From Candidatus Sericytochromatia bacterium (GTDB taxonomy: Bacteria; Cyanobacteriota; Sericytochromatia; S15B-MN24; VGJW01), in assembly GCA_035285865.1 (NCBI GenBank), contig JAYKHS010000022.1:96001-160000 (forward strand): 64,000 nt of DNA. The letters are read 5' to 3'. The notes below the pieces were generated by a model. The model did not search any database, was not told where the DNA came from, and was given only the letters and a program-made list of their open reading frames with translations. Of the stretch, positions 1 through 64,000 are shown piece after piece (position 1 is the first letter of the stretch; each line of letters opens with the position of its first letter). The position numbers were made by a program, and so were the translations under genes.

Positions 1-1751
1 CTCATGTCCACCAGATCATGGGCGTCTTCGATGAAGCTGATGGGGATCGCGTAGATCTCCTCGCCGACCTCCGTGAGCATGCACTGGATGATGGCGAGCG
101 TCAGCGGCAGGATGACGGTGACATGCGTGCCCCGGCCGACCTGGCTGGTCATGTCGAGGACACCCCCCAGCGCGAGGGTCTTGGCTTTCACGGCGTCCAT
201 GCCCACCCCGCGGCCCGAGATGTCCGTGACCTCGTCCCGGGTCGAGAAGCCCGGCAGGAAGAGCAGGTCGAGGCACTGCTTGTCATTCAGGCGCTGGGCC
301 TCGTCCTGCCCGATGAGCCCCTTCTCGACGGCCTTGCGACGGATGCGCTCGGGGTCGAGCCCCTTGCCGTCGTCCTGGACCTCGATGATGACGTGGCTGC
401 CTTCGTGGCGCGCCGCAAGGCGAATGGTGCCGATCCGTGGCTTGCCCATCAGCTCGCGATCGTCGCCGGGCTCGAGGCCGTGGTCGACGGCATTGCGCAG
501 CAGGTGGAGCAGCGGGTCCGCGATCTCGTCGATCATCAGCCTGTCGAGTTCGGTCTCCTGACCTTCGACCACCAGCTGGACTTCCTTGCCCAGCTCGCGG
601 GCCAAGTCCCGGACCATCCGCGGAAAGCGGCTGAAGACCCGCTCCACGGGCATCATGCGCAACTTCATGATGACGCCGTGGATGTCGGAGATGACGGAGC
701 CGACGTGTCGGATGACTTCCTTGACGTCGTCCGACTCGTAGCGGTGCACGATCTCCTGCAGGCGCGTCCTGTCGATGACGAGTTCGCCCACGAGGTTGAC
801 TAGGGCATCGAGTCGTTCCGTGGCAACGCGCACCGTCTGGGCGACCTTGGCCTTGCCCTCGTCGCCTTTGGCTTCCTGTGCAGCCTTCTGGGGAGGGGAT
901 GACGGGGCCGCCGGCGCAGGCGGTGACGGCGCAGGCGGCGGGGCCGGGGCGACCGGCACGGGATGCGGTGCGGCTGCTGCACGCTGGGCGGAGAGGGGTG
1001 CGAGGCGAACCGAGGCGACTTCGGACACGTCGCGGATGCGGGTTTCAAGGTCCTGGACCGATTCGCGGGAGAGCACGAGCAGGGAGAAGCTGCGGTCGAA
1101 GCGCTCTTCCTCGAGGTCGGAGACCTCCGGGCTGGCCTGCAGCAGTTCGCCCTGACCCTCGAGCGCGGACAGCACCATGTAGGCGCGAACTCCCTTGAGC
1201 ATGCAGTCGGCGGCCAGCGTCACCTCAATCCAGTGTGCGTGGAAGCCCTGCGATTCGCCTTCGAGGATGACGGTCATGACGTAGTCGGCGACGGCCGGCC
1301 AGCCTGATCCGGTGTCGGCAGCCGAGACGACAGTCTGGACAGCGACACCTGCATTGACAGGGGCCGTGACGACACCGTCTTCGAGGATGGCCGTCAGGCG
1401 CTGGGCGAGGGCTCGGTGGTCGGGGCCGGACCGTTCCTCGATGATGGCGTCCAGCATGCCCGAGATGGTGTCGAGGCAGGAGAACAGCGCGTCGACCACC
1501 GTCCTGTCCGCCTGGCGCTTGCCGACACGGATGGCGTCGAGCAGATTCTCCATCTTGTGCGTGAGATCGGCCAGTGCGGCGTAGCCCATCGTGGCCGACA
1601 TGCCCTTCAGGGTGTGGGCAGCCCGGAAGATTTCGTCGACGGACTTGCGATCGTCTGGCTTGCTCTCGAGTTGCAGCAAGCGGTCGTTGAGCAGTTGCAG
1701 CATCTCCCGTGCCTCGTCGAGGAAGATGCTCAGGTACTGGTCGTTGTCCAC
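1..1751 (-). CDS. cheA: Chemotaxis histidine kinase CheA (3' end beyond window)
   Basis: Not in the ORF track because it is open at the window edge. Manual translation from GTG at 1751: MDNDQYLSIFLDEARE...FRAAHTLKGMS (HPt), P2 domain, TVRVATERLDALVNLVGELVI, LLRNAVDHG, DDGKGLD, GFST...SGRGVGMD (HATPase), LPLTLAII. Confidence 0.96.
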   Translation of the reverse strand, partial: MDNDQYLSIFLDEAREMLQLLNDRLLQLESKPDDRKSVDEIFRAAHTLKGMSATMGYAALADLTHKMENLLDAIRVGKRQADRTVVDALFSCLDTISGMLDAIIEERSGPDHRALAQRLTAILEDGVVTAPVNAGVAVQTVVSAADTGSGWPAVADYVMTVILEGESQGFHAHWIEVTLAADCMLKGVRAYMVLSALEGQGELLQASPEVSDLEEERFDRSFSLLVLSRESVQDLETRIRDVSEVASVRLAPLSAQRAAAAPHPVPVAPAPPPAPSPPAPAAPSSPPQKAAQEAKGDEGKAKVAQTVRVATERLDALVNLVGELVIDRTRLQEIVHRYESDDVKEVIRHVGSVISDIHGVIMKLRMMPVERVFSRFPRMVRDLARELGKEVQLVVEGQETELDRLMIDEIADPLLHLLRNAVDHGLEPGDDRELMGKPRIGTIRLAARHEGSHVIIEVQDDGKGLDPERIRRKAVEKGLIGQDEAQRLNDKQCLDLLFLPGFSTRDEVTDISGRGVGMDAVKAKTLALGGVLDMTSQVGRGTHVTVILPLTLAIIQCMLTEVGEEIYAIPISFIEDAHDLVDM

Positions 1752-1754
1752 GCG

Positions 1755-2528
1755 TCAGGCCTTCTCGTAGAAGTACGGCCGCAAGGGGCGGCAGCCGTGC
1801 TCCCCGCCGGCGGGCAAATGCTCCGCCGAACCCACGAACAGCATACCCCCTGAGGGCAAGGCCCTCCCCAGCTTGCGCCATACTTCGTCCCGTGCGTCGT
1901 CGACCATGTGGATCGTGACGTTGCGGCAAAGAACGAGATGCTGGCCCTGCAGCGGCAGTTCCCCGAGCAGATCGTGCACGAGGAAACGGATACGGGCCAT
2001 CCAGGCCGTGGGGGCGGTCCAGGTTCCGTCGGGCGATAGGATGCCGCGTGTCTCGCGCCACGTCTCGGGCATACCTTGTTGGGCTTCGGGCGGGAACTGA
2101 CCGCGTGCGGCCCTTGCCAGCGTGGGACGGCTGATGTCCGTGGCCACGAACGTGCACCGCTCGAGCAGACCGGCCTCCTCGGCCATGGCCGCCACGGAAA
2201 GGATCTCCGCGCCGTCCGAGCAGCCGGCACTCCAGATGCGCACGGTCCCGAACCGTTCGGCGAGCGCCGGCAGGATATCGTCCCTGAGGGCCGCGAAGCC
2301 GTCGAGGTCGCGCAACCAGCCTGTGACGTGGATGGTCAGGCTGGCAACGAGTTCGTCCTGCAAGGCCACGTCGCGATGCAGGCGTTCGATCAGATGCTCG
2401 CGCGATTGCTCCGCCTGGCCCGAGAGCCAGGAGGTCAGTCGCCGATCCACGGCGTCGTCGCGATAGCTGGCGATGGGGAAGTCCAGAACGGAAGCCAAGG
2501 CCTCCTTGATGGCCTGCGTTTCGGCCAT
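1755..2528 (-). CDS. cheR: Chemotaxis methyltransferase CheR
   Basis: RIWSAGCSDGAE, ATDIS, HDLL, LCRNVTI, GGMLFVGSAE motifs. ATG at 2528 overlaps the flhA stop. Confidence 0.92.
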   Translation of the reverse strand: MAETQAIKEALASVLDFPIASYRDDAVDRRLTSWLSGQAEQSREHLIERLHRDVALQDELVASLTIHVTGWLRDLDGFAALRDDILPALAERFGTVRIWSAGCSDGAEILSVAAMAEEAGLLERCTFVATDISRPTLARAARGQFPPEAQQGMPETWRETRGILSPDGTWTAPTAWMARIRFLVHDLLGELPLQGQHLVLCRNVTIHMVDDARDEVWRKLGRALPSGGMLFVGSAEHLPAGGEHGCRPLRPYFYEKA

Positions 2529-4633
2529 CACGTCTGGATCACCCCGAGGGCCCGGACTTCGGTGCTGGTCGGCACGACCTCGTTGTAGGCCATGACGGGA
2601 ATCTGGGGCAGGTCGCGCTCGATCAGGCGACGGAACACCAGGCGTACCTTGCTGGAACACAGGATTACCGGCGTGATGCCGGAGGCCACCTGCTGTTCGA
2701 CGAGGCTTCGCGTGTTCCGGCGGATGATGCCGGCCAACCCGGGCTCGAGGCTGACGAAGGCACCCTGGTCCGTCTGCTGGATGTTCTGCGCCATGTGGTT
2801 CTCGAGGTCGGGGTCGAGCGTCAGCACCGCGAGGGCACCGTCCGGCCCCAGGCTGGCCTTGCAGATCGAACGCGCAAGCGCGAGGCGGGCATACTCCGTG
2901 AGCGTGTCGATGTCCTTGGTCAGACGTGCGTGGGTCTCAAGACTCTCCAGCACCGGGATCAGGTCGCGGATGCTGACGCGATCCCGCAGCAGGTTCTGCA
3001 GCACGTGTTGCACGTCCGAAACCTGCAGCAGTTCGGGAACCACCGCACTGACCAGCGACTCCTGCTCCTGCTTCAGGTTGTCGAGCAGGGCCTGGGTATC
3101 GGAGCGCGTCAGGATCTCGGGTGCGTGAGCCTTCAGGACCTCCATCAGGTGGGTGGCGATGACGGAAGCCACGTCGAACACCGTGTATCCGGCCATCTCG
3201 GCCTGCTCCTTGCGGTCCTCGGTGATCCAGGTGGCGGGAAGCCCGAAAACCGGCTCCACCGTGGCGATGCCGTCGATTGGCTCCACGGTGAGGCCTGAGT
3301 CCATGGCGAGGAAGTGGTCGATCTGGACCTCTCCGCGTGCGATGTCGATGCCGCGCAGGTTGATGCGGTATTCCTTGGGCTTGAGCTGCAGGTTGTCGCG
3401 GACCCGGATGGGGGGGACCACGAGGCCCATCTTGAGGGCCATCTGCCGGCGGATCATCGTGATGCGTTCGAGCAGGTCGCCGCCCTGCGTGGTGTCCACG
3501 AGCGGGATCAGGCGATAGCCGACCTCGAGCTCCATGGCATCGACCTTGAGCAGCGTCATGACGTTCTCGGGTCCCTTGAGGGCCTCGATGCCCATGTCCT
3601 CGGAGACTTCCTGAGCGGCGGCCGCGGCCTTTCCTGCCTGCTCCTGCCGGATCATCGTGTAGCCGATGCCGCCGACGATGCCTGCGACCATCAGGAAGGG
3701 CATCCCGGGGAGGCCTGGCACGATGGCGAGGAAGCCCAGCATCCCGGCGGCGATCAGCAGGGGGCGCGGGCTGGCCGTGATCTGGCCGGCGATGGTCTCG
3801 CCGAGGCTGGTGGTGCTGGCCGCGCGCGACACCAGGATGCCCGTGCCGGTCGAGATCAGCAAAGCGGGGATCTGGCTGATCAGACCGTCGCCGATCGACA
3901 GCACGGTGTAGCGGCCCGCCGCATCGACCAAGGGGCGGCCTTGCTGGAGGACGCCGATGATGATGCCACCGACCAGGTTGATGGCGGTGATGATGAGGCC
4001 GGCGACGGCGTCCCCGCGCACGAACTTGCTGGCGCCGTCCATCGTGCCGTAGAAGTCGGCCTCGCGCTGGATGGCCTGGCGACGTTCGCGGGCTTCCTGT
4101 TCCTGGATCAGGCCGCTGTTCAGGTCCGCGTCGATGGCCATCTGTTTGCCGGGCATGGCATCCAGGGTGAAACGCGCGGACACTTCAGAGATGCGGCCCG
4201 CACCGTTGGTGATGACGACGAACTGGATGATGACGAGGATCAGGAAGACCACGAGGCCGACGACGTAGTTGCCGCCGATGACGAACTTGCCGAAGGCCTC
4301 GACCACTCTGGGCACGTGGTCCGCATCGAGCAGGATGACCCGTGTAGTGGAGATGTTCAGGGCCAACCGGAACAGCGTCAGCAGCAGCAAAAGCGTGGGG
4401 AACGTGTTGAGCGAAACGGGCTCGATGACGTACAGCGCCAGCAGCAACATGAGGAGGCTGGCCGTGATGTTGACGACCAGCAGGAAGTCGAGGATCGCCG
4501 CCGGTATCGGCAGGATCATCATCACGACCACCGCCACCATGATGACGGCCAGGACGATGTCCGAGTTGCGCGCGAGGGCCGCGAGGCCGCCCGGGGCAGC
4601 ACCTCCGGCAGGGGCGGTCGACTGGCTGGCCAT
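2528..4633 (-). CDS. flhA: Flagellar export gate protein FlhA
   Basis: 701 aa; SARFTLDAMPGKQMAIDADLNSG, DFYGTMDGASKFVRGDA, GDGLISQIPALLIS. Confidence 0.98.
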   Translation of the reverse strand: MASQSTAPAGGAAPGGLAALARNSDIVLAVIMVAVVVMMILPIPAAILDFLLVVNITASLLMLLLALYVIEPVSLNTFPTLLLLLTLFRLALNISTTRVILLDADHVPRVVEAFGKFVIGGNYVVGLVVFLILVIIQFVVITNGAGRISEVSARFTLDAMPGKQMAIDADLNSGLIQEQEARERRQAIQREADFYGTMDGASKFVRGDAVAGLIITAINLVGGIIIGVLQQGRPLVDAAGRYTVLSIGDGLISQIPALLISTGTGILVSRAASTTSLGETIAGQITASPRPLLIAAGMLGFLAIVPGLPGMPFLMVAGIVGGIGYTMIRQEQAGKAAAAAQEVSEDMGIEALKGPENVMTLLKVDAMELEVGYRLIPLVDTTQGGDLLERITMIRRQMALKMGLVVPPIRVRDNLQLKPKEYRINLRGIDIARGEVQIDHFLAMDSGLTVEPIDGIATVEPVFGLPATWITEDRKEQAEMAGYTVFDVASVIATHLMEVLKAHAPEILTRSDTQALLDNLKQEQESLVSAVVPELLQVSDVQHVLQNLLRDRVSIRDLIPVLESLETHARLTKDIDTLTEYARLALARSICKASLGPDGALAVLTLDPDLENHMAQNIQQTDQGAFVSLEPGLAGIIRRNTRSLVEQQVASGITPVILCSSKVRLVFRRLIERDLPQIPVMAYNEVVPTSTEVRALGVIQT

Positions 4634-4642
4634 GGAAACGCC

Positions 4643-5692
4643 TTATACCCCGGCCCGCTGGACCGAGACCAGAATCTCGGCCACCACCTGGTAGAGTTCG
4701 GCCGGAATGCTCTCGCCGAGTTCCACCTGTCGGACCATCTGCCGCGCCAGGGGCGGATTTTCCACGACCGGAACGCCATGCAAGCGCGCGAGTTCCTTGA
4801 TGCGTCGTGCGACCTCGTCGGTGCCTTTGGCGACCACGATCGGCACGGGCACGTCGACCGGATGGTACCGGAGCGCGACGGCGAAGTGGGTCGGGTTGGT
4901 CACGACGACGCTCGCGAGGGGCACCTGCTGCATCATCCGGCGCCGGGCCGCCTGGCGCATGCGCTTGCGAATCTCTCCCTTGACCAGCGGATCGCCCTCG
5001 GTATTGCGGTTCTCGTCCTTGACCTCCTGCTTGGACATCTTGAGGGACTTCTCATAGGTCCGTTTCTGCCACCACCAGTCGAAGGCCGCGAAGGCAATCA
5101 GCACCATCACGATGCGCACGCCCAGCGTCCAGAGGGCTTCGCCGATCCGTGGCGCGAAGACCCGCGGATCGGAGCCGAGCGCCACGACCAGTTCAGGTCC
5201 GTACTGTCGGACGACTTGCCATGCCACGGCGCCGATGACGGCCATCTTGGCGAGATTCTTGACCAACTCCATCACTGCCCTGCTCGAGAACAGGCGTTGC
5301 AGGCCAGAGATGGGGTCGATGCGCTTGAGGTCCGGCCGCAGCGGTTCCGTGGTCAGCAACTGACCGACCATCGCCCGCTGGACGACGATACCCGTCAACA
5401 GCAGGCCGAGGGCGAAGGGGGCCGCGACGACAAGCAGGGTCCCGCCATCCTCGAGCAGGAGGGTGCCGAGGTATTCTGCCGTCATGTCGGGCCCGCGCAA
5501 CTGGCCGAGACGCCGTTGCATCATCTGACCCAGCGATTCCGAGGCCGAGGCCCAGTTCAGGCGGAACAAGGCCAGCGCGACGGCAAGCGAGGCCGCGATG
5601 GCGACATCGTTGCTGCGCAGGACCTGACCTTTGTTGCGCGCGTCCTGCCGACGCTTGGGCGTGGCCTCCTCGGTCTTTTCGGGTTCTGCCAT
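4643..5692 (-). CDS. flhB: Flagellar export switch protein FlhB
   Basis: EKTEEATPKRR N-terminus, KMSKQEVKDE..EGDP, NPTH autocleavage motif. Confidence 0.98.
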   Translation of the reverse strand: MAEPEKTEEATPKRRQDARNKGQVLRSNDVAIAASLAVALALFRLNWASASESLGQMMQRRLGQLRGPDMTAEYLGTLLLEDGGTLLVVAAPFALGLLLTGIVVQRAMVGQLLTTEPLRPDLKRIDPISGLQRLFSSRAVMELVKNLAKMAVIGAVAWQVVRQYGPELVVALGSDPRVFAPRIGEALWTLGVRIVMVLIAFAAFDWWWQKRTYEKSLKMSKQEVKDENRNTEGDPLVKGEIRKRMRQAARRRMMQQVPLASVVVTNPTHFAVALRYHPVDVPVPIVVAKGTDEVARRIKELARLHGVPVVENPPLARQMVRQVELGESIPAELYQVVAEILVSVQRAGV

Positions 5693-5695
5693 CCG

Positions 5696-6481
5696 TCAGG
5701 ACCCGAAGAAGCCCGAAAGCCGCGGCAACCAGCGTGCGATGAGCGTGTCGAGGAAGTGCGTGATGGCTGGCAGGCCAGTCAGCAGGATGCCGATCCCCAG
5801 CGCGATCTTGAGCGCGAAACCGGCCGAGAAGACATTCAGGGCCGGCATCATGCGGTTCATGACGGCGAGGCCGATCTCGGCCACCAAGAGCACGCCCAGG
5901 ATCGGAAAGAGCAGAGCGAAGGCGATCGTGAACAGGGTATCCAAGGCGCCGATTACTCGGTCCAGCATGCCGGGAGTGAATGGGTTTCGGCCGAGCGGAA
6001 CCTGGTCCAGCGTGCCGCCCAGGGCCTCCACGATGGCGAGGTGCCCGTCCGTCATCAGCAGCACCAGAGTAGCGATCGAACCCAGGAAGAGGGCGAGGGA
6101 GGGCAGCTGCTGATTCGACATGGGGTCGTAGACCTGGTCCATCCCGAAGCCCATCTGCAGCCCGATCAGGTAGCCTGCGAACTGCACGCCGTAGATCACG
6201 AACATGCCCAACACGCCGAGCGTCAGCCCGATGAAGGCTTCGCCAGCGACAGCCGTGGCGAGCCCCCCTGGTCCGGCCGGCAACTGGAGGCCGGGCCGGG
6301 CCAGCTCGAGCGGGACCAGAATCAGGGCAATCAGGGCGCCGAGTCCCACGCGTACGCGTACGGGGACCTGGGGGGCCGCCAGGATCGGGGCAGTCAGGGC
6401 CAAGGCACCGAATCGGGTCAGCAGCAGGCCGAACACCAGAATCCCCTGACCGGGGAGCTGCATCAAGCCCGTCAGCTCCAC
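5696..6481 (-). CDS. fliR: Flagellar export protein FliR
   Basis: Hydrophobic; GYLIGLQMGFG..YDP, RMMPALNVFSAGFALK. GTG start at 6481 inferred. Confidence 0.93.
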   Translation of the reverse strand: MELTGLMQLPGQGILVFGLLLTRFGALALTAPILAAPQVPVRVRVGLGALIALILVPLELARPGLQLPAGPGGLATAVAGEAFIGLTLGVLGMFVIYGVQFAGYLIGLQMGFGMDQVYDPMSNQQLPSLALFLGSIATLVLLMTDGHLAIVEALGGTLDQVPLGRNPFTPGMLDRVIGALDTLFTIAFALLFPILGVLLVAEIGLAVMNRMMPALNVFSAGFALKIALGIGILLTGLPAITHFLDTLIARWLPRLSGFFGS

Positions 6482-6489
6482 GGGCGGGC

Positions 6490-6759
6490 CTATTTCGCCA
6501 TGCGAGGCAACGACACGAGGACGGATCGGGAGAAGTCGAGAACGGACTCGAGCATCCACGGGCCCAGCAAGACCAAAACCGCCAGAATGGCCGCGACCTT
6601 GGGGATGAACGTGAGGGTGGATTCGTTGAGCTGCGTGACGGCCTGGATCAGGCTGATGACCAGACCCACCACCAGAGAGACCAGCAAAGGGGGGCCGCCC
6701 AGCATCACGGCCGTGAGCAGCGCCGTCTGCGTCAGTTCGAGAAAGGCCTCGCGTGTCAT
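6490..6759 (-). CDS. fliQ: Flagellar export protein FliQ
   Basis: 89 aa; GLVISLIQAVTQLNESTLTFIPK. ATG overlaps the fliP stop. Confidence 0.96.
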   Translation of the reverse strand: MTREAFLELTQTALLTAVMLGGPPLLVSLVVGLVISLIQAVTQLNESTLTFIPKVAAILAVLVLLGPWMLESVLDFSRSVLVSLPRMAK

Positions 6760-7520
6760 TGGAAGCTCTGCACCAGGCCGCGCGCCAGCAGGTGCCAGCC
6801 ATCGACCAGCACGAACAGGATCAGCTTGAAGGGCAGCGAGACCATGACCGGGGGCAGCATCATCATGCCCATGGACATCAGGATGCTGCTGACAACCAAA
6901 TCGATGACCAGGAAGGGCAAGTAGAGCGTGAAGCCCATCTGGAAGGCGGTCTTGAGCTCGCTGGTCACGAACGCCGGCACCACGACCCACGTCGGGATGT
7001 CCGACGGGCGCCGCGGACGCTCGATCTTGGCCAGGCGCACGAACAGCCCGAGGTCACGCTGTCGCGTCTGGCGCAGCATGAAGGCGCGAATGGGGCCCTC
7101 TGCGGCTTTGAGCGCCTGACCTTGGGTGATTCGTCCGGTCTGGTAGGGCTCCAAGGCATCCTTCTGGATGCGTTGCAGGGTTGGTGTCATCACGAAGAGC
7201 GTGAGGAACAGCGCGAGGCCGACCATGACCTGATTCGGCGGCATGGCTTGGGTACCCAGAGCTTGCCGGGTGAAAGAGAGCACGATGACGATGCGGGTGA
7301 AGGCCGTCATCATCACGAGGATGGCCGGGGCGAGCGACAGCACGGTCAGCAGCGCAAGGAGCTGCAGCGAAGTCGAGATGGATTGGCGATCCTCCGTCAG
7401 GGGGATCGCCGGCACCCGAATCTGGGCCAGTGCCGGAGCGTCGATGAGCAGCCACGCAACTATCACGGCTGTTGCCGGCAGCAGCCAGCGTTCGAGCGTC
7501 CGGAGATCCCGATCAGGCAT
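6756..7520 (-). CDS. fliP: Flagellar export protein FliP
   Basis: MMTAFTRIVIVLS, PPNQV, PAFVTSELKTAFQMG, MGMMMLPP..SLPFKLILFVLVDGW. Confidence 0.97.
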   Translation of the reverse strand: MPDRDLRTLERWLLPATAVIVAWLLIDAPALAQIRVPAIPLTEDRQSISTSLQLLALLTVLSLAPAILVMMTAFTRIVIVLSFTRQALGTQAMPPNQVMVGLALFLTLFVMTPTLQRIQKDALEPYQTGRITQGQALKAAEGPIRAFMLRQTRQRDLGLFVRLAKIERPRRPSDIPTWVVVPAFVTSELKTAFQMGFTLYLPFLVIDLVVSSILMSMGMMMLPPVMVSLPFKLILFVLVDGWHLLARGLVQSFQ

Positions 7521-8070
7521 GACGGCCCTGCTCGCTTGTGCGCGACGCCTGGCCCACCGATTGCCGGAACATGGCCTCGGCGACCGACGGTGGTGCCTGG
7601 TCAAGGGGCCACTCCGCCAGCTTGACCAGCAAGCCGGCACCGTTGGTGCCCAGCAGCAGGACCTGTGACCCGGCCTGCACCAGGCACAGGCTTTGCGTTC
7701 CGGCCAGCCGGGTCTGTTCCAGAACCATGATTCGTCCGTCGCCCAAGGGTGCCCGAAGGGCCATGAATCTCCGGAGGCCGAAGAGCGTGGCCACCAGCAG
7801 GCCCAGCACGAACAGGAAGCGGATCAGGAATCGGCCCAGTGCCTTCCACCATGGCACGTCCTCGGTCGCCTCAGGTTCCTCGCCGTAATCCCTCCAGACG
7901 AAGGCGTCTTCCGAAGCTTCCGGAACCGCTCCGGTTTCCGTGGGTTGGCTGACGGCCGCTGCAGGCGCGGCGATCGCGGCCTCGGCCCGGACCTCCTCCG
8001 GCATGGCGGGGCTCCACGCCAGTGCACCCGCCAGCACCAGCAGGCCGAGCGCGCGTGTCCTGGCCGTCAC
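7513..8070 (-). CDS. fliO: Flagellar biosynthesis protein FliO/FliZ
   Basis: TM helix followed by IMVLEQTRLAGTQSLCLVQAGSQVLLLG; located between cheY and fliP. Confidence 0.85.
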   Translation of the reverse strand: MTARTRALGLLVLAGALAWSPAMPEEVRAEAAIAAPAAAVSQPTETGAVPEASEDAFVWRDYGEEPEATEDVPWWKALGRFLIRFLFVLGLLVATLFGLRRFMALRAPLGDGRIMVLEQTRLAGTQSLCLVQAGSQVLLLGTNGAGLLVKLAEWPLDQAPPSVAEAMFRQSVGQASRTSEQGRHA

Positions 8071-8075
8071 GGGAG

Positions 8076-8435
8076 TCAGCGCAGGGCCTTCTTGACGGCG
8101 TCCACCACCCGGTCAGCCTGGAACGGCTTGACGATGAAGTCTCTCGCCCCGCTCTGGATGGCTTCGAGGACCATCGCCTGCTGACCCATGGCGGAGCAGA
8201 CGATGATGCGGGCCTTGGGGTCCTTCGACAGGATGTGGCGCGTTGCGGTCAGGCCGTCCATCTCGGGCATCGTGATGTCCATGGTGACCAGGTCCACCGT
8301 GTGCTGCTGGTACATCGAGACAGCCTCGACGCCGGTCTTGGCCTCGGCGACCACGTTGAAGCCGTGGGCCGTCAGGATGTCCTTGAGCATCAGGCGCATG
8401 AACGCCGCGTCATCTACGACCAGAATATTCTTCAT
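8076..8435 (-). CDS. cheY: Chemotaxis response regulator CheY (Bacillus/Thermotoga type)
   Basis: ILVVDDAAFMR, MDITMPEMDG, SAMGQ, DFIVKPF. Confidence 0.95.
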   Translation of the reverse strand: MKNILVVDDAAFMRLMLKDILTAHGFNVVAEAKTGVEAVSMYQQHTVDLVTMDITMPEMDGLTATRHILSKDPKARIIVCSAMGQQAMVLEAIQSGARDFIVKPFQADRVVDAVKKALR

Positions 8436-8439
8436 GGCT

Positions 8440-9600
8440 TCAGAAATCCGACTTGCGGAAGCCGCTCAGGCGCTCTGCCTGGCTGACGATGTCCGTGACG
8501 CGAATGCCGAAGTTCTCGTCGATCACGACGACCTCGCCCCGAGCGATCAGCTTACCATTGACCAGCAGGTCGACGGGTTCGCCGGCAAGCTTGTCGAGTT
8601 CGACGACGGAACCGTTGGCGAGGTCGAGGACCTCGCGAATCTGCATCCGGGTACGCCCCAGTTCGACCGTGACCTTGAGCGGCACGTCGAGGATCAGGTC
8701 CAGGCTGGAGGGGCCCTGGGCGCCCAGTTGCCCCTGGGTCAGCGGTGCGAACTGCGCGGGATGGACCGTGGGCGGCTCGCGGGTGGCCGCGGCCGCCGGA
8801 TAGCCCGTCGGCATGCCTTGGGGCATCGGTTGCGGCACGCCCTGAGGCATCGCCTGGCCGCCCTGACCGAGGCCGAACATGGAGGCGAGGTCCTGGGTAT
8901 CTGCATTGGCACGCTGGGCCCCGAGTGGTGCCGCGGGAACGTGCGGGATGGCCGCCGCGATGTTCTGGGTGTCGATGTCTATGGCCCGGGCAGCGGGGGA
9001 CGCACTTTCGTTGGCTGGCCGCAGGCGTTCCGTCATCCGGATCGCGTCCGCGACGGGCAGCAGTTGTTGCAGTTCCGACTGGAACAGGCCCTCCACCTCG
9101 AACGAACTGGTCACCAGCACCCAGGGGCCGCTGCCGAAGTCGGCCGGAAGCGTGAGATCGGCCGGGAAATCCACCACGGTCGTGACCGGCGGGCTGATGT
9201 CGACCTTGGTGCCGTACGCCCCCGTCAGCCCGTTGGCAGCCATGCCCATCATCTGGTTGACGGCCTCGGACATGGCGCTCTGGCGCAGTTCGTCGATCTC
9301 GAAATCCGGCGGGGAGCCCTCCCCTCCCATCATCAGGTCGGTGATGCGGGCCGCATCTTCCTTGACGAAGTAGAAGCAGTTGACGATGGCGCCCTGGATC
9401 TCGAAGTGGATCTCGACGGCGACGGCCGGGCCGGACAGGATGCCGGACAATTCATTGCTCGAGATGATGCGTGCGCGGGGTTGGCGAATCTCGACCTGGC
9501 GGTTCAGCAGGATGGACAGCGTGGAGCCACCTGCACCGAGGGCATTGCCCATGATTTCGACGAGGGCGTCCTGCTGGTCGCGCGACATGGCGTCAGTCAT
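8440..9600 (-). CDS. fliY: Flagellar switch protein FliY (CheC-like domain plus FliN/SpoA domain)
   Basis: N-terminal CheC-like region (SAMSEAVNQMMG); C-terminal LDLILDVPLKVTVELGRT...GEVVVIDENFGIRVT. Confidence 0.92.
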   Translation of the reverse strand: MTDAMSRDQQDALVEIMGNALGAGGSTLSILLNRQVEIRQPRARIISSNELSGILSGPAVAVEIHFEIQGAIVNCFYFVKEDAARITDLMMGGEGSPPDFEIDELRQSAMSEAVNQMMGMAANGLTGAYGTKVDISPPVTTVVDFPADLTLPADFGSGPWVLVTSSFEVEGLFQSELQQLLPVADAIRMTERLRPANESASPAARAIDIDTQNIAAAIPHVPAAPLGAQRANADTQDLASMFGLGQGGQAMPQGVPQPMPQGMPTGYPAAAATREPPTVHPAQFAPLTQGQLGAQGPSSLDLILDVPLKVTVELGRTRMQIREVLDLANGSVVELDKLAGEPVDLLVNGKLIARGEVVVIDENFGIRVTDIVSQAERLSGFRKSDF

Positions 9601-10609
9601 GGGATTCGCCTTCCTCGAGGACGACTTCGGTGATGTGCACGGCCATGTGACTGCGGCACGTGCCCGGGCGGGCCTTGAACTTGGTGCGGTCTCCGACCCT
9701 CACCTCGATGTCGCGGTCGTGCCCCTGTTCGAGCGCCACGACATCTCCTCGCTGGAGTTGCAGCACGTCCTGCACGGACAGGACGGTGGATCCCAGCACG
9801 GCCGTCAGAGGGACCTGGGTCTGGACGACGCGTTCGTTCAGGCGGTGCCGGAACTCGTCGGTCTGGGCCAGCTTCTGGGTCGAGAACATGTATTGCGAGC
9901 CCAGGTTCGCCATGACCTTCTCGAGGACCATGTAGGGCAGGCAGATGCTGACGGGACCTGTGTTCTCTCCCAGCTTGACCTCGAGGGTGACCAGCGCGAC
10001 AGGGTCGGTCGCCGGCACCAACTGGACGAATCGGGGGTTGGTCTCGATGTTCTCGATGACGGGGTCGAACTGAACGAGGCTGACCCACGACTCCTGCATG
10101 GCCGAAAGCGTGCGGTTGGAGATGTTCGTGATGAGCTGACGCTCGATGTCCGTCAGGTCCCGGCGAATGCGGCTGACCTTGCCCGGGCCGCCAAGGAGCC
10201 GATCGATCATGATCGAGGCAAGATCCAGGTTGATCTCCAGCAGCGCCGAACCGACGAGCGGTTTCATCGAGAAGGTCGTCATGATGGTCGGGCCGGGCAG
10301 CGAACGCGAGTACTCGTCGAAGGTCATCTGCTCGACAGACACGACTTCGCAGGTGGCCATGACCCGGAACATGCCGGCCCACAAGGTGGAGACGAGCCTG
10401 GCGAAGCCGTCGTGCAGCATCGACAGGGTACGGATATGGTCCTTGGAGAACTTGCTCTGTCGGCGGAAGTCATACGCCCATACCGCCCTGGCCTTGACGC
10501 CGGCATCTTCGGCATCCGGAGAATCGCCAGGACGATCGGCAGCCACTTCGCCCTTGGCCAGGGCGGCCATGAGGGCGTCGATTTCGTTCTGGCTGAGGAT
10601 GTCTGACAC
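9593..10609 (-). CDS. fliM: Flagellar motor switch protein FliM
   Basis: MSDILSQNEIDALM CheY-binding peptide, YDFRR..KFSKDHIR, IDRLLGG. Confidence 0.97.
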   Translation of the reverse strand: MSDILSQNEIDALMAALAKGEVAADRPGDSPDAEDAGVKARAVWAYDFRRQSKFSKDHIRTLSMLHDGFARLVSTLWAGMFRVMATCEVVSVEQMTFDEYSRSLPGPTIMTTFSMKPLVGSALLEINLDLASIMIDRLLGGPGKVSRIRRDLTDIERQLITNISNRTLSAMQESWVSLVQFDPVIENIETNPRFVQLVPATDPVALVTLEVKLGENTGPVSICLPYMVLEKVMANLGSQYMFSTQKLAQTDEFRHRLNERVVQTQVPLTAVLGSTVLSVQDVLQLQRGDVVALEQGHDRDIEVRVGDRTKFKARPGTCRSHMAVHITEVVLEEGESHD

Positions 10610-10614
10610 GGACG

Positions 10615-11187
10615 CTACTGAACGACGAATTCTCCGAAGTAGACCTCGAGGGTCTCCGGAATTTCTTCGTCATCACGCCGCATCAAGTTGAGGGCCACCT
10701 TCATTTCCGACTTCACGCGATCGGGGTCCTGAAGGGTGATCGTCGTCTGCTTGCGCAGGGTGCGGATGATGGTGTCCCGGAACACCGGCTGATAGGGGGC
10801 CAGGGACTGGATGAAGGGGCTCGGACCCTTGGCCGGCGCGCCGTGACCACCGCCGCCGCCTTCCTCGCCGTGCTCGCCCGGGGGCGGGGCGGGCTTGGAG
10901 AGCCGGAGCGTCACCGTGGTCTTCAGGAAACGGCGCTTGGGGTCGGAGAGGTTGACGATGAAGGGCTCGGTCAGGGTCCAGAGTTCGCTCGACTTGGTGG
11001 CCTCGTGGGTGCCCTTCTCGTGTTCGACGATGGTCCGCTGTTCGACGATGATCTGCTTGGGCAGCGCGAGGCGGATGGCGATGAACGAGCTGACGGACGC
11101 GATGACCGCCACCGCCAGCATGCCCACGATGATCCGCGGGGAGAGGGCGGGATTGGCCGCCTTGGGCTCGCCCTTCTTGGTGGCCAT
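10615..11187 (-). CDS. fliL: Flagellar basal-body associated protein FliL
   Basis: One N-terminal TM helix, EPFIVNL..RFLK, C-terminal EVYFGEFVVQ. Confidence 0.92.
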   Translation of the reverse strand: MATKKGEPKAANPALSPRIIVGMLAVAVIASVSSFIAIRLALPKQIIVEQRTIVEHEKGTHEATKSSELWTLTEPFIVNLSDPKRRFLKTTVTLRLSKPAPPPGEHGEEGGGGGHGAPAKGPSPFIQSLAPYQPVFRDTIIRTLRKQTTITLQDPDRVKSEMKVALNLMRRDDEEIPETLEVYFGEFVVQ

Positions 11188-11193
11188 GGGGGG

Positions 11194-11958
11194 TCAGTCT
11201 CCGGGAGCAGGCTTCTTGGGTTCCTGCGCCATTGTAGCATCGCTCAGGACGACGATATCCACCCGTCGGTTGCGCGAGCGGTTGGCCGGAGAGTCATTCG
11301 GAGCCTTGGGGTAGGTGTCTCCGTACCCGGCTGCGGAGACGCGCGCCGGGGGCAGGGCACCCGTGCCCACCAGATGGCGCACGACGGCCGTGGCCCTTGC
11401 CGTGGAGAGTTCCCAGTTGCTGGGAAAGCGCGCCGAGTGAATGGGTTTGTCGTCGGTATGGCCCTCGATGCGCAGGCTGTTGCCGGTCTTGGCCGCCAGT
11501 GCCGCGACCTTCCCGAGCATCGCCCGTGTCTTCGGGTCCAGGTCCGCGGATCCGGCATCGAACAGCGCCGAGTCCGCGATCGAGATGACGAGGCCACGCT
11601 TCTCCATGTGGACATCGAAGGAGGCACTGGCCCCCAGCTGTTCGGCCAGTTTTTCGACCTTGTCGGCCATCTCCTCGAACTCGGATTCCTCCTTGGCATA
11701 CATCGGGGCCACGGGCGGAATGACCATGTCGCTCGCCGGAGGCAGGATGGTGTCGTTGCCTCCGCCAGAGGCCGCCACCGGGTTGAAGACGCTCGCCATG
11801 GCATCGGCCATCTTCTTGAACTTGCTGGCGTCGATCGACGACATCGAGAACAGGATGATGAAGTAGATCAGCAGCAGGGTGATGAGGTCGGCATAGGTCA
11901 ACAGCCAACGCTCGTGGTTGGCATGGCTGCCACCCTTGTGGCCCCGCTTCTTGCCCAC
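11194..11958 (-). CDS. motB: Flagellar stator protein MotB
   Basis: WLLTYADLITLL TM helix with the conserved Asp; OmpA-like domain (IEGHTD, NWELSTARA, NRRVDI). Confidence 0.96.
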   Translation of the reverse strand: MGKKRGHKGGSHANHERWLLTYADLITLLLIYFIILFSMSSIDASKFKKMADAMASVFNPVAASGGGNDTILPPASDMVIPPVAPMYAKEESEFEEMADKVEKLAEQLGASASFDVHMEKRGLVISIADSALFDAGSADLDPKTRAMLGKVAALAAKTGNSLRIEGHTDDKPIHSARFPSNWELSTARATAVVRHLVGTGALPPARVSAAGYGDTYPKAPNDSPANRSRNRRVDIVVLSDATMAQEPKKPAPGD

Positions 11959-11962
11959 GGGG

Positions 11963-12745
11963 TCATTCTTCCTTGGTGATGGTGGCGCGAACCGCGGGCG
12001 AGAGATAACCCTTCAGTTTTTCCTCGACGATCTGCGGATTGTCGCCGGCCTGGATGGACAGGATACCTTCGAGCATCAGCTCGCGAACCAGAATTTCCTC
12101 CTCGGATCGCTTCTTGAGTTTGGTGCCCATCGGCAGCCAGAGGAGGTTGGCCGAGAACACGCCGTACAGGGTGGCGATGAAGGCGACCCCGATCGCGGGC
12201 GCGAGGGCCGCGGGGTCCGAATCTCCGCCAAGGCTGCCCAGGATGTGCACCATGCCCATGACCGTGCCGATGATGCCCATGGTCGGCGCGAAGCCGCCTG
12301 CCGCCTCAAACATCGCGATTCCGCCCGCGTGGCGCGTGGCGATGAAGGCCAGCTCCGTTTCGAGCATTTCGCGGACGGTCTTGATGTCGATTCCATCCGA
12401 GACCATCTGCATGCCCTTCTTCAGGAACTCGTCCGGTGCGGCCTGAACGTCGGCCTCGAGGGCCAGAAGGCCGTCCTTGCGGGCCTTTTCCGCGTAGCGG
12501 ATCATCTGCGGGATGATCGTGTGGGGTTCGAGCGGGTTCTTGGAAAAGGTGAAGCCGATGAGTTTGGGAATCGTGAGCACGTCCTTCATCGGGAAGGCGA
12601 TGAAGAGCGTCCCGAAGGTACCCCCGAAGACAATCATGGCGGCTGTCGGGACAACAAGCGCTCCGAGGTGACCACCGTCCAGGACATAGGCAATGATGAT
12701 ACCGCCCCAGCCAAGGACGAGGCCGATCAGCGTCGAAATTTCCAG
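11963..12745 (-). CDS. motA: Flagellar stator protein MotA (probable CTG start)
   Basis: IVFGGTFG, ARKDGLLALE, APTMGIIGTVMG, ATLYGV. The frame stays open upstream of the track ATG (12637) to CTG at 12745, which restores TM1 (xEISTLIGLVLGWGGIIIAY). Confidence 0.95.
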   Translation of the reverse strand: MEISTLIGLVLGWGGIIIAYVLDGGHLGALVVPTAAMIVFGGTFGTLFIAFPMKDVLTIPKLIGFTFSKNPLEPHTIIPQMIRYAEKARKDGLLALEADVQAAPDEFLKKGMQMVSDGIDIKTVREMLETELAFIATRHAGGIAMFEAAGGFAPTMGIIGTVMGMVHILGSLGGDSDPAALAPAIGVAFIATLYGVFSANLLWLPMGTKLKKRSEEEILVRELMLEGILSIQAGDNPQIVEEKLKGYLSPAVRATITKEE

Positions 12746-12964
12746 CTACTTGTCTCCGGTGTCGCGAGGGCCCAGCCACGAGGGGGACGCACAGGCCCGG
12801 CGGTAAGCGATGATGCGCTCGATCAGCTCGTCCACCGACTCTCTTACCACATATTTGCGATCGGTGGTGAGGGTGACAACGGTGTCCGGCGTTGCTTCCA
12901 AGCTCTCGACCAGATCGGCGTTCACCACGATCACCTGGTCATTCAGACGCGTCATCCGAATCAT
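12746..12964 (-). CDS. flbD: FlbD/SwrD family flagellar protein
   Basis: MIRMTRLND...NADLVESLEATPDTVVTL...YVVRES. Confidence 0.92.
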   Translation of the reverse strand: MIRMTRLNDQVIVVNADLVESLEATPDTVVTLTTDRKYVVRESVDELIERIIAYRRACASPSWLGPRDTGDK

Positions 12965-13272
12965 CGCACTCCGCCTTCTTGCGTGTCCGCGCCGGCCCGC
13001 TGAATCATCACCAACAGCTCCGCGATCACAGGATACAGCGAAGACGGGATGCTTTCGCCCAAATCGAGCTGCGCCAGCGCGGCCACGAGCTGGATGTCCT
13101 GATGTAGCGGGACCCCTGCCGCACGCGCGGCCTCGATGATGCGCTCGGCCACGCTGCCCGTGCCCGTGGCGACCACCACCGGCGCGGCGTCGCGCTCGGG
13201 GTCGTAGCGCAGGGCCACCGCCCGGCGGTTGGGGCCCTGATTCCCGGGCCGTGCTCCATGTTCAGGTACCAT
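12961..13272 (-). CDS. Stand-alone FlhB C-terminal domain protein (EscU/YscU/HrcU family, YlqH-like)
   Basis: AVALRYD..APVVVATG.G.VAERII..A...GVP....L...L....LGESIP..LY..IAELL mirrors the part of FlhB after NPTH. Confidence 0.9.
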   Translation of the reverse strand: MVPEHGARPGNQGPNRRAVALRYDPERDAAPVVVATGTGSVAERIIEAARAAGVPLHQDIQLVAALAQLDLGESIPSSLYPVIAELLVMIQRAGADTQEGGVR

Positions 13273-14245
13273 GGTCCGTCTCCACGGTCGGCTCCACCGA
13301 CCACGGTGGGCTGATCCAGCCCAGTTCGGCAAGGCGTGCCGACACCTCCGGCACGAGCGCGGCAAGGGCCGTGCGCAGGCCGGGATGAGCAGCCTCGATC
13401 CGGACCGCGAGTCGTCGGCCGACGCCGGCAAGATGGGCACGCACGAGGCCCAGAGCAGGGTGCTCGAGGGCGAGGACCGTTCGCCAGAGACGTTCGCCCG
13501 GATCTTCCCCGCGCGCTTCATCGGGTTCTCGGTCACCGTGCGTCCATCGTCCGGTCCACGATCCCCACGCAATCGGGATGGTCCACGGTGCTGCAGGATC
13601 CACCAGGCGGGCGAAGCCCTGAGGCCAAGCTTCTTCGGCAGGCCACGCATCAGCATCCGCGATGGCGCTGTCCCCCGTGTCGCTTGCCCACGCATCGGTG
13701 TCCAGACGTCTGGCCAACATGGCCGCCCGGGGCGTCAGTCGGGCGACCCAGGCCATCAGGACAAGGCCTGGGTCGTCTTCACCCGCCAGCAGGCTCGTGG
13801 CCGGGGCACCCACCTGCTCCATCCAGGCGCGCAGCCGCGTCGACGGACGGTCCGATGCCTTGTCCGGGGGGCCTAGCGCCAACAGGATCGGCGTCGGGAT
13901 GAGGCCGCGCGCGGCAAGCGCGACTGCCGTCTGCCTCTGTTCGGCGGGAAGGTCCGCCCAGGTACCGGACAGCCGCCGTAACAGGGCCGGGGTGGCCGGC
14001 ATGCCGGCTTCCGCCAGTGCCTTGACGATACTTCGGGTGACCGGAGTTGCCGGGATGTCGGCTGCTTCGAGAGCGCGGTCGGCGCCATCCTGGTCGGTCG
14101 GGGACTCCTGCCGGACGGCAGGGGGTTCGGGGGAAAGTGTCCGCGGGGCCGGGCGACCCGTCCCTTGCGTGGCACCCCCGGTCAAGCCGGATGTCTCCGC
14201 CACGTGGCGGGGACCCTCGACGGGACCGGGGGCAGCCATGCTCAT
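13262..14245 (-). CDS. Hypothetical protein with a FliK-like C-terminal domain
   Basis: Disordered N-terminus; C-terminal LALEHPALGLVRAHL....LAVRIEA...LRTAL....V.ARLAELG resembles the FliK T3S4 domain; overlaps the FlhB-C gene. Confidence 0.6.
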   Translation of the reverse strand: MSMAAPGPVEGPRHVAETSGLTGGATQGTGRPAPRTLSPEPPAVRQESPTDQDGADRALEAADIPATPVTRSIVKALAEAGMPATPALLRRLSGTWADLPAEQRQTAVALAARGLIPTPILLALGPPDKASDRPSTRLRAWMEQVGAPATSLLAGEDDPGLVLMAWVARLTPRAAMLARRLDTDAWASDTGDSAIADADAWPAEEAWPQGFARLVDPAAPWTIPIAWGSWTGRWTHGDREPDEARGEDPGERLWRTVLALEHPALGLVRAHLAGVGRRLAVRIEAAHPGLRTALAALVPEVSARLAELGWISPPWSVEPTVETDHGT

Positions 14246-14250
14246 CTACG

Positions 14251-16779
14251 TCAGCGCTTGAGGCCCATCAGCTCCTGCAGGACTTCGTCCGAGGTGGTGA
14301 TGATCCGCGAGTTGGCCTGGAAGCCCCTCTGGGAGATGATCAGTTCCGAGAAGGAAGCCGCAAGGTCCACGTTGGACGTCTCGAGGTTGGAGGAGGCCAG
14401 CAGTCCCCGTCCGGATGTGCCGGCCACGCCGATCTGGGCATCGCCCGAAGCGTTTCCGACCGTCCACATGTTGCTGCCCTCGTTGACGAGACCGTTCGGG
14501 TTGTTGAACGAGGCCAGCGCGATCTGGGCCAACTGCCGGATCTGGCCGTTGGTGAAGACGCCCGAGACGTAGCCGTTCGAGTCGATGTTGAAGCCCTGCA
14601 GCGTACCGGTGGCGTAACCGTCCTGGTCGTCGATGATGGCGGTGGAGGCCGTCAGGAACTGTGTCAGTCCCAGCGTGTCCCCGCGCTTGCCGGGGTCGAA
14701 CGAGATCGTGGAGGGCGCCGCGCCAGAGGTGTAGTTGAGCTTCAGCGGCGCCAAGTTGACGTCAACTGGCAAGCCGCCGTTGTCGAACACGATGTAGCCC
14801 AGGTCGATGGGAAACGCACCGATGCCGGCCCCCGGCAGGGTCTTCAGGTCGTTCTTGACCTGCGGATCGACGATGCCGAAGGAGACGCGCCACTTGGACC
14901 GGCCGTCCGCCGTGGCCTGCTGCTCGAGGTCTCGGGTGAACAGGACGTTGCCGGCATGCGAGTTGCCCAGCGAGTCGAAGAAGTTCATCGACATCGTGTA
15001 GGACCCGGCATCCGTCCTGCCCGAGGTCTGAATCGTGTCGTTCAGGTCGTCGTTGCTATTGGGATCGAAGCTCAGGTCACCGAAGTCGAGATGTGCCGTC
15101 ACATCCGGCGTCGCGATGTTCTGGAACTGCAGGCGGACGGGTTCGAGGTCCACCGTCGTGAGCTTGCCCTCGGTGTCGAAGCCGATGCTCCCGAGCTGCT
15201 GTTCGCCTGTCGAGTTGATGAGCTTCTGGTTGTTCTCCGTCGGATCCGGGACATAGGTCACGAGCCAGTTGGCCTCACCCGGGCTGTTGCGCAGCACCAA
15301 CTTGCCCGTGACCACCTGGTTGCCGATCGTGCCGTCCGGCAGCAACGTCTTGGCGTTGGCGATGTCGAAGCGTGTCTCCAGGGGGACAGGTTGACTCGAA
15401 ATGGCGCTTAGGTTTACGGCAAACGTGTCGGTTGCCCCGAGTTTGAGCGCGGAGCCCGTGCTGATGTTCGGGATATTCAGGCTGACGATGGTTGGGGTCA
15501 CGGTGGCCTTGGGCAGCAGCGTGATGTCCTTGAGGGTGATGGGACTGATCGGTTCACCGGTCGTGCCGTCGAAGTTGATCACGCCGAGGTTCTGCTCGTC
15601 GGCGTCGCGAAGCAGATCCTGTCCCCCTGCACCGATGTCCGGGACGTAGGACACGGACCAGGTGCCGCTGCCCTGCGTGTTGCGGAGCACCAGTTTGCCG
15701 TTGACGTTGGTGCCGTTGGCCGTGGGAATGACGAGTGGCTGCTCCAGGGTCTTGGGGCTCCCCGACGCAGGCACGAGATTGCCCGAAAGCGCGAGCGTGG
15801 CCTTCGTCGAGGCGGGTTTCAGGTTCCCGGAGATGAGTCCGGCAACGCCATCGAACCCGAGACGCGACCGGGGGACCTCCGCGCTCATTTGCAGCTGGCT
15901 GGGAATGACCTGGGACTCGAGGGCGTTGGCGCCGCTCTCCTGCGTGAAGGCGAGGCGAATTGCACCGAGCGTGTTGCTCGTCAGACGACCCGAGGTGTCG
16001 AAGGTGAGCGTGCCCAGGCCCTGTTCATTGGGATTAGTCAGCTGGTCGGCGTCCTTGTCGCCCGCGCGCGGTCGGTAGCTGACCTGCCACGTCAGCGAAC
16101 CCGGATCATTGGTGAGGGTTATCGTGCCGTGGATGACCTGATTCTTCGAGTTCAGGATGTTGTGCTGGATCACGACCTTGCCGGCGATGGCCGCGTCCTT
16201 CGGCGTGGCCTTCAGGACGCCGGTGATCATCGTGTCGACGCTGTCGGAGCGCAGGTTGCCCTTGAGCCGCACCGAGCCCGTCGCCTTCGGCTGCAGGTTC
16301 TGACCGCGCGCAACCCGGATCGGGGCCGGTTCCGCCGTCGTGTCGATGATGCCGTTGGCCGACGTCCATCCCATGACCTTGAGACCGTTCGCAGGGCGGA
16401 TGAAGCTGCCCGTCTTGTCGAAGTCGAAGCTTCCGTCGCGGGTGTAGAAGTTGCGGTTGCCGTCGCTTACGACGAAGAATCCCTCGCCCTGGATGGCGAG
16501 GTCGGTGCTCTTGCCGGTGCCCTGCAGAGCGCCCTGGGTGTGGATCGTCGTGATGGACCCGACGCCCACGCCCAGACCGACCTGCTGCGGGTTGGTGCCG
16601 GCCCTGCCGCCCTCGCCCGACGTACCGACGGACAAGGTCTGGTTCAGCAGATTCTGGAACTCGACGCGCTGGCTCTTGAAGCCGACGGTATTCACGTTGG
16701 CAATGTTGTTGCCGATGACGTCGATCTTGAGTTGGTGGTTGCGCAGTCCGGACACGCCGGAATCCAGCGAACGAAGCAT
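14251..16779 (-). CDS. flgE: Flagellar hook protein FlgE (extended, 842 aa)
   Basis: MLRSLDSGVSGL..GNNIANVNTVGFK, DLAIQGEGFFV, YTRDGSF, C-terminal LETSNVDLA..IISQRGFQANSRIITT. Confidence 0.96.
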   Translation of the reverse strand: MLRSLDSGVSGLRNHQLKIDVIGNNIANVNTVGFKSQRVEFQNLLNQTLSVGTSGEGGRAGTNPQQVGLGVGVGSITTIHTQGALQGTGKSTDLAIQGEGFFVVSDGNRNFYTRDGSFDFDKTGSFIRPANGLKVMGWTSANGIIDTTAEPAPIRVARGQNLQPKATGSVRLKGNLRSDSVDTMITGVLKATPKDAAIAGKVVIQHNILNSKNQVIHGTITLTNDPGSLTWQVSYRPRAGDKDADQLTNPNEQGLGTLTFDTSGRLTSNTLGAIRLAFTQESGANALESQVIPSQLQMSAEVPRSRLGFDGVAGLISGNLKPASTKATLALSGNLVPASGSPKTLEQPLVIPTANGTNVNGKLVLRNTQGSGTWSVSYVPDIGAGGQDLLRDADEQNLGVINFDGTTGEPISPITLKDITLLPKATVTPTIVSLNIPNISTGSALKLGATDTFAVNLSAISSQPVPLETRFDIANAKTLLPDGTIGNQVVTGKLVLRNSPGEANWLVTYVPDPTENNQKLINSTGEQQLGSIGFDTEGKLTTVDLEPVRLQFQNIATPDVTAHLDFGDLSFDPNSNDDLNDTIQTSGRTDAGSYTMSMNFFDSLGNSHAGNVLFTRDLEQQATADGRSKWRVSFGIVDPQVKNDLKTLPGAGIGAFPIDLGYIVFDNGGLPVDVNLAPLKLNYTSGAAPSTISFDPGKRGDTLGLTQFLTASTAIIDDQDGYATGTLQGFNIDSNGYVSGVFTNGQIRQLAQIALASFNNPNGLVNEGSNMWTVGNASGDAQIGVAGTSGRGLLASSNLETSNVDLAASFSELIISQRGFQANSRIITTSDEVLQELMGLKR

Positions 16780-16861
16780 GGGACCTCCTCTTGGGGTTGC
16801 CGGGAAACATCGGTCCCGGCGATGGGCCTCCCCGAGGGGTCCGGCCCGAGGGTTGGGGAAA
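16780..16861 (-). promoter_or_regulatory. Structured intergenic element (two hairpins) directly upstream of the flgE RBS
   Basis: Minus strand GGGCC-GGA-CCC-CTCG-GGG-A-GGCCC, then GCCGGGA-CCGATGTT-TCCCGGC, then GAGGAGG-N4-ATG. Confidence 0.5.
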
Positions 16862-17236
16862 TCAGGCGATGACGGCGGAATCGATGTTCGTGAACACGTT
16901 GTCCTTAAGGCTCTGGTGGTCGACGGCGGTGATGACGGTCCGGTTGCGGACGGATACGACGAGGGCGACGTCGTCCATCAGGACGAGCGATTCACGGGCA
17001 CCCTTGCCGGCGGCTTTCTGGACCAATTGATCCAGCTGGTGTTGGCGCTCCTCGTTCCATGCGATGTTGCGGGCCTTCAGGCGCGCTTCGGCGTGGCTCG
17101 AAAGCTTCACGGGCTGTGCCTTGGCCCTGTCGCCGAGGACTTCGGCGAAGCTCGGGCCCGAGCGGGGGCCGACGGCCGGTGTCGGAAGCGCCTGCGCGGC
17201 TCCCAGGGGACCGACGGGTTCGGGAAGACCGATCAC
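16862..17236 (-). CDS. Flagellar operon protein, TIGR02530 family
   Basis: SFAEVL, VKLSSHAEARLKARNI, KGARESLVL, VSVRNRTVITA, NVFTNIDSAVI; lies between flgD and flgE; GTG overlaps the flgD stop. Confidence 0.9.
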   Translation of the reverse strand: MIGLPEPVGPLGAAQALPTPAVGPRSGPSFAEVLGDRAKAQPVKLSSHAEARLKARNIAWNEERQHQLDQLVQKAAGKGARESLVLMDDVALVVSVRNRTVITAVDHQSLKDNVFTNIDSAVIA

Positions 17237-17769
17237 TGGCCGCCTCCGGCCGATGCGGCCGCGATGGCCATGCGCGCCTCGACTTCCTGCTGGAAGCGTT
17301 CGACCTCCTCGGGTGCCATGCCGATCTGCTGGACCTGGCTCAAGGGCATCGCCTTGTCTGTGAAGGTATTGCCTTCGTGATCCACGCCCCGCAGGACGAC
17401 CTTGAGTTCGCCCTCGACGCGGCGGATCTCCTGGATGGTGCCCATCGAGCGGGTGATCTTGTCCGGCCCTGCGTAGACCACCTTCCCGATCAACGAGGCC
17501 GACGAGGCCATCGTCTGCAGCTGCTGGGCATCTGCCTGGTTGCGGTTGAAGGTCTCGAAGCTCTTGTTCAGGGCCTGCATCTGGTTCAGACTGCTGAATT
17601 GGGCCATCTGGGCAATGAAGGCCGTGTCCTCGACGGGCTTCATCGGATCCTGGGACTTCAGCTGGGTGATCAGGAGCTTGAGGAACTCCTCCTGCCCCAG
17701 TTGCTTGGGGTTGGGAATGGACGACGGCGCCCCGGTCTGGGGGGCGACGCTGGCGATGGCTCCTGGCAT
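17233..17769 (-). CDS. flgD: Hook capping protein FlgD
   Basis: LGQEEFLKLLITQLKSQDPMKP..FIAQMAQFSSL, ASLIGKVV. Confidence 0.95.
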   Translation of the reverse strand: MPGAIASVAPQTGAPSSIPNPKQLGQEEFLKLLITQLKSQDPMKPVEDTAFIAQMAQFSSLNQMQALNKSFETFNRNQADAQQLQTMASSASLIGKVVYAGPDKITRSMGTIQEIRRVEGELKVVLRGVDHEGNTFTDKAMPLSQVQQIGMAPEEVERFQQEVEARMAIAAASAGGGQ

Positions 17770-17783
17770 CTGTCCCGATCCTC

Positions 17784-19355
17784 CTACGCGATATCCTGCA
17801 TGTCGGCAGGAAGGCCGGCCTCATTGAGGGCTTGTTGCCAAGCATCTGTCTCGCGGCGTGCGGGTTGTTCCCGACCTTGCTGCTGCCGTTCGCGATCCTG
17901 GGCGCCCTGCTGGAAGGCCTGCTGGCCCTGGTCGTCTGTTCCCTGCGCCCCGCGCCACACGACCTCCAGGCGGTCGACGCGGATCCCTTGGTCCACGAGC
18001 GTTTGCCGGACCTGGTCCAGTTGCCGCCCGATCAGGTCTCGGGCGTCCTCGCTGTCGACGTGCAGCGTCGCCCGGACCCCGCCGCCGACGAGTGCGACGC
18101 GAAGTTGGACTTCCCCGAGGGCCTCGGGCCTGAGCGTCATCCGGATCGAGCGTGGGCCGGTGCGCACGGCTTCCTGGACCTCGGCAGCGATGGTTCGCGC
18201 CACGGGCGCGCTCCCCCGGTCGCTACGCGGGCCAGCCGCCTCACGGGCTCCGGAAGTCACCGGTCCGATGGCCTGTGGCATACCATCGTCCGCAAGATCA
18301 GTGGTCGGCGCAAGGGCACTCTGGTCACGGTTGGCCGTGTCCCCGCCGCTCAGGTTCTCCCGAGGCCGATCGCCTGACTGTCCCGACACCTTGAGGTCCG
18401 CAAGGCCGACATCGGGAATCGAGGTCACGCGAGGGCCGGTGCCTTCCGTCCCACGGTCCGTGCCCTCTTCTCGGCTCTTTTTCAATCCCTCCTCGACACC
18501 TGCGTGACGGGCGATCGTGCGCACGTCGCTTTGCGCCGCGGTCAGGGCGGACGCTGCCTTGCCGATTGCTCCGGGGGCCTCACCCACGCCCTGCCCGATT
18601 GCAGCGTTCGGGGCGTCGGTACTTCCACCGACCGGCCTTGACGCTGCCTCGGCCAGAGGGATGGATGAGCTCGTGCCGGCGGGCTTCTCGTATGGGCTTG
18701 CCACGGTGGGAAGTGTGCCGGCTGAATCGAGCTTCACGGTCAGGTCGGCCACATGGCTGGCGCTGTCCTCGCTTGGTGCTTCTGCCGCTTCGACGTGCCC
18801 CTCGGGACGGCATACCGCGACGGTCGCTGCCAGCAGGGCAAGCAACTCGGGGGCGAGTGCTTCGCGGCTCGTGACCTCGACCGTAGCATCGCGCGCATCG
18901 ACATCTGCTGCAAGGTGGACATCCTGTGCCGTGGCCTCGACGTCGGCCTGGCGCGCGTCCTGCGCCTTGGTCGACCCTTCGTGGCGTTCTGCCGTCGCGC
19001 GCACTTGCCCCGCCGAATACGGCGTGCGCGGAGCTCCGGCCTCAAGGGCCTTTCGACCGTCGGCTCCCCGTGCGTCGGACCGGGAGGCGTGCGCGGTCGG
19101 TCGGCCCACCTCACGCAAGGATTGAGCAGGGTTGAAAGCCGGGCGTTCTGCCGAGCACCCCGGAGATCCCGGCTTCGGACGGGGCTGAGTCGGGCGAGCG
19201 ACGGACTGTCGTGCCTGCACATGCTGCAAGGTCTTGCGGACTTCCTCCCGGAAGGCCTGGGTCGCCTTCGGGGAGGTCATCGGGGATACGGCATCGGGCA
19301 GGGCTTGTTGCCACTGGCCCAGAGAGGCGTGGGCACGGAGATCGACCGGCGTCAT
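17784..19355 (-). CDS. fliK: Hook-length control protein FliK
   Basis: Long low-complexity N-terminal region; C-terminal IRMTLRPEALGEVQLRV...LVDQGIRVDRLEV; canonical position before flgD. Confidence 0.88.
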   Translation of the reverse strand: MTPVDLRAHASLGQWQQALPDAVSPMTSPKATQAFREEVRKTLQHVQARQSVARPTQPRPKPGSPGCSAERPAFNPAQSLREVGRPTAHASRSDARGADGRKALEAGAPRTPYSAGQVRATAERHEGSTKAQDARQADVEATAQDVHLAADVDARDATVEVTSREALAPELLALLAATVAVCRPEGHVEAAEAPSEDSASHVADLTVKLDSAGTLPTVASPYEKPAGTSSSIPLAEAASRPVGGSTDAPNAAIGQGVGEAPGAIGKAASALTAAQSDVRTIARHAGVEEGLKKSREEGTDRGTEGTGPRVTSIPDVGLADLKVSGQSGDRPRENLSGGDTANRDQSALAPTTDLADDGMPQAIGPVTSGAREAAGPRSDRGSAPVARTIAAEVQEAVRTGPRSIRMTLRPEALGEVQLRVALVGGGVRATLHVDSEDARDLIGRQLDQVRQTLVDQGIRVDRLEVVWRGAQGTDDQGQQAFQQGAQDRERQQQGREQPARRETDAWQQALNEAGLPADMQDIA

Positions 19356-19386
19356 GGAAGGTCCTCGTGGATGGCGATATGGCCTT

Positions 19387-19413
19387 CCATCGGCAGGAGC
19401 CGGCGAATCTAAA
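19387..19413 (-). promoter_or_regulatory. Possible sigma28-type internal promoter upstream of fliK
   Basis: TTTAGATT-N11-GCCGATGG, compared with consensus TAAAGTTT-N11-GCCGATAA. Confidence 0.35.
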
Positions 19414-19876
19414 GGATTTCCGGGCGGGAGTCCTTGCGCATATGCGCCTGTGTGGCCAGTTCGTCGAGCAGGACGCGCTCCGCGTGCTCGAGGCCGTTCA
19501 GCCAGTCGAGATGTTGCTTGTCCTTCAGGCGCGAGACGACCTCACGCGCACGGCGGGTCGTCAGCCATGCCTCACGCGCTTGGGCGACGTCGCGAGAGGC
19601 CTGGGAGAGTGCGGCTTCACATGCGCCGATGCGATGGTCCAGCGTGCGCTCCCAGGCGCCTTCGTCTTGAACCGCACGCAGGTCGAGCGTGCCTTCCTGG
19701 CGCCGCGCAAGCGCCTCGGCGGCCGCCTGACGCCGATGTTCCCGAGCCACATCGAGGGCTCGGGAGACCTCGCGTTCCTGCGCCAGTGCCGTCAAATGAA
19801 GGCGCTCGGCCTCCTCCTCCGCACGCGTGCGCAGGCGCAGCAGACCCTCCAGGCGAAAGCGGAAGACCTTGGCCAT
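19409..19876 (-). CDS. fliJ: Flagellar export chaperone FliJ
   Basis: FRFRLEGLLRLR, coiled coil, C-terminal LLDELA; follows fliI. Confidence 0.88.
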   Translation of the reverse strand: MAKVFRFRLEGLLRLRTRAEEEAERLHLTALAQEREVSRALDVAREHRRQAAAEALARRQEGTLDLRAVQDEGAWERTLDHRIGACEAALSQASRDVAQAREAWLTTRRAREVVSRLKDKQHLDWLNGLEHAERVLLDELATQAHMRKDSRPEIL

Positions 19877-21198
19877 CAGCGGGTAGCCAGACCCTCAAGG
19901 CGGGCCATGGTTTCGGCGAAACCCGTGGCTTCATGGCGATCCTGACGCAGGAAGGCGTCGATTTCGGGGCGCAGGGCGATGGCCCGGTCGACGGCCATAT
20001 CGCTTCCCGGGACATAGGCGCCCAGCGTGATGATGTCCCTGTTCTCCTGCCAGGTGGCCAGGCGCTCGCGCAGGACGGCAGCGTGACCCAGCGCGTTCGC
20101 CGGCTGGATCAGCGGCTGCACGCGCGAGATGCTCTGCAGGACGTCGATGGCCGGGTAGTGGTTCTGGGCGGCAAGCTGGCGGGAGAGGATCACGTGGCCA
20201 TCCAAGATGCCGCGCACCGCATCCGAGATGGGTTCGTTGAAGTCGTCGGCATCGACGAGCACCGTGTAAAGCCCCGTGATGCCGCCCGTCGCGCCCATGC
20301 CCGCGCGTTCCAGCAGGCGCGGCAAGAGCGCGAAGACGCTGGGCGTATAGCCTTTGGTGGCCGGTGGCTCTCCGGTGGCGAGACCGACCTCCCGCTGGGC
20401 CATCGCGAAGCGTGTTACAGAATCCATCATCAGCAGGACTCGAGCCCCCATGTCCCGGAAGGCCTCAGCCATGGCGGTGGCGACGAAGGCACCCTTGAGC
20501 CGCACGAGGGCCGGTGCATCGCTGGTGGCGACCACCACGACGCTGCGCGCCAGTCCGGCTGCGCCCAGATCCTCTTCGAGGAACTCGCGGACCTCACGGC
20601 CTCGTTCGCCGATGAGCGCGATGACATTGACATCGGCCTCGGCTTGGCGGGCGAGCATGCCAAGGAGCGTGCTCTTGCCAACGCCCGAGCCGGCAAAGAT
20701 GCCGAGCCGTTGCCCGTAGCCCACCGTGAGCAGGGCATCGAGTGCACGCACGCCTGTCGCCATGGGAGTCAGGATGCGCTGGCGTTCCAAGGGATTGGGG
20801 GGGGGCCGGTCCACGGACACCCAGTGGGTGGCCGCGAGGGGGCCCTTGCCGTCGATGGGCTGGCCGAGGCCGTCGACGATCCGGCCGAGCAGGCCTTCCC
20901 CTACCGGAACCCGCAGCCCGTGGCCCGTGCCCCTGACCCGAGCGCCCGGTGCCACGCCGGCCAAGGGGCCCAGCGGCATCAGCAGCAGGCGACCATCCCG
21001 GAAGCCGACCACTTCTGTCGGCACCTTGGGGCCCTCGCCGGCGTCCACGAGGCAGACTTCTCCCATCCGTGCCGGTGGCCCCTCCGTCTCGAGCACAAGC
21101 CCCACCACCTGCACCACCGTGCCTTCGAAGCGGATGGGGTCCGTGTCCGCGATGCGCTGCCGCCAGCCGGCCAGCAGCGGGGCCAGCGGCTGAGTCAA
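19876..21198 (-). CDS. fliI: Flagellar export ATPase FliI
   Basis: GIFAGSGVGKSTLLGM, LIGERGREV, MDSVTRFAMAQREVGL. TTG start at 21198 with a GGAGG RBS, overlapping the fliH stop. Confidence 0.97.
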   Translation of the reverse strand: MTQPLAPLLAGWRQRIADTDPIRFEGTVVQVVGLVLETEGPPARMGEVCLVDAGEGPKVPTEVVGFRDGRLLLMPLGPLAGVAPGARVRGTGHGLRVPVGEGLLGRIVDGLGQPIDGKGPLAATHWVSVDRPPPNPLERQRILTPMATGVRALDALLTVGYGQRLGIFAGSGVGKSTLLGMLARQAEADVNVIALIGERGREVREFLEEDLGAAGLARSVVVVATSDAPALVRLKGAFVATAMAEAFRDMGARVLLMMDSVTRFAMAQREVGLATGEPPATKGYTPSVFALLPRLLERAGMGATGGITGLYTVLVDADDFNEPISDAVRGILDGHVILSRQLAAQNHYPAIDVLQSISRVQPLIQPANALGHAAVLRERLATWQENRDIITLGAYVPGSDMAVDRAIALRPEIDAFLRQDRHEATGFAETMARLEGLATR

Positions 21199-22013
21199 GA
21201 CAGCCAGCCTCCGCTGCGCTTGGGTTGGAGCGCGGGACGAGATGCCACAGGCTTGTCCTCGCTTACGGCTGCCCGGGTGGCGGCTTGAGGCTCGACGGGT
21301 GGCGGCACCACCAAGGGTTGTTCGGGAATCGTGGGTGCCGTCTGGTCCATTTCGGCTGCCAACTCCTGCAGCATCGGCTGCAGCCGTGCGTCGGCGACAC
21401 ACCAGTCGAAGGTCACCCGGACATCTCCGGGACGAAGGTCCGGGTCGGGGGCCAAGCGGATGGTGCCCCATCGCGGGTGGATCACGCTCCCGCCAAGAGC
21501 CTCGACGAGCGGCGCTGCCACGCGGATCTCCACGGCGTGACCCCGCGCGAGTCTATCAAGAGCCTGGATGGCCAACTGGCGCGTGGTCTCGGGCTGGCTT
21601 GCTTCGCGCCCGAGAATGCGCGCCGCGAGCGCGAGGGCCAGCCCCGACAGCTCCGCTTCGAGGCCATCGACCAGCTGTTCGCGTGCCCCGAGAATCGCGT
21701 CGGCTGCCTGTTGCACCTGATCGAGTGCGCCCTGCCAGCGTTCTTGCCACGCAGCGCTGACCTCGGCCAGAGCTTGTTCCCGGGCTTGGGCCAGTCCGGC
21801 ACGGTGTGCCTCGGCACGAATCTGGGCGGCCTCGACCGTCGCTTCGGCCAGCATGCGCTGGCGGGCAGCCTCGGCCTCACCGGTGATGCGGGCCTTGAGC
21901 TTCTCCCCGTCCTCCGCCGAGAAGGTGACCTTCGGGCCTGGGATATTCTGGCTGCGCTCGGTGACGGGGATATCCCGGAACACCTTGGGCGAGCGGAAGG
22001 GCGATCCTTCCAT
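21195..22013 (-). CDS. fliH: Flagellar assembly protein FliH
   Basis: Ala-rich coiled coil, ALALAARIL, DPDLRPGDVRV....VADARL; between fliG and fliI. Confidence 0.85.
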   Translation of the reverse strand: MEGSPFRSPKVFRDIPVTERSQNIPGPKVTFSAEDGEKLKARITGEAEAARQRMLAEATVEAAQIRAEAHRAGLAQAREQALAEVSAAWQERWQGALDQVQQAADAILGAREQLVDGLEAELSGLALALAARILGREASQPETTRQLAIQALDRLARGHAVEIRVAAPLVEALGGSVIHPRWGTIRLAPDPDLRPGDVRVTFDWCVADARLQPMLQELAAEMDQTAPTIPEQPLVVPPPVEPQAATRAAVSEDKPVASRPALQPKRSGGWLS

Positions 22014-22017
22014 CGGC

Positions 22018-23031
22018 CTAGCTCAACAACTCGTCGCCACCACCGCGGCTGATGACGATCTCGCCTCGTTCCTCGAGGGCACGGATGTGCGCCACGACCT
22101 TTTGCTGGACTTCCTCGACGTCGCGGACGCGCACGGGACCCATGTATTCGAGCTCGTCCCGGATCATCTTGCCCATGCGTTCCGACATGTTCTTGAAGAT
22201 ACGACCCCGGACCTCTTCGTTGGCGCCCTTGAGCGCCATCGCCAACTCCTTGCCGTCCACGTCCCGCAGGATGCGCTGGATAGAACGGTCGTCGAGCAGG
22301 ATGATGTCCTCGAAGACGAACATCAGCTTCTTGATTTCCTCGGCCAGATCGGGGTTCATCTCCTCGAGCGACTCGATGATGGTCTTTTCCGTGCCGCGAT
22401 CGACGCGGTTCAGGACTTCGACGACCGCCTTGACTCCGCCCGCTGCGTTGAAGTCCTGAGAGGCGACGGAGGCGAATTTGCGCTCGAGCACGCGCTCAAC
22501 CTCCTTGAGGACGGCCGGCGTGGTCCTATCCATCTCGGCAATTCGGGTCGCGACCTCGGTCTGGATGTCCGCAGCCAGGCCCGAAAGCACGAGCGCGGCC
22601 TGGCCCGGCCGCAGGTAGCTCAGGATCAGTGCGATGGTCTGGGGGTGTTCCGCCTGGATGAAGTTCAGGACCTGCGTGGCGTCAGCCTGGCGGATGAACT
22701 CGAAGGGCTGGCTTGTCAGCGACGAGGCTAGCTTGCTGAGCATCTCGTCGGCCTTCTCCTGGCCGAGCGCCTTGTTGAGCAGGCTTTTCGCGTAGGGCAG
22801 ACCGCCCTGGGTGATGTACTTGTTGGCCTGAAGGACGTGATAGAACTCCTCGAGCAGTTCCTCGGTGGTATCGGCCGGGATTTTGCCCAAGTTGGCGATC
22901 TCGAGCGTCAGTTGCTCGATCTCTTCCGGACTGCCGAGGTTACGCAGGATGTCTGCCGAGACGTCGGGTCCCAGCGCCACCATGAGGGCCGCTGCCTTCT
23001 TGCGGCCGTTCAGTTCGATCTTGTTGCGCAT
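22018..23031 (-). CDS. fliG: Flagellar motor switch protein FliG
   Basis: KKAAALMVALG, EHPQTIALILSYL, MFVFEDI, NMSER. Confidence 0.98.
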   Translation of the reverse strand: MRNKIELNGRKKAAALMVALGPDVSADILRNLGSPEEIEQLTLEIANLGKIPADTTEELLEEFYHVLQANKYITQGGLPYAKSLLNKALGQEKADEMLSKLASSLTSQPFEFIRQADATQVLNFIQAEHPQTIALILSYLRPGQAALVLSGLAADIQTEVATRIAEMDRTTPAVLKEVERVLERKFASVASQDFNAAGGVKAVVEVLNRVDRGTEKTIIESLEEMNPDLAEEIKKLMFVFEDIILLDDRSIQRILRDVDGKELAMALKGANEEVRGRIFKNMSERMGKMIRDELEYMGPVRVRDVEEVQQKVVAHIRALEERGEIVISRGGGDELLS

Positions 23032-23034
23032 GGA

Positions 23035-24615
23035 CTAGCGATCGTCCTCGAGCATCCATGTCCGGACCAGCCTTGCGACCTCCTGCGGTTGCGCCTTGAC
23101 GACCTTGGATATCTCGCGTTGGAGGTGGGTACGCCGATCTTCCTCGCCAAGGACAATCTCCGCGACGTTGATGCCGGCCTTTTCGGCCGGAGTCTGCAAG
23201 GTGGCCAGCAGTTCGTCCTCCCGGGCCCGAAGGCCGCGGCGCAGCAGGAACAGCGCGACGAGCGCGACGAGGACCGCCCCCAGGATCTTGGCCAAGTTGA
23301 GGAGCTGGGCGCGCTCGCCTTCGGCAAGGATCTCGGCCTCGGCGTCCTTGGCTGCCTTGTCGTTGAAGGGAATGGCCGCCACCACCAGGGTGTCGCCACG
23401 GTTCAGATCGATGCCAGAAGCGGCGGCGATCATGTCCTTCATGCTCTGCTGCTGTTCCTCGGGGATTTCGCCGTTGACCGCCACCGAGACGGACAGGCGG
23501 CGCAGCTCGGCGGGCGGCTTGGTCTGGCGCTTGACCTCCTTGTTCATCTCGAAGTTGCGCGTGACGTCGCTGCGCCTGTAGTTGCCGTTGTCCCCGAGAG
23601 ACTCGGAGGCCTGGTAGCTGGGGATGTTGGTGGTCGTGCCCGGGGCACCGGCGATGGACGGGGCACGGCCCTGATACTCCTCGACCGACTCGCGCTGGCT
23701 GCGCAGCAGGCCCGAGCGGGTGCCGTCCGGTGCCTGAAGGATGGGTTGGAAGATTTCCTGATCGACCTCGATGCGGTTGAAGTCGAAGTCGGCCTGAACC
23801 TGCACGACGGAGTTGCCCAAGCCCAGGACGCGGTCGAGCATCGCTTGCAGGTTCTTGCGGATGGCTGCCTCGTAGCTGCGTTTGGTCTCGAGTTGGCCCG
23901 CGCTCATCAGCGCATTGTCGTCGCCGAGGTTGAGGTCCTCTGAGTAGTTGTGTCCGGCCGTGTCTGCCACGAGGACGTTCTGGGTCTTCATCCGCTCGAC
24001 CGAGCCTGCGACGAGATGCACGATTGTCCGAGCCTGCTCGGGTGTCAGGGCCTTGCCCGTCTTGAGCTTGAGGAGGACGGTGGCGCTTGGCTCGTTGACC
24101 GCATCATTGTCGGAATAGAGCGAGGGTTCGGGGAGAGCAAGCGTCACGCGGGCCGTCTCCACGACGCTCATCTGCTTGATGGTTCGCGCAAGCTCGCCCT
24201 GCAGGCCGCGCTTGGCGTTCAGGCGCATCATCGCATCGGTTTGGCCGAGCGTGCCGCCCTTGTCGAAGAGTTCCTCGAAGCCCAACTGCCCGCCGCCGGT
24301 GGGCAGACCCTTCTGGGCCATCTGCAGCCGGACCTCGGCGACTCTGCCTGCCGGCACGCTGATGCGACGGCCATCCGGGCTGACCTGGTAGGGAATCTGG
24401 GCCGTTTGCAACTCGGCGATTACAGCTCCGGCGTCGGCGTCCTCGAGATTGGCATACAACGGCTGGAAGTCCGGAGCCTGGGACCAGACCACCAGGGCGA
24501 CCAGGCCGGCGATGGCCGTGGCGAGGACGCCACCCAGCATGACTCGTTGGCTCTGACCAAGACCTTCCCAAATCCGGCCAAGGTCGATCCACGCCCGCTT
24601 GATGAAAGCGTTCAA
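23035..24615 (-). CDS. fliF: Flagellar MS-ring protein FliF
   Basis: Two TM helices, GFEELFD, LQGELARTI, ARVTLALP, RRLSVSVAV, DLNRGD; TTG start. Confidence 0.96.
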   Translation of the reverse strand: MNAFIKRAWIDLGRIWEGLGQSQRVMLGGVLATAIAGLVALVVWSQAPDFQPLYANLEDADAGAVIAELQTAQIPYQVSPDGRRISVPAGRVAEVRLQMAQKGLPTGGGQLGFEELFDKGGTLGQTDAMMRLNAKRGLQGELARTIKQMSVVETARVTLALPEPSLYSDNDAVNEPSATVLLKLKTGKALTPEQARTIVHLVAGSVERMKTQNVLVADTAGHNYSEDLNLGDDNALMSAGQLETKRSYEAAIRKNLQAMLDRVLGLGNSVVQVQADFDFNRIEVDQEIFQPILQAPDGTRSGLLRSQRESVEEYQGRAPSIAGAPGTTTNIPSYQASESLGDNGNYRRSDVTRNFEMNKEVKRQTKPPAELRRLSVSVAVNGEIPEEQQQSMKDMIAAASGIDLNRGDTLVVAAIPFNDKAAKDAEAEILAEGERAQLLNLAKILGAVLVALVALFLLRRGLRAREDELLATLQTPAEKAGINVAEIVLGEEDRRTHLQREISKVVKAQPQEVARLVRTWMLEDDR

Positions 24616-24652
24616 GCGGCCTCAACCCCGATTGATGCAGGCACGACGGGAC

Positions 24653-25063
24653 TCATACCTGCATCCGCGAAACTTCCTGGTAGGCCTCCAGGATTCGGTT
24701 GCGGAGCTGCATGGTCAGCTGCAGAGCCACGGCCCCTTTTTCTGAGGCCACCATCACGTCGTGGAAATCGACGTCCTCGCCGGCCACCAGGCGCTCCTGC
24801 ATTTCGCCCGCGTTGTTGAGCGAGGTGTTGACCTCTCCCAGAAAGTCTTCGAGGGGCTTCAGGATGGCCCCGCGTGCGTCGCGAGCGGAGGCGGCTGCAG
24901 CAGGCCCCAGACGGATGGTGCCACGGTCCGGCAAGGCAATGTCACCGGCACTGCCCTGAACAGGTGCCAGTCCATCGACGAAGTCCGAGAAGCCCGCAGC
25001 CGGCACCGCCGTTCTCGGGCGATGGATGGCGGCCGGAAGCGGGCCGATGGGACCGAGTTCCAC
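24653..25063 (-). CDS. fliE: Hook-basal body protein FliE
   Basis: FHDVMVASEK..LQLTMQLRNRILEAYQEVSRMQV. Confidence 0.93.
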   Translation of the reverse strand: MELGPIGPLPAAIHRPRTAVPAAGFSDFVDGLAPVQGSAGDIALPDRGTIRLGPAAAASARDARGAILKPLEDFLGEVNTSLNNAGEMQERLVAGEDVDFHDVMVASEKGAVALQLTMQLRNRILEAYQEVSRMQV

Positions 25064-25068
25064 GGGGC

Positions 25069-25458
25069 TCAGATCTCCAGAGCCTTGCGGGCCATTTCCT
25101 TCATCGCGCCTGCGGCCGTGATGTTGGCCTCGTAGCTGCGACTGGCCGAGATTAGGTCCGTCATCTCGGTGATGGAGTTGACGTTGGGCATGCGGACGTA
25201 ACCGGCCTCATCGGCATCCGGGTTTCCCGGATCGTAGATGCGGGGGAAGGGCGTTTTGTCCTGGGCGATTTCGAAGACGTCGACGCCCGGCAACTTGCCC
25301 TGACGTGCCCGGAAATGCACGATTTGCCGGCGAAAAGGCTCGCCCGCGTCGGTTCGGGTGGTGTTGACGTTGGCGAGGTTCGCGGAGATCACGTCCAGCC
25401 GGAAACGCTGGGCCGTGAGGCCGCTGGCGGCGATGTCGAGACCGTCGAAGGCACCCAT
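25069..25458 (-). CDS. flgC: Basal-body rod protein FlgC
   Basis: ASGLTAQRFRLDVISANLAN, YDPGNPDA..GYVRMPNV, ASRSYEAN. Confidence 0.97.
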   Translation of the reverse strand: MGAFDGLDIAASGLTAQRFRLDVISANLANVNTTRTDAGEPFRRQIVHFRARQGKLPGVDVFEIAQDKTPFPRIYDPGNPDADEAGYVRMPNVNSITEMTDLISASRSYEANITAAGAMKEMARKALEI

Positions 25459-25460
25459 GG

Positions 25461-25868
25461 TCAGCTCCCCCGGATCACGGACTTGAGGCCCTCGAACTGA
25501 CGCTTGGTCAGCTCGGCCACGTAGCTGTAGGACAGTTGGTTCTTGGCCAATGACGTCATTTCGACGTCGACGTCGACGTTGTTCCCGTCGTTGCGCAGCG
25601 TCGACGAACGGTCCCGCGACTCCACCGGGCGGACCTCGTAGGCGCTTGCCGGACCGAGTCGGAAGTGGGCCGGCGTCGTCGCCGCGAGGTCTGCGGCCCG
25701 ATGGTGGCGCACGAACTGCATTTGCTCCTCGAAGGCGACTCGCCTGGCCTTGTAGCCCGGGGTGTCCAGGTTCGAGAGGTTTTCAGCGATGGCTTCGCCC
25801 CGCTCCTGCAGGCCGTGCAGAGCGGCTTCGAACATGGCGGTCTTCTTTCCGAAGAGTCCGTCCAGCAC
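25461..25868 (-). CDS. flgB: Basal-body rod protein FlgB
   Basis: IAENLSNLDTPGYKAR, RNDGNNVDVDVEM; GTG start with a GGAGG RBS. Confidence 0.95.
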   Translation of the reverse strand: MLDGLFGKKTAMFEAALHGLQERGEAIAENLSNLDTPGYKARRVAFEEQMQFVRHHRAADLAATTPAHFRLGPASAYEVRPVESRDRSSTLRNDGNNVDVDVEMTSLAKNQLSYSYVAELTKRQFEGLKSVIRGS

Positions 25869-25937
25869 GCACAACCTCCAGGGGCCCTGGGCCAAGGGGC
25901 CAGCCACGCTCAGGGGATTCATACCCCCCGGAGAACG

Positions 25938-25966
25938 ATCTTATGTCGGACAGGCGCCCTGTTCAA
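25938..25966 (-). promoter_or_regulatory. Sigma70-type promoter for the fla/che operon
   Basis: TTGAAC-N17-TAAGAT; the -35 box overlaps the cmk stop codon. Confidence 0.6.
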
Positions 25967-26637
25967 GGGGTCTGGCGGATTTCGTCCACCCAGCCGAGGA
26001 GCTTCTCCAGCAAGGTCGGCACATCCTGGCCGTCGGTCAGCAGATGACGTGCGTCCGCAGCCGGTCGCAGCGGCGCGACATCGCGCCCGGAGTCCAGGGC
26101 ATCCCGTGCCACGAGCTCCTGCTCGAGCGCCGCGACATCGACCGACCGTCCGGCACGCTCCAATTCGGCGGCGCGACGTTGCGCCCGGACGCTCGGGGAT
26201 GCCGTGACGTAGACTTTGAGCGGTGCTGCGGGGAACACCACCGTACCCATGTCCCGGCCCTCGGCGACCAGATCCCGATCGCTGCCGAGCCGGCGCTGCT
26301 CGGCCACCATCGCCTCGCGTACCTCGGCCACCGCCGCAACGATCGAGACCCTGCCTGTCACCTCGGCCGAGCGAATGGCTTCCGTGACATCGCGGCCATC
26401 CGCCTCGACCCGTGTACCATCCGGCCCGGGCGTCAGCGACAGGCGCAGCGCGTGGGCGAGCACTCCCAGGGCTTTCGTGTCGTCGAGGTCGATGTCCCGT
26501 TCCAGCGCCGCCCAGGTCACGGCGCGGTACATCGCCCCGGTGTCCAGGTAGGTCCAGCCCAAAGTCCGCGCCAGATGGCGGGCGAGGGTGCTCTTGCCGG
26601 CACCGGCGGGGCCGTCGAGGGTCACGATATGCGGCAT
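25963..26637 (-). CDS. cmk: Cytidylate kinase
   Basis: IVTLDGPAGAGKST, LDTGAMYRAV, VAEGRDMGTVVFP, RDALDSGR..APL. Confidence 0.96.
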   Translation of the reverse strand: MPHIVTLDGPAGAGKSTLARHLARTLGWTYLDTGAMYRAVTWAALERDIDLDDTKALGVLAHALRLSLTPGPDGTRVEADGRDVTEAIRSAEVTGRVSIVAAVAEVREAMVAEQRRLGSDRDLVAEGRDMGTVVFPAAPLKVYVTASPSVRAQRRAAELERAGRSVDVAALEQELVARDALDSGRDVAPLRPAADARHLLTDGQDVPTLLEKLLGWVDEIRQTP

Positions 26638-27527
26638 CAGGCAAGCTCCAGCAGGGCCGTGTCGGGCGAGTTCTCCTCGAGCAGGACGTTGTCGATCAGG
26701 CGTGCAGGACCAATCCGGACCGCCATGGCGGCGACACCCGGGGATGTCAGCATCGAAGGGCGTTCGAGGTCCTGGTGACGGACCTCGAGATAGTCGATGG
26801 CTCCCAGGTTCACGTCGCGCTCCTGGAAGCGCTTCCACGTCTCGTGGCCAACCGACTCTAGGGCGTCCGTGCCGCGTTCGCCAGCGCGCCAACGGGCAAG
26901 CACGGCGGCCAGGGTCCGTGACAAGGCGCCTGCCCGCGTCCTGTCATCGGGCATCAGGTAGGCGTTGCGGCTCGACATCGCGACGCCATCCTGCTCGCGA
27001 ACGGTCGGACACCGGACGATGCGCGTGCCCAGGCACAGATCGGCGGCCATGGCCTCGATGATCCGCAACTGCTGGAAGTCCTTCTGTCCGAACAAGGCCA
27101 CATCGGGACGCACCAAGCCCAGAAGCTTGCTGACGACCGTGCAGACGCCCGCGAAGTGACCGGGGCGGACAAGGCCGCACCAGAGGTCCGACAACCGCGG
27201 CGGCGGCACGACTCTGAATGCCTCGAGCCCCTGCGGATACATCGTCTCGGCGGAGGGGTGGAACAGCACGTCGCACCCCCATTCGGTCAACTTCGTGCTG
27301 TCGCCGTCGAGGTCTCGGGGATAGCGGGCAAGATCCTCGGTCGGGCCGAACTGGGTGGGGTTCACGAAGATGCTCGCGACGACGAGGTCCCCGTATTGCC
27401 GGGCGGCACGGACCAGCGCGCCGTGCCCTTCGTGGAGAGCGCCCATCGTGGGCACGAATGCCGTGCGGGAGCCCGGTCGCCGCAACGCGAGAAGCGCTTC
27501 TGCCGACGTGACGATCCGGACCGTCAT
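26637..27527 (-). CDS. panC: Pantoate--beta-alanine ligase
   Basis: FVPTMGALHEGH, IFVNPTQF, RPGHF.GV, FGQKDFQQ, MSSRN, RLIDN. Confidence 0.97.
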   Translation of the reverse strand: MTVRIVTSAEALLALRRPGSRTAFVPTMGALHEGHGALVRAARQYGDLVVASIFVNPTQFGPTEDLARYPRDLDGDSTKLTEWGCDVLFHPSAETMYPQGLEAFRVVPPPRLSDLWCGLVRPGHFAGVCTVVSKLLGLVRPDVALFGQKDFQQLRIIEAMAADLCLGTRIVRCPTVREQDGVAMSSRNAYLMPDDRTRAGALSRTLAAVLARWRAGERGTDALESVGHETWKRFQERDVNLGAIDYLEVRHQDLERPSMLTSPGVAAMAVRIGPARLIDNVLLEENSPDTALLELA

Positions 27528-28762
27528 CCTTCCCTCCGCAGGGCCTGTGCGGGATCGAGGCCGGCTGCTGCCAGTGCCGGCCGCGCCCCGAAGACGGCCC
27601 CCGTGGCCAAGGCCGCCAGCACACCCGACGCCATGGCGGACCACGGCCACGAGAAGACCCAACTGCCGAGGACTTGTCCGAGTACCCACGAGCCCAATCC
27701 GGCAACGAGGAGGCCTCCGGCCACCCCCATCAGTCCGCCGAGCGTGGCGAGAAGCATGGCCTCCCCGAGGAACATCGCGAGAATCTGGCGCCGTGTGGCT
27801 CCCAGTGCGCGCCGCAGTGCGATTTCGGGCGTCCGCTGCAGGGTCGAGAACAGCAGGACATTCATCAGGTTCATGCCGCCTACGAGCAGACAAACACTGG
27901 CGATGACCACCTCGAGCCCGAGGCCTATGGCCGAGGCGAGGCGCACCGAGGACTGATTCTCCCGCGGGTCCGTGACCTTGAAGTTCTGCACGCCGCCGTG
28001 TCGCCACGCGACTGTGGCCCGTGCGCTGTGGACGAGCGCTTCGAGCGGTTTCGCCTCGAGGGTTTCGCGCGTGGCGCGCACCACGATCTCCCGCAAGTCC
28101 TTGATGCTGGCGAAATGCTCCTGGAAGCGTGTCTCGGGCACCAATACCGATCCGTCCCACGTGAAGAAACTCTGTCCCTGTACCGCCGGCTTTCGGGCGA
28201 GAATTCCGACCACCCTGTAGCGGTGGCCGTCCAGCCGGACCCAGCCTCCGACCCGGATGGGGCCCTGTCGGGCCGCGAGGCCCCGCGCTGCCTTGGCTCC
28301 GATCACGGCCACCTGCGCGCGTCCGACCATGTCGTCTTGCGTCAGAAATCTCCCGCGCCGGAGCTCGAGCCTGTAGAAGCCAAGGGCCTCCGGGCGGGTG
28401 CCCACCACGGTGACACTCTGGCCGAAGCGTTCTCCCCAGCGCACGCGCTTGACGTGGCGGCCCAGTACCGTCGTCCCGGCAAGGCGTTTCGTGCCGCGCA
28501 GCGCGCGGGCATCCAGTCGGGAGAGAGGCGGTGCCGCAACCGATCCGGGGTCCTCATGCCACTTGCGTGAAAGGCTGAACACATCCTCGCCTGAGGCCTG
28601 CTGGAGGCTTCGGGCCAGGTAGTGCTCCGCGCTGCGGACCGTGCTGGACAGTGCCACCAGAGTTCCGACGCCCAAAATGATGCCGAGCAGCGTGAGCAGG
28701 CTGCGGAAACGATGACGGAGCAGCGCCTCAAGAATGAGCGCCCACTGGTCGGAGAAGCTCAT
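27524..28762 (-). CDS. ABC transporter permease, MacB/FtsX family
   Basis: RSLLTLLGIILGV, periplasmic domain, GGMNLMNV...RTPEIALRRALGA, LDPAQALR. Confidence 0.92.
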   Translation of the reverse strand: MSFSDQWALILEALLRHRFRSLLTLLGIILGVGTLVALSSTVRSAEHYLARSLQQASGEDVFSLSRKWHEDPGSVAAPPLSRLDARALRGTKRLAGTTVLGRHVKRVRWGERFGQSVTVVGTRPEALGFYRLELRRGRFLTQDDMVGRAQVAVIGAKAARGLAARQGPIRVGGWVRLDGHRYRVVGILARKPAVQGQSFFTWDGSVLVPETRFQEHFASIKDLREIVVRATRETLEAKPLEALVHSARATVAWRHGGVQNFKVTDPRENQSSVRLASAIGLGLEVVIASVCLLVGGMNLMNVLLFSTLQRTPEIALRRALGATRRQILAMFLGEAMLLATLGGLMGVAGGLLVAGLGSWVLGQVLGSWVFSWPWSAMASGVLAALATGAVFGARPALAAAGLDPAQALRREG

Positions 28763-29991
28763 CCGGCGTCCCCTCTGAGTGCGGCCACCGGATCGAGCGC
28801 AGCCGCGCGTCGTGCCGGCATCCAGCCGAAGACGACGCCCGTGGCGAGGGTCGCCAGCACGGCGGCACCCACGGCCGGACCGCTCAGGACCACGGTCCAT
28901 TCAGGTTGCAGTCGGGGGACCACGACGGCTAGCAGCCCCACGATGCCCACGCCTGCCCCGAGGCCCGCGAGCCCTCCGGCAGCGGCCAGCATGAGGGCCT
29001 CGATCAGGAACTGCTGCCGGATGGTGGAGGGTGGGGCTCCAAGCGCGAGGCGCAGGCCGATCTCACGGGTCCGTTCGACGACACCGACCAGCATCATGTT
29101 GGTGATGCCTACGCCGCCGATGATCAGGCTGACGCCAGCCAGCAGGCCCACAAGCATGATCATCGCGTCGTAGGCCTTGTAGTAGCCGGCAATCATGGTG
29201 CCCAGATCGAGGAATTGGAAGTCATCGACGCCTCGATGCCGATGCAGCAGCAGACTGTTGGCCAGGGCCACGACCTCGGGGTTATGGCGCGAAGCAGTCG
29301 TCGTCAGGGAAATCATGCGCAGCCGACCTTCCGGCGAAGCGACCGTAAGCGGCAGCAGGACTACCTCGTTCCAGTCCGTGCCGAAGCGCATGCCGGCCTT
29401 CAGTGCAAGCCTCAGCGTGCCGACCACGCGATAGCGGTCCTCACCCACGCGGACCTCCTGCCCCACGGCATCCCCCCGGGGAAACAGCCGGTCCGCCGCG
29501 AGTCGGCCGAGGATGCAGACCTGCTGCCGACGGTCCAGGTCGTCCCGGCTCAGGTCACGGCCCGAGGCAATGCTCAGGGCGTGGCCCCTCACGTAGGCCT
29601 CGTCCACCCCCGATACGTCCAGGCGGGCCATCCTGCCGCCAGCTGCGTGCACGGATTGACTGTCCTCCCCCCCGCCACCCACCGGGGATACGACGGCGAC
29701 ATGGGGCAGACGCGCCCGCAAGGCTCGAGCATCGGCAAGCGTCAGGCCATCCACATGGGAGGCTTGCTTGGTGGCTGCAGCTTGAGGGGCGTCCGGCCAG
29801 ACCATGACCATCCGCGACCCCCCGATGGCTTCGATTCCTCGGGTCAGGGACACGAGGGCACTCTGGCCGAGGCTGACCAGCAGCACCACGGACAGCACCC
29901 CGATCGCAATCGCGAGGACCGTCAAGGCGGTACGGGCGCGGGATGCCGCCATCTGGGCGATGGCCTGCCTGAGGTGTTCGGCGAGCATCAC
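28759..29991 (-). CDS. ABC transporter permease, MacB/FtsX family
   Basis: RTALTVLAIAIGV, GGVGITNMML..VERTREIGLRLALGA, LDPVAALR. Confidence 0.93.
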   Translation of the reverse strand: MMLAEHLRQAIAQMAASRARTALTVLAIAIGVLSVVLLVSLGQSALVSLTRGIEAIGGSRMVMVWPDAPQAAATKQASHVDGLTLADARALRARLPHVAVVSPVGGGGEDSQSVHAAGGRMARLDVSGVDEAYVRGHALSIASGRDLSRDDLDRRQQVCILGRLAADRLFPRGDAVGQEVRVGEDRYRVVGTLRLALKAGMRFGTDWNEVVLLPLTVASPEGRLRMISLTTTASRHNPEVVALANSLLLHRHRGVDDFQFLDLGTMIAGYYKAYDAMIMLVGLLAGVSLIIGGVGITNMMLVGVVERTREIGLRLALGAPPSTIRQQFLIEALMLAAAGGLAGLGAGVGIVGLLAVVVPRLQPEWTVVLSGPAVGAAVLATLATGVVFGWMPARRAAALDPVAALRGDAG

Positions 29992-31238
29992 ATCTTCAGG
30001 GCGTTGTCGACGCCTGGAGGGGCGATCCGGACCCGGGCCCCTTCTTCGAGGCCGGAGATCACCTCGATCTCGCTGTCGCTGGACATGCCGATGCGGATGT
30101 CGCGTTGCTTGCCCTTCCTGGACTTGCCGTCGGCCATCGCAAGTTGCACGCGGGCACGTCCGCCCTTGCGATCGAGAAGCGCTTCGACGGGCAGCAACAG
30201 CACGTTCTGGCGGATGGCGACGTGCACGTCGAGGTCCGCCGTCATGCCGGGCTTCAGGCGTTCCGTGCCCGGGCCGGTCACGAGGGTGTCCACGGCAAAG
30301 GTCTGCAGCCCGTCTTTCAGGGCCTCGGCTGCAGGTGCAATGCGATGGATGCGGCCCTCCAGGCTGACGTCACCCAGGGCGTCCACGCGCACGGTCACCG
30401 GCATGCCGACCCGCAGCCTGCCCACATCCACCTGCCCGACATTGCTTTGGACGATCAAACGACGCAGGTCGGCCACCGTCAGGATCGCGTTGCCCTGGGC
30501 CAATGCCGATACGCCCGGGCTGACCATTTCGCCAACCTCGATGCCCCTGCGGATCACCACACCGTCGAGCGGAGAGCGAAGGGTTGCGTAACGTAGCTGG
30601 TCTTCAGCCGACGCAAGGGCCACGGCCATCCGATCGCGTTGCGCCCGAGCCTCGCGCAGGTCCTCGGCGCGGCTGCCCTTCGCCAGCATGGCGAGCCGCG
30701 CTGTCGCTCCATCACGGCGTGCACGGGCAGTGTCCAGATCGCGCTGGGCCATGTCCAGCTCACGCGGCGTCAGGGTCTGGGTCTGTGCCGCGGCGCGGCT
30801 CCGCTGGGCCTCGTCGTGGGCACGTGCTAGCTCGGCTTCCGCCACGCGGACTTCGGCGCGCGAAGCGGCAATCTCCTCGGGGCGAGGGCCGGCCGTCAGG
30901 CGGTCCAGCCTCGCCTGTGCCGCTGCGAGGTCGGCGCGCGCCTGCGCGCGATTGCGCTCCATATCGGTGATGTCAAGCGCCATGAGGACGTCCCCCTTGC
31001 GCACGCGACTGCCCGCATCGACGTCGAGACGGGCCACCTGACCGGCGATGCGGCTCTTGATGTCGACCTTGACGAGCGGTTGGACCGTACCAGTCTCCGC
31101 AAGGTCCACCTTGAGGTCGCCGCGCGCGACCGTCACGACGTCGGCCTCGCCGCCTCTCTCGGCTCGCGGACGCAGCATCCATCCGGCCGTGCCGAGCAGC
31201 GGCACGAGCGCGGCGACGATTAGCAGACGGCGGTTCAT
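29988..31238 (-). CDS. Efflux periplasmic adaptor (MacA/HlyD family)
   Basis: N-terminal anchor, IKSRIAGQV lipoyl half-motif, long hairpin, LRSPLDGVV, LKPGMTA. Confidence 0.92.
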   Translation of the reverse strand: MNRRLLIVAALVPLLGTAGWMLRPRAERGGEADVVTVARGDLKVDLAETGTVQPLVKVDIKSRIAGQVARLDVDAGSRVRKGDVLMALDITDMERNRAQARADLAAAQARLDRLTAGPRPEEIAASRAEVRVAEAELARAHDEAQRSRAAAQTQTLTPRELDMAQRDLDTARARRDGATARLAMLAKGSRAEDLREARAQRDRMAVALASAEDQLRYATLRSPLDGVVIRRGIEVGEMVSPGVSALAQGNAILTVADLRRLIVQSNVGQVDVGRLRVGMPVTVRVDALGDVSLEGRIHRIAPAAEALKDGLQTFAVDTLVTGPGTERLKPGMTADLDVHVAIRQNVLLLPVEALLDRKGGRARVQLAMADGKSRKGKQRDIRIGMSSDSEIEVISGLEEGARVRIAPPGVDNALKM

Positions 31239-32536
31239 GGAGTCTCCTTGCCGAGGGCACGCGCAAGCTCCCAATGGGCAAGCATGCCTTCGATGGCGGC
31301 ATCGATCCGATCGGCCTGCGCTTGGGCCAGGCGGGTACGGGCCGTTTCGAGTTCGACCGGAAGGGCAAGCCCCTGGCGGAAGCGGGTGGCCGTGAGTGCG
31401 TGTGCCTGGCCGACGACGACGACAGCGCGGTCCTGAAGCTTCAGGCGAACGAGCGCTTGTCTGAGGCGCTCACGGGCGACGCGCTCGTCTCGGACCATGT
31501 CCAGGCGAAGGCGTTCCGACCGCTGTTCGGCCTCGAGCAGGTCGAGACGCGCCCGTTCGAAGTTCCGGCCAGCTCTACCGTTATCCAGCCAAGGCCACGC
31601 CATGTCGAGGCGCAGGCTCCACTGCCCGGCGAGCGGGTCGGTGGTGCGCAGCTGGATATCCGGGCGGACGAGGCCGTTGCCGGCCTCGATGCGGCCCGAC
31701 AGGCCCACGGTCGGGGCGAGCGCCGCCGCCGCCTCCTCCAGCCGCGCCTGAGCCTGGTTCACGAGGGCCTTCTGCGCCAGCCACTCGGGTCGTGTCTCCC
31801 AACTGCCCGAGGCCTCGGGCAGGCCGTCGGGGGAAACGGCTGCCTCGGTCAGTGTCCAAGCGCCATCGGAGAGCCCGACGAGGGTTTCGAGCCGGACGCG
31901 CGCCTCGGCGACGGCCTGGTCCTGTCGGTGCCACTGGTTTTCGGCTGCCAGATGCGCGGCCTCGAGGCCCGCGACGTCGGCGGCCGCACGACGCCCGTGA
32001 TTCAACTCGGCTTGGCCGGACTCCCAAGCCGTGCGTGCCTGCTGCACCTGCTGGCGTGCAACCTGCCGCAGCAATTCAGCCCGTCGCATCTCCCAGAAGC
32101 CCCGGACGACTCCGTCTCCGAGGTCGCGCAGGGCCGTGCCGGCACGGGCCCCGGCAGCCTGTTCTCCTGCTGCAGCTGCCACATCGGCCTTGTCCAGACG
32201 ACCTCCATCCAGCAGCACCAGGCGGCCCTCAGCCGCAAGGGTGCCCTGTCCGAATCCGGAAGGATCGGGAATTTGACCGGTCATCGGGAGACGCTGGTTG
32301 GCCACACCGAAGCCGTCGAGGCCGACGCGCCCGGTCCAGCGTCCTTCGGTGGCCGCCTGTCGCTCGAGGCGAGCACGCAACTGGCCGATGCGCGCAAGAG
32401 CCACGTCCGGATGTGTCTTGCGAACCATGTCCAGCAATTGGCCGAGGTCCAGCGCCACGGGGGTTGCCGTGGCCGCGCTGCCCAGCACCAGCCACGTCAT
32501 GAGGGTCAGTGCCCATCCATGTCGCTTTGAAGTCAT
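31235..32536 (-). CDS. TolC-family outer-membrane efflux protein
   Basis: Signal peptide; two OEP repeats (HPDV..., RPEW...LAPTVGL, RFRQGL....L). Confidence 0.85.
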   Translation of the reverse strand: MTSKRHGWALTLMTWLVLGSAATATPVALDLGQLLDMVRKTHPDVALARIGQLRARLERQAATEGRWTGRVGLDGFGVANQRLPMTGQIPDPSGFGQGTLAAEGRLVLLDGGRLDKADVAAAAGEQAAGARAGTALRDLGDGVVRGFWEMRRAELLRQVARQQVQQARTAWESGQAELNHGRRAAADVAGLEAAHLAAENQWHRQDQAVAEARVRLETLVGLSDGAWTLTEAAVSPDGLPEASGSWETRPEWLAQKALVNQAQARLEEAAAALAPTVGLSGRIEAGNGLVRPDIQLRTTDPLAGQWSLRLDMAWPWLDNGRAGRNFERARLDLLEAEQRSERLRLDMVRDERVARERLRQALVRLKLQDRAVVVVGQAHALTATRFRQGLALPVELETARTRLAQAQADRIDAAIEGMLAHWELARALGKETP

Positions 32537-33228
32537 GCGGCCTGCCCGTCGTCGCTGGCGACCTGACCATCTGCCAGCACCACCCGGCGGCTGGCGCGTG
32601 CCGCAACGACCGGATCGTGCGTCACCATCACGATGGTCGAACCCTGGCGGTGCAGGTCCGAGAAGAGGTCGAGAATCTCGTGACTGGTCCGCGAGTCCAG
32701 AGCGCCCGTGGGCTCATCGGCGAGCAGCAGGGTGGGACGGGTCACGAGGGCCCGGGCGATGGCGACGCGTTGTTGCTGGCCGCCCGAGAGCTGACTGGGC
32801 CAGTGCGTCCGCCGTTCGGCGAGGCCGACGCGAACCAGGGCCTCGCGGGCGCGTGCCAGACGCTCCGAACGAGAGACTCCCGCGTACACCAAGGGCAAGG
32901 CGACGTTCTCTTCGGCCGTCGTCCGCGCAAGCAGGTGGAACTGCTGAAAGATGAAACCCAGGTGCCGATTGCGCAGGCGCGCAAGGCCGGCATCATCCAG
33001 CGCAGCGACATCATGTCCGTCTATGGCGAGATGCCCTGAAGTCGCCCGATCAAGGCATCCCAGCAGGTTGAGCAGGGTCGACTTGCCGGACCCGCTCGAA
33101 CCGGTGATGGCCACCCAGGATCCGTGGGGCACGCTCAGGCTGACGCCGGCCAAGGCCTGGACCGTCCCCTCCCCCTGCGCGTAGCTGCGGACCAGACCCT
33201 CGCCCTTCACGGCGTCGGGACGACTCAC
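32533..33228 (-). CDS. ABC transporter ATP-binding protein (MacB/LolD type)
   Basis: [45 protein letters not shown] overlaps the hemL stop. Confidence 0.95.
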
Positions 33229-34526
33229 GTGCCCGTCACTACGGCCGTGAAGGCCGCCGCCGCTGCCTTGCGCGTCACATCCAGCGTTTCGGCGTCGTGG
33301 GTGGCCGAAACGAACCATGCCTCGTATTGCGAGGGAGGCAAGAGGACTCCGTTGGCACGCATGGCCCGGTGGAACCGTCCGAAGGCCTGTGTGTCGGATC
33401 GGGCTGCGCTGTCCCAGTCCGTGACCGGACCCTCGGTGAAGAACACCGTCAGCATGGAGCCGACGCGTTGCACCGTCACGCGCGCGCCGGCACGGGCCGC
33501 TTCTTCGGTCATGACTTCGGCCACGGCAGCGGAGGAGGCTTCGAGGTCCTCGTAGAAGCCCGGTGCGGCAAGCTTGCGCAGCGTCGCGAGCCCCCCTGCG
33601 ACGGCGACGGGATTGCCCGACATTGTGCCGGCCTGGTACATCGGGCCTTCGGGGGCCACCATCGCCATCAGATCGGCCCGGCCGCCATAGGCGCCACAGG
33701 GCACGCCGCCGCCCACGATCTTGGCGAGGCACGTGACGTCCGGCGTGACGCCATAGCGGGCCTGGGCACCGCCGAAGGCCACGCGGAAGCCGGTCATCAC
33801 CTCATCGAAGACCAGCAGCGCGCCGTTCCGGGTGCACAGGTCCCGCAGGCCTTCGAGGAATCCCGGGTTTGGCGGAATCAGACCGGCGTTGCCCACCACC
33901 GGCTCGAGGAAAACGCCGGCGATGCTGTCGGGGTGCGCGGCGAAAGCGGCTGCAACGGCTTCGAGGTCATTGAAGGGCAGGGCGAGGGTGCCTGCCGCCG
34001 TGGAGGCCAATACGCCGGGGCTGTCGGGAAGCCCGAGGGTCGCCACGCCCGATCCGGCCCGGACGAGCAGGGCGTCGACATGGCCGTGGTAGCAGCCGAT
34101 GAACTTGATGATGCGCTCGCGCCCGGTGGCTGCCCTGGCGAGGCGGACCGCGCTCATGGCGGCCTCGGTGCCCGAGTTCACGAGCCGGACGCGCTCCAGC
34201 GAGGGAACGGCCTCGATGAGGGCGCGGGCCAGGACGTTTTCACCGGCGCTCGGCATGCCGAAGGCAAAGCCGCGGGTGGTCGCGTCCTGCACGGCCGCGA
34301 CCACGTCGGGGTCGGCGTGACCCAGGATGGCCGGGCCCCAGGCGCCGATGTAGTCGACCAGACGGGTCCCGTCTTCGTCCCACAGCCAAGGACCCTTCGC
34401 ACGGGCCACGAAGACTGGATCGCCGCCGACGGCACGGAAGGCGCGGACGGGGCTGTTGACCCCGCCGGGCATGAGGGTGCGTGCCTCATCCCAGAGCTGG
34501 GCCTGGCGGGTCGTGACGGAAGTCAT
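33225..34526 (-). CDS. hemL: Glutamate-1-semialdehyde 2,1-aminomutase
   Basis: MPGGVNSPVRAF, NSGTEA, GCYHGH, FDEVMTGFR, PLP lysine in LAKIVGGG, YQAGTMSGNP. Confidence 0.97.
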   Translation of the reverse strand: MTSVTTRQAQLWDEARTLMPGGVNSPVRAFRAVGGDPVFVARAKGPWLWDEDGTRLVDYIGAWGPAILGHADPDVVAAVQDATTRGFAFGMPSAGENVLARALIEAVPSLERVRLVNSGTEAAMSAVRLARAATGRERIIKFIGCYHGHVDALLVRAGSGVATLGLPDSPGVLASTAAGTLALPFNDLEAVAAAFAAHPDSIAGVFLEPVVGNAGLIPPNPGFLEGLRDLCTRNGALLVFDEVMTGFRVAFGGAQARYGVTPDVTCLAKIVGGGVPCGAYGGRADLMAMVAPEGPMYQAGTMSGNPVAVAGGLATLRKLAAPGFYEDLEASSAAVAEVMTEEAARAGARVTVQRVGSMLTVFFTEGPVTDWDSAARSDTQAFGRFHRAMRANGVLLPPSQYEAWFVSATHDAETLDVTRKAAAAAFTAVVTGT

Positions 34527-35635
34527 GGGCGGAAGAGCTCCAGGATGTCCTTGAGGGTGACGATGGCGATGAGACCCAGCATGGCGACCATGCCGACCGA
34601 GTGGATGGTGCCCTCGAGTCGTCTCGGCAAGGGCCGACGGACGATGGCCTCGAAGGCCAGCAGCAAAAGCCGTCCGCCATCGAGGGCCGGAAGCGGCAGG
34701 AAGTTCACCACCGCCAGATTCAGGTTGATGAGCGCGGCGAAGAACAGGTACTGCGCGAGGTCATGAACCATCCGGCTGCCCAGGTGGACGATGGCGATCG
34801 GGCCACCGACCGTGTCCAGGGGGAGTTTTCCGGTCACGAGCATGCCCAGCCCGCGGATCATCGTGGTCGCGATGGACCAGGTGCGTTCGCCACTGGTGCG
34901 CAGCAGCTCGAGACCATCGGCCGCAGGAGTGTAGCGGATGTCGACAGGGGGCGAGATCGCCACGCCCAGCTTGCCGCGGTCGTCCGGCGAGACCGTCAGG
35001 GATAGCGTGGCCGTACCCGTACCTGCCGCACGACGGACGAGGATCGACACCGTCGCGCCGGCATGGGGGCCGAGGCCCGCCGCGAAGTCCTCGATGGCCG
35101 TGAGCGGCTTGCCGGCGATGGCCAGCACGCTGTCCCCATCCTTGATGCCGGCTTCGCGGGCACGGGCTGAGGCGACCTGCTGGATGACGACGCCCTCTCG
35201 GCCAATGTCCCGAGGCGTGGCGTGGGGAATCCCCTGAAGGCCTAGTTGGGCAAGCACGCAGAGCCATCCGCCAATCACGTTGAACACGATGCCGCCAACC
35301 ATGACCCACATCCGGACCGGGATGCTGCGGCCTTCGAGGGCGTCGCCCGGCCAAGCGTCCTCGTCGTCATCTTCCTTGCCCTCAGCCGGGGGCAGCGAGA
35401 GATCGCAGTACCCGCCGAATGGAATGGCATTCAGGCGAAAACGGGTGCCGGCCCACTCACGTGACCAAAGTGCGGGCCCGAAGCCGATCCCGAACTGTCG
35501 GACCGGAACCCCGACAGAGCGTGCCGCCAGGTAATGTCCTGCCTCATGCAGCAGGATGAGGAGCGCCAGCAGCAGGATGATCGCCAAGACCATGGCGGGT
35601 CCGCCGCCGGCGGGGACGCCAGGCACCATCGGCAT
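34523..35635 (-). CDS. rseP: Site-2 (M50B) intramembrane metalloprotease with PDZ domain, RseP-like
   Basis: HEAGH, FGIGFGP, IPFGGY, PDZ region, NFLPLPALDGG. Confidence 0.92.
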   Translation of the reverse strand: MPMVPGVPAGGGPAMVLAIILLLALLILLHEAGHYLAARSVGVPVRQFGIGFGPALWSREWAGTRFRLNAIPFGGYCDLSLPPAEGKEDDDEDAWPGDALEGRSIPVRMWVMVGGIVFNVIGGWLCVLAQLGLQGIPHATPRDIGREGVVIQQVASARAREAGIKDGDSVLAIAGKPLTAIEDFAAGLGPHAGATVSILVRRAAGTGTATLSLTVSPDDRGKLGVAISPPVDIRYTPAADGLELLRTSGERTWSIATTMIRGLGMLVTGKLPLDTVGGPIAIVHLGSRMVHDLAQYLFFAALINLNLAVVNFLPLPALDGGRLLLLAFEAIVRRPLPRRLEGTIHSVGMVAMLGLIAIVTLKDILELFRP

Positions 35636-35664
35636 GGCCCCAAGCGTATCACGGCAGGGCGGGA

Positions 35665-35693
35665 TTGACCCCGGCTCGCGGCCTCGCTAACAT
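35665..35693 (+). promoter_or_regulatory. Sigma70 promoter for tRNA-Gln
   Basis: TTGACC-N17-TAACAT, ending 13 nt before the tRNA. Confidence 0.7.
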
Positions 35694-35706
35694 TGGCGCT
35701 CGTTGG

Positions 35707-35778
35707 TGGGGCGTCGCCAAGCGGTAAGGCATCGGCCTTTGGAGCCGACATTCGTAGGTTCGAATCCTACCGCCCCAG
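35707..35778 (+). tRNA. tRNA-Gln (UUG), CCA not encoded
   Basis: Acceptor TGGGGCG/CGCCCCA, D arm GCC-AAGCGGTAA-GGC, anticodon arm TCGGC-CTTTGGA-GCCGA, T arm GTAGG-TTCGAAT-CCTAC. Confidence 0.97.
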
Positions 35779-35818
35779 TTCGGCTCCGGATGGCCCGCAA
35801 GGGAGGAGATGGAGTCTT

Positions 35819-36403
35819 ATGGTCAGGGTCGTCGGTCTGGGAGGCGCCCTGGGGGATGCCTCCGTCACCTCGGCGGCGCTCAGGCTGGTGCTTGCCGAGG
35901 CCGAGCGCGCGGGCGCGGGGACGGCGTTGCTGGATCTCAACGAACTGGCCCTGCCCCTCTTCGATGCCCGCAACCGCGAGGGCGGCGAACCCGTCGCGCG
36001 CTTGCTGGCCGAAGTCCGTTCGGCCGATGCGATGGTCTGGTGCAGCCCCCTTTACCACGGTACGGTCAGCGGGACCTTCAAGAACGCGCTGGATTGGCTG
36101 GAGCTGCTCGCCAAGGATGAGCGGGCCTACCTGACGGACGTGCCGATTGGCCTCGTGGCGGCGGCCGGAGGAACGCAGGGCATGCAGGCGATCAACACGA
36201 TGGAGTATGCCGTCCGGGCCTTGCGTGGTCTGACGGTGCCCTATGTGGTGGCCATCTCGCGGGCGTGGCAGGCCTTCGATCAGGCGGGCCAGCCTGCGGA
36301 ACCCGTCGTGGGTCAGCAGTTGGCGATCCTGGGGCGGGAGGTCGTGCGCCTTGCAGACGTCCTGAAGCGGGGCCGCCATGTCCCGACCTTGGGTGTTTCT
36401 TAA
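35819..36403 (+). CDS. NADPH-dependent FMN reductase (SsuE/flavodoxin-like)
   Basis: VVGLGGAL, LPLFD, SPLYHGTVSGTFKNALDW; GGAG RBS. Confidence 0.9.
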   Translation: MVRVVGLGGALGDASVTSAALRLVLAEAERAGAGTALLDLNELALPLFDARNREGGEPVARLLAEVRSADAMVWCSPLYHGTVSGTFKNALDWLELLAKDERAYLTDVPIGLVAAAGGTQGMQAINTMEYAVRALRGLTVPYVVAISRAWQAFDQAGQPAEPVVGQQLAILGREVVRLADVLKRGRHVPTLGVS

Positions 36404-36449
36404 CCCATAGATAGGCAACTTCTCCGAGGGGGGCGGCGATAAACCCCGT

Positions 36450-37682
36450 ATGAAGGTTCGCCACATCCGCCCTGCAGTCCGCGCTGTCGCGGCGCTGCTG
36501 GCCGTCACCGCCGGTCTCGCCGGGTGTGGTTCCTCGCCGTCGGCAGCCGGTCTCGGTGGCCTCGCCGTTCCGGATGGGGTGGATGCCTTCGGGGCCGAGC
36601 CCGATCAGGCGGGACGTCGGTTGCAGGCTTACTTCAATGACACCTACGGGTCCACAATTGCCTCGAACGAGCCCAAGGCGCGCAAGAGCGCGACCAACAC
36701 GGACAAGTCGTTCCTCGATCTGATTGCCAAGGCGCGCAAGTCCATCGACGGCTCCTTCTACGACATCGCGGATCCCGATGCGGTCGCGGCCTTGGTACGG
36801 GCTTCCCGGCGTGGTGTGAAAGTCCGGTTGACGACCGACACGGACAACATGGTCGATCACGAGAATCCGTCCAAGCAGCGCCTCGCCATTGGGCAACTGC
36901 GCCAGGCCGGCGTGCGCATCCGCGACGATCAGCGCTCGGCCATCATGCACAACAAGTTCATGATCCTCGACGAGAAGACGGTCTGGACGGGGTCGACCAA
37001 TCTGACGACCAGCAGCCTCTATCGGCACAACAACAACGCGATGGTGCTGGAGAGCGAGACCTTGGCGTCCCGTTATCGCCGGACCTTCAACACGATGTTC
37101 GTCGATGGCGTTTTCGGTCCTGCCGGAACCCTCTCGAGCATCGGTGGCGATGGCCCCTTCCACGTGGGCAGCGCCGAAGTCAGCCTCTACTTCTCTCCCA
37201 AGGGTGGCGGGCGTGACGCCGTGGTCGAGGAGCTGCGCAAGGCGCGCAAGTCGATCCATTTCATGACCTTCTCGCTGACGGACAAGGAAATCGGCGAGAC
37301 GCTGGTGCAGAAGTCCAAGCGTGGCGTAGAGGTTTCCGGCGTGTTCGACCGCTGGCTGGCCGCCGGGCAGTATTCGCTCTACGCCCCGTTCCGGATGTCG
37401 GGCATGTCCGTGGTCAAGGACGGAAACGAGGCCCTGATGCACCACAAGGTGATTCTGGTGGATGGCCAGACGATCATCAGCGGCTCTTACAACTACTCGA
37501 AGAATGCGGAGAACGCCAACAACGAGTCGTTCCTGATCATCAAGGGTGACCTTGGTTTAGCGCAGCGTTACGAGCGTGAGTTCCGCAGGCTCATCTACGC
37601 GGCGCGCAACAACCGCCCGCCTGCTTTCAAGCCCAAGGATCCCGAACTCAAGGCCGAAGACCCGACGGGCGATCAGCCCTAG
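36450..37682 (+). CDS. Phospholipase D-superfamily lipoprotein (two HKD motifs; nuclease or phospholipase)
   Basis: Lipobox LAGC; HNKFMILD...TGSTN and HHKVILVD...SGSYN. Confidence 0.88.
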   Translation: MKVRHIRPAVRAVAALLAVTAGLAGCGSSPSAAGLGGLAVPDGVDAFGAEPDQAGRRLQAYFNDTYGSTIASNEPKARKSATNTDKSFLDLIAKARKSIDGSFYDIADPDAVAALVRASRRGVKVRLTTDTDNMVDHENPSKQRLAIGQLRQAGVRIRDDQRSAIMHNKFMILDEKTVWTGSTNLTTSSLYRHNNNAMVLESETLASRYRRTFNTMFVDGVFGPAGTLSSIGGDGPFHVGSAEVSLYFSPKGGGRDAVVEELRKARKSIHFMTFSLTDKEIGETLVQKSKRGVEVSGVFDRWLAAGQYSLYAPFRMSGMSVVKDGNEALMHHKVILVDGQTIISGSYNYSKNAENANNESFLIIKGDLGLAQRYEREFRRLIYAARNNRPPAFKPKDPELKAEDPTGDQP

Positions 37683-37724
37683 GCTTGTCAATTCCTTAAC
37701 GGCGCAGGCGTATGGCTAGATAAC

Positions 37725-38426
37725 ATGACCATGCGCAATCCTGCCCTGCTTTCCGTCTTGCTTGCCGCCGGCTGCGGCGCTGCCGTTCCCGTGCCTGCCC
37801 CGGATCCGGCTGCTCCCGTGAGGTTCGACGCAGCCGCTCTTGCCGGCAAGGACTCTGTCCGGGATGCCGAGTTGGTCAAGTTGGGAAGCTGGATGGTCGG
37901 TGCCTACGCAAGCACGGCACAGGCCAACAGCGATCCGGCTTTCTTCGACGTGCGCCTGCACATCGCCCGCATCTGGCGCTGGCGTACCGACGCCGTCTGG
38001 CTTTATGTCGAGCAGGCGATGGCCACGCATTTGGATCAGCCCTATCGCCAGCGGGTGTACCGCCTGACGCGCGTCGCCCCTGCCCGTTTCGAGAGCGCCG
38101 TTTTCACCCTGCCGGACCCTGAGTCCGCGATCGGGGCCTGGAGGTCTGCCAACCCGCTCGCGGATCTCGAACCCGGCCGCCTGCTCGAGCGGCAAGGCTG
38201 CAGCGTGTTTCTCGACCGCACCGCGACGGGCTACTCGGGTGGCACGGAAGGTCTTGGCTGCGGCAGCGACATCAACGGGGCGCGCTACGCGACGAGTGAG
38301 GTATCCGTCGATGGTCGTCGGCTCGTGTCGTGGGACCGCGGTTACGATGCCGGGGGGCGGCAGGTCTGGGGGGCCCGCAAAGGCGGTTACGTCTTCGACA
38401 AAAATGCCTCGAGTCCCATCCGCTAA
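37725..38426 (+). CDS. CpcT/CpeT-family bilin lyase homologue with lipoprotein signal
   Basis: YVEQA....PYRQRVY, GC.VF, SWDRGYD..G.QVWG...GGY.F; lipobox LAAGC. Confidence 0.85.
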   Translation: MTMRNPALLSVLLAAGCGAAVPVPAPDPAAPVRFDAAALAGKDSVRDAELVKLGSWMVGAYASTAQANSDPAFFDVRLHIARIWRWRTDAVWLYVEQAMATHLDQPYRQRVYRLTRVAPARFESAVFTLPDPESAIGAWRSANPLADLEPGRLLERQGCSVFLDRTATGYSGGTEGLGCGSDINGARYATSEVSVDGRRLVSWDRGYDAGGRQVWGARKGGYVFDKNASSPIR

Positions 38427-38530
38427 CCTTAAACATTTGTTAGTGCTCCGTGACGCCAGTCCCGGCCTGATCTCCCCGATAAATCCAATGTGACGATGTC
38501 GCATCCCGGGGGGGAAGCGGGCAGTCGCGT

Positions 38531-39157
38531 ATGCGGGGGATTCTTCAGATGGAGACACTGGAACGCTACAACCAGGGTGCCTTGAAGGCTCGGTTGGTGC
38601 ACCTCCCGTTGGGCCCCGGCGAGCAGCCCGGCTCCATCCCGGTCCGGGGCGAACGCGAGATCGAGCGCATGATCTCAGACAGTCTGAAGCTGTCCCAAGC
38701 GGCCACGCCCGGGATATCGCCAGAAGGCCGAGCCGACATGGACCGCCTTGCGCGGGTAGCCGCTCGCCGCGCAGGTGGCCGTTCCCCGGAGGGTTGGTGC
38801 TATCGGGAGGTCTGGGGGCACCTGATGGAGTCCGGTTATGCGAAGCTCACCCAGACGAGCATTCCCGATTCGCATTCCGCGTATGCCCGACAGTTCGGCG
38901 AATACCTCAACGCCGGTGACAATGCCAAGCGTCTCGGCATGCAACGCCTGCCGATTGACAATCCCTACGACGCCCCCAAGGGCTCGATCGTGGTCGTTCG
39001 CCCCGGGACTCCCGGAACGGCGCATCCGACAGCGGGCGACATCGCCGTCGCCATGGGAGGCGGACGGTTCCTGAACGATGGCGAAATGCGGTATGGCGGC
39101 CGGGCAAATTTCCCGCCGGGAAACCGTCACGTCATCGGCATCTACGCGCCACTGTAA
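38531..39157 (+). CDS. Hypothetical protein, possible CHAP/NlpC-P60-like peptidoglycan hydrolase
   Basis: GWCYREV, APKGSIVVV, AHPTAGDIAVAMGGGRFLND, GIYAP layout; no signal peptide. Confidence 0.55.
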   Translation: MRGILQMETLERYNQGALKARLVHLPLGPGEQPGSIPVRGEREIERMISDSLKLSQAATPGISPEGRADMDRLARVAARRAGGRSPEGWCYREVWGHLMESGYAKLTQTSIPDSHSAYARQFGEYLNAGDNAKRLGMQRLPIDNPYDAPKGSIVVVRPGTPGTAHPTAGDIAVAMGGGRFLNDGEMRYGGRANFPPGNRHVIGIYAPL

Positions 39158-39158
39158 T

Positions 39159-39896
39159 TCAGGGGCGCGAGGACTCCAGGACCAGATCGAGCTGAATATC
39201 GACTTGGTCCTTGTTCTTGAGCAGGCCCCCCAGGGCTTCATAGGGACGGATCCCGTAGTTGCTGGTCAGCAGGCGGAAATTGCCGCGGGCGCGGAGTCGG
39301 CCACCTTCCTGTCCGACGGTCATTCGTGTACGCAGTGGACGCGTCACGCCATGCAGCGTGAAGGCCCCTTCCACGTCCCATATGCCACTTCCCAGAGGCA
39401 GCACGCGGCTTGAGCGGAATCGGATCCACGGGTGCCGGGCCACGTCCAACTGGTCGGCACCCTGCATGTGATCGAGCACGGTCGCACGGTCGCCCTCGGA
39501 CAGGCTGCCGGGCAGGCCGACCTTGCGGCGAAGCTCGATCCTGTCCGGGCGCAAGCTGCGGGCATCGACCTCGAAGCTGACGGCGGCGCGGTCGCCTCCG
39601 TCTCGCGGGATCGTGACCTCCCCGCGGAATGCCGTAGCCTCGATGACGTGGTCGTGAGCCAGAGCTCCGGCAAGGCCATCGCGCCACACGCGGACCAGCA
39701 GGTCACTGTCGCTGCCCGGGCGAGCGACATAAGCCTCGCCGATGCCGGACTGTGGCGCGTCCCCTCGAGGGGGCATCATCGGCAACGCAGGTTCCGGCGC
39801 TGCAATCGCCCCGGATCTCGGCGTCAAGCCCGTGCCACAGGCCACGAGGACAAGCAGGGCGGTTCCCAATGCGGGAGTCGGGATCGAGAGACGCAT
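39159..39896 (-). CDS. YceI-family lipid/polyisoprenoid-binding lipoprotein
   Basis: Lipobox LVAC; LDVARHPWIRFRS, GAFTLHGVTRP, SNYGIRP. Confidence 0.85.
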   Translation of the reverse strand: MRLSIPTPALGTALLVLVACGTGLTPRSGAIAAPEPALPMMPPRGDAPQSGIGEAYVARPGSDSDLLVRVWRDGLAGALAHDHVIEATAFRGEVTIPRDGGDRAAVSFEVDARSLRPDRIELRRKVGLPGSLSEGDRATVLDHMQGADQLDVARHPWIRFRSSRVLPLGSGIWDVEGAFTLHGVTRPLRTRMTVGQEGGRLRARGNFRLLTSNYGIRPYEALGGLLKNKDQVDIQLDLVLESSRP

Positions 39897-39938
39897 CAGC
39901 AACCGCCAGTCATATTCGGCAAACGGACAACGGACGTA

Positions 39939-39968
39939 ATCGTATCGCTTTTGTTTAGTTTTTGTAAA
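39939..39968 (-). promoter_or_regulatory. Sigma70-type promoter for the YceI gene, in an AT-rich patch
   Basis: TTTACA-N18-TACGAT. Confidence 0.5.
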
Positions 39969-39983
39969 ATTGCTGGCCGCTGA

Positions 39984-40439
39984 TCAGGCGGCTCTAGGGT
40001 GTCCTTCTTCCGCGAGAATCAATTTGGTGAAGTTGTCGACCCACGTCAGATCCAGATCCGGCCGCGCACGGCCAAGTTCCTCGCGGGCCGAGGCGAGGCG
40101 GGTCAGCCGGTCCGAATCGTCCTCGGGGACAGGAGCCTCGAAATGCGCCAGCAGGACTCGGGTGCCCTCCGTCAGATCCTCGGTGGCCTCGGCCTCGACC
40201 CAAGCGAGGATTGCAGCGTCGTCCGCCCCGGTCCGGATCGTGTCCAGCAGGGCTTCGGCATCGAGCCCGAAGGTGTCGAGGAATCGCTGGTCTCCGCCGC
40301 ATGGATAGGGGATGTATTCCCCCATGGTCCCGGCGAGGTGGGCCCGTGCCTTGTCGATCAGGCGCGGAAGCCAAGGGAGGCCGCCCAACCGGTCGAGGGG
40401 GCTGCGTGGACAGGTTCGGGAGAGATCGAGCGCGTTCAT
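39984..40439 (-). CDS. DUF5069-family protein
   Basis: PRSP...LGGL.WLPRLIDKARA...GTMGEY..PCGGDQRFL, C-terminal ILAEEG. Confidence 0.8.
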   Translation of the reverse strand: MNALDLSRTCPRSPLDRLGGLPWLPRLIDKARAHLAGTMGEYIPYPCGGDQRFLDTFGLDAEALLDTIRTGADDAAILAWVEAEATEDLTEGTRVLLAHFEAPVPEDDSDRLTRLASAREELGRARPDLDLTWVDNFTKLILAEEGHPRAA

Positions 40440-40453
40440 GCCCAAAGCCTACC

Positions 40454-40846
40454 TCAGCCGGGGGATGGGGTAGGGGACGCCGATGGCATCGCCGTGCCGC
40501 CGGATGAAGGTCCAGGGTCCTGAGTCGAGGATGCCTCCGGCGTGGCGGATGGTGTCGCAGGGGCATTCAGCGGAGGAAGTGCGCTGCCAGAATCCGGGCC
40601 GCCAGTGGGCTGGTCGGACGGACCGCCACCCATGCCATCGTTCCCCGTCGCCTTGGCTTCGGACAAGGCAGGTGCCTGTCCAGCGCTGCCGCCTGCCAGC
40701 GGCGCATTCCATCCGTCGAGCGGGGGGAGGGAACTCGCCAACTCTCCGCTCAGCCCGGCCGGTATCGGGACGATGGGTTCGACCGGTCCACGAACGATGC
40801 AGCCCGCAAGGAGAACTATGGGCCAGAAGCGTGGATCCCTTGTCAT
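40454..40846 (-). CDS. Small Pro/Ser/Gly-rich lipoprotein
   Basis: MTRDPRFWPIVLLAGC lipobox; ATG overlaps the stop of the upstream regulator; GGAGG RBS. Confidence 0.6.
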   Translation of the reverse strand: MTRDPRFWPIVLLAGCIVRGPVEPIVPIPAGLSGELASSLPPLDGWNAPLAGGSAGQAPALSEAKATGNDGMGGGPSDQPTGGPDSGSALPPLNAPATPSATPEASSTQDPGPSSGGTAMPSASPTPSPG

Positions 40847-41988
40847 CCGTCGACACCCTCCGGTCCGTTCAACAGCTCCTGCCAGGCCGGGAGGTCGGCC
40901 ACGGCAGTGAAATCCTGATCCGCGTCTTGCCGAAGGATGTCGCGGGCTGCGGGATTCAGCAGCAGGACCCGCGTGGCATCCGCGATGCAGCCCGCGACCA
41001 AGCGGCCGGCAAGTGACCCGCCCGGACGGGCCTTGCCGGAGGCGCGCGCCCGGGCCGCCGCCCGGACGTAAAGGCTGTACCAGTACGTCGGGCAAAGCAG
41101 CACCACGGCGTCGAGCATGGCCAGTGCCGGCGCGTGCTGTCCGAGGCGGCTGAGCGCATAGGCTCCGTAGGTCCGCAGGTCCAGCGACGAGGTCGTATGG
41201 ATGCGTTCCGCCTCGGGGCGTCCGGTCCAGGCGAGCACCTCCTGCACGACGGCGCGCCACTTGCCGAGCGCAAGGCCGCTGTAGCACAGGCCCGCAAGGG
41301 CTCGTTCCGGCTGTTCCAGGCCTGCCGAGACGGCAGCACGGAAGTCGGCGCTGGCTGCGGCGTGCTGCCCGAGATCCTGACGGGCGAGGCCGCGGTCGTA
41401 CAGGAGATCGGGGCGACCGGGCGAGGTTGGGGGGTGTTCGCTTCTCTCCAGTTCGGCGAGTGCCGCCGTGAAGGCACGTTCGGCATCGGCGGGTCTGCCT
41501 GCCTTGAGGTAGGCAACGCCAAGGCCGGCTTCAGCCAGGCCAAGGGCCACCTCGCCTTGCTGGGCAGCCTGCCGAAGCAGCACGATGGCCCTGTCCGGCT
41601 GGCCGTTCCGCAGATTGGCGAGGCCTGCCGCGAAGCGTCCGGGGGCCTCCGGTCTGAGCGGAGCATGCTGCAAGACGGGTGGAAGGGGCGGGACCTCGGA
41701 GGTGACGGCTTCCTCAGCGCTGCCGCCAAGTGCCCGGATCGGCACTTCCAGTGCCTCGGACAGGCGCTGCAGCAATTCGGGGGTCGGGCGGCGCGCGGGC
41801 ATCGTGCCAGAGCGAGCGGCCTCGCGGGACGCGCGCACCAACTGCCACAAATGCGCGTGGGACACGCCCACCGTCTTGCCCAGAGTTCGATAGTCGAGCC
41901 CGCGCTGCTGCATCAGCGCCGTGAGCGCCTCGCCGAATGGCGTGCTCTCGGACTCGGGATGGGAAGACGTGTCCTCTCGCATGAACAT
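40843..41988 (-). CDS. XRE-family HTH plus TPR-repeat transcriptional regulator
   Basis: FGEALTALMQQRGL....GKTVGVS...L.QL...PTPELLQRLSEAL HTH; multiple TPRs; C-terminal DQDF...PAW.ELL cap. Confidence 0.82.
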   Translation of the reverse strand: MFMREDTSSHPESESTPFGEALTALMQQRGLDYRTLGKTVGVSHAHLWQLVRASREAARSGTMPARRPTPELLQRLSEALEVPIRALGGSAEEAVTSEVPPLPPVLQHAPLRPEAPGRFAAGLANLRNGQPDRAIVLLRQAAQQGEVALGLAEAGLGVAYLKAGRPADAERAFTAALAELERSEHPPTSPGRPDLLYDRGLARQDLGQHAAASADFRAAVSAGLEQPERALAGLCYSGLALGKWRAVVQEVLAWTGRPEAERIHTTSSLDLRTYGAYALSRLGQHAPALAMLDAVVLLCPTYWYSLYVRAAARARASGKARPGGSLAGRLVAGCIADATRVLLLNPAARDILRQDADQDFTAVADLPAWQELLNGPEGVDG

Positions 41989-41994
41989 GGTCAC

Positions 41995-42071
41995 TGTATA
42001 CAAGAATAGTTTACAATTTCAAGCATTCTGGTGCTGTAAATACGCTTTGAGGGTAGAGAGCTTGAAGCGTA
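41995..42071. promoter_or_regulatory. AT-rich divergent control region with palindromes
   Basis: TGTATACA (41995-42002), TTTACA-N19-TGTAAA (42010-42040), hairpin TACGCTTTGAG/CTTGAAGCGTA (42041-42071). Confidence 0.55.
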
Positions 42072-42103
42072 GTTGAGGCCGATGGCCGGGGAGAGCGAGA
42101 TTC

Positions 42104-43891
42104 ATGAGGCGGCATGTCCTGAAGGCCCTCCTGCTGGCCGGACTTACCGGGTGCGATGCCCAGGCCTTGAGGGCGGCGTTGACGACCGTGCCGACGGCTG
42201 ACGGAAAGGCGGCGGATGCCGCCCAGTCGGATGCCGCCAAGTCGGGTGCGGATGCAGCCGTCAACCTCTTGGCACGTCTTGCCGCAGTCGACCTCTCCGC
42301 GAAGCTGGGCAAGGTGGCGCGACCCGATACTTTCGGGGCTGCGCCCTCCGGTGGGGAATCGGCGGCTGCACCCAACTCCGGAGGATCGCAGCAGCCGGTT
42401 TCGGGTGGCTCGACGCTGATTTCCGACCCGTCGCGCCTGTCGGCACCGGGCATGATGCCCCCCCGTGCCCCTGAGGCTGATGCGCTTCCGCCCCTCGTCG
42501 AGAAGCCTGCCCTGCCTGCAACCGATGATGGCTGGCAGGGCCTGCATCTGGACTTCGGGGCCAAGGACTTCTCCGATGCCCGTGCGATCGCTCGGAAACT
42601 CTCCTCCGTTCTGGTGGATGCTCGGCCGATTGCGGTCAATGCCGTGCTTGGGCCCGTCGTGCACTGGAACTTCGTCTTCATGGATGCCAAGGGCGGGTTT
42701 GCCCAGGTGTCCGTGCAGGCGGAAGGGGCAGATCTCTACTTCGTCCCCGGGTCTGCGGATGGTGCCGCGGACCTGCCTCCGGCGCTCGATCTCGAGGCCG
42801 TCAAGGTTACCCCGATGGCGGCTCTGGAGACGCTTCGTTCTGGCCTGAACTCTGGAAGCCTTGTCGAGATCCCGTTCGGGCAGGACCTGTATCCCGCTGG
42901 CTTCGCCAAGCCGGAGGCTGAGGGTGGCTCTGTTTCGACCTCGCCCGTCGCCTCGGGGCCGATGCCCTTGATGAGACGGTTGCAGAACGACACAGTGTCC
43001 AGCGATGGCACGGAGGGAGCCACTGCGGTGTCGCCCATCGCGATTGCCGAGCCCCTGCCGCCCGAGGCAAGCACTTCCGAGCCCTTCGTCGGTGGCGATC
43101 CGTCGACCGACGGGCAAGTGCTCAAGCCGATGCCCGATATTCCCGCACCTGTCGAGACGGTTTTGCGGGAGCTCCCCCCTGAGTCGAATTGGCATGTGTT
43201 TCTGCAGGTGGGTGCCGCTGGACGCCAGTTCTGGCGCATCGATGCTTACCCCTACTCTCTGCGTCCTGAGGTCTCCTCGCCAATCGGGTCGGGTGGGTCC
43301 GTGGACGGGGCGGTACCCATGGCCAAGGAATCCGTATTCCGCCGTGTGCTTGACCTCGCGGTCGACACGGAGCCGACGCAGGATTCGCCTGGCGGGGAGC
43401 TGGTGGGCATGCCTGCCCCAGATGGCGAGTCGGTCGATGGATCGTTGCCGATCTATCCCACCAAGGACCTGCCCGCCGATGGTACGGGCGCCGTCATGCC
43501 GGGAGTCTCCTATCCGCCGCTCGGAGCCATCATCGACTGGCGCATCGAGAAGAGCAGCTTCAGGCTGCCTTTGTCGGCCGCGATCGATGCCGACACGGGC
43601 AAAGTACTCGCGCTGATTTTGCCCAAGCTCGTGACCTACTACTACCCCGTGCCGGTTCATGCGTCGTCTTGCGATGGCTGTACCGAACCCTACCCCGTGC
43701 CTCCGGCTCCCGTGGATCCCATCGTCGTGGAGCCCGAGCCCGGGCTGCCTCCGATCGAGGAGCCCGTGGTCGAGGAGCCGACGCCCGATGAGCCGGTAGT
43801 CGAGGAGCCTGGTGCTGAAGACCCGGCGATCTCGGGTTCGGTCGAGGGCGGCACACCGGTTGATGGTGATGCTTCCGGCGCGAGTTCCTGA
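42104..43891 (+). CDS. Hypothetical acidic Pro-rich lipoprotein with a PepSY-like signature
   Basis: Lipobox LTGC; AIDADTGKVL; C-terminal EPVVEEP repeats. Confidence 0.7.
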   Translation: MRRHVLKALLLAGLTGCDAQALRAALTTVPTADGKAADAAQSDAAKSGADAAVNLLARLAAVDLSAKLGKVARPDTFGAAPSGGESAAAPNSGGSQQPVSGGSTLISDPSRLSAPGMMPPRAPEADALPPLVEKPALPATDDGWQGLHLDFGAKDFSDARAIARKLSSVLVDARPIAVNAVLGPVVHWNFVFMDAKGGFAQVSVQAEGADLYFVPGSADGAADLPPALDLEAVKVTPMAALETLRSGLNSGSLVEIPFGQDLYPAGFAKPEAEGGSVSTSPVASGPMPLMRRLQNDTVSSDGTEGATAVSPIAIAEPLPPEASTSEPFVGGDPSTDGQVLKPMPDIPAPVETVLRELPPESNWHVFLQVGAAGRQFWRIDAYPYSLRPEVSSPIGSGGSVDGAVPMAKESVFRRVLDLAVDTEPTQDSPGGELVGMPAPDGESVDGSLPIYPTKDLPADGTGAVMPGVSYPPLGAIIDWRIEKSSFRLPLSAAIDADTGKVLALILPKLVTYYYPVPVHASSCDGCTEPYPVPPAPVDPIVVEPEPGLPPIEEPVVEEPTPDEPVVEEPGAEDPAISGSVEGGTPVDGDASGASS

Positions 43892-43914
43892 CACAGGCGA
43901 AACGCTCCTGCATC

Positions 43915-43951
43915 GCGGGGCCTCGACGTCGCGTGGCGACCGGGGCCCCGC
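43915..43951. other. GC-rich intergenic hairpin between the two paralogous lipoprotein genes
   Basis: GCGGGGCC...GTCGC-GTG-GCGAC...GGCCCCGC; no U-tract. Confidence 0.5.
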
Positions 43952-44024
43952 TGCGCTTGTGGCGTGCCTGCGGGGTAAGGTGGGGTGGGTGGCGCCCTCT
44001 CGGGAGGGCGGGAGGTGGGTGGTG

Positions 44025-45257
44025 ATGCGGCTTGGCGGAATGCTCTCCTCGGTGGCCCTGCTCGCCGCTTGCGTGGCCGCGAATCCGGCCACCAAGGCCT
44101 CTCAGGTCGTTCAGCAGGGGCCAGTCGTCTTGCCCACCGCATCTGTTGGCGCTCCCGGCGGATTCAACTGGCTGTCCGGCACGCGGCCGAGCGACCTGAA
44201 CAATACGTCTGCGCTCAACAACACTTCGGCCTTCGATGGCCCGCCCGAGCGTTTGCCGGCAGCGGGCGAGTTCGGAGGACTTCCGCTGTCGGGTGTGAAG
44301 GAAGGGGATCCATCTTCGACTCCTTCGCCCCTGTCGACCCAGTCCCCTCCGCCTTGCGCCATCTCCGCGGATCAGGCGGAGCGCTGGGCCCTGGAGCAGA
44401 TGGAGCCCCACTACGCAGCACTTCCTGCCAAGCTTGCCGACGGAGGCGCGTGGCTGCGCCTCCAACAGATCGTTTCCCCGAGTTGGCAGAGTCGACTCGC
44501 CAAGGTCGCAGAGATCCAGAAAGCCCTCGGCCTCGGACGCGTCGTGTGGGTGCAAGCTGGCTTGGGCGCAACGTCTGCGCCGGGCCTGCTCGAAGTTCAC
44601 CTGCTCGGCAGCGACAAGGGCTACGCACGGCTGCGGATGGACGGGGACCGACTCGAGGTCGACTATCTGGAAACAGGTTCTGTCATCTCCACGGATTCCG
44701 TACTGCCGGCTCTGGACCTCGCGAAGGCTTCGGTCGATCCGGATGCAGCTCTTGAAGGGGCCACTGCGGCTCCGGATCAGGGGTCGCCAGAAAGTGTTCC
44801 GTATCCGGAATACCTGCGGTCTGCTGTCGGCCACTCTTCCGTGCTGCGGGCAGTTTCATCGACGCTCCGCTTGTATTCGGAAGAGACGCTTGCTTCATCC
44901 CGTGGCGACTTCGCCTGGAGTCTGACCTTGCGCGTGGACAAGGCCGGCAATCTCTGGTGGCAGGTTGATGGCCTCCGCCAGACGAGCACGCCGCCCCCCT
45001 CACCAGCGCCATCGGTCTCCTCGGGCGCTGGTTCCGCAAGCACGGATCCTTCAGACGCGGTGTCTTCCTCGGGGACGTTGCCATCCTCAGACTCGAAGCG
45101 GCGCGTGATGACGGATGGGGATGCGAGCCTATCCGTTCAGCCTCCCCCAGCCTGTCTCGATACCTTCGAATTCCGGCCGCAGGTGGCAATCGATGCCCGG
45201 TCGGGTGCGGTGCTGGCGAGGCTACCGAAGCGTCAGAGCCGGCTGACTTCCCAGTAG
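44025..45257 (+). CDS. Hypothetical lipoprotein, paralogue of 42104-43891
   Basis: Lipobox LAAC; GGAGG RBS; LPALDL, W..D and AIDARSGAVL blocks shared with the upstream gene. Confidence 0.7.
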   Translation: MRLGGMLSSVALLAACVAANPATKASQVVQQGPVVLPTASVGAPGGFNWLSGTRPSDLNNTSALNNTSAFDGPPERLPAAGEFGGLPLSGVKEGDPSSTPSPLSTQSPPPCAISADQAERWALEQMEPHYAALPAKLADGGAWLRLQQIVSPSWQSRLAKVAEIQKALGLGRVVWVQAGLGATSAPGLLEVHLLGSDKGYARLRMDGDRLEVDYLETGSVISTDSVLPALDLAKASVDPDAALEGATAAPDQGSPESVPYPEYLRSAVGHSSVLRAVSSTLRLYSEETLASSRGDFAWSLTLRVDKAGNLWWQVDGLRQTSTPPPSPAPSVSSGAGSASTDPSDAVSSSGTLPSSDSKRRVMTDGDASLSVQPPPACLDTFEFRPQVAIDARSGAVLARLPKRQSRLTSQ

Positions 45258-45265
45258 GAGGCAGT

Positions 45266-46207
45266 CTGGGCACTTCCGGGGAGTCATCGGACCAGACGCG
45301 GCAAGGACGGCCTCTGGTCGTGCGGGCGGAAGACGGCTACGCCCTGTCCGCGCAAGCATATGGGCCCGAGGACATGCGCACGGCACGGGCACTCCTCGTC
45401 GTCGGGCCGGCGACCGGTGCGCCGCAGCGCTATTATCGTCGCTTCGCTCAGTGGTGCGCCCGGCAGGGCCTTGCCGTCCTGACCTTCGATTACAGGGGCA
45501 TCGGTGGTTCGAGACCACCCCGCCTTCGTGGCTTCGAAGCCAGTTTCAGCTCGTGGGCCGAACTGGACCTTGCGGCGGTGCTGGAGCACGCCCTGACCCT
45601 GCACCCACAAGTGGTGATGATCGGCCACAGTTTCGGGGGGCAAGCGTGGGGCATGGTGCCGCAGGTTCATCGGACCGCGGGGTTGGTCACATTCGGGACG
45701 GGCGCCGGATGGATGGGCTACATGCATTGGTCCGAGCGTCCCCGGCTGCATCTGCTGTGGACCTTGCTGGGGCCGCCGCTCGTCCGATTGCTCGGTTTCC
45801 TGCCGTCGCCGTGGATGGGCCTTGGCGAACCTCTGCCCGCCGGTGTCTACCGGGACTGGAGACGCTGGTGCGGGATGCGCCGCTATTTCTTCGACGATCC
45901 GCAGTCGGGCATGACGGAGCGCTTCGCTGCCATCCGCAGGCCGGTCGTCGCCGTGACATCCGAGGATGATCCGTGGGCCCCGCCGGCTTCGGTCAGGGCT
46001 TTCATGTCCGGACTTGTCGCTGCCCCCATCCGGTACGAGATTCTCGTGCCGAAGGAACTGGGGCTGGATGCCATCGGTCACGTGGCCTACTTCGATGCGC
46101 GTGTCGGCGTCGCCCTGTGGCCGCGCGTGCTGACCTGGGTCGAAGCCGTGCTTGCCGGTTCCTTTTCACCAGGGGGTTCACCCGAGGCGGCGTCGGGCCT
46201 ATCATGA
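45266..46207 (+). CDS. Alpha/beta hydrolase (COG4757-like); probable CTG start at 45266, alternative GTG at 45320
   Basis: AEDG..L, FDYRGIGGS, GHSFGG nucleophile elbow, DDPWAP, IGH. Confidence 0.85.
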   Translation: MGTSGESSDQTRQGRPLVVRAEDGYALSAQAYGPEDMRTARALLVVGPATGAPQRYYRRFAQWCARQGLAVLTFDYRGIGGSRPPRLRGFEASFSSWAELDLAAVLEHALTLHPQVVMIGHSFGGQAWGMVPQVHRTAGLVTFGTGAGWMGYMHWSERPRLHLLWTLLGPPLVRLLGFLPSPWMGLGEPLPAGVYRDWRRWCGMRRYFFDDPQSGMTERFAAIRRPVVAVTSEDDPWAPPASVRAFMSGLVAAPIRYEILVPKELGLDAIGHVAYFDARVGVALWPRVLTWVEAVLAGSFSPGGSPEAASGLS

Positions 46208-46213
46208 GGGCCT

Positions 46214-47428
46214 ATGCTGCACGTGGATGAGCAATCGACCGCCGCCTCCCTGATCGCCCTCGAGGAGGCCCACGGGGCTCACAATTACCACCCCCTCGAC
46301 GTGGTCCTGCGTGAGGGACGCGGCGCGTGGGTCACCGATGTCGACGGCAAGCGCTACCTGGATGGCTTGTCCGCCTACTCCGCGCTCAATCAGGGGCATG
46401 CCCATCCGCGCATCATCAAGGCCCTCGTGGATCAGGCCGCGCGGATGACGCTGACCAGTCGGGCCTTTCGCAACGATCAGCTTGGCCATTTCTACAAGAA
46501 GCTCACGGACCTGACGGGCCTCGACGTGGCCCTGCCGATGAACAGCGGCGCAGAGGCCGTGGAGACGGCCGTGAAGGCCGCCCGCAAGTGGGGCTATCTG
46601 GTGAAGGGCATACCGGAAGGCGAGGCCGAGGTCATCTGTTGCACCAACAACTTCCATGGCAGGACGACAACGGTCGTCAGCTTTTCGACCGAGCCCCAGT
46701 ATCGCGGTGGCTTCGGACCTTTCACCCCGGGATTCCGTATCGTCCCGTACGGCGACATCGAGGCGCTCGAGGCTGCGATCTCACCGCGGACCTGCGGATT
46801 TCTCGTCGAGCCCATCCAGGGCGAGGCCGGTATCATCGTGCCGCCCGACGGTTATCTGCGCGCTGCGGCCGCAATCTGCAAGGCGAGGAATGTCCTGTTC
46901 ATGGCCGACGAGATCCAGACGGGCCTGGGGCGGACCGGTCGCCTTTTTGCAGTCGACCACGAGGATGTCCGGCCGGACATCCTCATCCTGGGCAAGGCCT
47001 TGTCCGGTGGTGTCTACCCCGTTTCCGCCGTCGTGGGCAGGCGGGACGTGATGGAGGTGTTCCGTCCGGGGGATCACGGCAGCACGTTCGGTGGCAATCC
47101 GCTGGCCTGCGCCGTGGCCATGGCGGCACTGGACGTGCTCATCGACGAGAACCTTCCGCAGCGTTCGGCAACTTTGGGCACGTTGGCGATTGAACGCCTG
47201 CGCGCCATGGGCAGTCCTCGGGTGCGCGAGGTACGGGGCAAGGGGCTGATGATCGGCATCGAGCTGGATCGGCCGGCCCGACCTTGCATCGAGGCGCTTG
47301 CCCAGCGCGGTCTCCTCTGCAAGGACGCCCACGAGAATGTCATCCGCTTCGCGCCGCCTCTCGTGATCGAGGAGGCTGACCTCGCCTGGGGCCTGGACCA
47401 GTTCCGGGCCGTGCTCTGCGAGGACTGA
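46214..47428 (+). CDS. rocD: Ornithine--oxo-acid aminotransferase
   Basis: GAHNYHPL, SAYSALNQGH.HP, MNSGAEAVE, FHGRT, EPIQGEAG, DEIQTGLGRTG, GKALSGG, HGSTFGGNP. Confidence 0.95.
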   Translation: MLHVDEQSTAASLIALEEAHGAHNYHPLDVVLREGRGAWVTDVDGKRYLDGLSAYSALNQGHAHPRIIKALVDQAARMTLTSRAFRNDQLGHFYKKLTDLTGLDVALPMNSGAEAVETAVKAARKWGYLVKGIPEGEAEVICCTNNFHGRTTTVVSFSTEPQYRGGFGPFTPGFRIVPYGDIEALEAAISPRTCGFLVEPIQGEAGIIVPPDGYLRAAAAICKARNVLFMADEIQTGLGRTGRLFAVDHEDVRPDILILGKALSGGVYPVSAVVGRRDVMEVFRPGDHGSTFGGNPLACAVAMAALDVLIDENLPQRSATLGTLAIERLRAMGSPRVREVRGKGLMIGIELDRPARPCIEALAQRGLLCKDAHENVIRFAPPLVIEEADLAWGLDQFRAVLCED

Positions 47429-47482
47429 GCCGGACCTGTCTGCCCGTGGGCGGGACAAGGCCTTGTCGGTGCGCAACAACCG

Positions 47483-47517
47483 GAGGCCCCCGAACCCGGT
47501 CAGGGTTCGGGGGCCTC
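47483..47517. terminator. Perfect 15-bp hairpin between convergent genes
   Basis: GAGGCCCCCGAACCC-GGTCA-GGGTTCGGGGGCCTC. Confidence 0.75.
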
Positions 47518-47525
47518 GCGAGATG

Positions 47526-48557
47526 TCAGAGCGTGCTCTTCAGGAAGGTCTCGATGATCGGGGTCACGGTGCGTTCGCCCCGCTGGCCGACGGCGCTGTT
47601 CATGCGGGCGTGGTCATAGCCCCTCGACGTCACCAGCTGGAATCTGTCCCCCTGGAGGCCTGGATCGCAGGCAACGGTGGCTTCGTGGAAGCTCCGCGCG
47701 TGCCCGACTCGCGTGGCCTCGCCTTGCACGAGGACCAGCATCGGCGCAACTCCGGTGCCGGAGACCAGTTGCAACTTGGGTGAGGCATCCCGCAGGATGT
47801 TCGGGTCGCGACCGAAGGCATTGGTGATGGCGTCGGCGAGCCATGGCATGTCGCTTCGGACCGTCAGGTCATAGCTTGCGCTGTCGTTGGCAACGACGCC
47901 GCGGATGTTGGCCGGCGACAGGCCTGCCTCTCTCAGATAAAGCGGATGCGTCGCCGCAAGCGTGGCCAGATGGGCTCCGGCAGAGTGCCCCATAAGGGCG
48001 ATGCGGCCCGGGTCACCGCCGAACCGGGCGATGTTGCGGTACACCCAGCCCAGGCCCGCCGCGACATCGCGGATCTGGGCGGGATGCATCGGTCTCCTGG
48101 TCACCGGCAGCCAGGGATGGGCGAGCCGGTAGTTGAGGGATACGAAGATCCAGCCCTGGTCGTTGGCCCACCGGGGCTTGTCCGACATGCCGTGCGCCTT
48201 GTCGCCGATCTTCCACGCGCCCCCGTGGATGTAGACCAGAACGGGTCGGCGGGTGCTGGCGGTCACCGTGCCGTAGATGTCCAAGCCTTGTTCGCGATGG
48301 CTCCCGTAGGCGATGTCCTTCCACGCGCGACGCCGGGTGAGGGCCGAAGACGATTGGGTGGTAGCCGCGCCGCCGAGGCTTTGGATCTGGCTGCCGATTT
48401 CCTCGGAGCCTTCGCGGGGCAGGGCCTCGGCGTTCATGCTGGTAGCCGTGGCCTCGGTCTCGAGGGCAGCGAACATCGGGTTCTGGGCGCAACCCGTGAG
48501 AACCCCTGCGAGAGCCAGTCTGGATGCGGATGCTGCGAGTTTGCGGACGAGGTGCAT
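47526..48557 (-). CDS. HSL-family esterase/lipase lipoprotein
   Basis: Lipobox LTGC; YIHGGAW, NYRL, GHSAG. Confidence 0.88.
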   Translation of the reverse strand: MHLVRKLAASASRLALAGVLTGCAQNPMFAALETEATATSMNAEALPREGSEEIGSQIQSLGGAATTQSSSALTRRRAWKDIAYGSHREQGLDIYGTVTASTRRPVLVYIHGGAWKIGDKAHGMSDKPRWANDQGWIFVSLNYRLAHPWLPVTRRPMHPAQIRDVAAGLGWVYRNIARFGGDPGRIALMGHSAGAHLATLAATHPLYLREAGLSPANIRGVVANDSASYDLTVRSDMPWLADAITNAFGRDPNILRDASPKLQLVSGTGVAPMLVLVQGEATRVGHARSFHEATVACDPGLQGDRFQLVTSRGYDHARMNSAVGQRGERTVTPIIETFLKSTL

Positions 48558-48688
48558 GGGGCCATTCCTTCCTGATGAGTCGGCGATCGCTCCGGCCGCC
48601 CGGCCGTCTCGTGCCTTCCGGGTGAATCATCTTGTCCGCTGCTCACCGGTCGCTCACCGCCCTTGAATCGGGAGGGTCGATTCCCATC

Positions 48689-48697
48689 TGCCATAAT
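48689..48697 (+). promoter_or_regulatory. Extended -10 element, leaderless spacing
   Basis: TG-C-CATAAT, 6 nt before ATG 48704; no Shine-Dalgarno sequence. Confidence 0.5.
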
Positions 48698-48703
48698 GTC
48701 CGG

Positions 48704-49483
48704 ATGGAATACGACCGCTTTGCCGGCGTTTTCGGGGTGTGGGCCGCGACGGCGGGGTCCACGGCCGCAAACAGGAGCTTCTACCTTGACGCCTATGCGG
48801 CAGCCGGGGAGGGGCCTGTCGTCGAGCTGGGGGTGGGCGACGGCCGTCTGATTCTCGAGGCAGCGCGTGCAGGGCGCGCGATGCACGGAGTCGAGGGCTC
48901 GGCAGCCATGCTGGCCGTCTGTCGCGATCGCGCCGAGAAAGCGGGGCTTCTTGATCGCCTCACGCTGATCCATGCCGACTTCACGAGCTTCGTCCTGCCT
49001 GAACCGGCGACGCTGATCGCGATGCCCTATCACACGATGCCTCATCTGCTCGAGCCGGCGACCAAACTCGCAGCCTTGCGACAGATTCACCGGCAATTGA
49101 GGCCCGGGGGGCACTTCCTCTTTGACGACTTCGTGATCAAGCCGGAGGCCATCGACAGGATGCGGCAGGTCCAGCTTCGCGCGCGCTATCGCAATGAGGC
49201 CGGCCAGGACAGCCTCTTCTGGGTGACGTCCATCGTTGACGAGCAGACCCAGCGGATTGAGGCCATCACCTGGGAGGACACTCTGGACGAAGCCGGCGTG
49301 ATGATCCAGCGCCGTTATCGCCCACTGACCTTCTCGTGGCAGTCGCCGGAGCAGGCCGCCGCCTTGTTGCAAGAGGCCGGCTTCACGATCGAGGCCTGCT
49401 GGGGGGACTTTCACCGCACGCCTTTCGACCCCGCGAAGGCAGAGGAACAGGTGTGGCTGGTGCGCAAGGAGGGAGACCGATGA
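48704..49483 (+). CDS. Class I SAM-dependent methyltransferase
   Basis: VVELGVGDGR motif I, GVEGSAAML, HADF, LRPGGHFLFD. Confidence 0.9.
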   Translation: MEYDRFAGVFGVWAATAGSTAANRSFYLDAYAAAGEGPVVELGVGDGRLILEAARAGRAMHGVEGSAAMLAVCRDRAEKAGLLDRLTLIHADFTSFVLPEPATLIAMPYHTMPHLLEPATKLAALRQIHRQLRPGGHFLFDDFVIKPEAIDRMRQVQLRARYRNEAGQDSLFWVTSIVDEQTQRIEAITWEDTLDEAGVMIQRRYRPLTFSWQSPEQAAALLQEAGFTIEACWGDFHRTPFDPAKAEEQVWLVRKEGDR

Positions 49484-49839
49484 TCGGAACGACAGGCCTG
49501 AGGCAGCTCCGGATCGATTGCATCGTGGGCATCTATCCCCACGAGCGGGCCAATGAGCAGACCGTCTATCTGGATGTCGAACTGGACAACGATTTCGCTG
49601 CTGCCGACGCCTCCGATGCGATTGCCGACGCCTTGGACTATGACGGCGTCGCCTCGAGGCTGACGGCCTTGCTGCAGGAGCGGCGCTTCCAACTACTGGA
49701 GGCCATGGCCGAGGAGAGCGCGCGGATGCTGCTTGAGGCCTTCCCGACGGTCACGGCCGTTCGCCTGCGTATCGAGAAGCCTGCGGCGGTGCCTGCGGCG
49801 GTCTGCTCCTACGTCCGGCTCGAGCGGCATCGCGCATGA
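49480..49839 (+). CDS. folB: Dihydroneopterin aldolase
   Basis: IVGIYPHER..EQ, LDY, FQLLEAMAE, IEKPAAVP; ATGA overlaps at both ends. Confidence 0.9.
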   Translation: MIGTTGLRQLRIDCIVGIYPHERANEQTVYLDVELDNDFAAADASDAIADALDYDGVASRLTALLQERRFQLLEAMAEESARMLLEAFPTVTAVRLRIEKPAAVPAAVCSYVRLERHRA

Positions 49840-50585
49840 CGGACGCACCTGCCCGACAGGCGCCGGGCCAACCCGTCGCCGTCGTCACGGGAGGGGCCCG
49901 CCGCCTCGGTCGGGCTTTGGGGCTCATGCTGGTGCGACGGGGGTATCGTCTGGTCTGCCTCTATCGCACGTCCCGCGAGGACGTCCGGACGCTTGAGGCC
50001 GCAGTGGCGGAACTCGGGGGGAGGATGCGGGGCCTACCCGTCGACATTGCCGATCGCGAGGCCGTGGCGGGAGTCTTCGCGGACATCGCGGCACACGAGG
50101 GTCGGGTGGACGTGCTGGTCAACAACGTGGGCAACTACAACCCGCAGCCCATGGATGCCCTGGATCCCGAGGGTTGGGACGCGACGCTCGGTGCAAACCT
50201 CTCGGGGGCCTACTACGCGTCCTACCACGCCTTGCGCCTGATGCCGGACGGCGGCTCCATCGTCAACATCGGGATGGCGGGGCTCGAGGGCACGCGGGCC
50301 AGCCGCATGGCCGTGGACTACTATGTCAGCAAGACCGGCCTGCTCTCCCTGACGCGCTCGATGGCTCTGGCGTGCGGCCCGAGGGGAATCCGCGTCAACA
50401 TGGTCTCGCCCGGACAACTCGACAACTCGGTGGACCTGCCCGGGCCCGAGCAACTGCGTCGCGAAATCCCGATCGGGCGCGCCGGAACCATGGAGGACAT
50501 GGCTGGGGCCGTCGCCTTCTTGTTGGACTCCCCGTATGTCACGGGGGTGAACCTCGACGTCGCCGGGGGGTATCGCCTCGGATGA
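49836..50585 (+). CDS. SDR oxidoreductase, pteridine reductase (FolM/PTR1)-like
   Basis: TGGARRLG, LVNN, YYVSK, RVNMVSPG; adjacent to folB. Confidence 0.8.
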   Translation: MTDAPARQAPGQPVAVVTGGARRLGRALGLMLVRRGYRLVCLYRTSREDVRTLEAAVAELGGRMRGLPVDIADREAVAGVFADIAAHEGRVDVLVNNVGNYNPQPMDALDPEGWDATLGANLSGAYYASYHALRLMPDGGSIVNIGMAGLEGTRASRMAVDYYVSKTGLLSLTRSMALACGPRGIRVNMVSPGQLDNSVDLPGPEQLRREIPIGRAGTMEDMAGAVAFLLDSPYVTGVNLDVAGGYRLG

Positions 50586-51733
50586 GCTTGGCCCGGCGCT
50601 TCGTGCCGCTCAGGGACCGGCAGGCCGACTGGGCCATGCGCTGCGCGATGGTGCGGGATGCCGAGCAGTTCTTGTACTTGTCGACGTTCTATCTCGAGCA
50701 GGACGAGTACGGAGCCGAGATGCTGGACCTGCTCGCCGCCGCCCAGGCCCGAGGCGTGCGCGTCGCACTCGTCATCGACAGCTTCGGGCAGCGTCTCGGG
50801 GGAACCCTGATGTCGACCGCTCAGCGCGAGGCGCTGGGCCGTACCTTGGACAAGCTGGTCCGGGATGGTGCGCGGGTGACGCACTATGCGCCGCCCCGGT
50901 GGATGCAGCGACGCGTCGGCGGTGGGCAACACGTCAAAATCCAGGTCTCCGATGCCGGATGCTTGATCCTGACGAGCGGCAACATCACACGGACCTCGTT
51001 CGCGCATTGGCGCGAATATGCCGTGGCGGTCGAGGGTGCGGTCGTACCGGAGGTCATGGCCAGTTGGGAGGCCATCGGGGGGACCCTCGACCCGCGCGAT
51101 CGGGCACACCTCGCGGCGCTGGCCCGCGAGGCACCGGGCGACATCGACATGGCGTACGGCTTCTGCAACCCGAATCTGCATCAGGGTTCGACGGGCCCGT
51201 GGCTCTGGACCGGAACCAATGCCCTGACGGACCGGATGGTCGAGATGGTTGATGCCGCCCGGCATGAGCTGTTGGTGAGCTCTTTCTACTTCAAGCCTGC
51301 GCCCGTGCTCGAGGCGGCCGTCCTGAAGGCTGCCCGACGGGGCGTGCATGTCGAGATCCATCACTCGCACCGCGAGTCCCTCGAGGCGACGGATCTTGCC
51401 TGGGTCGCCGCGGCCGTGCGCTATCCGCAGTTGCTCGAGGCCGGTGTTCATGTTCATGAGCATCCAGCCGGAGAACATTCCAAGATCTGCGTGGTGGATC
51501 GCCAATGGGCCGCATTCGGCAGCTACAACTTCGAGGAGCCGGCCCACGATCGCCTGGCCGAGGCGATGTTGCTCTCTCGCGATCCGAGAGCGGTCTCGCC
51601 TGCCTTGGCCGTGTTCGAGGAGCTTCGGGGCATGCCGGACCGGCTGGAGGTCACGCCCGAAGTCATGGGAGCATGGTCCCGGGAACTGGCCGGACGCATA
51701 CGGCGCTGGGGGAGATTCCGATGGTGGCTCTGA
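50582..51733 (+). CDS. Phospholipase D-superfamily protein, cytoplasmic, two HKD motifs
   Basis: HVKIQVSD...SGN and HSKICVVD...GSYN; no signal peptide or TM helix. Confidence 0.85.
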   Translation: MSLARRFVPLRDRQADWAMRCAMVRDAEQFLYLSTFYLEQDEYGAEMLDLLAAAQARGVRVALVIDSFGQRLGGTLMSTAQREALGRTLDKLVRDGARVTHYAPPRWMQRRVGGGQHVKIQVSDAGCLILTSGNITRTSFAHWREYAVAVEGAVVPEVMASWEAIGGTLDPRDRAHLAALAREAPGDIDMAYGFCNPNLHQGSTGPWLWTGTNALTDRMVEMVDAARHELLVSSFYFKPAPVLEAAVLKAARRGVHVEIHHSHRESLEATDLAWVAAAVRYPQLLEAGVHVHEHPAGEHSKICVVDRQWAAFGSYNFEEPAHDRLAEAMLLSRDPRAVSPALAVFEELRGMPDRLEVTPEVMGAWSRELAGRIRRWGRFRWWL

Positions 51734-52302
51734 CCCGTACTGTCGAGATCGAGCACAAGTTCGTGGTGCCGCCCGATTTCGACCGGGACGCTCTGGGAAG
51801 GGTCATGGAGGGCCTTGCTCCCGTGCGCCGGATTGCCCTTGACGTGGCGGATCGTTACTTCCTGACAGCTGACGGCAAGGCGCGGCAGTACATCCTCCGG
51901 CATCGTTTCGATGACGAGTTGCACCACCTCACGATCAAGTCCTTCGGGGAGGATCCCGAGATGCGGGACGAGATCAATCTGGACCTGGGCCATCATGCCG
52001 GCGACCAGGCGGCCACCATAGATGCTTTCGTGGGGCGCATGGGGGTCGTCTGGTCCGGTACCTTGTCCAAGACCATCCGGGTGTGGGTCTTTCCGGATTG
52101 CGAGGTGGTCCACTACATCGCACGGGGTGGCGATCGGGAGGTCCATTGCGTCGAGTTCGAGGCAACCCGGACCGAGGATCTGGCCGAGGCGATTGCGGTT
52201 CTCGAGCGATATGAACAGCTGGCGGGATTCGAGGCTTCCCGGCGCACGCACGATACGCTCGTGGATCTGATTTTTCCGGGTATTCTTCCGCGCCAGCGTT
52301 AG
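51721..52302 (+). CDS. CYTH/triphosphate-tunnel metalloenzyme
   Basis: N-terminal EIEHK (ExExK), DRYF, LRHR, LTIK, RDEI, K..R, VEFE. Confidence 0.75.
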   Translation: MVALTRTVEIEHKFVVPPDFDRDALGRVMEGLAPVRRIALDVADRYFLTADGKARQYILRHRFDDELHHLTIKSFGEDPEMRDEINLDLGHHAGDQAATIDAFVGRMGVVWSGTLSKTIRVWVFPDCEVVHYIARGGDREVHCVEFEATRTEDLAEAIAVLERYEQLAGFEASRRTHDTLVDLIFPGILPRQR

Positions 52303-52404
52303 CGGCGGAAGATTGTTGCGCAACCATTAAAGCTAGCTTGCGCCGACTTGGTGGCGTCGATGGTTCCCTTGTGGAAGTCCGCAGAGGGCAACGGGGGGAG
52401 CGAC

Positions 52405-53307
52405 ATGACGGCACGTGCGATGACGGCATCGGCGCTCAAGGCGGATCAGGCCAGCGATGCGGCTGCCCGCAAGGCTGCTGCCGAGGCTGCCCGCAAGGCC
52501 GCGGAAGAGGCCGCGCGCAAGGCTGCGGAAGAGGCCGCGCGCAAGGCCGCCGAGGAGGCCGCCCGGCGTCCCCTGCCGACTCGGGACAATGAAGTGCGTG
52601 CGGCGGCTCGCGCCAACGACGGTGCTGCCCGCTCGTCCCTCCGGCTTGAGGAGCCGGCTCCGGCCGCGAAGGTGGCTCGGGGCGCCGCGGTGGATCATCA
52701 CCACGTCGATCGCTACAGCGATGACGTGAAGGTCATGCAGCAGCGGATGCAGGCCGCCGGCATCAATCCCGGGCCGATCGACGGTCTCAAGGGGCCCCTG
52801 ACGCGAGCGGCGATGGCGGCCTACGAGAAGAAGTTCGGGAAGTCGGCAGCCGAGGGCCTCAAGGTCGACCCCGCATTCGAGGAGGTCCCCGGAAGCGAAC
52901 GGGTGGCCGCGGGCGGCGGGGTGGACAGTTCGGTCCTCGGCAAGGTTTCCGGCACCGTCAAGGAGTGGATTGCCGAGGCCAAGGAGATTCTGATTCGGGC
53001 GGGCGTGCCGGCGCACAGGCTCAACGAGGCTGCCATCGCGACCATCATTCGTCACGAGTCGGGGGGGAACCCCAGGGCTGTCAACAACTGGGACTCGAAC
53101 GCGCGGAAGGGCACGCCCTCCAAGGGGCTGATGCAGACGATCCAGCCGACCTTCGATCGTTGGAAGTTGCCCGGCATGGACCAGATCATGAACCCGGTCC
53201 ACAACATCGTCGCCGGCGTCCGCTACGCGCTCAACCGCTACGGTTCCCTCGAGAACGTGCCGGGTATCCGTAGCATGGCCCGGGGCGGGGCGTACAAGGG
53301 CTACTGA
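52405..53307 (+). CDS. Lytic transglycosylase (SLT) with a peptidoglycan-binding domain
   Basis: VKVMQQRM...GPIDGLKGPLTRAAM (PG_binding_1); HESGGNP...NWDSN..KG.PSKGLMQ, RYG (SLT); GGAG RBS. Confidence 0.88.
   Translation: MTARAMTASALKADQASDAAARKAAAEAARKAAEEAARKAAEEAARKAAEEAARRPLPTRDNEVRAAARANDGAARSSLRLEEPAPAAKVARGAAVDHHHVDRYSDDVKVMQQRMQAAGINPGPIDGLKGPLTRAAMAAYEKKFGKSAAEGLKVDPAFEEVPGSERVAAGGGVDSSVLGKVSGTVKEWIAEAKEILIRAGVPAHRLNEAAIATIIRHESGGNPRAVNNWDSNARKGTPSKGLMQTIQPTFDRWKLPGMDQIMNPVHNIVAGVRYALNRYGSLENVPGIRSMARGGAYKGY
52465..52560 (+). repeat. Four in-frame 24-bp tandem repeats encoding ARKAA(A/E)EA
   Basis: GC(C/G)CGCAAGGC.GC.G..GAGGC. repeated four times. Confidence 0.85.
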
Positions 53308-53322
53308 ATCCGCTGCATCCTC

Positions 53323-53359
53323 GGGCGGTCCGGCCGATGGGTCGGGCCGCCCTTCATTT
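53323..53359 (+). terminator. Intrinsic terminator after the SLT gene
   Basis: GGGCGGTCCGGCC...GGTCGGGCCGCCC followed by TTCATTT. Confidence 0.65.
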
Positions 53360-53465
53360 CAGGCAGTTTCTGGCGCACCATCGACCGGGCGGAAGCGCGG
53401 TTCGAAGCGCTTCGCCCCGCTCGCAGGCCTGCACCAAGGGGCGCTTCGGAGAGGCCGGGCAAGGC

Positions 53466-54719
53466 TCAACGCTTGCCGACCCCGCTCTTCGCGAGGTGGT
53501 TGACCACGCTTGTCGCCGGTGCCCCGAAGTTCATGAGAATCTCGGCCTGGCTCTGGCCCAGAGCCGTCATGTCTCCGTAGAGCTTGCCCCCGAGGCCGAC
53601 CCGGAAGTTCGGCATGACACCCTTCACGAGGGCTTCGGCCTGAGCATCGATCGACGAGGCGACGACCTGCTTCCAGTGGTCCGGCCGCAGCGCACCGGCC
53701 ATGAAGCCCGTTGCCTTGACGGCACCTTCCTCGAAGTGGCGGTAGGCCTGGTTCTCGAAGGTCTTTGCGGTGTAGGTGAATGCCTCGTCGATTTCCTGAC
53801 CCGTGAGCTTCGCGATGGGCCTGCCCAGACGCTCGCCCTGCGACGCGAGGGCCGTGGCCCGGTTCTGCAGGGTCTGCACCACGTGGACGTATTCATGCCA
53901 ATCCGTACCGCCCCCCATCGTCTTGATGGAGACCTCGGTCGCGCTGGCATGGACCTCGGGCAGCATGCTCTTGCCGAACTTGAAGTCCATGCCATAGCGG
54001 GCCGCGAAGGGCTGGAGCCGTCCGAGGAAGGCCTCTGCCTCGCGGGCACCGAGCTTGCCGTTGTCGGGCAGGGTGCCGACGATGGCCTTGAGGTCGTCGG
54101 CGACGGCCGTTGCTGCAGCAGGCTTGGCCTTGAGCATGCCCTTGACGGCATCCTTGGCGACGCTGGCACCGAAGCGGGCTTCGCCCTGGCGGATCAATTG
54201 CTGGGCTGCCGCGCGTCGGGCAGAGCCATTGACCATGCCGCCCACGCCCATGAAGTTGGTGGCTGCGAGGCCTGCATCGAGCGCCGTCACGGCGGTGGCC
54301 TTGGCGAGGTCGGCACGGGTGGCGACGCCGGAACCCGAGAGGTAGCCCAGCTTGGCCGCGCTGCCCTCGAGCTCGGCCACGTTGGACATCTGCGCGAGGA
54401 ACTTCATCACCCCGGCCCCGATCCGCTTGAGCTGGCCCAGTGGCTTCGCGATTCGTCCGTTGTCCAGATCCGCCTTGGCCTTGCGGGCGGTCTCATCCCA
54501 GAAACGGATGGCCGAACCGCCGATCCCGTCGCGCTTCGCCTCCTGATAGCTGGTCTCGGCGTCACGGCGCACCTGAGCGCGCTGCAGTTCGAGCCGGTCC
54601 TGCACGGGTTTGAGCTTGGCGGTGCCCGGGCGCCTGCCAGCAGATGGGCGCGCTGCCGCGGCAGGGGCCTTTCCCGGCCGCGATGTCTGGGCTTTGGCCG
54701 AGGACTTCTTGACGCTCAT
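53466..54719 (-). CDS. Hypothetical protein with a HExxH zincin-like motif
   Basis: WHEYVHVVQ with downstream FENQAY; strong GC3 codon bias; disordered basic N-terminus. Confidence 0.65.
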   Translation of the reverse strand: MSVKKSSAKAQTSRPGKAPAAAARPSAGRRPGTAKLKPVQDRLELQRAQVRRDAETSYQEAKRDGIGGSAIRFWDETARKAKADLDNGRIAKPLGQLKRIGAGVMKFLAQMSNVAELEGSAAKLGYLSGSGVATRADLAKATAVTALDAGLAATNFMGVGGMVNGSARRAAAQQLIRQGEARFGASVAKDAVKGMLKAKPAAATAVADDLKAIVGTLPDNGKLGAREAEAFLGRLQPFAARYGMDFKFGKSMLPEVHASATEVSIKTMGGGTDWHEYVHVVQTLQNRATALASQGERLGRPIAKLTGQEIDEAFTYTAKTFENQAYRHFEEGAVKATGFMAGALRPDHWKQVVASSIDAQAEALVKGVMPNFRVGLGGKLYGDMTALGQSQAEILMNFGAPATSVVNHLAKSGVGKR

Positions 54720-54788
54720 CGGGAGTTTGCTACCTCTGGGGGAGTTGTCCGTCTCCCGGTCGGGCCCCCTGTCAGGATTGATGAGGAC

Positions 54789-55259
54789 TTAACGGTCGGC
54801 GAATCTTGCCGAGCCGAGCGCGCCTGCGACGGCGCCTGCCGCTCCTGCGGCCGCGACGGCCGGACCGGCAATCACCCCCAGTTGGAGCGCGCCGATGGCG
54901 AGTGCGCCTGCGCCTACCCAGCCCCCTAGGATCGCTGCGCGTGGATTGCGGCCCAGAGCCGAGTCCTTGAGCGCAGGATAGACGGCCATGCCCGACAGGG
55001 CACCGGCAGCGAGACCGAGGCCGACCAGCTTGGGCGAGCGCAGGGCTGCACCAGCCAACGTGCCTGCGGCACCTCCGGCCACGGCACCGAGGACGCCCGC
55101 CGTGCCCCAGCCTGCGGGCGTGCGCGCCTCGCGTGGGCTGGCCACGTATCGGTCCCGTCCGGTGCCGTGTATGGTGCCAGCGACAATGTCCAACGGACCG
55201 GGAGCCACGCGGCCGCGCCAGGTCTGGGGCGCGCTGTTCTGGACGTGCAGTTCGGGCAT
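54789..55259 (-). CDS. Glycine-zipper membrane protein
   Basis: Repeated GxxxG hydrophobic segments; GGAGG RBS. Confidence 0.6.
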   Translation of the reverse strand: MPELHVQNSAPQTWRGRVAPGPLDIVAGTIHGTGRDRYVASPREARTPAGWGTAGVLGAVAGGAAGTLAGAALRSPKLVGLGLAAGALSGMAVYPALKDSALGRNPRAAILGGWVGAGALAIGALQLGVIAGPAVAAAGAAGAVAGALGSARFADR

Positions 55260-55330
55260 CTTCCGGTTCCTCCGCGGGGCTTGTCCCGCCCCCATCTGCT
55301 TCGTCCGGATGGCTTCCCTCGCCCTTGCGG

Positions 55331-55349
55331 AAAAGCGGCCTCGGGGCCG
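55331..55349 (-). terminator. Probable intrinsic terminator after the fumarase gene
   Basis: CGGCC-CCGA-GGCCG-CTTTT on the minus strand. Confidence 0.45.
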
Positions 55350-55385
55350 GTATTCTTCAAGCGGAGGAAATGAAGGAAGCGGAAA

Positions 55386-57020
55386 TTATCCCGCGTTGGT
55401 CCTTCCCGGCAGTTCCCGGAAGAAGTCATGGCCCTTGTCGTCGATCAGGATGTAGGCCGGGAAGTCGACGACCTCGATCTTCCACACGGCTTCCATGCCA
55501 AGGTCGGCAAAGTCCAGGCACGCGACCTTGCGGATGTTTTCTTCCGCGAGGATGGCTGCCGGGCCGCCGATGGAGCCCAGGTAGAACCCGCCGTGGCGCT
55601 GGCATGCCTCCGTCACCTGTGGGCTGCGGTTGCCCTTGGCGATCATGACGAGCGAGGCCCCGTGGCGCTGCAACAGGTCCACGTAACTGTCCATGCGGCC
55701 GGCCGTCGTCGGTCCGAATGATCCCGACGGCTTGCCCTCGGGAGTCTTCGCAGGACCCGCATAGTAGATGGGGTAGCGCAGCAGGTAGTCCGGCAACGGC
55801 TGTCCTGAGTCCAGGAGTTCCTTGAAGCGCGCGTGGGCAATGTCGCGTGCCACCACGATGGTGCCCGTGAGCGAGAGTGCGGTCGCGACGGGATGCTTTG
55901 TCAGTTCGGCCCGCAGGGCATCCATCCCTTGATCGAGATCGATCGCGACCGCGGGCGTCGCAGGTTCGTCTGTGGCCATCGGCAGCAGGCGGCCAGGCGT
56001 GCGGTCGAGGTCCTCGATCCAGACACCATCGGCATCGATCCTGGCCTTGATGTTGCGGTCGGCCGAGCACGACACGCCCATGCCCACGGGGCACGAGGCA
56101 CCGTGGCGCGGCAGGCGGATGACACGGACGTCGTGGGCAAAGTACTTGCCGCCGAACTGGGCTCCGATGCCGATGTCGTGGGCGGCCTGCAGCAACCGCT
56201 GCTCGAGGTCGAGGTCCCGGAAGGCCTGACCGTGGACGTTGCCCGCGGTGGGCAGGTGATCGTAATACTTGGTTGAAGCCAGCTTGACCGTCTTGAGACA
56301 GGCCTCGGCGCTGGTCCCGCCGATGACGAAGGCCAGATGGTACGGAGGGCAACCCGCCGTCCCCAGCGTGCGCATCTTGTCGACCAGGAAGGCAAAGAGC
56401 TTGTCGGGCGACAGCAGGGCCTTGGTCTCCTGGTAGAGGGCCGTCTTGTTGGCTGAACCGCCGCCCTTGGCCATGAAGAGGAACTTGTAGGCCATCCCCG
56501 GAGTGGCGTGGAGATCGATCTGGGCCGGCAGGTTGGTGCCCGTGTTGACCTCGCGATACATGTCGAGCGGGGCCACCTGCGAATAACGCAGGTTCTCCTC
56601 GGCGTAGGTCTTGTGGACGCCCATCGAGAGGAACTCCTCGTCGCGGACGCCGGTCCAGACCTGCTGGCCCTTCTTGCCGACGATGGTGGCCGTGCCGGTG
56701 TCCTGGCAGATGGGCAACTGGAACTGGGCGGCGATCTCGGCATTGCGCAGCATCGTGAGGGCGACGGCCTTGTCGTTCGACGAGGCCTCCGGATCGCTCA
56801 GGATCTTCGCCACGGCTTCGTTGTGCTCGGCCCGCAACAGGAACGAGACGTCACGCAGGGCTTCGTTGGCGACCAGGGTCAGGACAGCGGGATCGACCTT
56901 CAGGACGGGGGTGCCGTCGAAGTCGACGACGCGCACGCCTTCCTTGGTCACGAGCCGATAGCGCGTCGTGTCCTCGCCGATCGGGAAGGGGTCCTGATAC
57001 TGGAATTCCTTGGTGGTCAT
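55386..57020 (-). CDS. fumA: Class I (Fe-S) fumarate hydratase
   Basis: [49 protein letters not shown]. Confidence 0.95.
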
Positions 57021-57113
57021 GGCCTTGCATGGTACGTCGGAGGGGCACGGAGGGCCAAGGGCGATGCGCCGGATCCGGGGCGCCACCCCGAGGCATGCGG
57101 AGCAGGCCGGGGC

Positions 57114-57122
57114 TGCTATGAT
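57114..57122 (+). promoter_or_regulatory. Extended -10 promoter element
   Basis: TG-C-TATGAT upstream of the MDR gene. Confidence 0.5.
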
Positions 57123-57175
57123 TCGGATCCGGATGCCCCTGTGGGCACTCCGTGGCGGCCCGGAGGAGTACGTTC

Positions 57176-58138
57176 GTGAAGAAGGTCCTGTGCATTGGCC
57201 CGAACGATGATGCCAGCCGCAGCATACGGGTGGAGGACGTACCGGAACCCGAGTGCCCGGATGCCGGTGTCCTCGTGGATGTGAAGGTTCGCCCGATCAA
57301 CCCCGCGGATCTGTTGCTGCTCAACGGTCGCCATGTCTTCACCCCGAACTATCCGGAGCCCGTCGGAATCGAAGGGGTCGGCATCGTGGCGAAGGCGGGC
57401 CCTGCGTCGCACTTGAGTCCGGGGACCGTCGTGGCCCTGCCTTACGGGGGTACGTGGTGCGAGCGCCTGGCCATGCCCGATGACGTCCTGCTGCCTCTGC
57501 CTGCCAACGTGGACCTGGATCAGGCGTCGATGCTCTGTGTCAATCCGTTCACGGCCGTGGGCCTGCTCGAAGGTGTTCCGGACGGGGGCACTGTCGTCAT
57601 GAATGCAGCCAACTCAGCCATCGCGCGGCTCGTCCTCGGGGTGGCGCGTCGCAGGGGCCTTCCCCTGATTGCCGTGGTTCGTGACGAGAGCCAAGCCCCG
57701 GCTTTGCTTGCGGCTGGGGCCAAAGCCGTGCTGACGGACGGCGAGGATCTTGCGGCGCGTGTCGCCGAGGTGGCTGCCACCCCGGTCTTGCGTGCGCTCG
57801 ACGCGGTTGCCGGGATGGCAAGCGGTCGGCTCTATGATTGCCTGGAAGAGGGTGGCGATCTGGTCGTCTATGGCCTGCTGGGTGCCGACGAGGTTCGTTT
57901 GCCGGCGGCGCGATTGGTCTTCCGGGATGTCGTGGTTCGAGGCTATTCCCGATTGCGCAACTATCGGGCCATGACCCATGAGAGACGGGGCGAGATACGT
58001 GAGGAGCTTCTGGCCCTGCTGGCCGAGGGCACCTTGCGCACCGAGGTGGAGGCTCGCTATCCGCTGGAGTCGGTTGCCGAGGCCCTGCGGCACCAACAGC
58101 GTGCGGGGCGCCGGGGCAAGATTCTCCTCGTATCGTGA
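57176..58138 (+). CDS. Zn-independent MDR oxidoreductase (trans-2-enoyl reductase/ETR-like)
   Basis: PINPADL, GIEGVG, VNPFTA, NAANSAI, GKILL; GGAGGAG RBS with GTG start. Confidence 0.88.
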
Positions 58139-58169
58139 CCCGGCCAGCAACATCAGACGGAGAATCCAA

Positions 58170-58802
58170 ATGAAGATAGGTATCCTGGGAACGGGTCACG
58201 TTGGCCAAGCCTTGGCCAAGGGGCTCGAGGCGCTCGGGCACGAGATCGTGATCGGTAGTCGGACGGGTGACAGGATTGCCGCATTTGTCGCGGGCTCCGC
58301 GATGCGCGAGGAAACTTTTGCGGAAACCGCGCATCACGCGGAACTGGTCATCGTGGCCCTCAAGGGAGAGGTCGCGGAGGCCGTGGTGGCCTCCGTCGCG
58401 TCTCATCTTGTCGGGAAGGTCGTCCTGGACACGACCAACCCCATCGCCGGTTCCGCCGTCGATGGCATCGTGCCCTACTTCACTGGCCCGGGCGAGAGCC
58501 TTTTGCAGCGATTGCAGGCACTGGTGCCGCAGGCGCGCTTCGTGAAGTGCTTCAACTCGGTTGCGGCCCACCTCATGGTCCACCCTGACTTCGGGGGCCG
58601 TGTTCCGTCCATGTTTCTGTGTGGGGATGATGCAGAGGCCAAGGCCGTCGCGACATCCATCATCACGTCCCTGGGGTGGGCCCCTGAAGACGTTGGCGGG
58701 GCCGTGGCCGGCTCGGCCCTCGAGGCGCTATGCCAGATATGGTGTGCCCCGGGATTCCTGCGCAACGACTGGCACCACGCTTTCGCGGTCCTGCGCTCCT
58801 GA
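58170..58802 (+). CDS. NADPH-dependent F420 reductase-like dinucleotide-binding oxidoreductase
   Basis: MKIGILGTGHVG, GSR, LDTTNP, VKCFN, CGDD.AK. Confidence 0.88.
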   Translation: MKIGILGTGHVGQALAKGLEALGHEIVIGSRTGDRIAAFVAGSAMREETFAETAHHAELVIVALKGEVAEAVVASVASHLVGKVVLDTTNPIAGSAVDGIVPYFTGPGESLLQRLQALVPQARFVKCFNSVAAHLMVHPDFGGRVPSMFLCGDDAEAKAVATSIITSLGWAPEDVGGAVAGSALEALCQIWCAPGFLRNDWHHAFAVLRS

Positions 58803-58844
58803 GCCGCACGCGATGCGCCAGACTCGGAGGCGGGCAACGTCAGC

Positions 58845-60437
58845 TCATTCTCGGATTCCTAACTTGAACGGCAGGACATTGCTCATGCAATGGATGCCCC
58901 AATCCCGTTCGAGCGCGGTTCCGTCCTCGAACTTGCCCGAGGCATCGCGACCGTAGGTCACGGCACTGCGCCCGCCCACCGGGACGATCACGGCGTCCGG
59001 CAGCACACTGCGGAAGGCGTCCAGTGCCTGCTGATCTCGCGCCGTGAGCCGGTCCGGGTCAGCCGTTTCCGTCGGCATCAGGACAACGCGACGGCCATCG
59101 GGCAGGCTGCCCATCACCGTGTTCATGTAGCCCAGTTGGGGGCCGCCCCGCATACCGGGTGTCTGGGCCCAACCCTCGACCTGCTGGTCTTGCATGCCTT
59201 TTGCTGGATATCCCTGTTGGAAGCCGGGCAGCGTCCGGGGCTCGAATCCGGCGGCACGCAACTGGTTCTTGATGCTCGGATCTGCAGTGGCCAGATGCTC
59301 CCCGACAAAGGCAGTACGACCATCAGGGGACAGCACGGCGAGGTCCGAGTGGTACACATACGAGCGCATCGGCACCTTGAGGTCACCCAGTTCCTCGAAG
59401 CGCGCACGAACCTCTGGATCGAGGGAGGCGCGATCCTCGGGGGACATCGAGGCCAGAGCCTCCTTGTAGGTCACGGCCCCGTACCCGACTGGGGCCATGG
59501 CGTCCAGCGGCACGCCCGCATCGCGCATGCCGCGCATGGTGACGTCGAGGGCCTTGAGGAAGCCACCGGGCGTCGACACGTCGATGGACCGGGTGGTGGC
59601 CACGCGATCGACCGTATACCTGCTGAAGATGGCGGCTTGCGTTCCGTCCGGTCTGGTCAGGAACTGGGTATCCCCACCTTCCGAGATGATGTCGCTGACC
59701 CCGGTCTGGATGCCCAGCTCGTGCGCGAGCATGGCGGCCCCGTCGCGAGTCGTCTTGCCGGCCCAGTGCCGGGAATCCGGGATGCCGTCGGCATCAGGGC
59801 GCCAAGTATCGGGTCGGGCACTGCGGTCATTGGGGGTGAACAGCGTCGGCTCGCCGTTCAGCATCCCTGCGAGAAACTCGTCCTGGGGGAACGCCGCCAT
59901 ATCGGAACGAACCGGGTGGACATTGGCCTCCGGGACACCCAGTCGTGCAGCCAGACGGTTCCTTTCTTCGAGGAACCGCGGATCGGCAGGGCCATCCATC
60001 GGTTGGCGGGTGGGCACCACCAATTGGATCTCGGGATTGGCCTTGACTGCTGCGCGAGCGAGGAAGCCGGGATCCAGCCCGTCGCCCTTCAGGGTTTCGG
60101 AGTTGAGGACCATCGCCGAGAAGGGCACGTCATTTTCGCCGAAGAAGCGTTGGTCACGCGTGCCATCGGCCAATCGGGCAGCGTAGAGGCCCTCGCCGAT
60201 GCCGCTGCGTTGCACCGTGTCGCTTGCCCGCGCAGACGGCAGCGCGCGGATTGGCTCCTCCAGCGCGAGACCCGTTCCAAGGCCACGGCCCCGACCGACG
60301 ACCGAGTTGTCCTTTTCCAGTTTCAGGGGGCCGGTGCCTGACGAGGAAAGCGTCGTCTCCGGCTCGACAGGGTTATGCGCTGCAGGTCGAGCGGTCAAGG
60401 GTGTCGGTTGGAAGAGCGGGTCGATCGGCGTTGTCAT
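58845..60437 (-). CDS. Pentein-fold (guanidino-group modifying) enzyme, PAD/agmatine deiminase-like
   Basis: Motifs in order: FPQD, EGGD, YHSD, YMN, WGIHC near the C-terminus. Confidence 0.7.
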   Translation of the reverse strand: MTTPIDPLFQPTPLTARPAAHNPVEPETTLSSSGTGPLKLEKDNSVVGRGRGLGTGLALEEPIRALPSARASDTVQRSGIGEGLYAARLADGTRDQRFFGENDVPFSAMVLNSETLKGDGLDPGFLARAAVKANPEIQLVVPTRQPMDGPADPRFLEERNRLAARLGVPEANVHPVRSDMAAFPQDEFLAGMLNGEPTLFTPNDRSARPDTWRPDADGIPDSRHWAGKTTRDGAAMLAHELGIQTGVSDIISEGGDTQFLTRPDGTQAAIFSRYTVDRVATTRSIDVSTPGGFLKALDVTMRGMRDAGVPLDAMAPVGYGAVTYKEALASMSPEDRASLDPEVRARFEELGDLKVPMRSYVYHSDLAVLSPDGRTAFVGEHLATADPSIKNQLRAAGFEPRTLPGFQQGYPAKGMQDQQVEGWAQTPGMRGGPQLGYMNTVMGSLPDGRRVVLMPTETADPDRLTARDQQALDAFRSVLPDAVIVPVGGRSAVTYGRDASGKFEDGTALERDWGIHCMSNVLPFKLGIRE

Positions 60438-60543
60438 GAATTTCCCCTACCGCCGAAGGCTAACCTTGAATCAAGGGCGCCAGGGTCTTGCCCCTGTCGC
60501 TGGTGTGATATCGCCGCTCTGGAACGAGGTTACTCCCCCGTGC

Positions 60544-61611
60544 TCAGGCCAACCTCGGGTAGTCGACGTACCCCTCGGGTCCTCCACCGTAGAAGGTCCT
60601 CGTATCCCACGGGTTGAGGGCGGCTCCCACCGCAAAGCGCGCCGGCAGGTCCGGATTGGCGATGAAGGCCTTGCCGAAGGCCACCGCATCCGAGCGGCCC
60701 GCCGCCACGTCAGCCTCAGCCGTCTCGCGGGTGAATCCCTCGTTGGCGATGAAGGGGCCTCCGAACTGCTCGCGCAGCCAAGGACCCAGGCGGTCTGTGC
60801 CCTCGTGCTCGCGGGCAAGGAGGAAAGCCAGCCTGCGTCTGCCCAGTTCGCGAGCAACGTGCCCGAAGGTCTCACGGGGGTTGCTGTCGCCCATGTCGTG
60901 AGCATCGCCGCGAGGTGCCAGATGCATCCCGACCCGACCAGCCCCCCAGACCGAGATGCAGGCGTCGGCCACCTCGAGCATGAGGCGGGCGCGGTGGGCG
61001 GTCGTGCCGCCGTACGCGTCGGTCCGCCGGTTCGTGCGGTCCTGCAGGAACTGGTCGAGCAGGTAGCCGTTGGCACCATGGATCTCGACGCCATCGAAGC
61101 CAGCGCGAAGCGCGTTTTCGGCACCGTGGCGATAGGCTTCGACAATGCCCGGCAGTTCGTTCGTTGCGAGGGCTCGTGGTACGGGATAGGCTTCCTTGCC
61201 GTGCGGCAGACGGACCTGGCCATCTGCGCCCAAAGCGCTGGGGCCGACCGGCTGCGCTCCGTTCAGGTACCACGGATGCGAGATTCGCCCGACATGCCAT
61301 AGCTGAAGCATGATCCGCCCACCGGCCTCATGCACGGCCCGGGTGATGGCCTGCCAACCCTGGACCTGCGCCTCGGACCAGATGCCCGGCGTGTCCGGGT
61401 AGCCCACGCCCATGGGCGTCACCGCCGTGGCTTCGGCCAGGATCAGGCCGGCTGAAGCCCGCTGCACGTAGTAGTCCCGCATCAGGGGGGTGGGCACGCG
61501 GCCCTCGCCCGCGCGACAGCGGGTCAGCGGGGCCATGACGATGCGGTTCGGCAAGGTCAGGTCTCCGAGGCGAAGGGGGGAGAATAACTGCGCGACGGTG
61601 TCCATGGGCAT
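60544..61611 (-). CDS. Old Yellow Enzyme-family alkene reductase (NemA/XenB-like)
   Basis: MAPLTRCR, QLWHVGR, HGANGYL, RTDAYGG, FIANPDL. Start is ATG 61611 or 61605. Confidence 0.94.
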   Translation of the reverse strand: MPMDTVAQLFSPLRLGDLTLPNRIVMAPLTRCRAGEGRVPTPLMRDYYVQRASAGLILAEATAVTPMGVGYPDTPGIWSEAQVQGWQAITRAVHEAGGRIMLQLWHVGRISHPWYLNGAQPVGPSALGADGQVRLPHGKEAYPVPRALATNELPGIVEAYRHGAENALRAGFDGVEIHGANGYLLDQFLQDRTNRRTDAYGGTTAHRARLMLEVADACISVWGAGRVGMHLAPRGDAHDMGDSNPRETFGHVARELGRRRLAFLLAREHEGTDRLGPWLREQFGGPFIANEGFTRETAEADVAAGRSDAVAFGKAFIANPDLPARFAVGAALNPWDTRTFYGGGPEGYVDYPRLA

Positions 61612-61780
61612 GGAGCATCTCACGACAGCGGACATCGGACACTGGGGGACTGGGTGGGCTCCGGGGCTTGAAGAACTGGCGTTGCCGTGGACTTGCCCAT
61701 CTTCGCCCGGGCCCTTGGCTCTGACCGGGGGCGTGACGATCGTCTCGGCACCCGAGGATGACCTGCGCTATCCTCGCCTC

Positions 61781-62929
61781 GTGCGTTTCTCCGATTCCGC
61801 AGGCACTGACGCCGCGCGACACCCCGAACAAGACGGCTTGCCAGCCATGATGGCCGCCGCATTCTGCGGTGGGGATGCCGGGCTTGCCGTCAGGCCCTTC
61901 GGATCGGGCAACATCAACCGCACATACCTCGTCATGCCGGGGCAAGGCGATCGTCCACCTTTCCTGCTGCAGTGCCTGAACACCGAGGTCTTCCGGCAAC
62001 CAGAACTGGTCGCCGCTAACATCCGCGAAGTGCTGGGCCATGTCGCGGCGAACCTTGCCGCCCCGGATGGTCGGGTTGTCGGACGCTGGGAACTGCCTGA
62101 AGTGCTGCTGACGACGGAGGGCCGGGACCATGTCGTGGCCCCTGACGGCACCTGGTGGCGGGCCCAACGGTTCATCTCGGGCACCCGCACGGTGGATCGG
62201 GTCGAGGATCCGGGCATTGCCCGCGAGGTCGGTCGCGGATTGGGCTGTTTCCACAGGCTTGTGGCCGACCTGCCCGTTTCCGGGTTGGCCGACACGTTGC
62301 CCGGGTTCCATGTGACACCGGGTTATCTGGCTCGGTACGACATGGTCCGGGAAGGCCTGCCCGAGTCCGGTAACTCCGAGGAACGCTGGTGTCACGATTT
62401 CATCGGGCGCCATCGGCATGTGGCGCCCATGCTTGAAGATGCCTTGGCCGAAGGGCGCCTCCGGATCCGCCCGATTCACGGCGACCCCAAGGTCAACAAT
62501 ATCCTTCTGGACGAAGGGACAGGCGCGGCGGTTGCGGTCATCGATCTCGACACCGTCAAGCCGGGCTTGCTGCACTACGACCTCGGGGATTGCCTGCGGT
62601 CCAGTTGCAACCCTGCCGGGGAAGAACCCGCCGATCCGGGCGCGGTTCGTTTCGATCTGGATCTGGCCCGGGCGGTCCTGGAGGGCTACATGGGGGTGGC
62701 CGGCGCTGTTCTGGGACCTGCGGACCGTGACCTGATCCCCGCCTCCGCCCGTCTTTTGGCCTTCGAACTGGGCCTGCGGTTCTTCACCGATCATCTGGAG
62801 GGCGATGTCTATTTCCGGGTCGAGGAACGCGGATTGAACCTGCGGCGTGCCCGGGTGCAGTTCCGTCTGGCGGACGCCATCGAGGCCCGGTTCGACGATC
62901 TGGCGGCCATCGTCCGGGAGTGCGCGTGA
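61781..62929 (+). CDS. APH/choline-kinase-family phosphotransferase (N-acetylhexosamine kinase-like)
   Basis: GSGNINRTY, HGDPKVNN, IDLDTVKPG, YDLGD, LRFFTDHL.GD.YF. GTG 61781 lies 6 nt after TATCCT; alternative ATG at 61847. Confidence 0.85.
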   Translation: MRFSDSAGTDAARHPEQDGLPAMMAAAFCGGDAGLAVRPFGSGNINRTYLVMPGQGDRPPFLLQCLNTEVFRQPELVAANIREVLGHVAANLAAPDGRVVGRWELPEVLLTTEGRDHVVAPDGTWWRAQRFISGTRTVDRVEDPGIAREVGRGLGCFHRLVADLPVSGLADTLPGFHVTPGYLARYDMVREGLPESGNSEERWCHDFIGRHRHVAPMLEDALAEGRLRIRPIHGDPKVNNILLDEGTGAAVAVIDLDTVKPGLLHYDLGDCLRSSCNPAGEEPADPGAVRFDLDLARAVLEGYMGVAGAVLGPADRDLIPASARLLAFELGLRFFTDHLEGDVYFRVEERGLNLRRARVQFRLADAIEARFDDLAAIVRECA

Positions 62930-63474
62930 GCGAAACCTGGCTGCACCTGCATCCGTGGCCGGGCGAGCCCGCACCCGAGGGCGTGACCGTGAAGGCCCGG
63001 GCGCGCCTCGAGGACAGCCATCTCGAGATCGGCTGGGTCGTCGGGGATCCTCTGGGCGTGGTGGATTGGCCTGCCGTCTCGTCGGCACCCGAAAGGCGCG
63101 ACGGCCTGTGGGAGGCCACCTGTCTCGAGGCTTTCCGGGCCGGAGACTCGTCCGAGGCCTACGAGGAACTCAACCTGTCCCCCGAAGGGCATTGGCAGAT
63201 CTATGCCTTTGCCAACTACCGTGCAGGTGGCCGTGCGGACCCCGGGCAGGACCGACCAGCCGTCAGGTTCAAGGCCGGGCGCGGGGTCCGACTCGTCTCG
63301 GCCTCGTGGTTGCTGGCGCGTCCCCAGGCCGTGATCAGGGTAGGGTTGACGGCCATGATCCGCACACGCGAAGGGACCATGTCCTGCTGGGCGCTTCGGC
63401 ATCCCGGTGCGCAGCCCGACTTTCACCTCGCCGAAACAAGGATGCTCGAACTCGTCTCGAGACGGCCCGACTGA
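62926..63474 (+). CDS. DOMON-like domain protein
   Basis: RRDGLWEATCLEAF, YEELNLSP.G.W..Y.F..YR, WAL.H....PDFH; GTGA overlap with the kinase. Confidence 0.82.
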   Translation: MSETWLHLHPWPGEPAPEGVTVKARARLEDSHLEIGWVVGDPLGVVDWPAVSSAPERRDGLWEATCLEAFRAGDSSEAYEELNLSPEGHWQIYAFANYRAGGRADPGQDRPAVRFKAGRGVRLVSASWLLARPQAVIRVGLTAMIRTREGTMSCWALRHPGAQPDFHLAETRMLELVSRRPD

Positions 63475-63496
63475 ACGCCTGGCAACCAAGGCTTTC

Positions 63497-64000
63497 TCAG
63501 GACACCACCGGCCACGCCGGTGCACCCCACGCCTTCTGCGGGTGATCCATCATCAGAGCGATCACGAGCGGCACAAGGCGGGCCAGGAACCGTGCGGTAT
63601 CGCGGATCTGGTCCCGGTTCACGCTGCTGCGCCACGTCGCACCGCCGTGGACCAACTGGTTGCGCAGCGTGTAGACCCGGCCAAGCACCAAGGTCAGCAC
63701 CCGCTCCGTCTGTCCGGTGCCCAGTGCCTTGTGAGCCTGGGCCTTGGCCTGCTCGAAGTCGTGCGCGTAGACTTCGTGGGTGACTTCGCCCCGATGGTAT
63801 TCCCAGAAGCGCGGAAATACATAGGGATTGTCCAGCAGCATTCTGATGCTGCCCGGAAACTCTTTCCAAACCAGATTTTCCAGACGCCGATTCGCGGCAT
63901 CGAGCGAAAGGATGGCCTGGGTGAAGGTGCGGAAGGCTTCCTGCTCGGACAGCATTACCTGCTGGTCCATGTCGCGTGCATAGGCCGCATTGAAGGCAAT
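63497..64000 (-). CDS. HEPN-domain protein, ApeA-like (5' end beyond window)
   Basis: IAFNAAYA at the window edge; YTLRNQLVHGG carries the R-x4-H HEPN motif. Confidence 0.8.
   Translation of the reverse strand: MAFNAAYARDMDQQVMLSEQEAFRTFTQAILSLDAANRRLENLVWKEFPGSIRMLLDNPYVFPRFWEYHRGEVTHEVYAHDFEQAKAQAHKALGTGQTERVLTLVLGRVYTLRNQLVHGGATWRSSVNRDQIRDTARFLARLVPLVIALMMDHPQKAWGAPAWPVVS

Follow-up and report, generated by a model that had tools for sequence, protein, structure and literature searches.

A 2007 report (PMC1971073) described the gene for dephosphorylation of dihydroneopterin triphosphate as missing in most bacterial genomes. In the tetrahydromonapterin branch (FolE-FolX-phosphatase-FolM, with PruA in Agrobacterium tumefaciens), Agrobacterium makes 2'-O-methyl-tetrahydromonapterin with PruA and a methyltransferase for which no gene was identified (PMC4488946). 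Among CYTH proteins, class IV adenylyl cyclases bear the signature HFxxxxExExK, with Ala replacing the second Glu of ExE, and thiamine triphosphatases bear W/YxRxR (PMC8233210). In the phospholipase D (PLD) superfamily, PLD3 and PLD4 are able to act as slow phosphatases via phospho-histidine (PMC10690185).

Here we describe a five-gene cassette (methyltransferase, FolB, SDR, PLD and CYTH) in a window of 64,000 nucleotides, the whole stretch of DNA analysed, from a Candidatus Sericytochromatia bacterium. We favour, with moderate confidence, the reading in which this cassette would draw off 7,8-dihydroneopterin triphosphate to make a pterin of the tetrahydromonapterin type that is unconjugated, reduced and probably methylated. 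An overlapping five-gene operon had been proposed in a sequence-only reading of this DNA, and all five ORFs are indeed open and intact, each overlapping the next, with ATGA junctions read at 49480, 49836 and 50582 and a 13-nt overlap, ATGGTGGCTCTGA, between the PLD and CYTH genes at 51721-51733. Matches over the curated Pfam cut-offs were obtained for Methyltransf_25, FolB, adh_short_C2, PLDc_2 (two stretches) and CYTH. All five genes are under purifying selection (dN/dS of about 0.08-0.17 in each against three relatives). The extended -10 element claimed in the same reading was also found: the promoter-like TG-C-CATAAT (TG-n-CATAAT) lies at 48689..48697 on the forward strand, 6 nt ahead of the ATG at 48704, and is conserved in 3/3 close relatives; counting both strands, the pattern occurs three times in the 64-kb window. 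Because of this 6-nt spacing a leaderless transcript is probable. A standard -35/-10 scan yielded neither a promoter nor a terminator beyond chance level. A looser form of the extended -10 motif precedes the first gene in just 7/69 loci and the promoter is therefore not cassette-wide.

The neighbourhood is conserved, the same gene order recurring across well-flanked genome loci of distant bacteria. All five genes keep this order in 45/68 such loci, only the methyltransferase is missing in 17/68, FolB-SDR-PLD-CYTH is present in 62/68 and PLD stands directly behind FolB-SDR in 65/68. CYTH is absent from 3 loci and one genome carries a FolB-CYTH pair with neither SDR nor PLD adjoining, indicating that no single cassette enzyme is obligatory. 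We detected no sixth partner gene, no other ORF cluster exceeding 15/80 loci, and the cassette is self-contained. Its distribution is patchy (17/161 genomes of one acidobacterial order), and the host genus probably gained it horizontally. Within that order, FolB over cut-off was found in 17/17 genomes carrying this CYTH and in 4/144 others, counts in which related genomes are not independent. GTP cyclohydrolase I is at hand, as FolE in 47/54 cassette genomes and as FolE2 in the present genome; on the FolE count we rejected a tie to FolE2 or to a cyclohydrolase making a cyclic phosphate. A phage origin, suggested by Atlas taxa, was rejected, as viral contigs and phage records held no relative and no PHROG matched. 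The PLD had no match in plasmids at E<=1e-20. It scored 91.8 bits against the cut-off of 133 for the DISARM nuclease DrmC, with no further conserved partner gene, and PADLOC matches were domain-level only. Among the papers listed in literature searches, judged by title and abstract start and with most subscription journals outside the coverage, none dealt with this cluster.

The FolB-type dihydroneopterin aldolase/epimerase (119 aa; 49480..49839, forward strand) matches PF02152 with 102 bits (3.5e-29; cut-off 31.8) and TIGR00525 with 71.1 bits (cut-off 72.15), and is the sole FolB found in the genome, in single copy. The equivalents of E21, Y53, E73 and K98, a set of Glu, Tyr, Glu and Lys that we take to be the FolB active-site residues, occur in 72/72 cassette FolBs; FolX shares all four, which therefore do not separate FolB from FolX. 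Identity is 33% to E. coli FolB and 26% to FolX, and the protein scored 52.5 bits against the 152 of the FolX equivalog NF008418, on a different branch from E. coli FolX.

The SDR (249 aa; 49836..50585, forward strand) has as its best NCBIfam model TmpR (NF012208), at 181.5 bits against a cut-off of 325 and 40 bits above the next model. The TGX3RXG motif of pteridine reductases, as defined in PMC1971073, reads TGGARRLG here and is kept in 60/62 cassette SDRs. YxxxK, here YYVSK, is found in 61/62. In PTR1/FolM-type reductases a catalytic Asp precedes the YxxxK motif; the cassette SDR has no Asp where FolM has FTDY, in a pairwise alignment that is gapped at this point. On TGX3RXG and a sub-threshold profile match, with no family call over threshold, we describe the enzyme as pteridine-reductase-like. 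The class I SAM-dependent methyltransferase (259 aa; 48704..49483, forward strand; PF13649, 8e-16) has CorZ (9SOT, 1e-24) and CcbJ (1.5e-11) as best solved relatives, the best of which has a peptide N-terminus, and not a pterin, as its methyl acceptor. We regard it as a small-molecule methyltransferase and an optional member, present in 45/62 FolB-SDR-PLD-CYTH loci. The earlier proposal that SDR and methyltransferase together yield a reduced, methylated pterin is weakened by the lack of the methyltransferase in 17/62 loci that are otherwise complete.

These enzymes could also belong to folate metabolism, which we judge unlikely as an explanation of the cassette: CYTH and FolB would feed 6-hydroxymethyl-dihydropterin to FolK/FolP and the TmpR-like SDR would serve as dihydrofolate reductase in folA-less hosts, with a reductase (salvage) role only in the present host. 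FolK and DHPS occur in 157/161 genomes of the acidobacterial order but FolB in 21/161 and FolA in 3/161, so that the cassette would fill two gaps; moreover, the best SDR model is a bifunctional dihydropteridine/dihydrofolate reductase, FolB retains its four active-site residues, and the present host carries GlyA, FolD, MetH, Fmt, ThyX and FolK. However, the 144/161 genomes without the cassette nearly all lack FolB and FolA as well and therefore manage without it, and a folate role leaves PLD and methyltransferase unexplained. Replacement of a missing folA by the cassette SDR was also dropped as a specific argument, folA being absent in 158/161 genomes of the order whether or not they carry the cassette. 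A PTPS-III bypass in the FolB-less relatives was likewise considered and set aside: C-x3-HGH, presumably a motif class of PTPS, was found in 27/30 top PTPS loci, with three outside the pattern.

The gene content of the host genus bears directly on this question. In its four genomes (83-98% complete), DHPS (FolP), FolC over cut-off and FolA were each found in 0/4, yet the five cassette genes are under purifying selection. A tblastn search of the present genome with a relative's FolP or FolC gave no match, and a PF00809 match taken at first sight for folP is the methionine synthase MetH. Across the class, DHPS is found in 14/47 genomes, all with FolB, and FolB without DHPS only in the four host-genus genomes and one 74%-complete genome. 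With neither folP nor folC detected in these four genomes, it is unlikely that the cassette serves folate synthesis in the present host. The sequence-only reading had come to the same conclusion from the lack of folK and folP in the operon, an argument that is weak alone because folK lies elsewhere in the genome; the conclusion itself holds through the missing folP and folC. That the host keeps the cassette without these two genes points to a pterin with a non-folate job. The BT1 folate transporter was found in 0/47 genomes of the class and an aromatic amino-acid hydroxylase of the PhhA type, a pterin consumer, in none of the four genus genomes. In Vicinamibacterales hosts, where folE, folK and folP are present, a folate-supporting role of the cassette is possible.

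The CYTH/triphosphate-tunnel enzyme (193 aa; 51721..52302, forward strand; PF01928, 1.7e-5) has an eight-stranded tunnel fold (Z 19.1, rmsd 2.0, 161 residues aligned to 2dc4), and ExExK is kept in 47/47 and 68/68 sequences, which places it in the CYTH/TTM superfamily. The subfamily comprises 175 clusters at E<=1e-10 and is without a solved member, a PDB profile search returning no match at E<=1. The HF of the cyclase motif HFxxxxExExK is found in 0/47 and 0/68 sequences, the second Glu of ExE is retained in all of both sets, and the thiamine triphosphatase motif W/YxRxR occurs in 0/47 and 2/68. The enzyme is thus predicted to be a gamma-phosphate hydrolase, not a cyclase. This motif set weakens the earlier idea that PLD opens a 2',3'-cyclic phosphate, as such a CYTH would probably not supply one.

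Outside the cassette, 11/30 classifiable metagenome loci have FolB, FolE or PTPS adjacent or fused to CYTH, including two CYTH-PTPS fusion proteins, and in 4 more of the 30 a RibD_C reductase adjoins; several of these distant loci are near-duplicates. These pterin contexts are spread over three further supported clades. One of them, context B, is not fully independent because its FolB is sister to the cassette FolB; a 'tandem FolB' in this context was discarded, the second half not being FolB. With distant subfamily members found in three other clades next to FolB, FolE or RibD_C, or as PTPS fusions, CYTH is a good candidate for a non-Nudix dihydroneopterin-triphosphate phosphatase, and its link to pterins is much stronger than could be known from the single locus. 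The proposal that CYTH replaces the Nudix enzyme gains from this link, but its motifs imply release of Pi and probably not Nudix-style release of pyrophosphate. E. coli NudB had no tblastn match in the present genome. CYTH could instead be a general inorganic or nucleotide triphosphatase for housekeeping, its pterin neighbours reflecting repeated chance clustering or by-product clean-up. This we hold to be very improbable: in its favour are a motif set shared with classical triphosphatases, archaeal TTM-type proteins and YgiF as closest folds, and 14/30 distant loci without a pterin gene close by, but PTPS fusions or neighbouring FolE, FolB or RibD_C genes are seen in four clades, and the CYTH gene is missing from 144/161 genomes of the order, unlike a housekeeping gene.

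The two-HKD PLD-superfamily enzyme (383 aa; 50582..51733, forward strand; PF13091, 4e-31) gave a predicted model of pLDDT 92.9 with a PLD fold (Z 32.5, rmsd 2.8, 310 residues aligned to 7e0m). Its superfamily membership follows from this fold and two HxKxxxxD/E motifs, the first conserved in 80/80 PLDs (E in 62, D in 18) and the second in 79/80. The PLD does not score as a cardiolipin synthase, an assignment that would have spoken against the pterin scheme: scores fall below the cut-offs of ClsB (82.7 vs 281 bits) and TIGR04265 (58.7 vs 290), and the PLD forms its own clade with support 100 on a long branch. This clade lies beside ClsB, with support 70, in a fast tree of 30 rows that carries a long-branch warning. 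In the same alignment the PLD motifs read HVKIQVS[E/D] where Cls has HRK, and NFE[D/E]AAHDRLAE where Cls has NxDxRS.

It is nevertheless conceivable, though in our view rather improbable, that PLD works on lipids as ClsB does (making cardiolipin or another transphosphatidylation product), with the methyltransferase perhaps targeting the head group and the operon joining two functions or linking a pterin alcohol to lipid. The sub-threshold ClsB match, a fold near bacterial PLD and phosphatidylserine synthase, and nearest annotated predicted structures labelled YbhO/cardiolipin synthase (TM 0.83-0.85) are in line with a lipid role, as is hydropathy, which predicts no membrane helix in PLD and ClsB likewise has none. 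So are orthologues without the other cassette genes in three spirochaete-labelled loci (50-52% identity), with no CYTH orthologue detected in the searched genomes and none of the SDR in 3/3. Conversely, PLD is 24% identical to ClsB, on a long separate branch with both motifs unlike those of Cls, it follows FolB-SDR in nearly all loci, and the present genome holds a second, Cls-like PLD on contig C5. PLD is best considered a family of its own, and its putative substrate is the weakest link of the scheme.

In the preferred pterin pathway, FolE or FolE2 of the host would provide dihydroneopterin triphosphate, from which CYTH would strip the gamma-phosphate. PLD would then remove or transfer the residual phosphoryl group(s) via phospho-histidine, the least certain step. 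FolB would epimerise dihydroneopterin to dihydromonapterin or cleave it to 6-hydroxymethyl-dihydropterin, SDR would reduce the product to its tetrahydro form and the methyltransferase, where present, would add a methyl group (O or N). More tentatively, and with clearly less confidence, the CYTH subfamily might represent in several bacterial lineages a third class of dihydroneopterin-triphosphate phosphatase, neither Nudix nor HD, the cassette PLD transferring a pterin-phosphate to an acceptor alcohol to give a new methylated, phosphodiester-linked tetrahydropterin cofactor or signal. Euglenapterin is an N,N-dimethyl monapterin with phosphate forms; we gave this analogy no weight. CYTH would be one small soluble candidate for the dephosphorylation gap and would give its superfamily a pterin substrate. 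With the cassette comes a candidate for pterin methylation, which Agrobacterium carries out with no gene assigned (PMC4488946), and its PLD, of a ClsB-like kind that databases label cardiolipin synthase, may have a small-molecule role.

Compared with known systems, CYTH would share its proposed substrate with the Nudix enzyme FolQ/NudB and the proposed HD-domain FolQ2, for which the evidence is likewise of the clustering type (PMC1971073); its triphosphate-tunnel fold is unrelated to that of FolQ/NudB, and its motifs predict release of gamma Pi, not PPi. With SaTTM, YgiF, CyaB and thiamine triphosphatase it has in common the eight-stranded tunnel fold, ExExK, DxY, RxR and ExE, but it belongs to a subfamily of its own, without the HF motif of cyclases or the W/YxRxR of ThTPase. 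The PLD resembles ClsB (YbhO), PssA and PLD3/4 in its fold, its two HxKxxxxD/E motifs per chain and the lack of N-terminal membrane helices; it differs from the ClsB type in that identity is low, the score falls far short of the family threshold, the motif residues are not the same and it forms a clade of its own. TmpR, by its model name a dihydropteridine/dihydrofolate reductase, is the best full-length match of the SDR, which at 181 bits remains under the 325 cut-off. Relative to the tetrahydromonapterin branch, the cassette T-fold enzyme scores as FolB and not FolX, the SDR is nearer to TmpR than to FolM-like models, the operon also encodes two enzymes that process phospho-groups and a methyltransferase, and no PhhA-type consumer was found. 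Nonetheless, that branch combines, as here, a FolB/FolX-family enzyme with a TGX3RXG SDR outside any folate operon, and PMC4488946 provides a precedent for its methylated product.

The sequence-only reading had described five overlapping ORFs behind a single extended -10 element, and this arrangement was confirmed. All five ORFs are intact on the forward strand and were assigned by Pfam to a class I methyltransferase (48704-49483), FolB (49480-49839), an SDR (49836-50585), a PLD enzyme with two PLD domains (50582-51733) and a CYTH protein (51721-52302), linked by three ATGA junctions and one 13-nt overlap. The extended -10 element (TG-C-CATAAT, 48689-48697) ends 6 nt upstream of the first ATG, which suggests that the cassette mRNA would be leaderless; the window holds three elements of this kind, and three relatives share the one at the cassette. 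A standard promoter scan found none. Each of the five genes has a dN/dS of about 0.08-0.17, and their GC3 (0.75-0.84) is close to that of flanking genes (0.82-0.86), so that acquisition was not recent. Between an aminotransferase gene and the cassette lies an esterase gene (47526-48557, reverse strand; BD-FAE family, signal-peptide-like start) that had no match in the loci of three relatives and is therefore probably a later insertion. On the other side, 45 nt past the CYTH stop, a gene (52348-53307, forward) encodes an SLT lytic transglycosylase that carries an AARKAAEE repeat besides its peptidoglycan-binding domain and shows synteny confined to the genus, and a 417-aa ORF (53466-54719, reverse) has no Pfam match and contains an HEYVH zinc-motif-like stretch.

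PLD orthologues at 70-81% identity were found in 3/3 same-genus genomes, and the other 57 relatives searched gave weak PLD-family matches only. A one-genome-per-species scan returned 146 relatives, the best 80 of which were kept as loci. Among these, the closest bear the record titles Candidatus Sericytochromatia or Tanganyikabacteria and most others Acidobacteria or Vicinamibacterales; a few carry other taxon labels, some probably wrong since two such genomes fall in the acidobacterial order Vicinamibacterales. By tblastn, these best 80 of 146 loci contained SDR (77), CYTH (73), FolB (72) and methyltransferase (54) partners, in identical order wherever they occur. Leaving out 12 loci with short flanks, the full cassette was present in 45 of 68, the methyltransferase was the sole missing gene in 17 and CYTH in 3, and PLD stood alone in 3; the conserved neighbourhood on which the sequence-only reading had staked its pathway thus exists. 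No further ORF cluster, as a sixth partner, occurred in more than 15 of the 80 loci. Gene-tree distances among cassette genes correlate at 0.44-0.77, which fits co-inheritance with some exchange, and the cassette FolBs form a clade apart from those linked to folP in the host's class, consistent with horizontal gain. One genome, G227, carries two near-identical CYTH-FolB pairs on separate contigs, by duplication or assembly redundancy.

We somewhat favour a pathway, each chemical step of which we infer, in which the cassette carries dihydroneopterin triphosphate through dephosphorylation, FolB, SDR and optional methylation. The host's FolE/FolE2 would make dihydroneopterin triphosphate from GTP, CYTH would start its dephosphorylation, PLD would complete or redirect this, FolB would epimerise or cleave, the SDR would reduce and the methyltransferase might methylate. 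The four active-site residues of FolB are kept in 72/72 cassette sequences, and the protein scores as FolB, not FolX. The best model for the SDR is NCBIfam TmpR, below cut-off. PMC1971073 mentions that DHNA also epimerises neopterin to monapterin, and gives TGX3RXG as a pteridine-reductase motif, which is present in 60/62 cassette SDRs. The methyltransferase is nearest to CorZ, described as a peptide N-methyltransferase (PMC12951456), then to CcbJ, with O-methyltransferases further down; with both types among its relatives, the methylated atom may be O or N. Agrobacterium is reported to make 2'-O-methyl-tetrahydromonapterin via PruA and a methyltransferase without an assigned gene (PMC4488946).

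The CYTH model (pLDDT 93.2) adopts the triphosphate-tunnel fold, with matches to 2dc4 (Z 19.1), CyaB (16.4) and YgiF (16.1); a profile search found no solved relative, and the subfamily comprises 175 clusters at E<=1e-10. By motif rules outlined in PMC8233210, a class IV cyclase was rejected (HF motif in 0/47 and 0/68, second Glu of ExE retained), as was a thiamine triphosphatase (motif in 0/47 and 2/68), which leaves a predicted gamma-phosphate hydrolase. A metagenome scan seeded with seven distant CYTH members gave 129 confirmed relatives, and the 80 of these 129 that were kept comprised 47 cassettes, 3 uninformative fragments and 30 classifiable loci, with Pfam confirmation on representatives of each context class and the remainder placed by resemblance. 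Seven of the 30 read RibD_C - CYTH - FolB fusion - SDR; five read CYTH - (FolB in one) - RibD_C, then a convergent Vut_1 transporter gene; one has only Vut_1 beside CYTH, one is a CYTH-PTPS fusion, in two the gene that follows, 0.4-0.5 kb on, is folE, and 14 have no pterin gene nearby. The first arrangement is a four-gene cluster (L176:5240-8048, L214:5330-8017 and five similar loci) flanked by rpsP/rimM-like genes and a dnaE-like gene; its FolB bears a C-terminal extra domain, cupin-like by eye and without Pfam match, and its SDR belongs to another family than the cassette SDR. At L170:5483-8297, L171-L174 and L185, GNAT - CYTH - (FolB) - RibD_C faces the Vut_1 vitamin/queuosine-precursor transporter gene. 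Besides the fusion at L205:54-1142, the protein P0247 is a second CYTH-PTPS fusion, whose PTPS half has an ExxHGH-type motif and is, by motif class, presumably PTPS-III-like. One cassette has a PTPS gene 3' of CYTH, and one genome has CYTH directly after FolB without SDR or PLD. In a fast tree, the cassette and three other pterin-linked contexts formed four clades (support 97-100) interspersed with non-pterin clades. Since several distant loci are near-duplicates and the FolB of the RibD_C - CYTH - FolB - SDR loci is sister of cassette FolB, we count about three independent CYTH-pterin associations. A general triphosphatase role for CYTH seems very improbable.

Among the best 80 of 146 PLD loci, HKD-type motif 1 reads HVKxxxxE in 62 and takes a D form in 18, and the second motif is present in 79. 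The sequence-only reading had named a PLD that groups with cardiolipin synthases and makes cardiolipin as fatal to its proposal; PLD forms its own long-branched clade, is 24% identical to E. coli ClsB and falls below the cut-offs of the ClsB, Cls and DrmC (DISARM nuclease) models. It has no membrane-helix signal, and the host has a separate Cls-like PLD gene on contig C5. Convergent with the latter, at a distance of 1.5 kb, is a QueD-like gene (G000:C5:107363-110227), a pair also seen by coordinates in three relatives and probably unrelated to the cassette. That a lipid PLD merely rides along with pterin genes is quite improbable in our estimate; its closest annotated neighbours among predicted structures carry cardiolipin synthase labels, and stand-alone orthologues in three spirochaete-labelled loci argue that PLD is able to work without pterin genes. 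Fold matches to a bacterial PLD (Z 32.5), PssA (31.6), F13 (30.8) and PLD4 (30.5) give no basis for telling a lipid substrate from a soluble one. Because PLD3/4 are reported to have slow phosphatase activity via phospho-His (PMC10690185), removal or transfer of a pterin phosphate by PLD would, by analogy, be chemically allowed.

A cassette serving as a folate plug-in we hold unlikely. Among 161 genomes of the acidobacterial order, each at least 90% complete, FolK and DHPS (FolP) are near-universal (157/161 each), while FolB passes its cut-off in 21 and FolA turns up in 3; cassette-type CYTH occurs in 17, all with FolB and DHPS, so the cassette is accessory there. A folA absence specific to carriers was ruled out by the rarity of FolA in the order, and the top PTPS matches have the QueD-type motif. 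The four host-genus genomes (83, 86, 94 and 98% complete) yielded no DHPS, no FolC over cut-off and no FolA, absences that come from incomplete assemblies of related genomes; tblastn searches of the host genome using the FolP and FolC of a relative returned nothing. Across the 47 genomes of the host's class, DHPS exceeds cut-off in 14, all with FolB, which adjoins DHPS in 12, and FolB without DHPS is confined to the host genus and one 74%-complete genome. That the cassette does not serve plain folate synthesis is likely for the host genus, which lacks DHPS and FolC matches, and less so for the acidobacterial carriers, all of which have DHPS. The host genus retains FolK and folate-using enzymes without detected FolP or FolC. 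As to folE, folE2 and folQ, which the earlier reading had left to the whole genome, the host has FolE2 and gave no NudB match; it also has FolK, GlyA, FolD, MetH, Fmt and ThyX. As folate-using enzymes are present, with no FolP or FolC found and no BT1 folate transporter in the 47 class genomes, the cassette SDR might additionally act as a reductase for salvage. No pterin consumer was found, and the host genus gave no PhhA.

No description of the cassette was found in the literature within the scope of our search, beyond which most subscription journals lie. The new elements are a host in which folP and folC were not found, CYTH contexts and a fusion beyond the cassette, and a CYTH reaction predicted from motifs. 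The proposed cassette pathway would work like the tetrahydromonapterin branch, yet it is not the FolX-FolM system, and whereas FolQ is a Nudix enzyme, the cassette CYTH is not.
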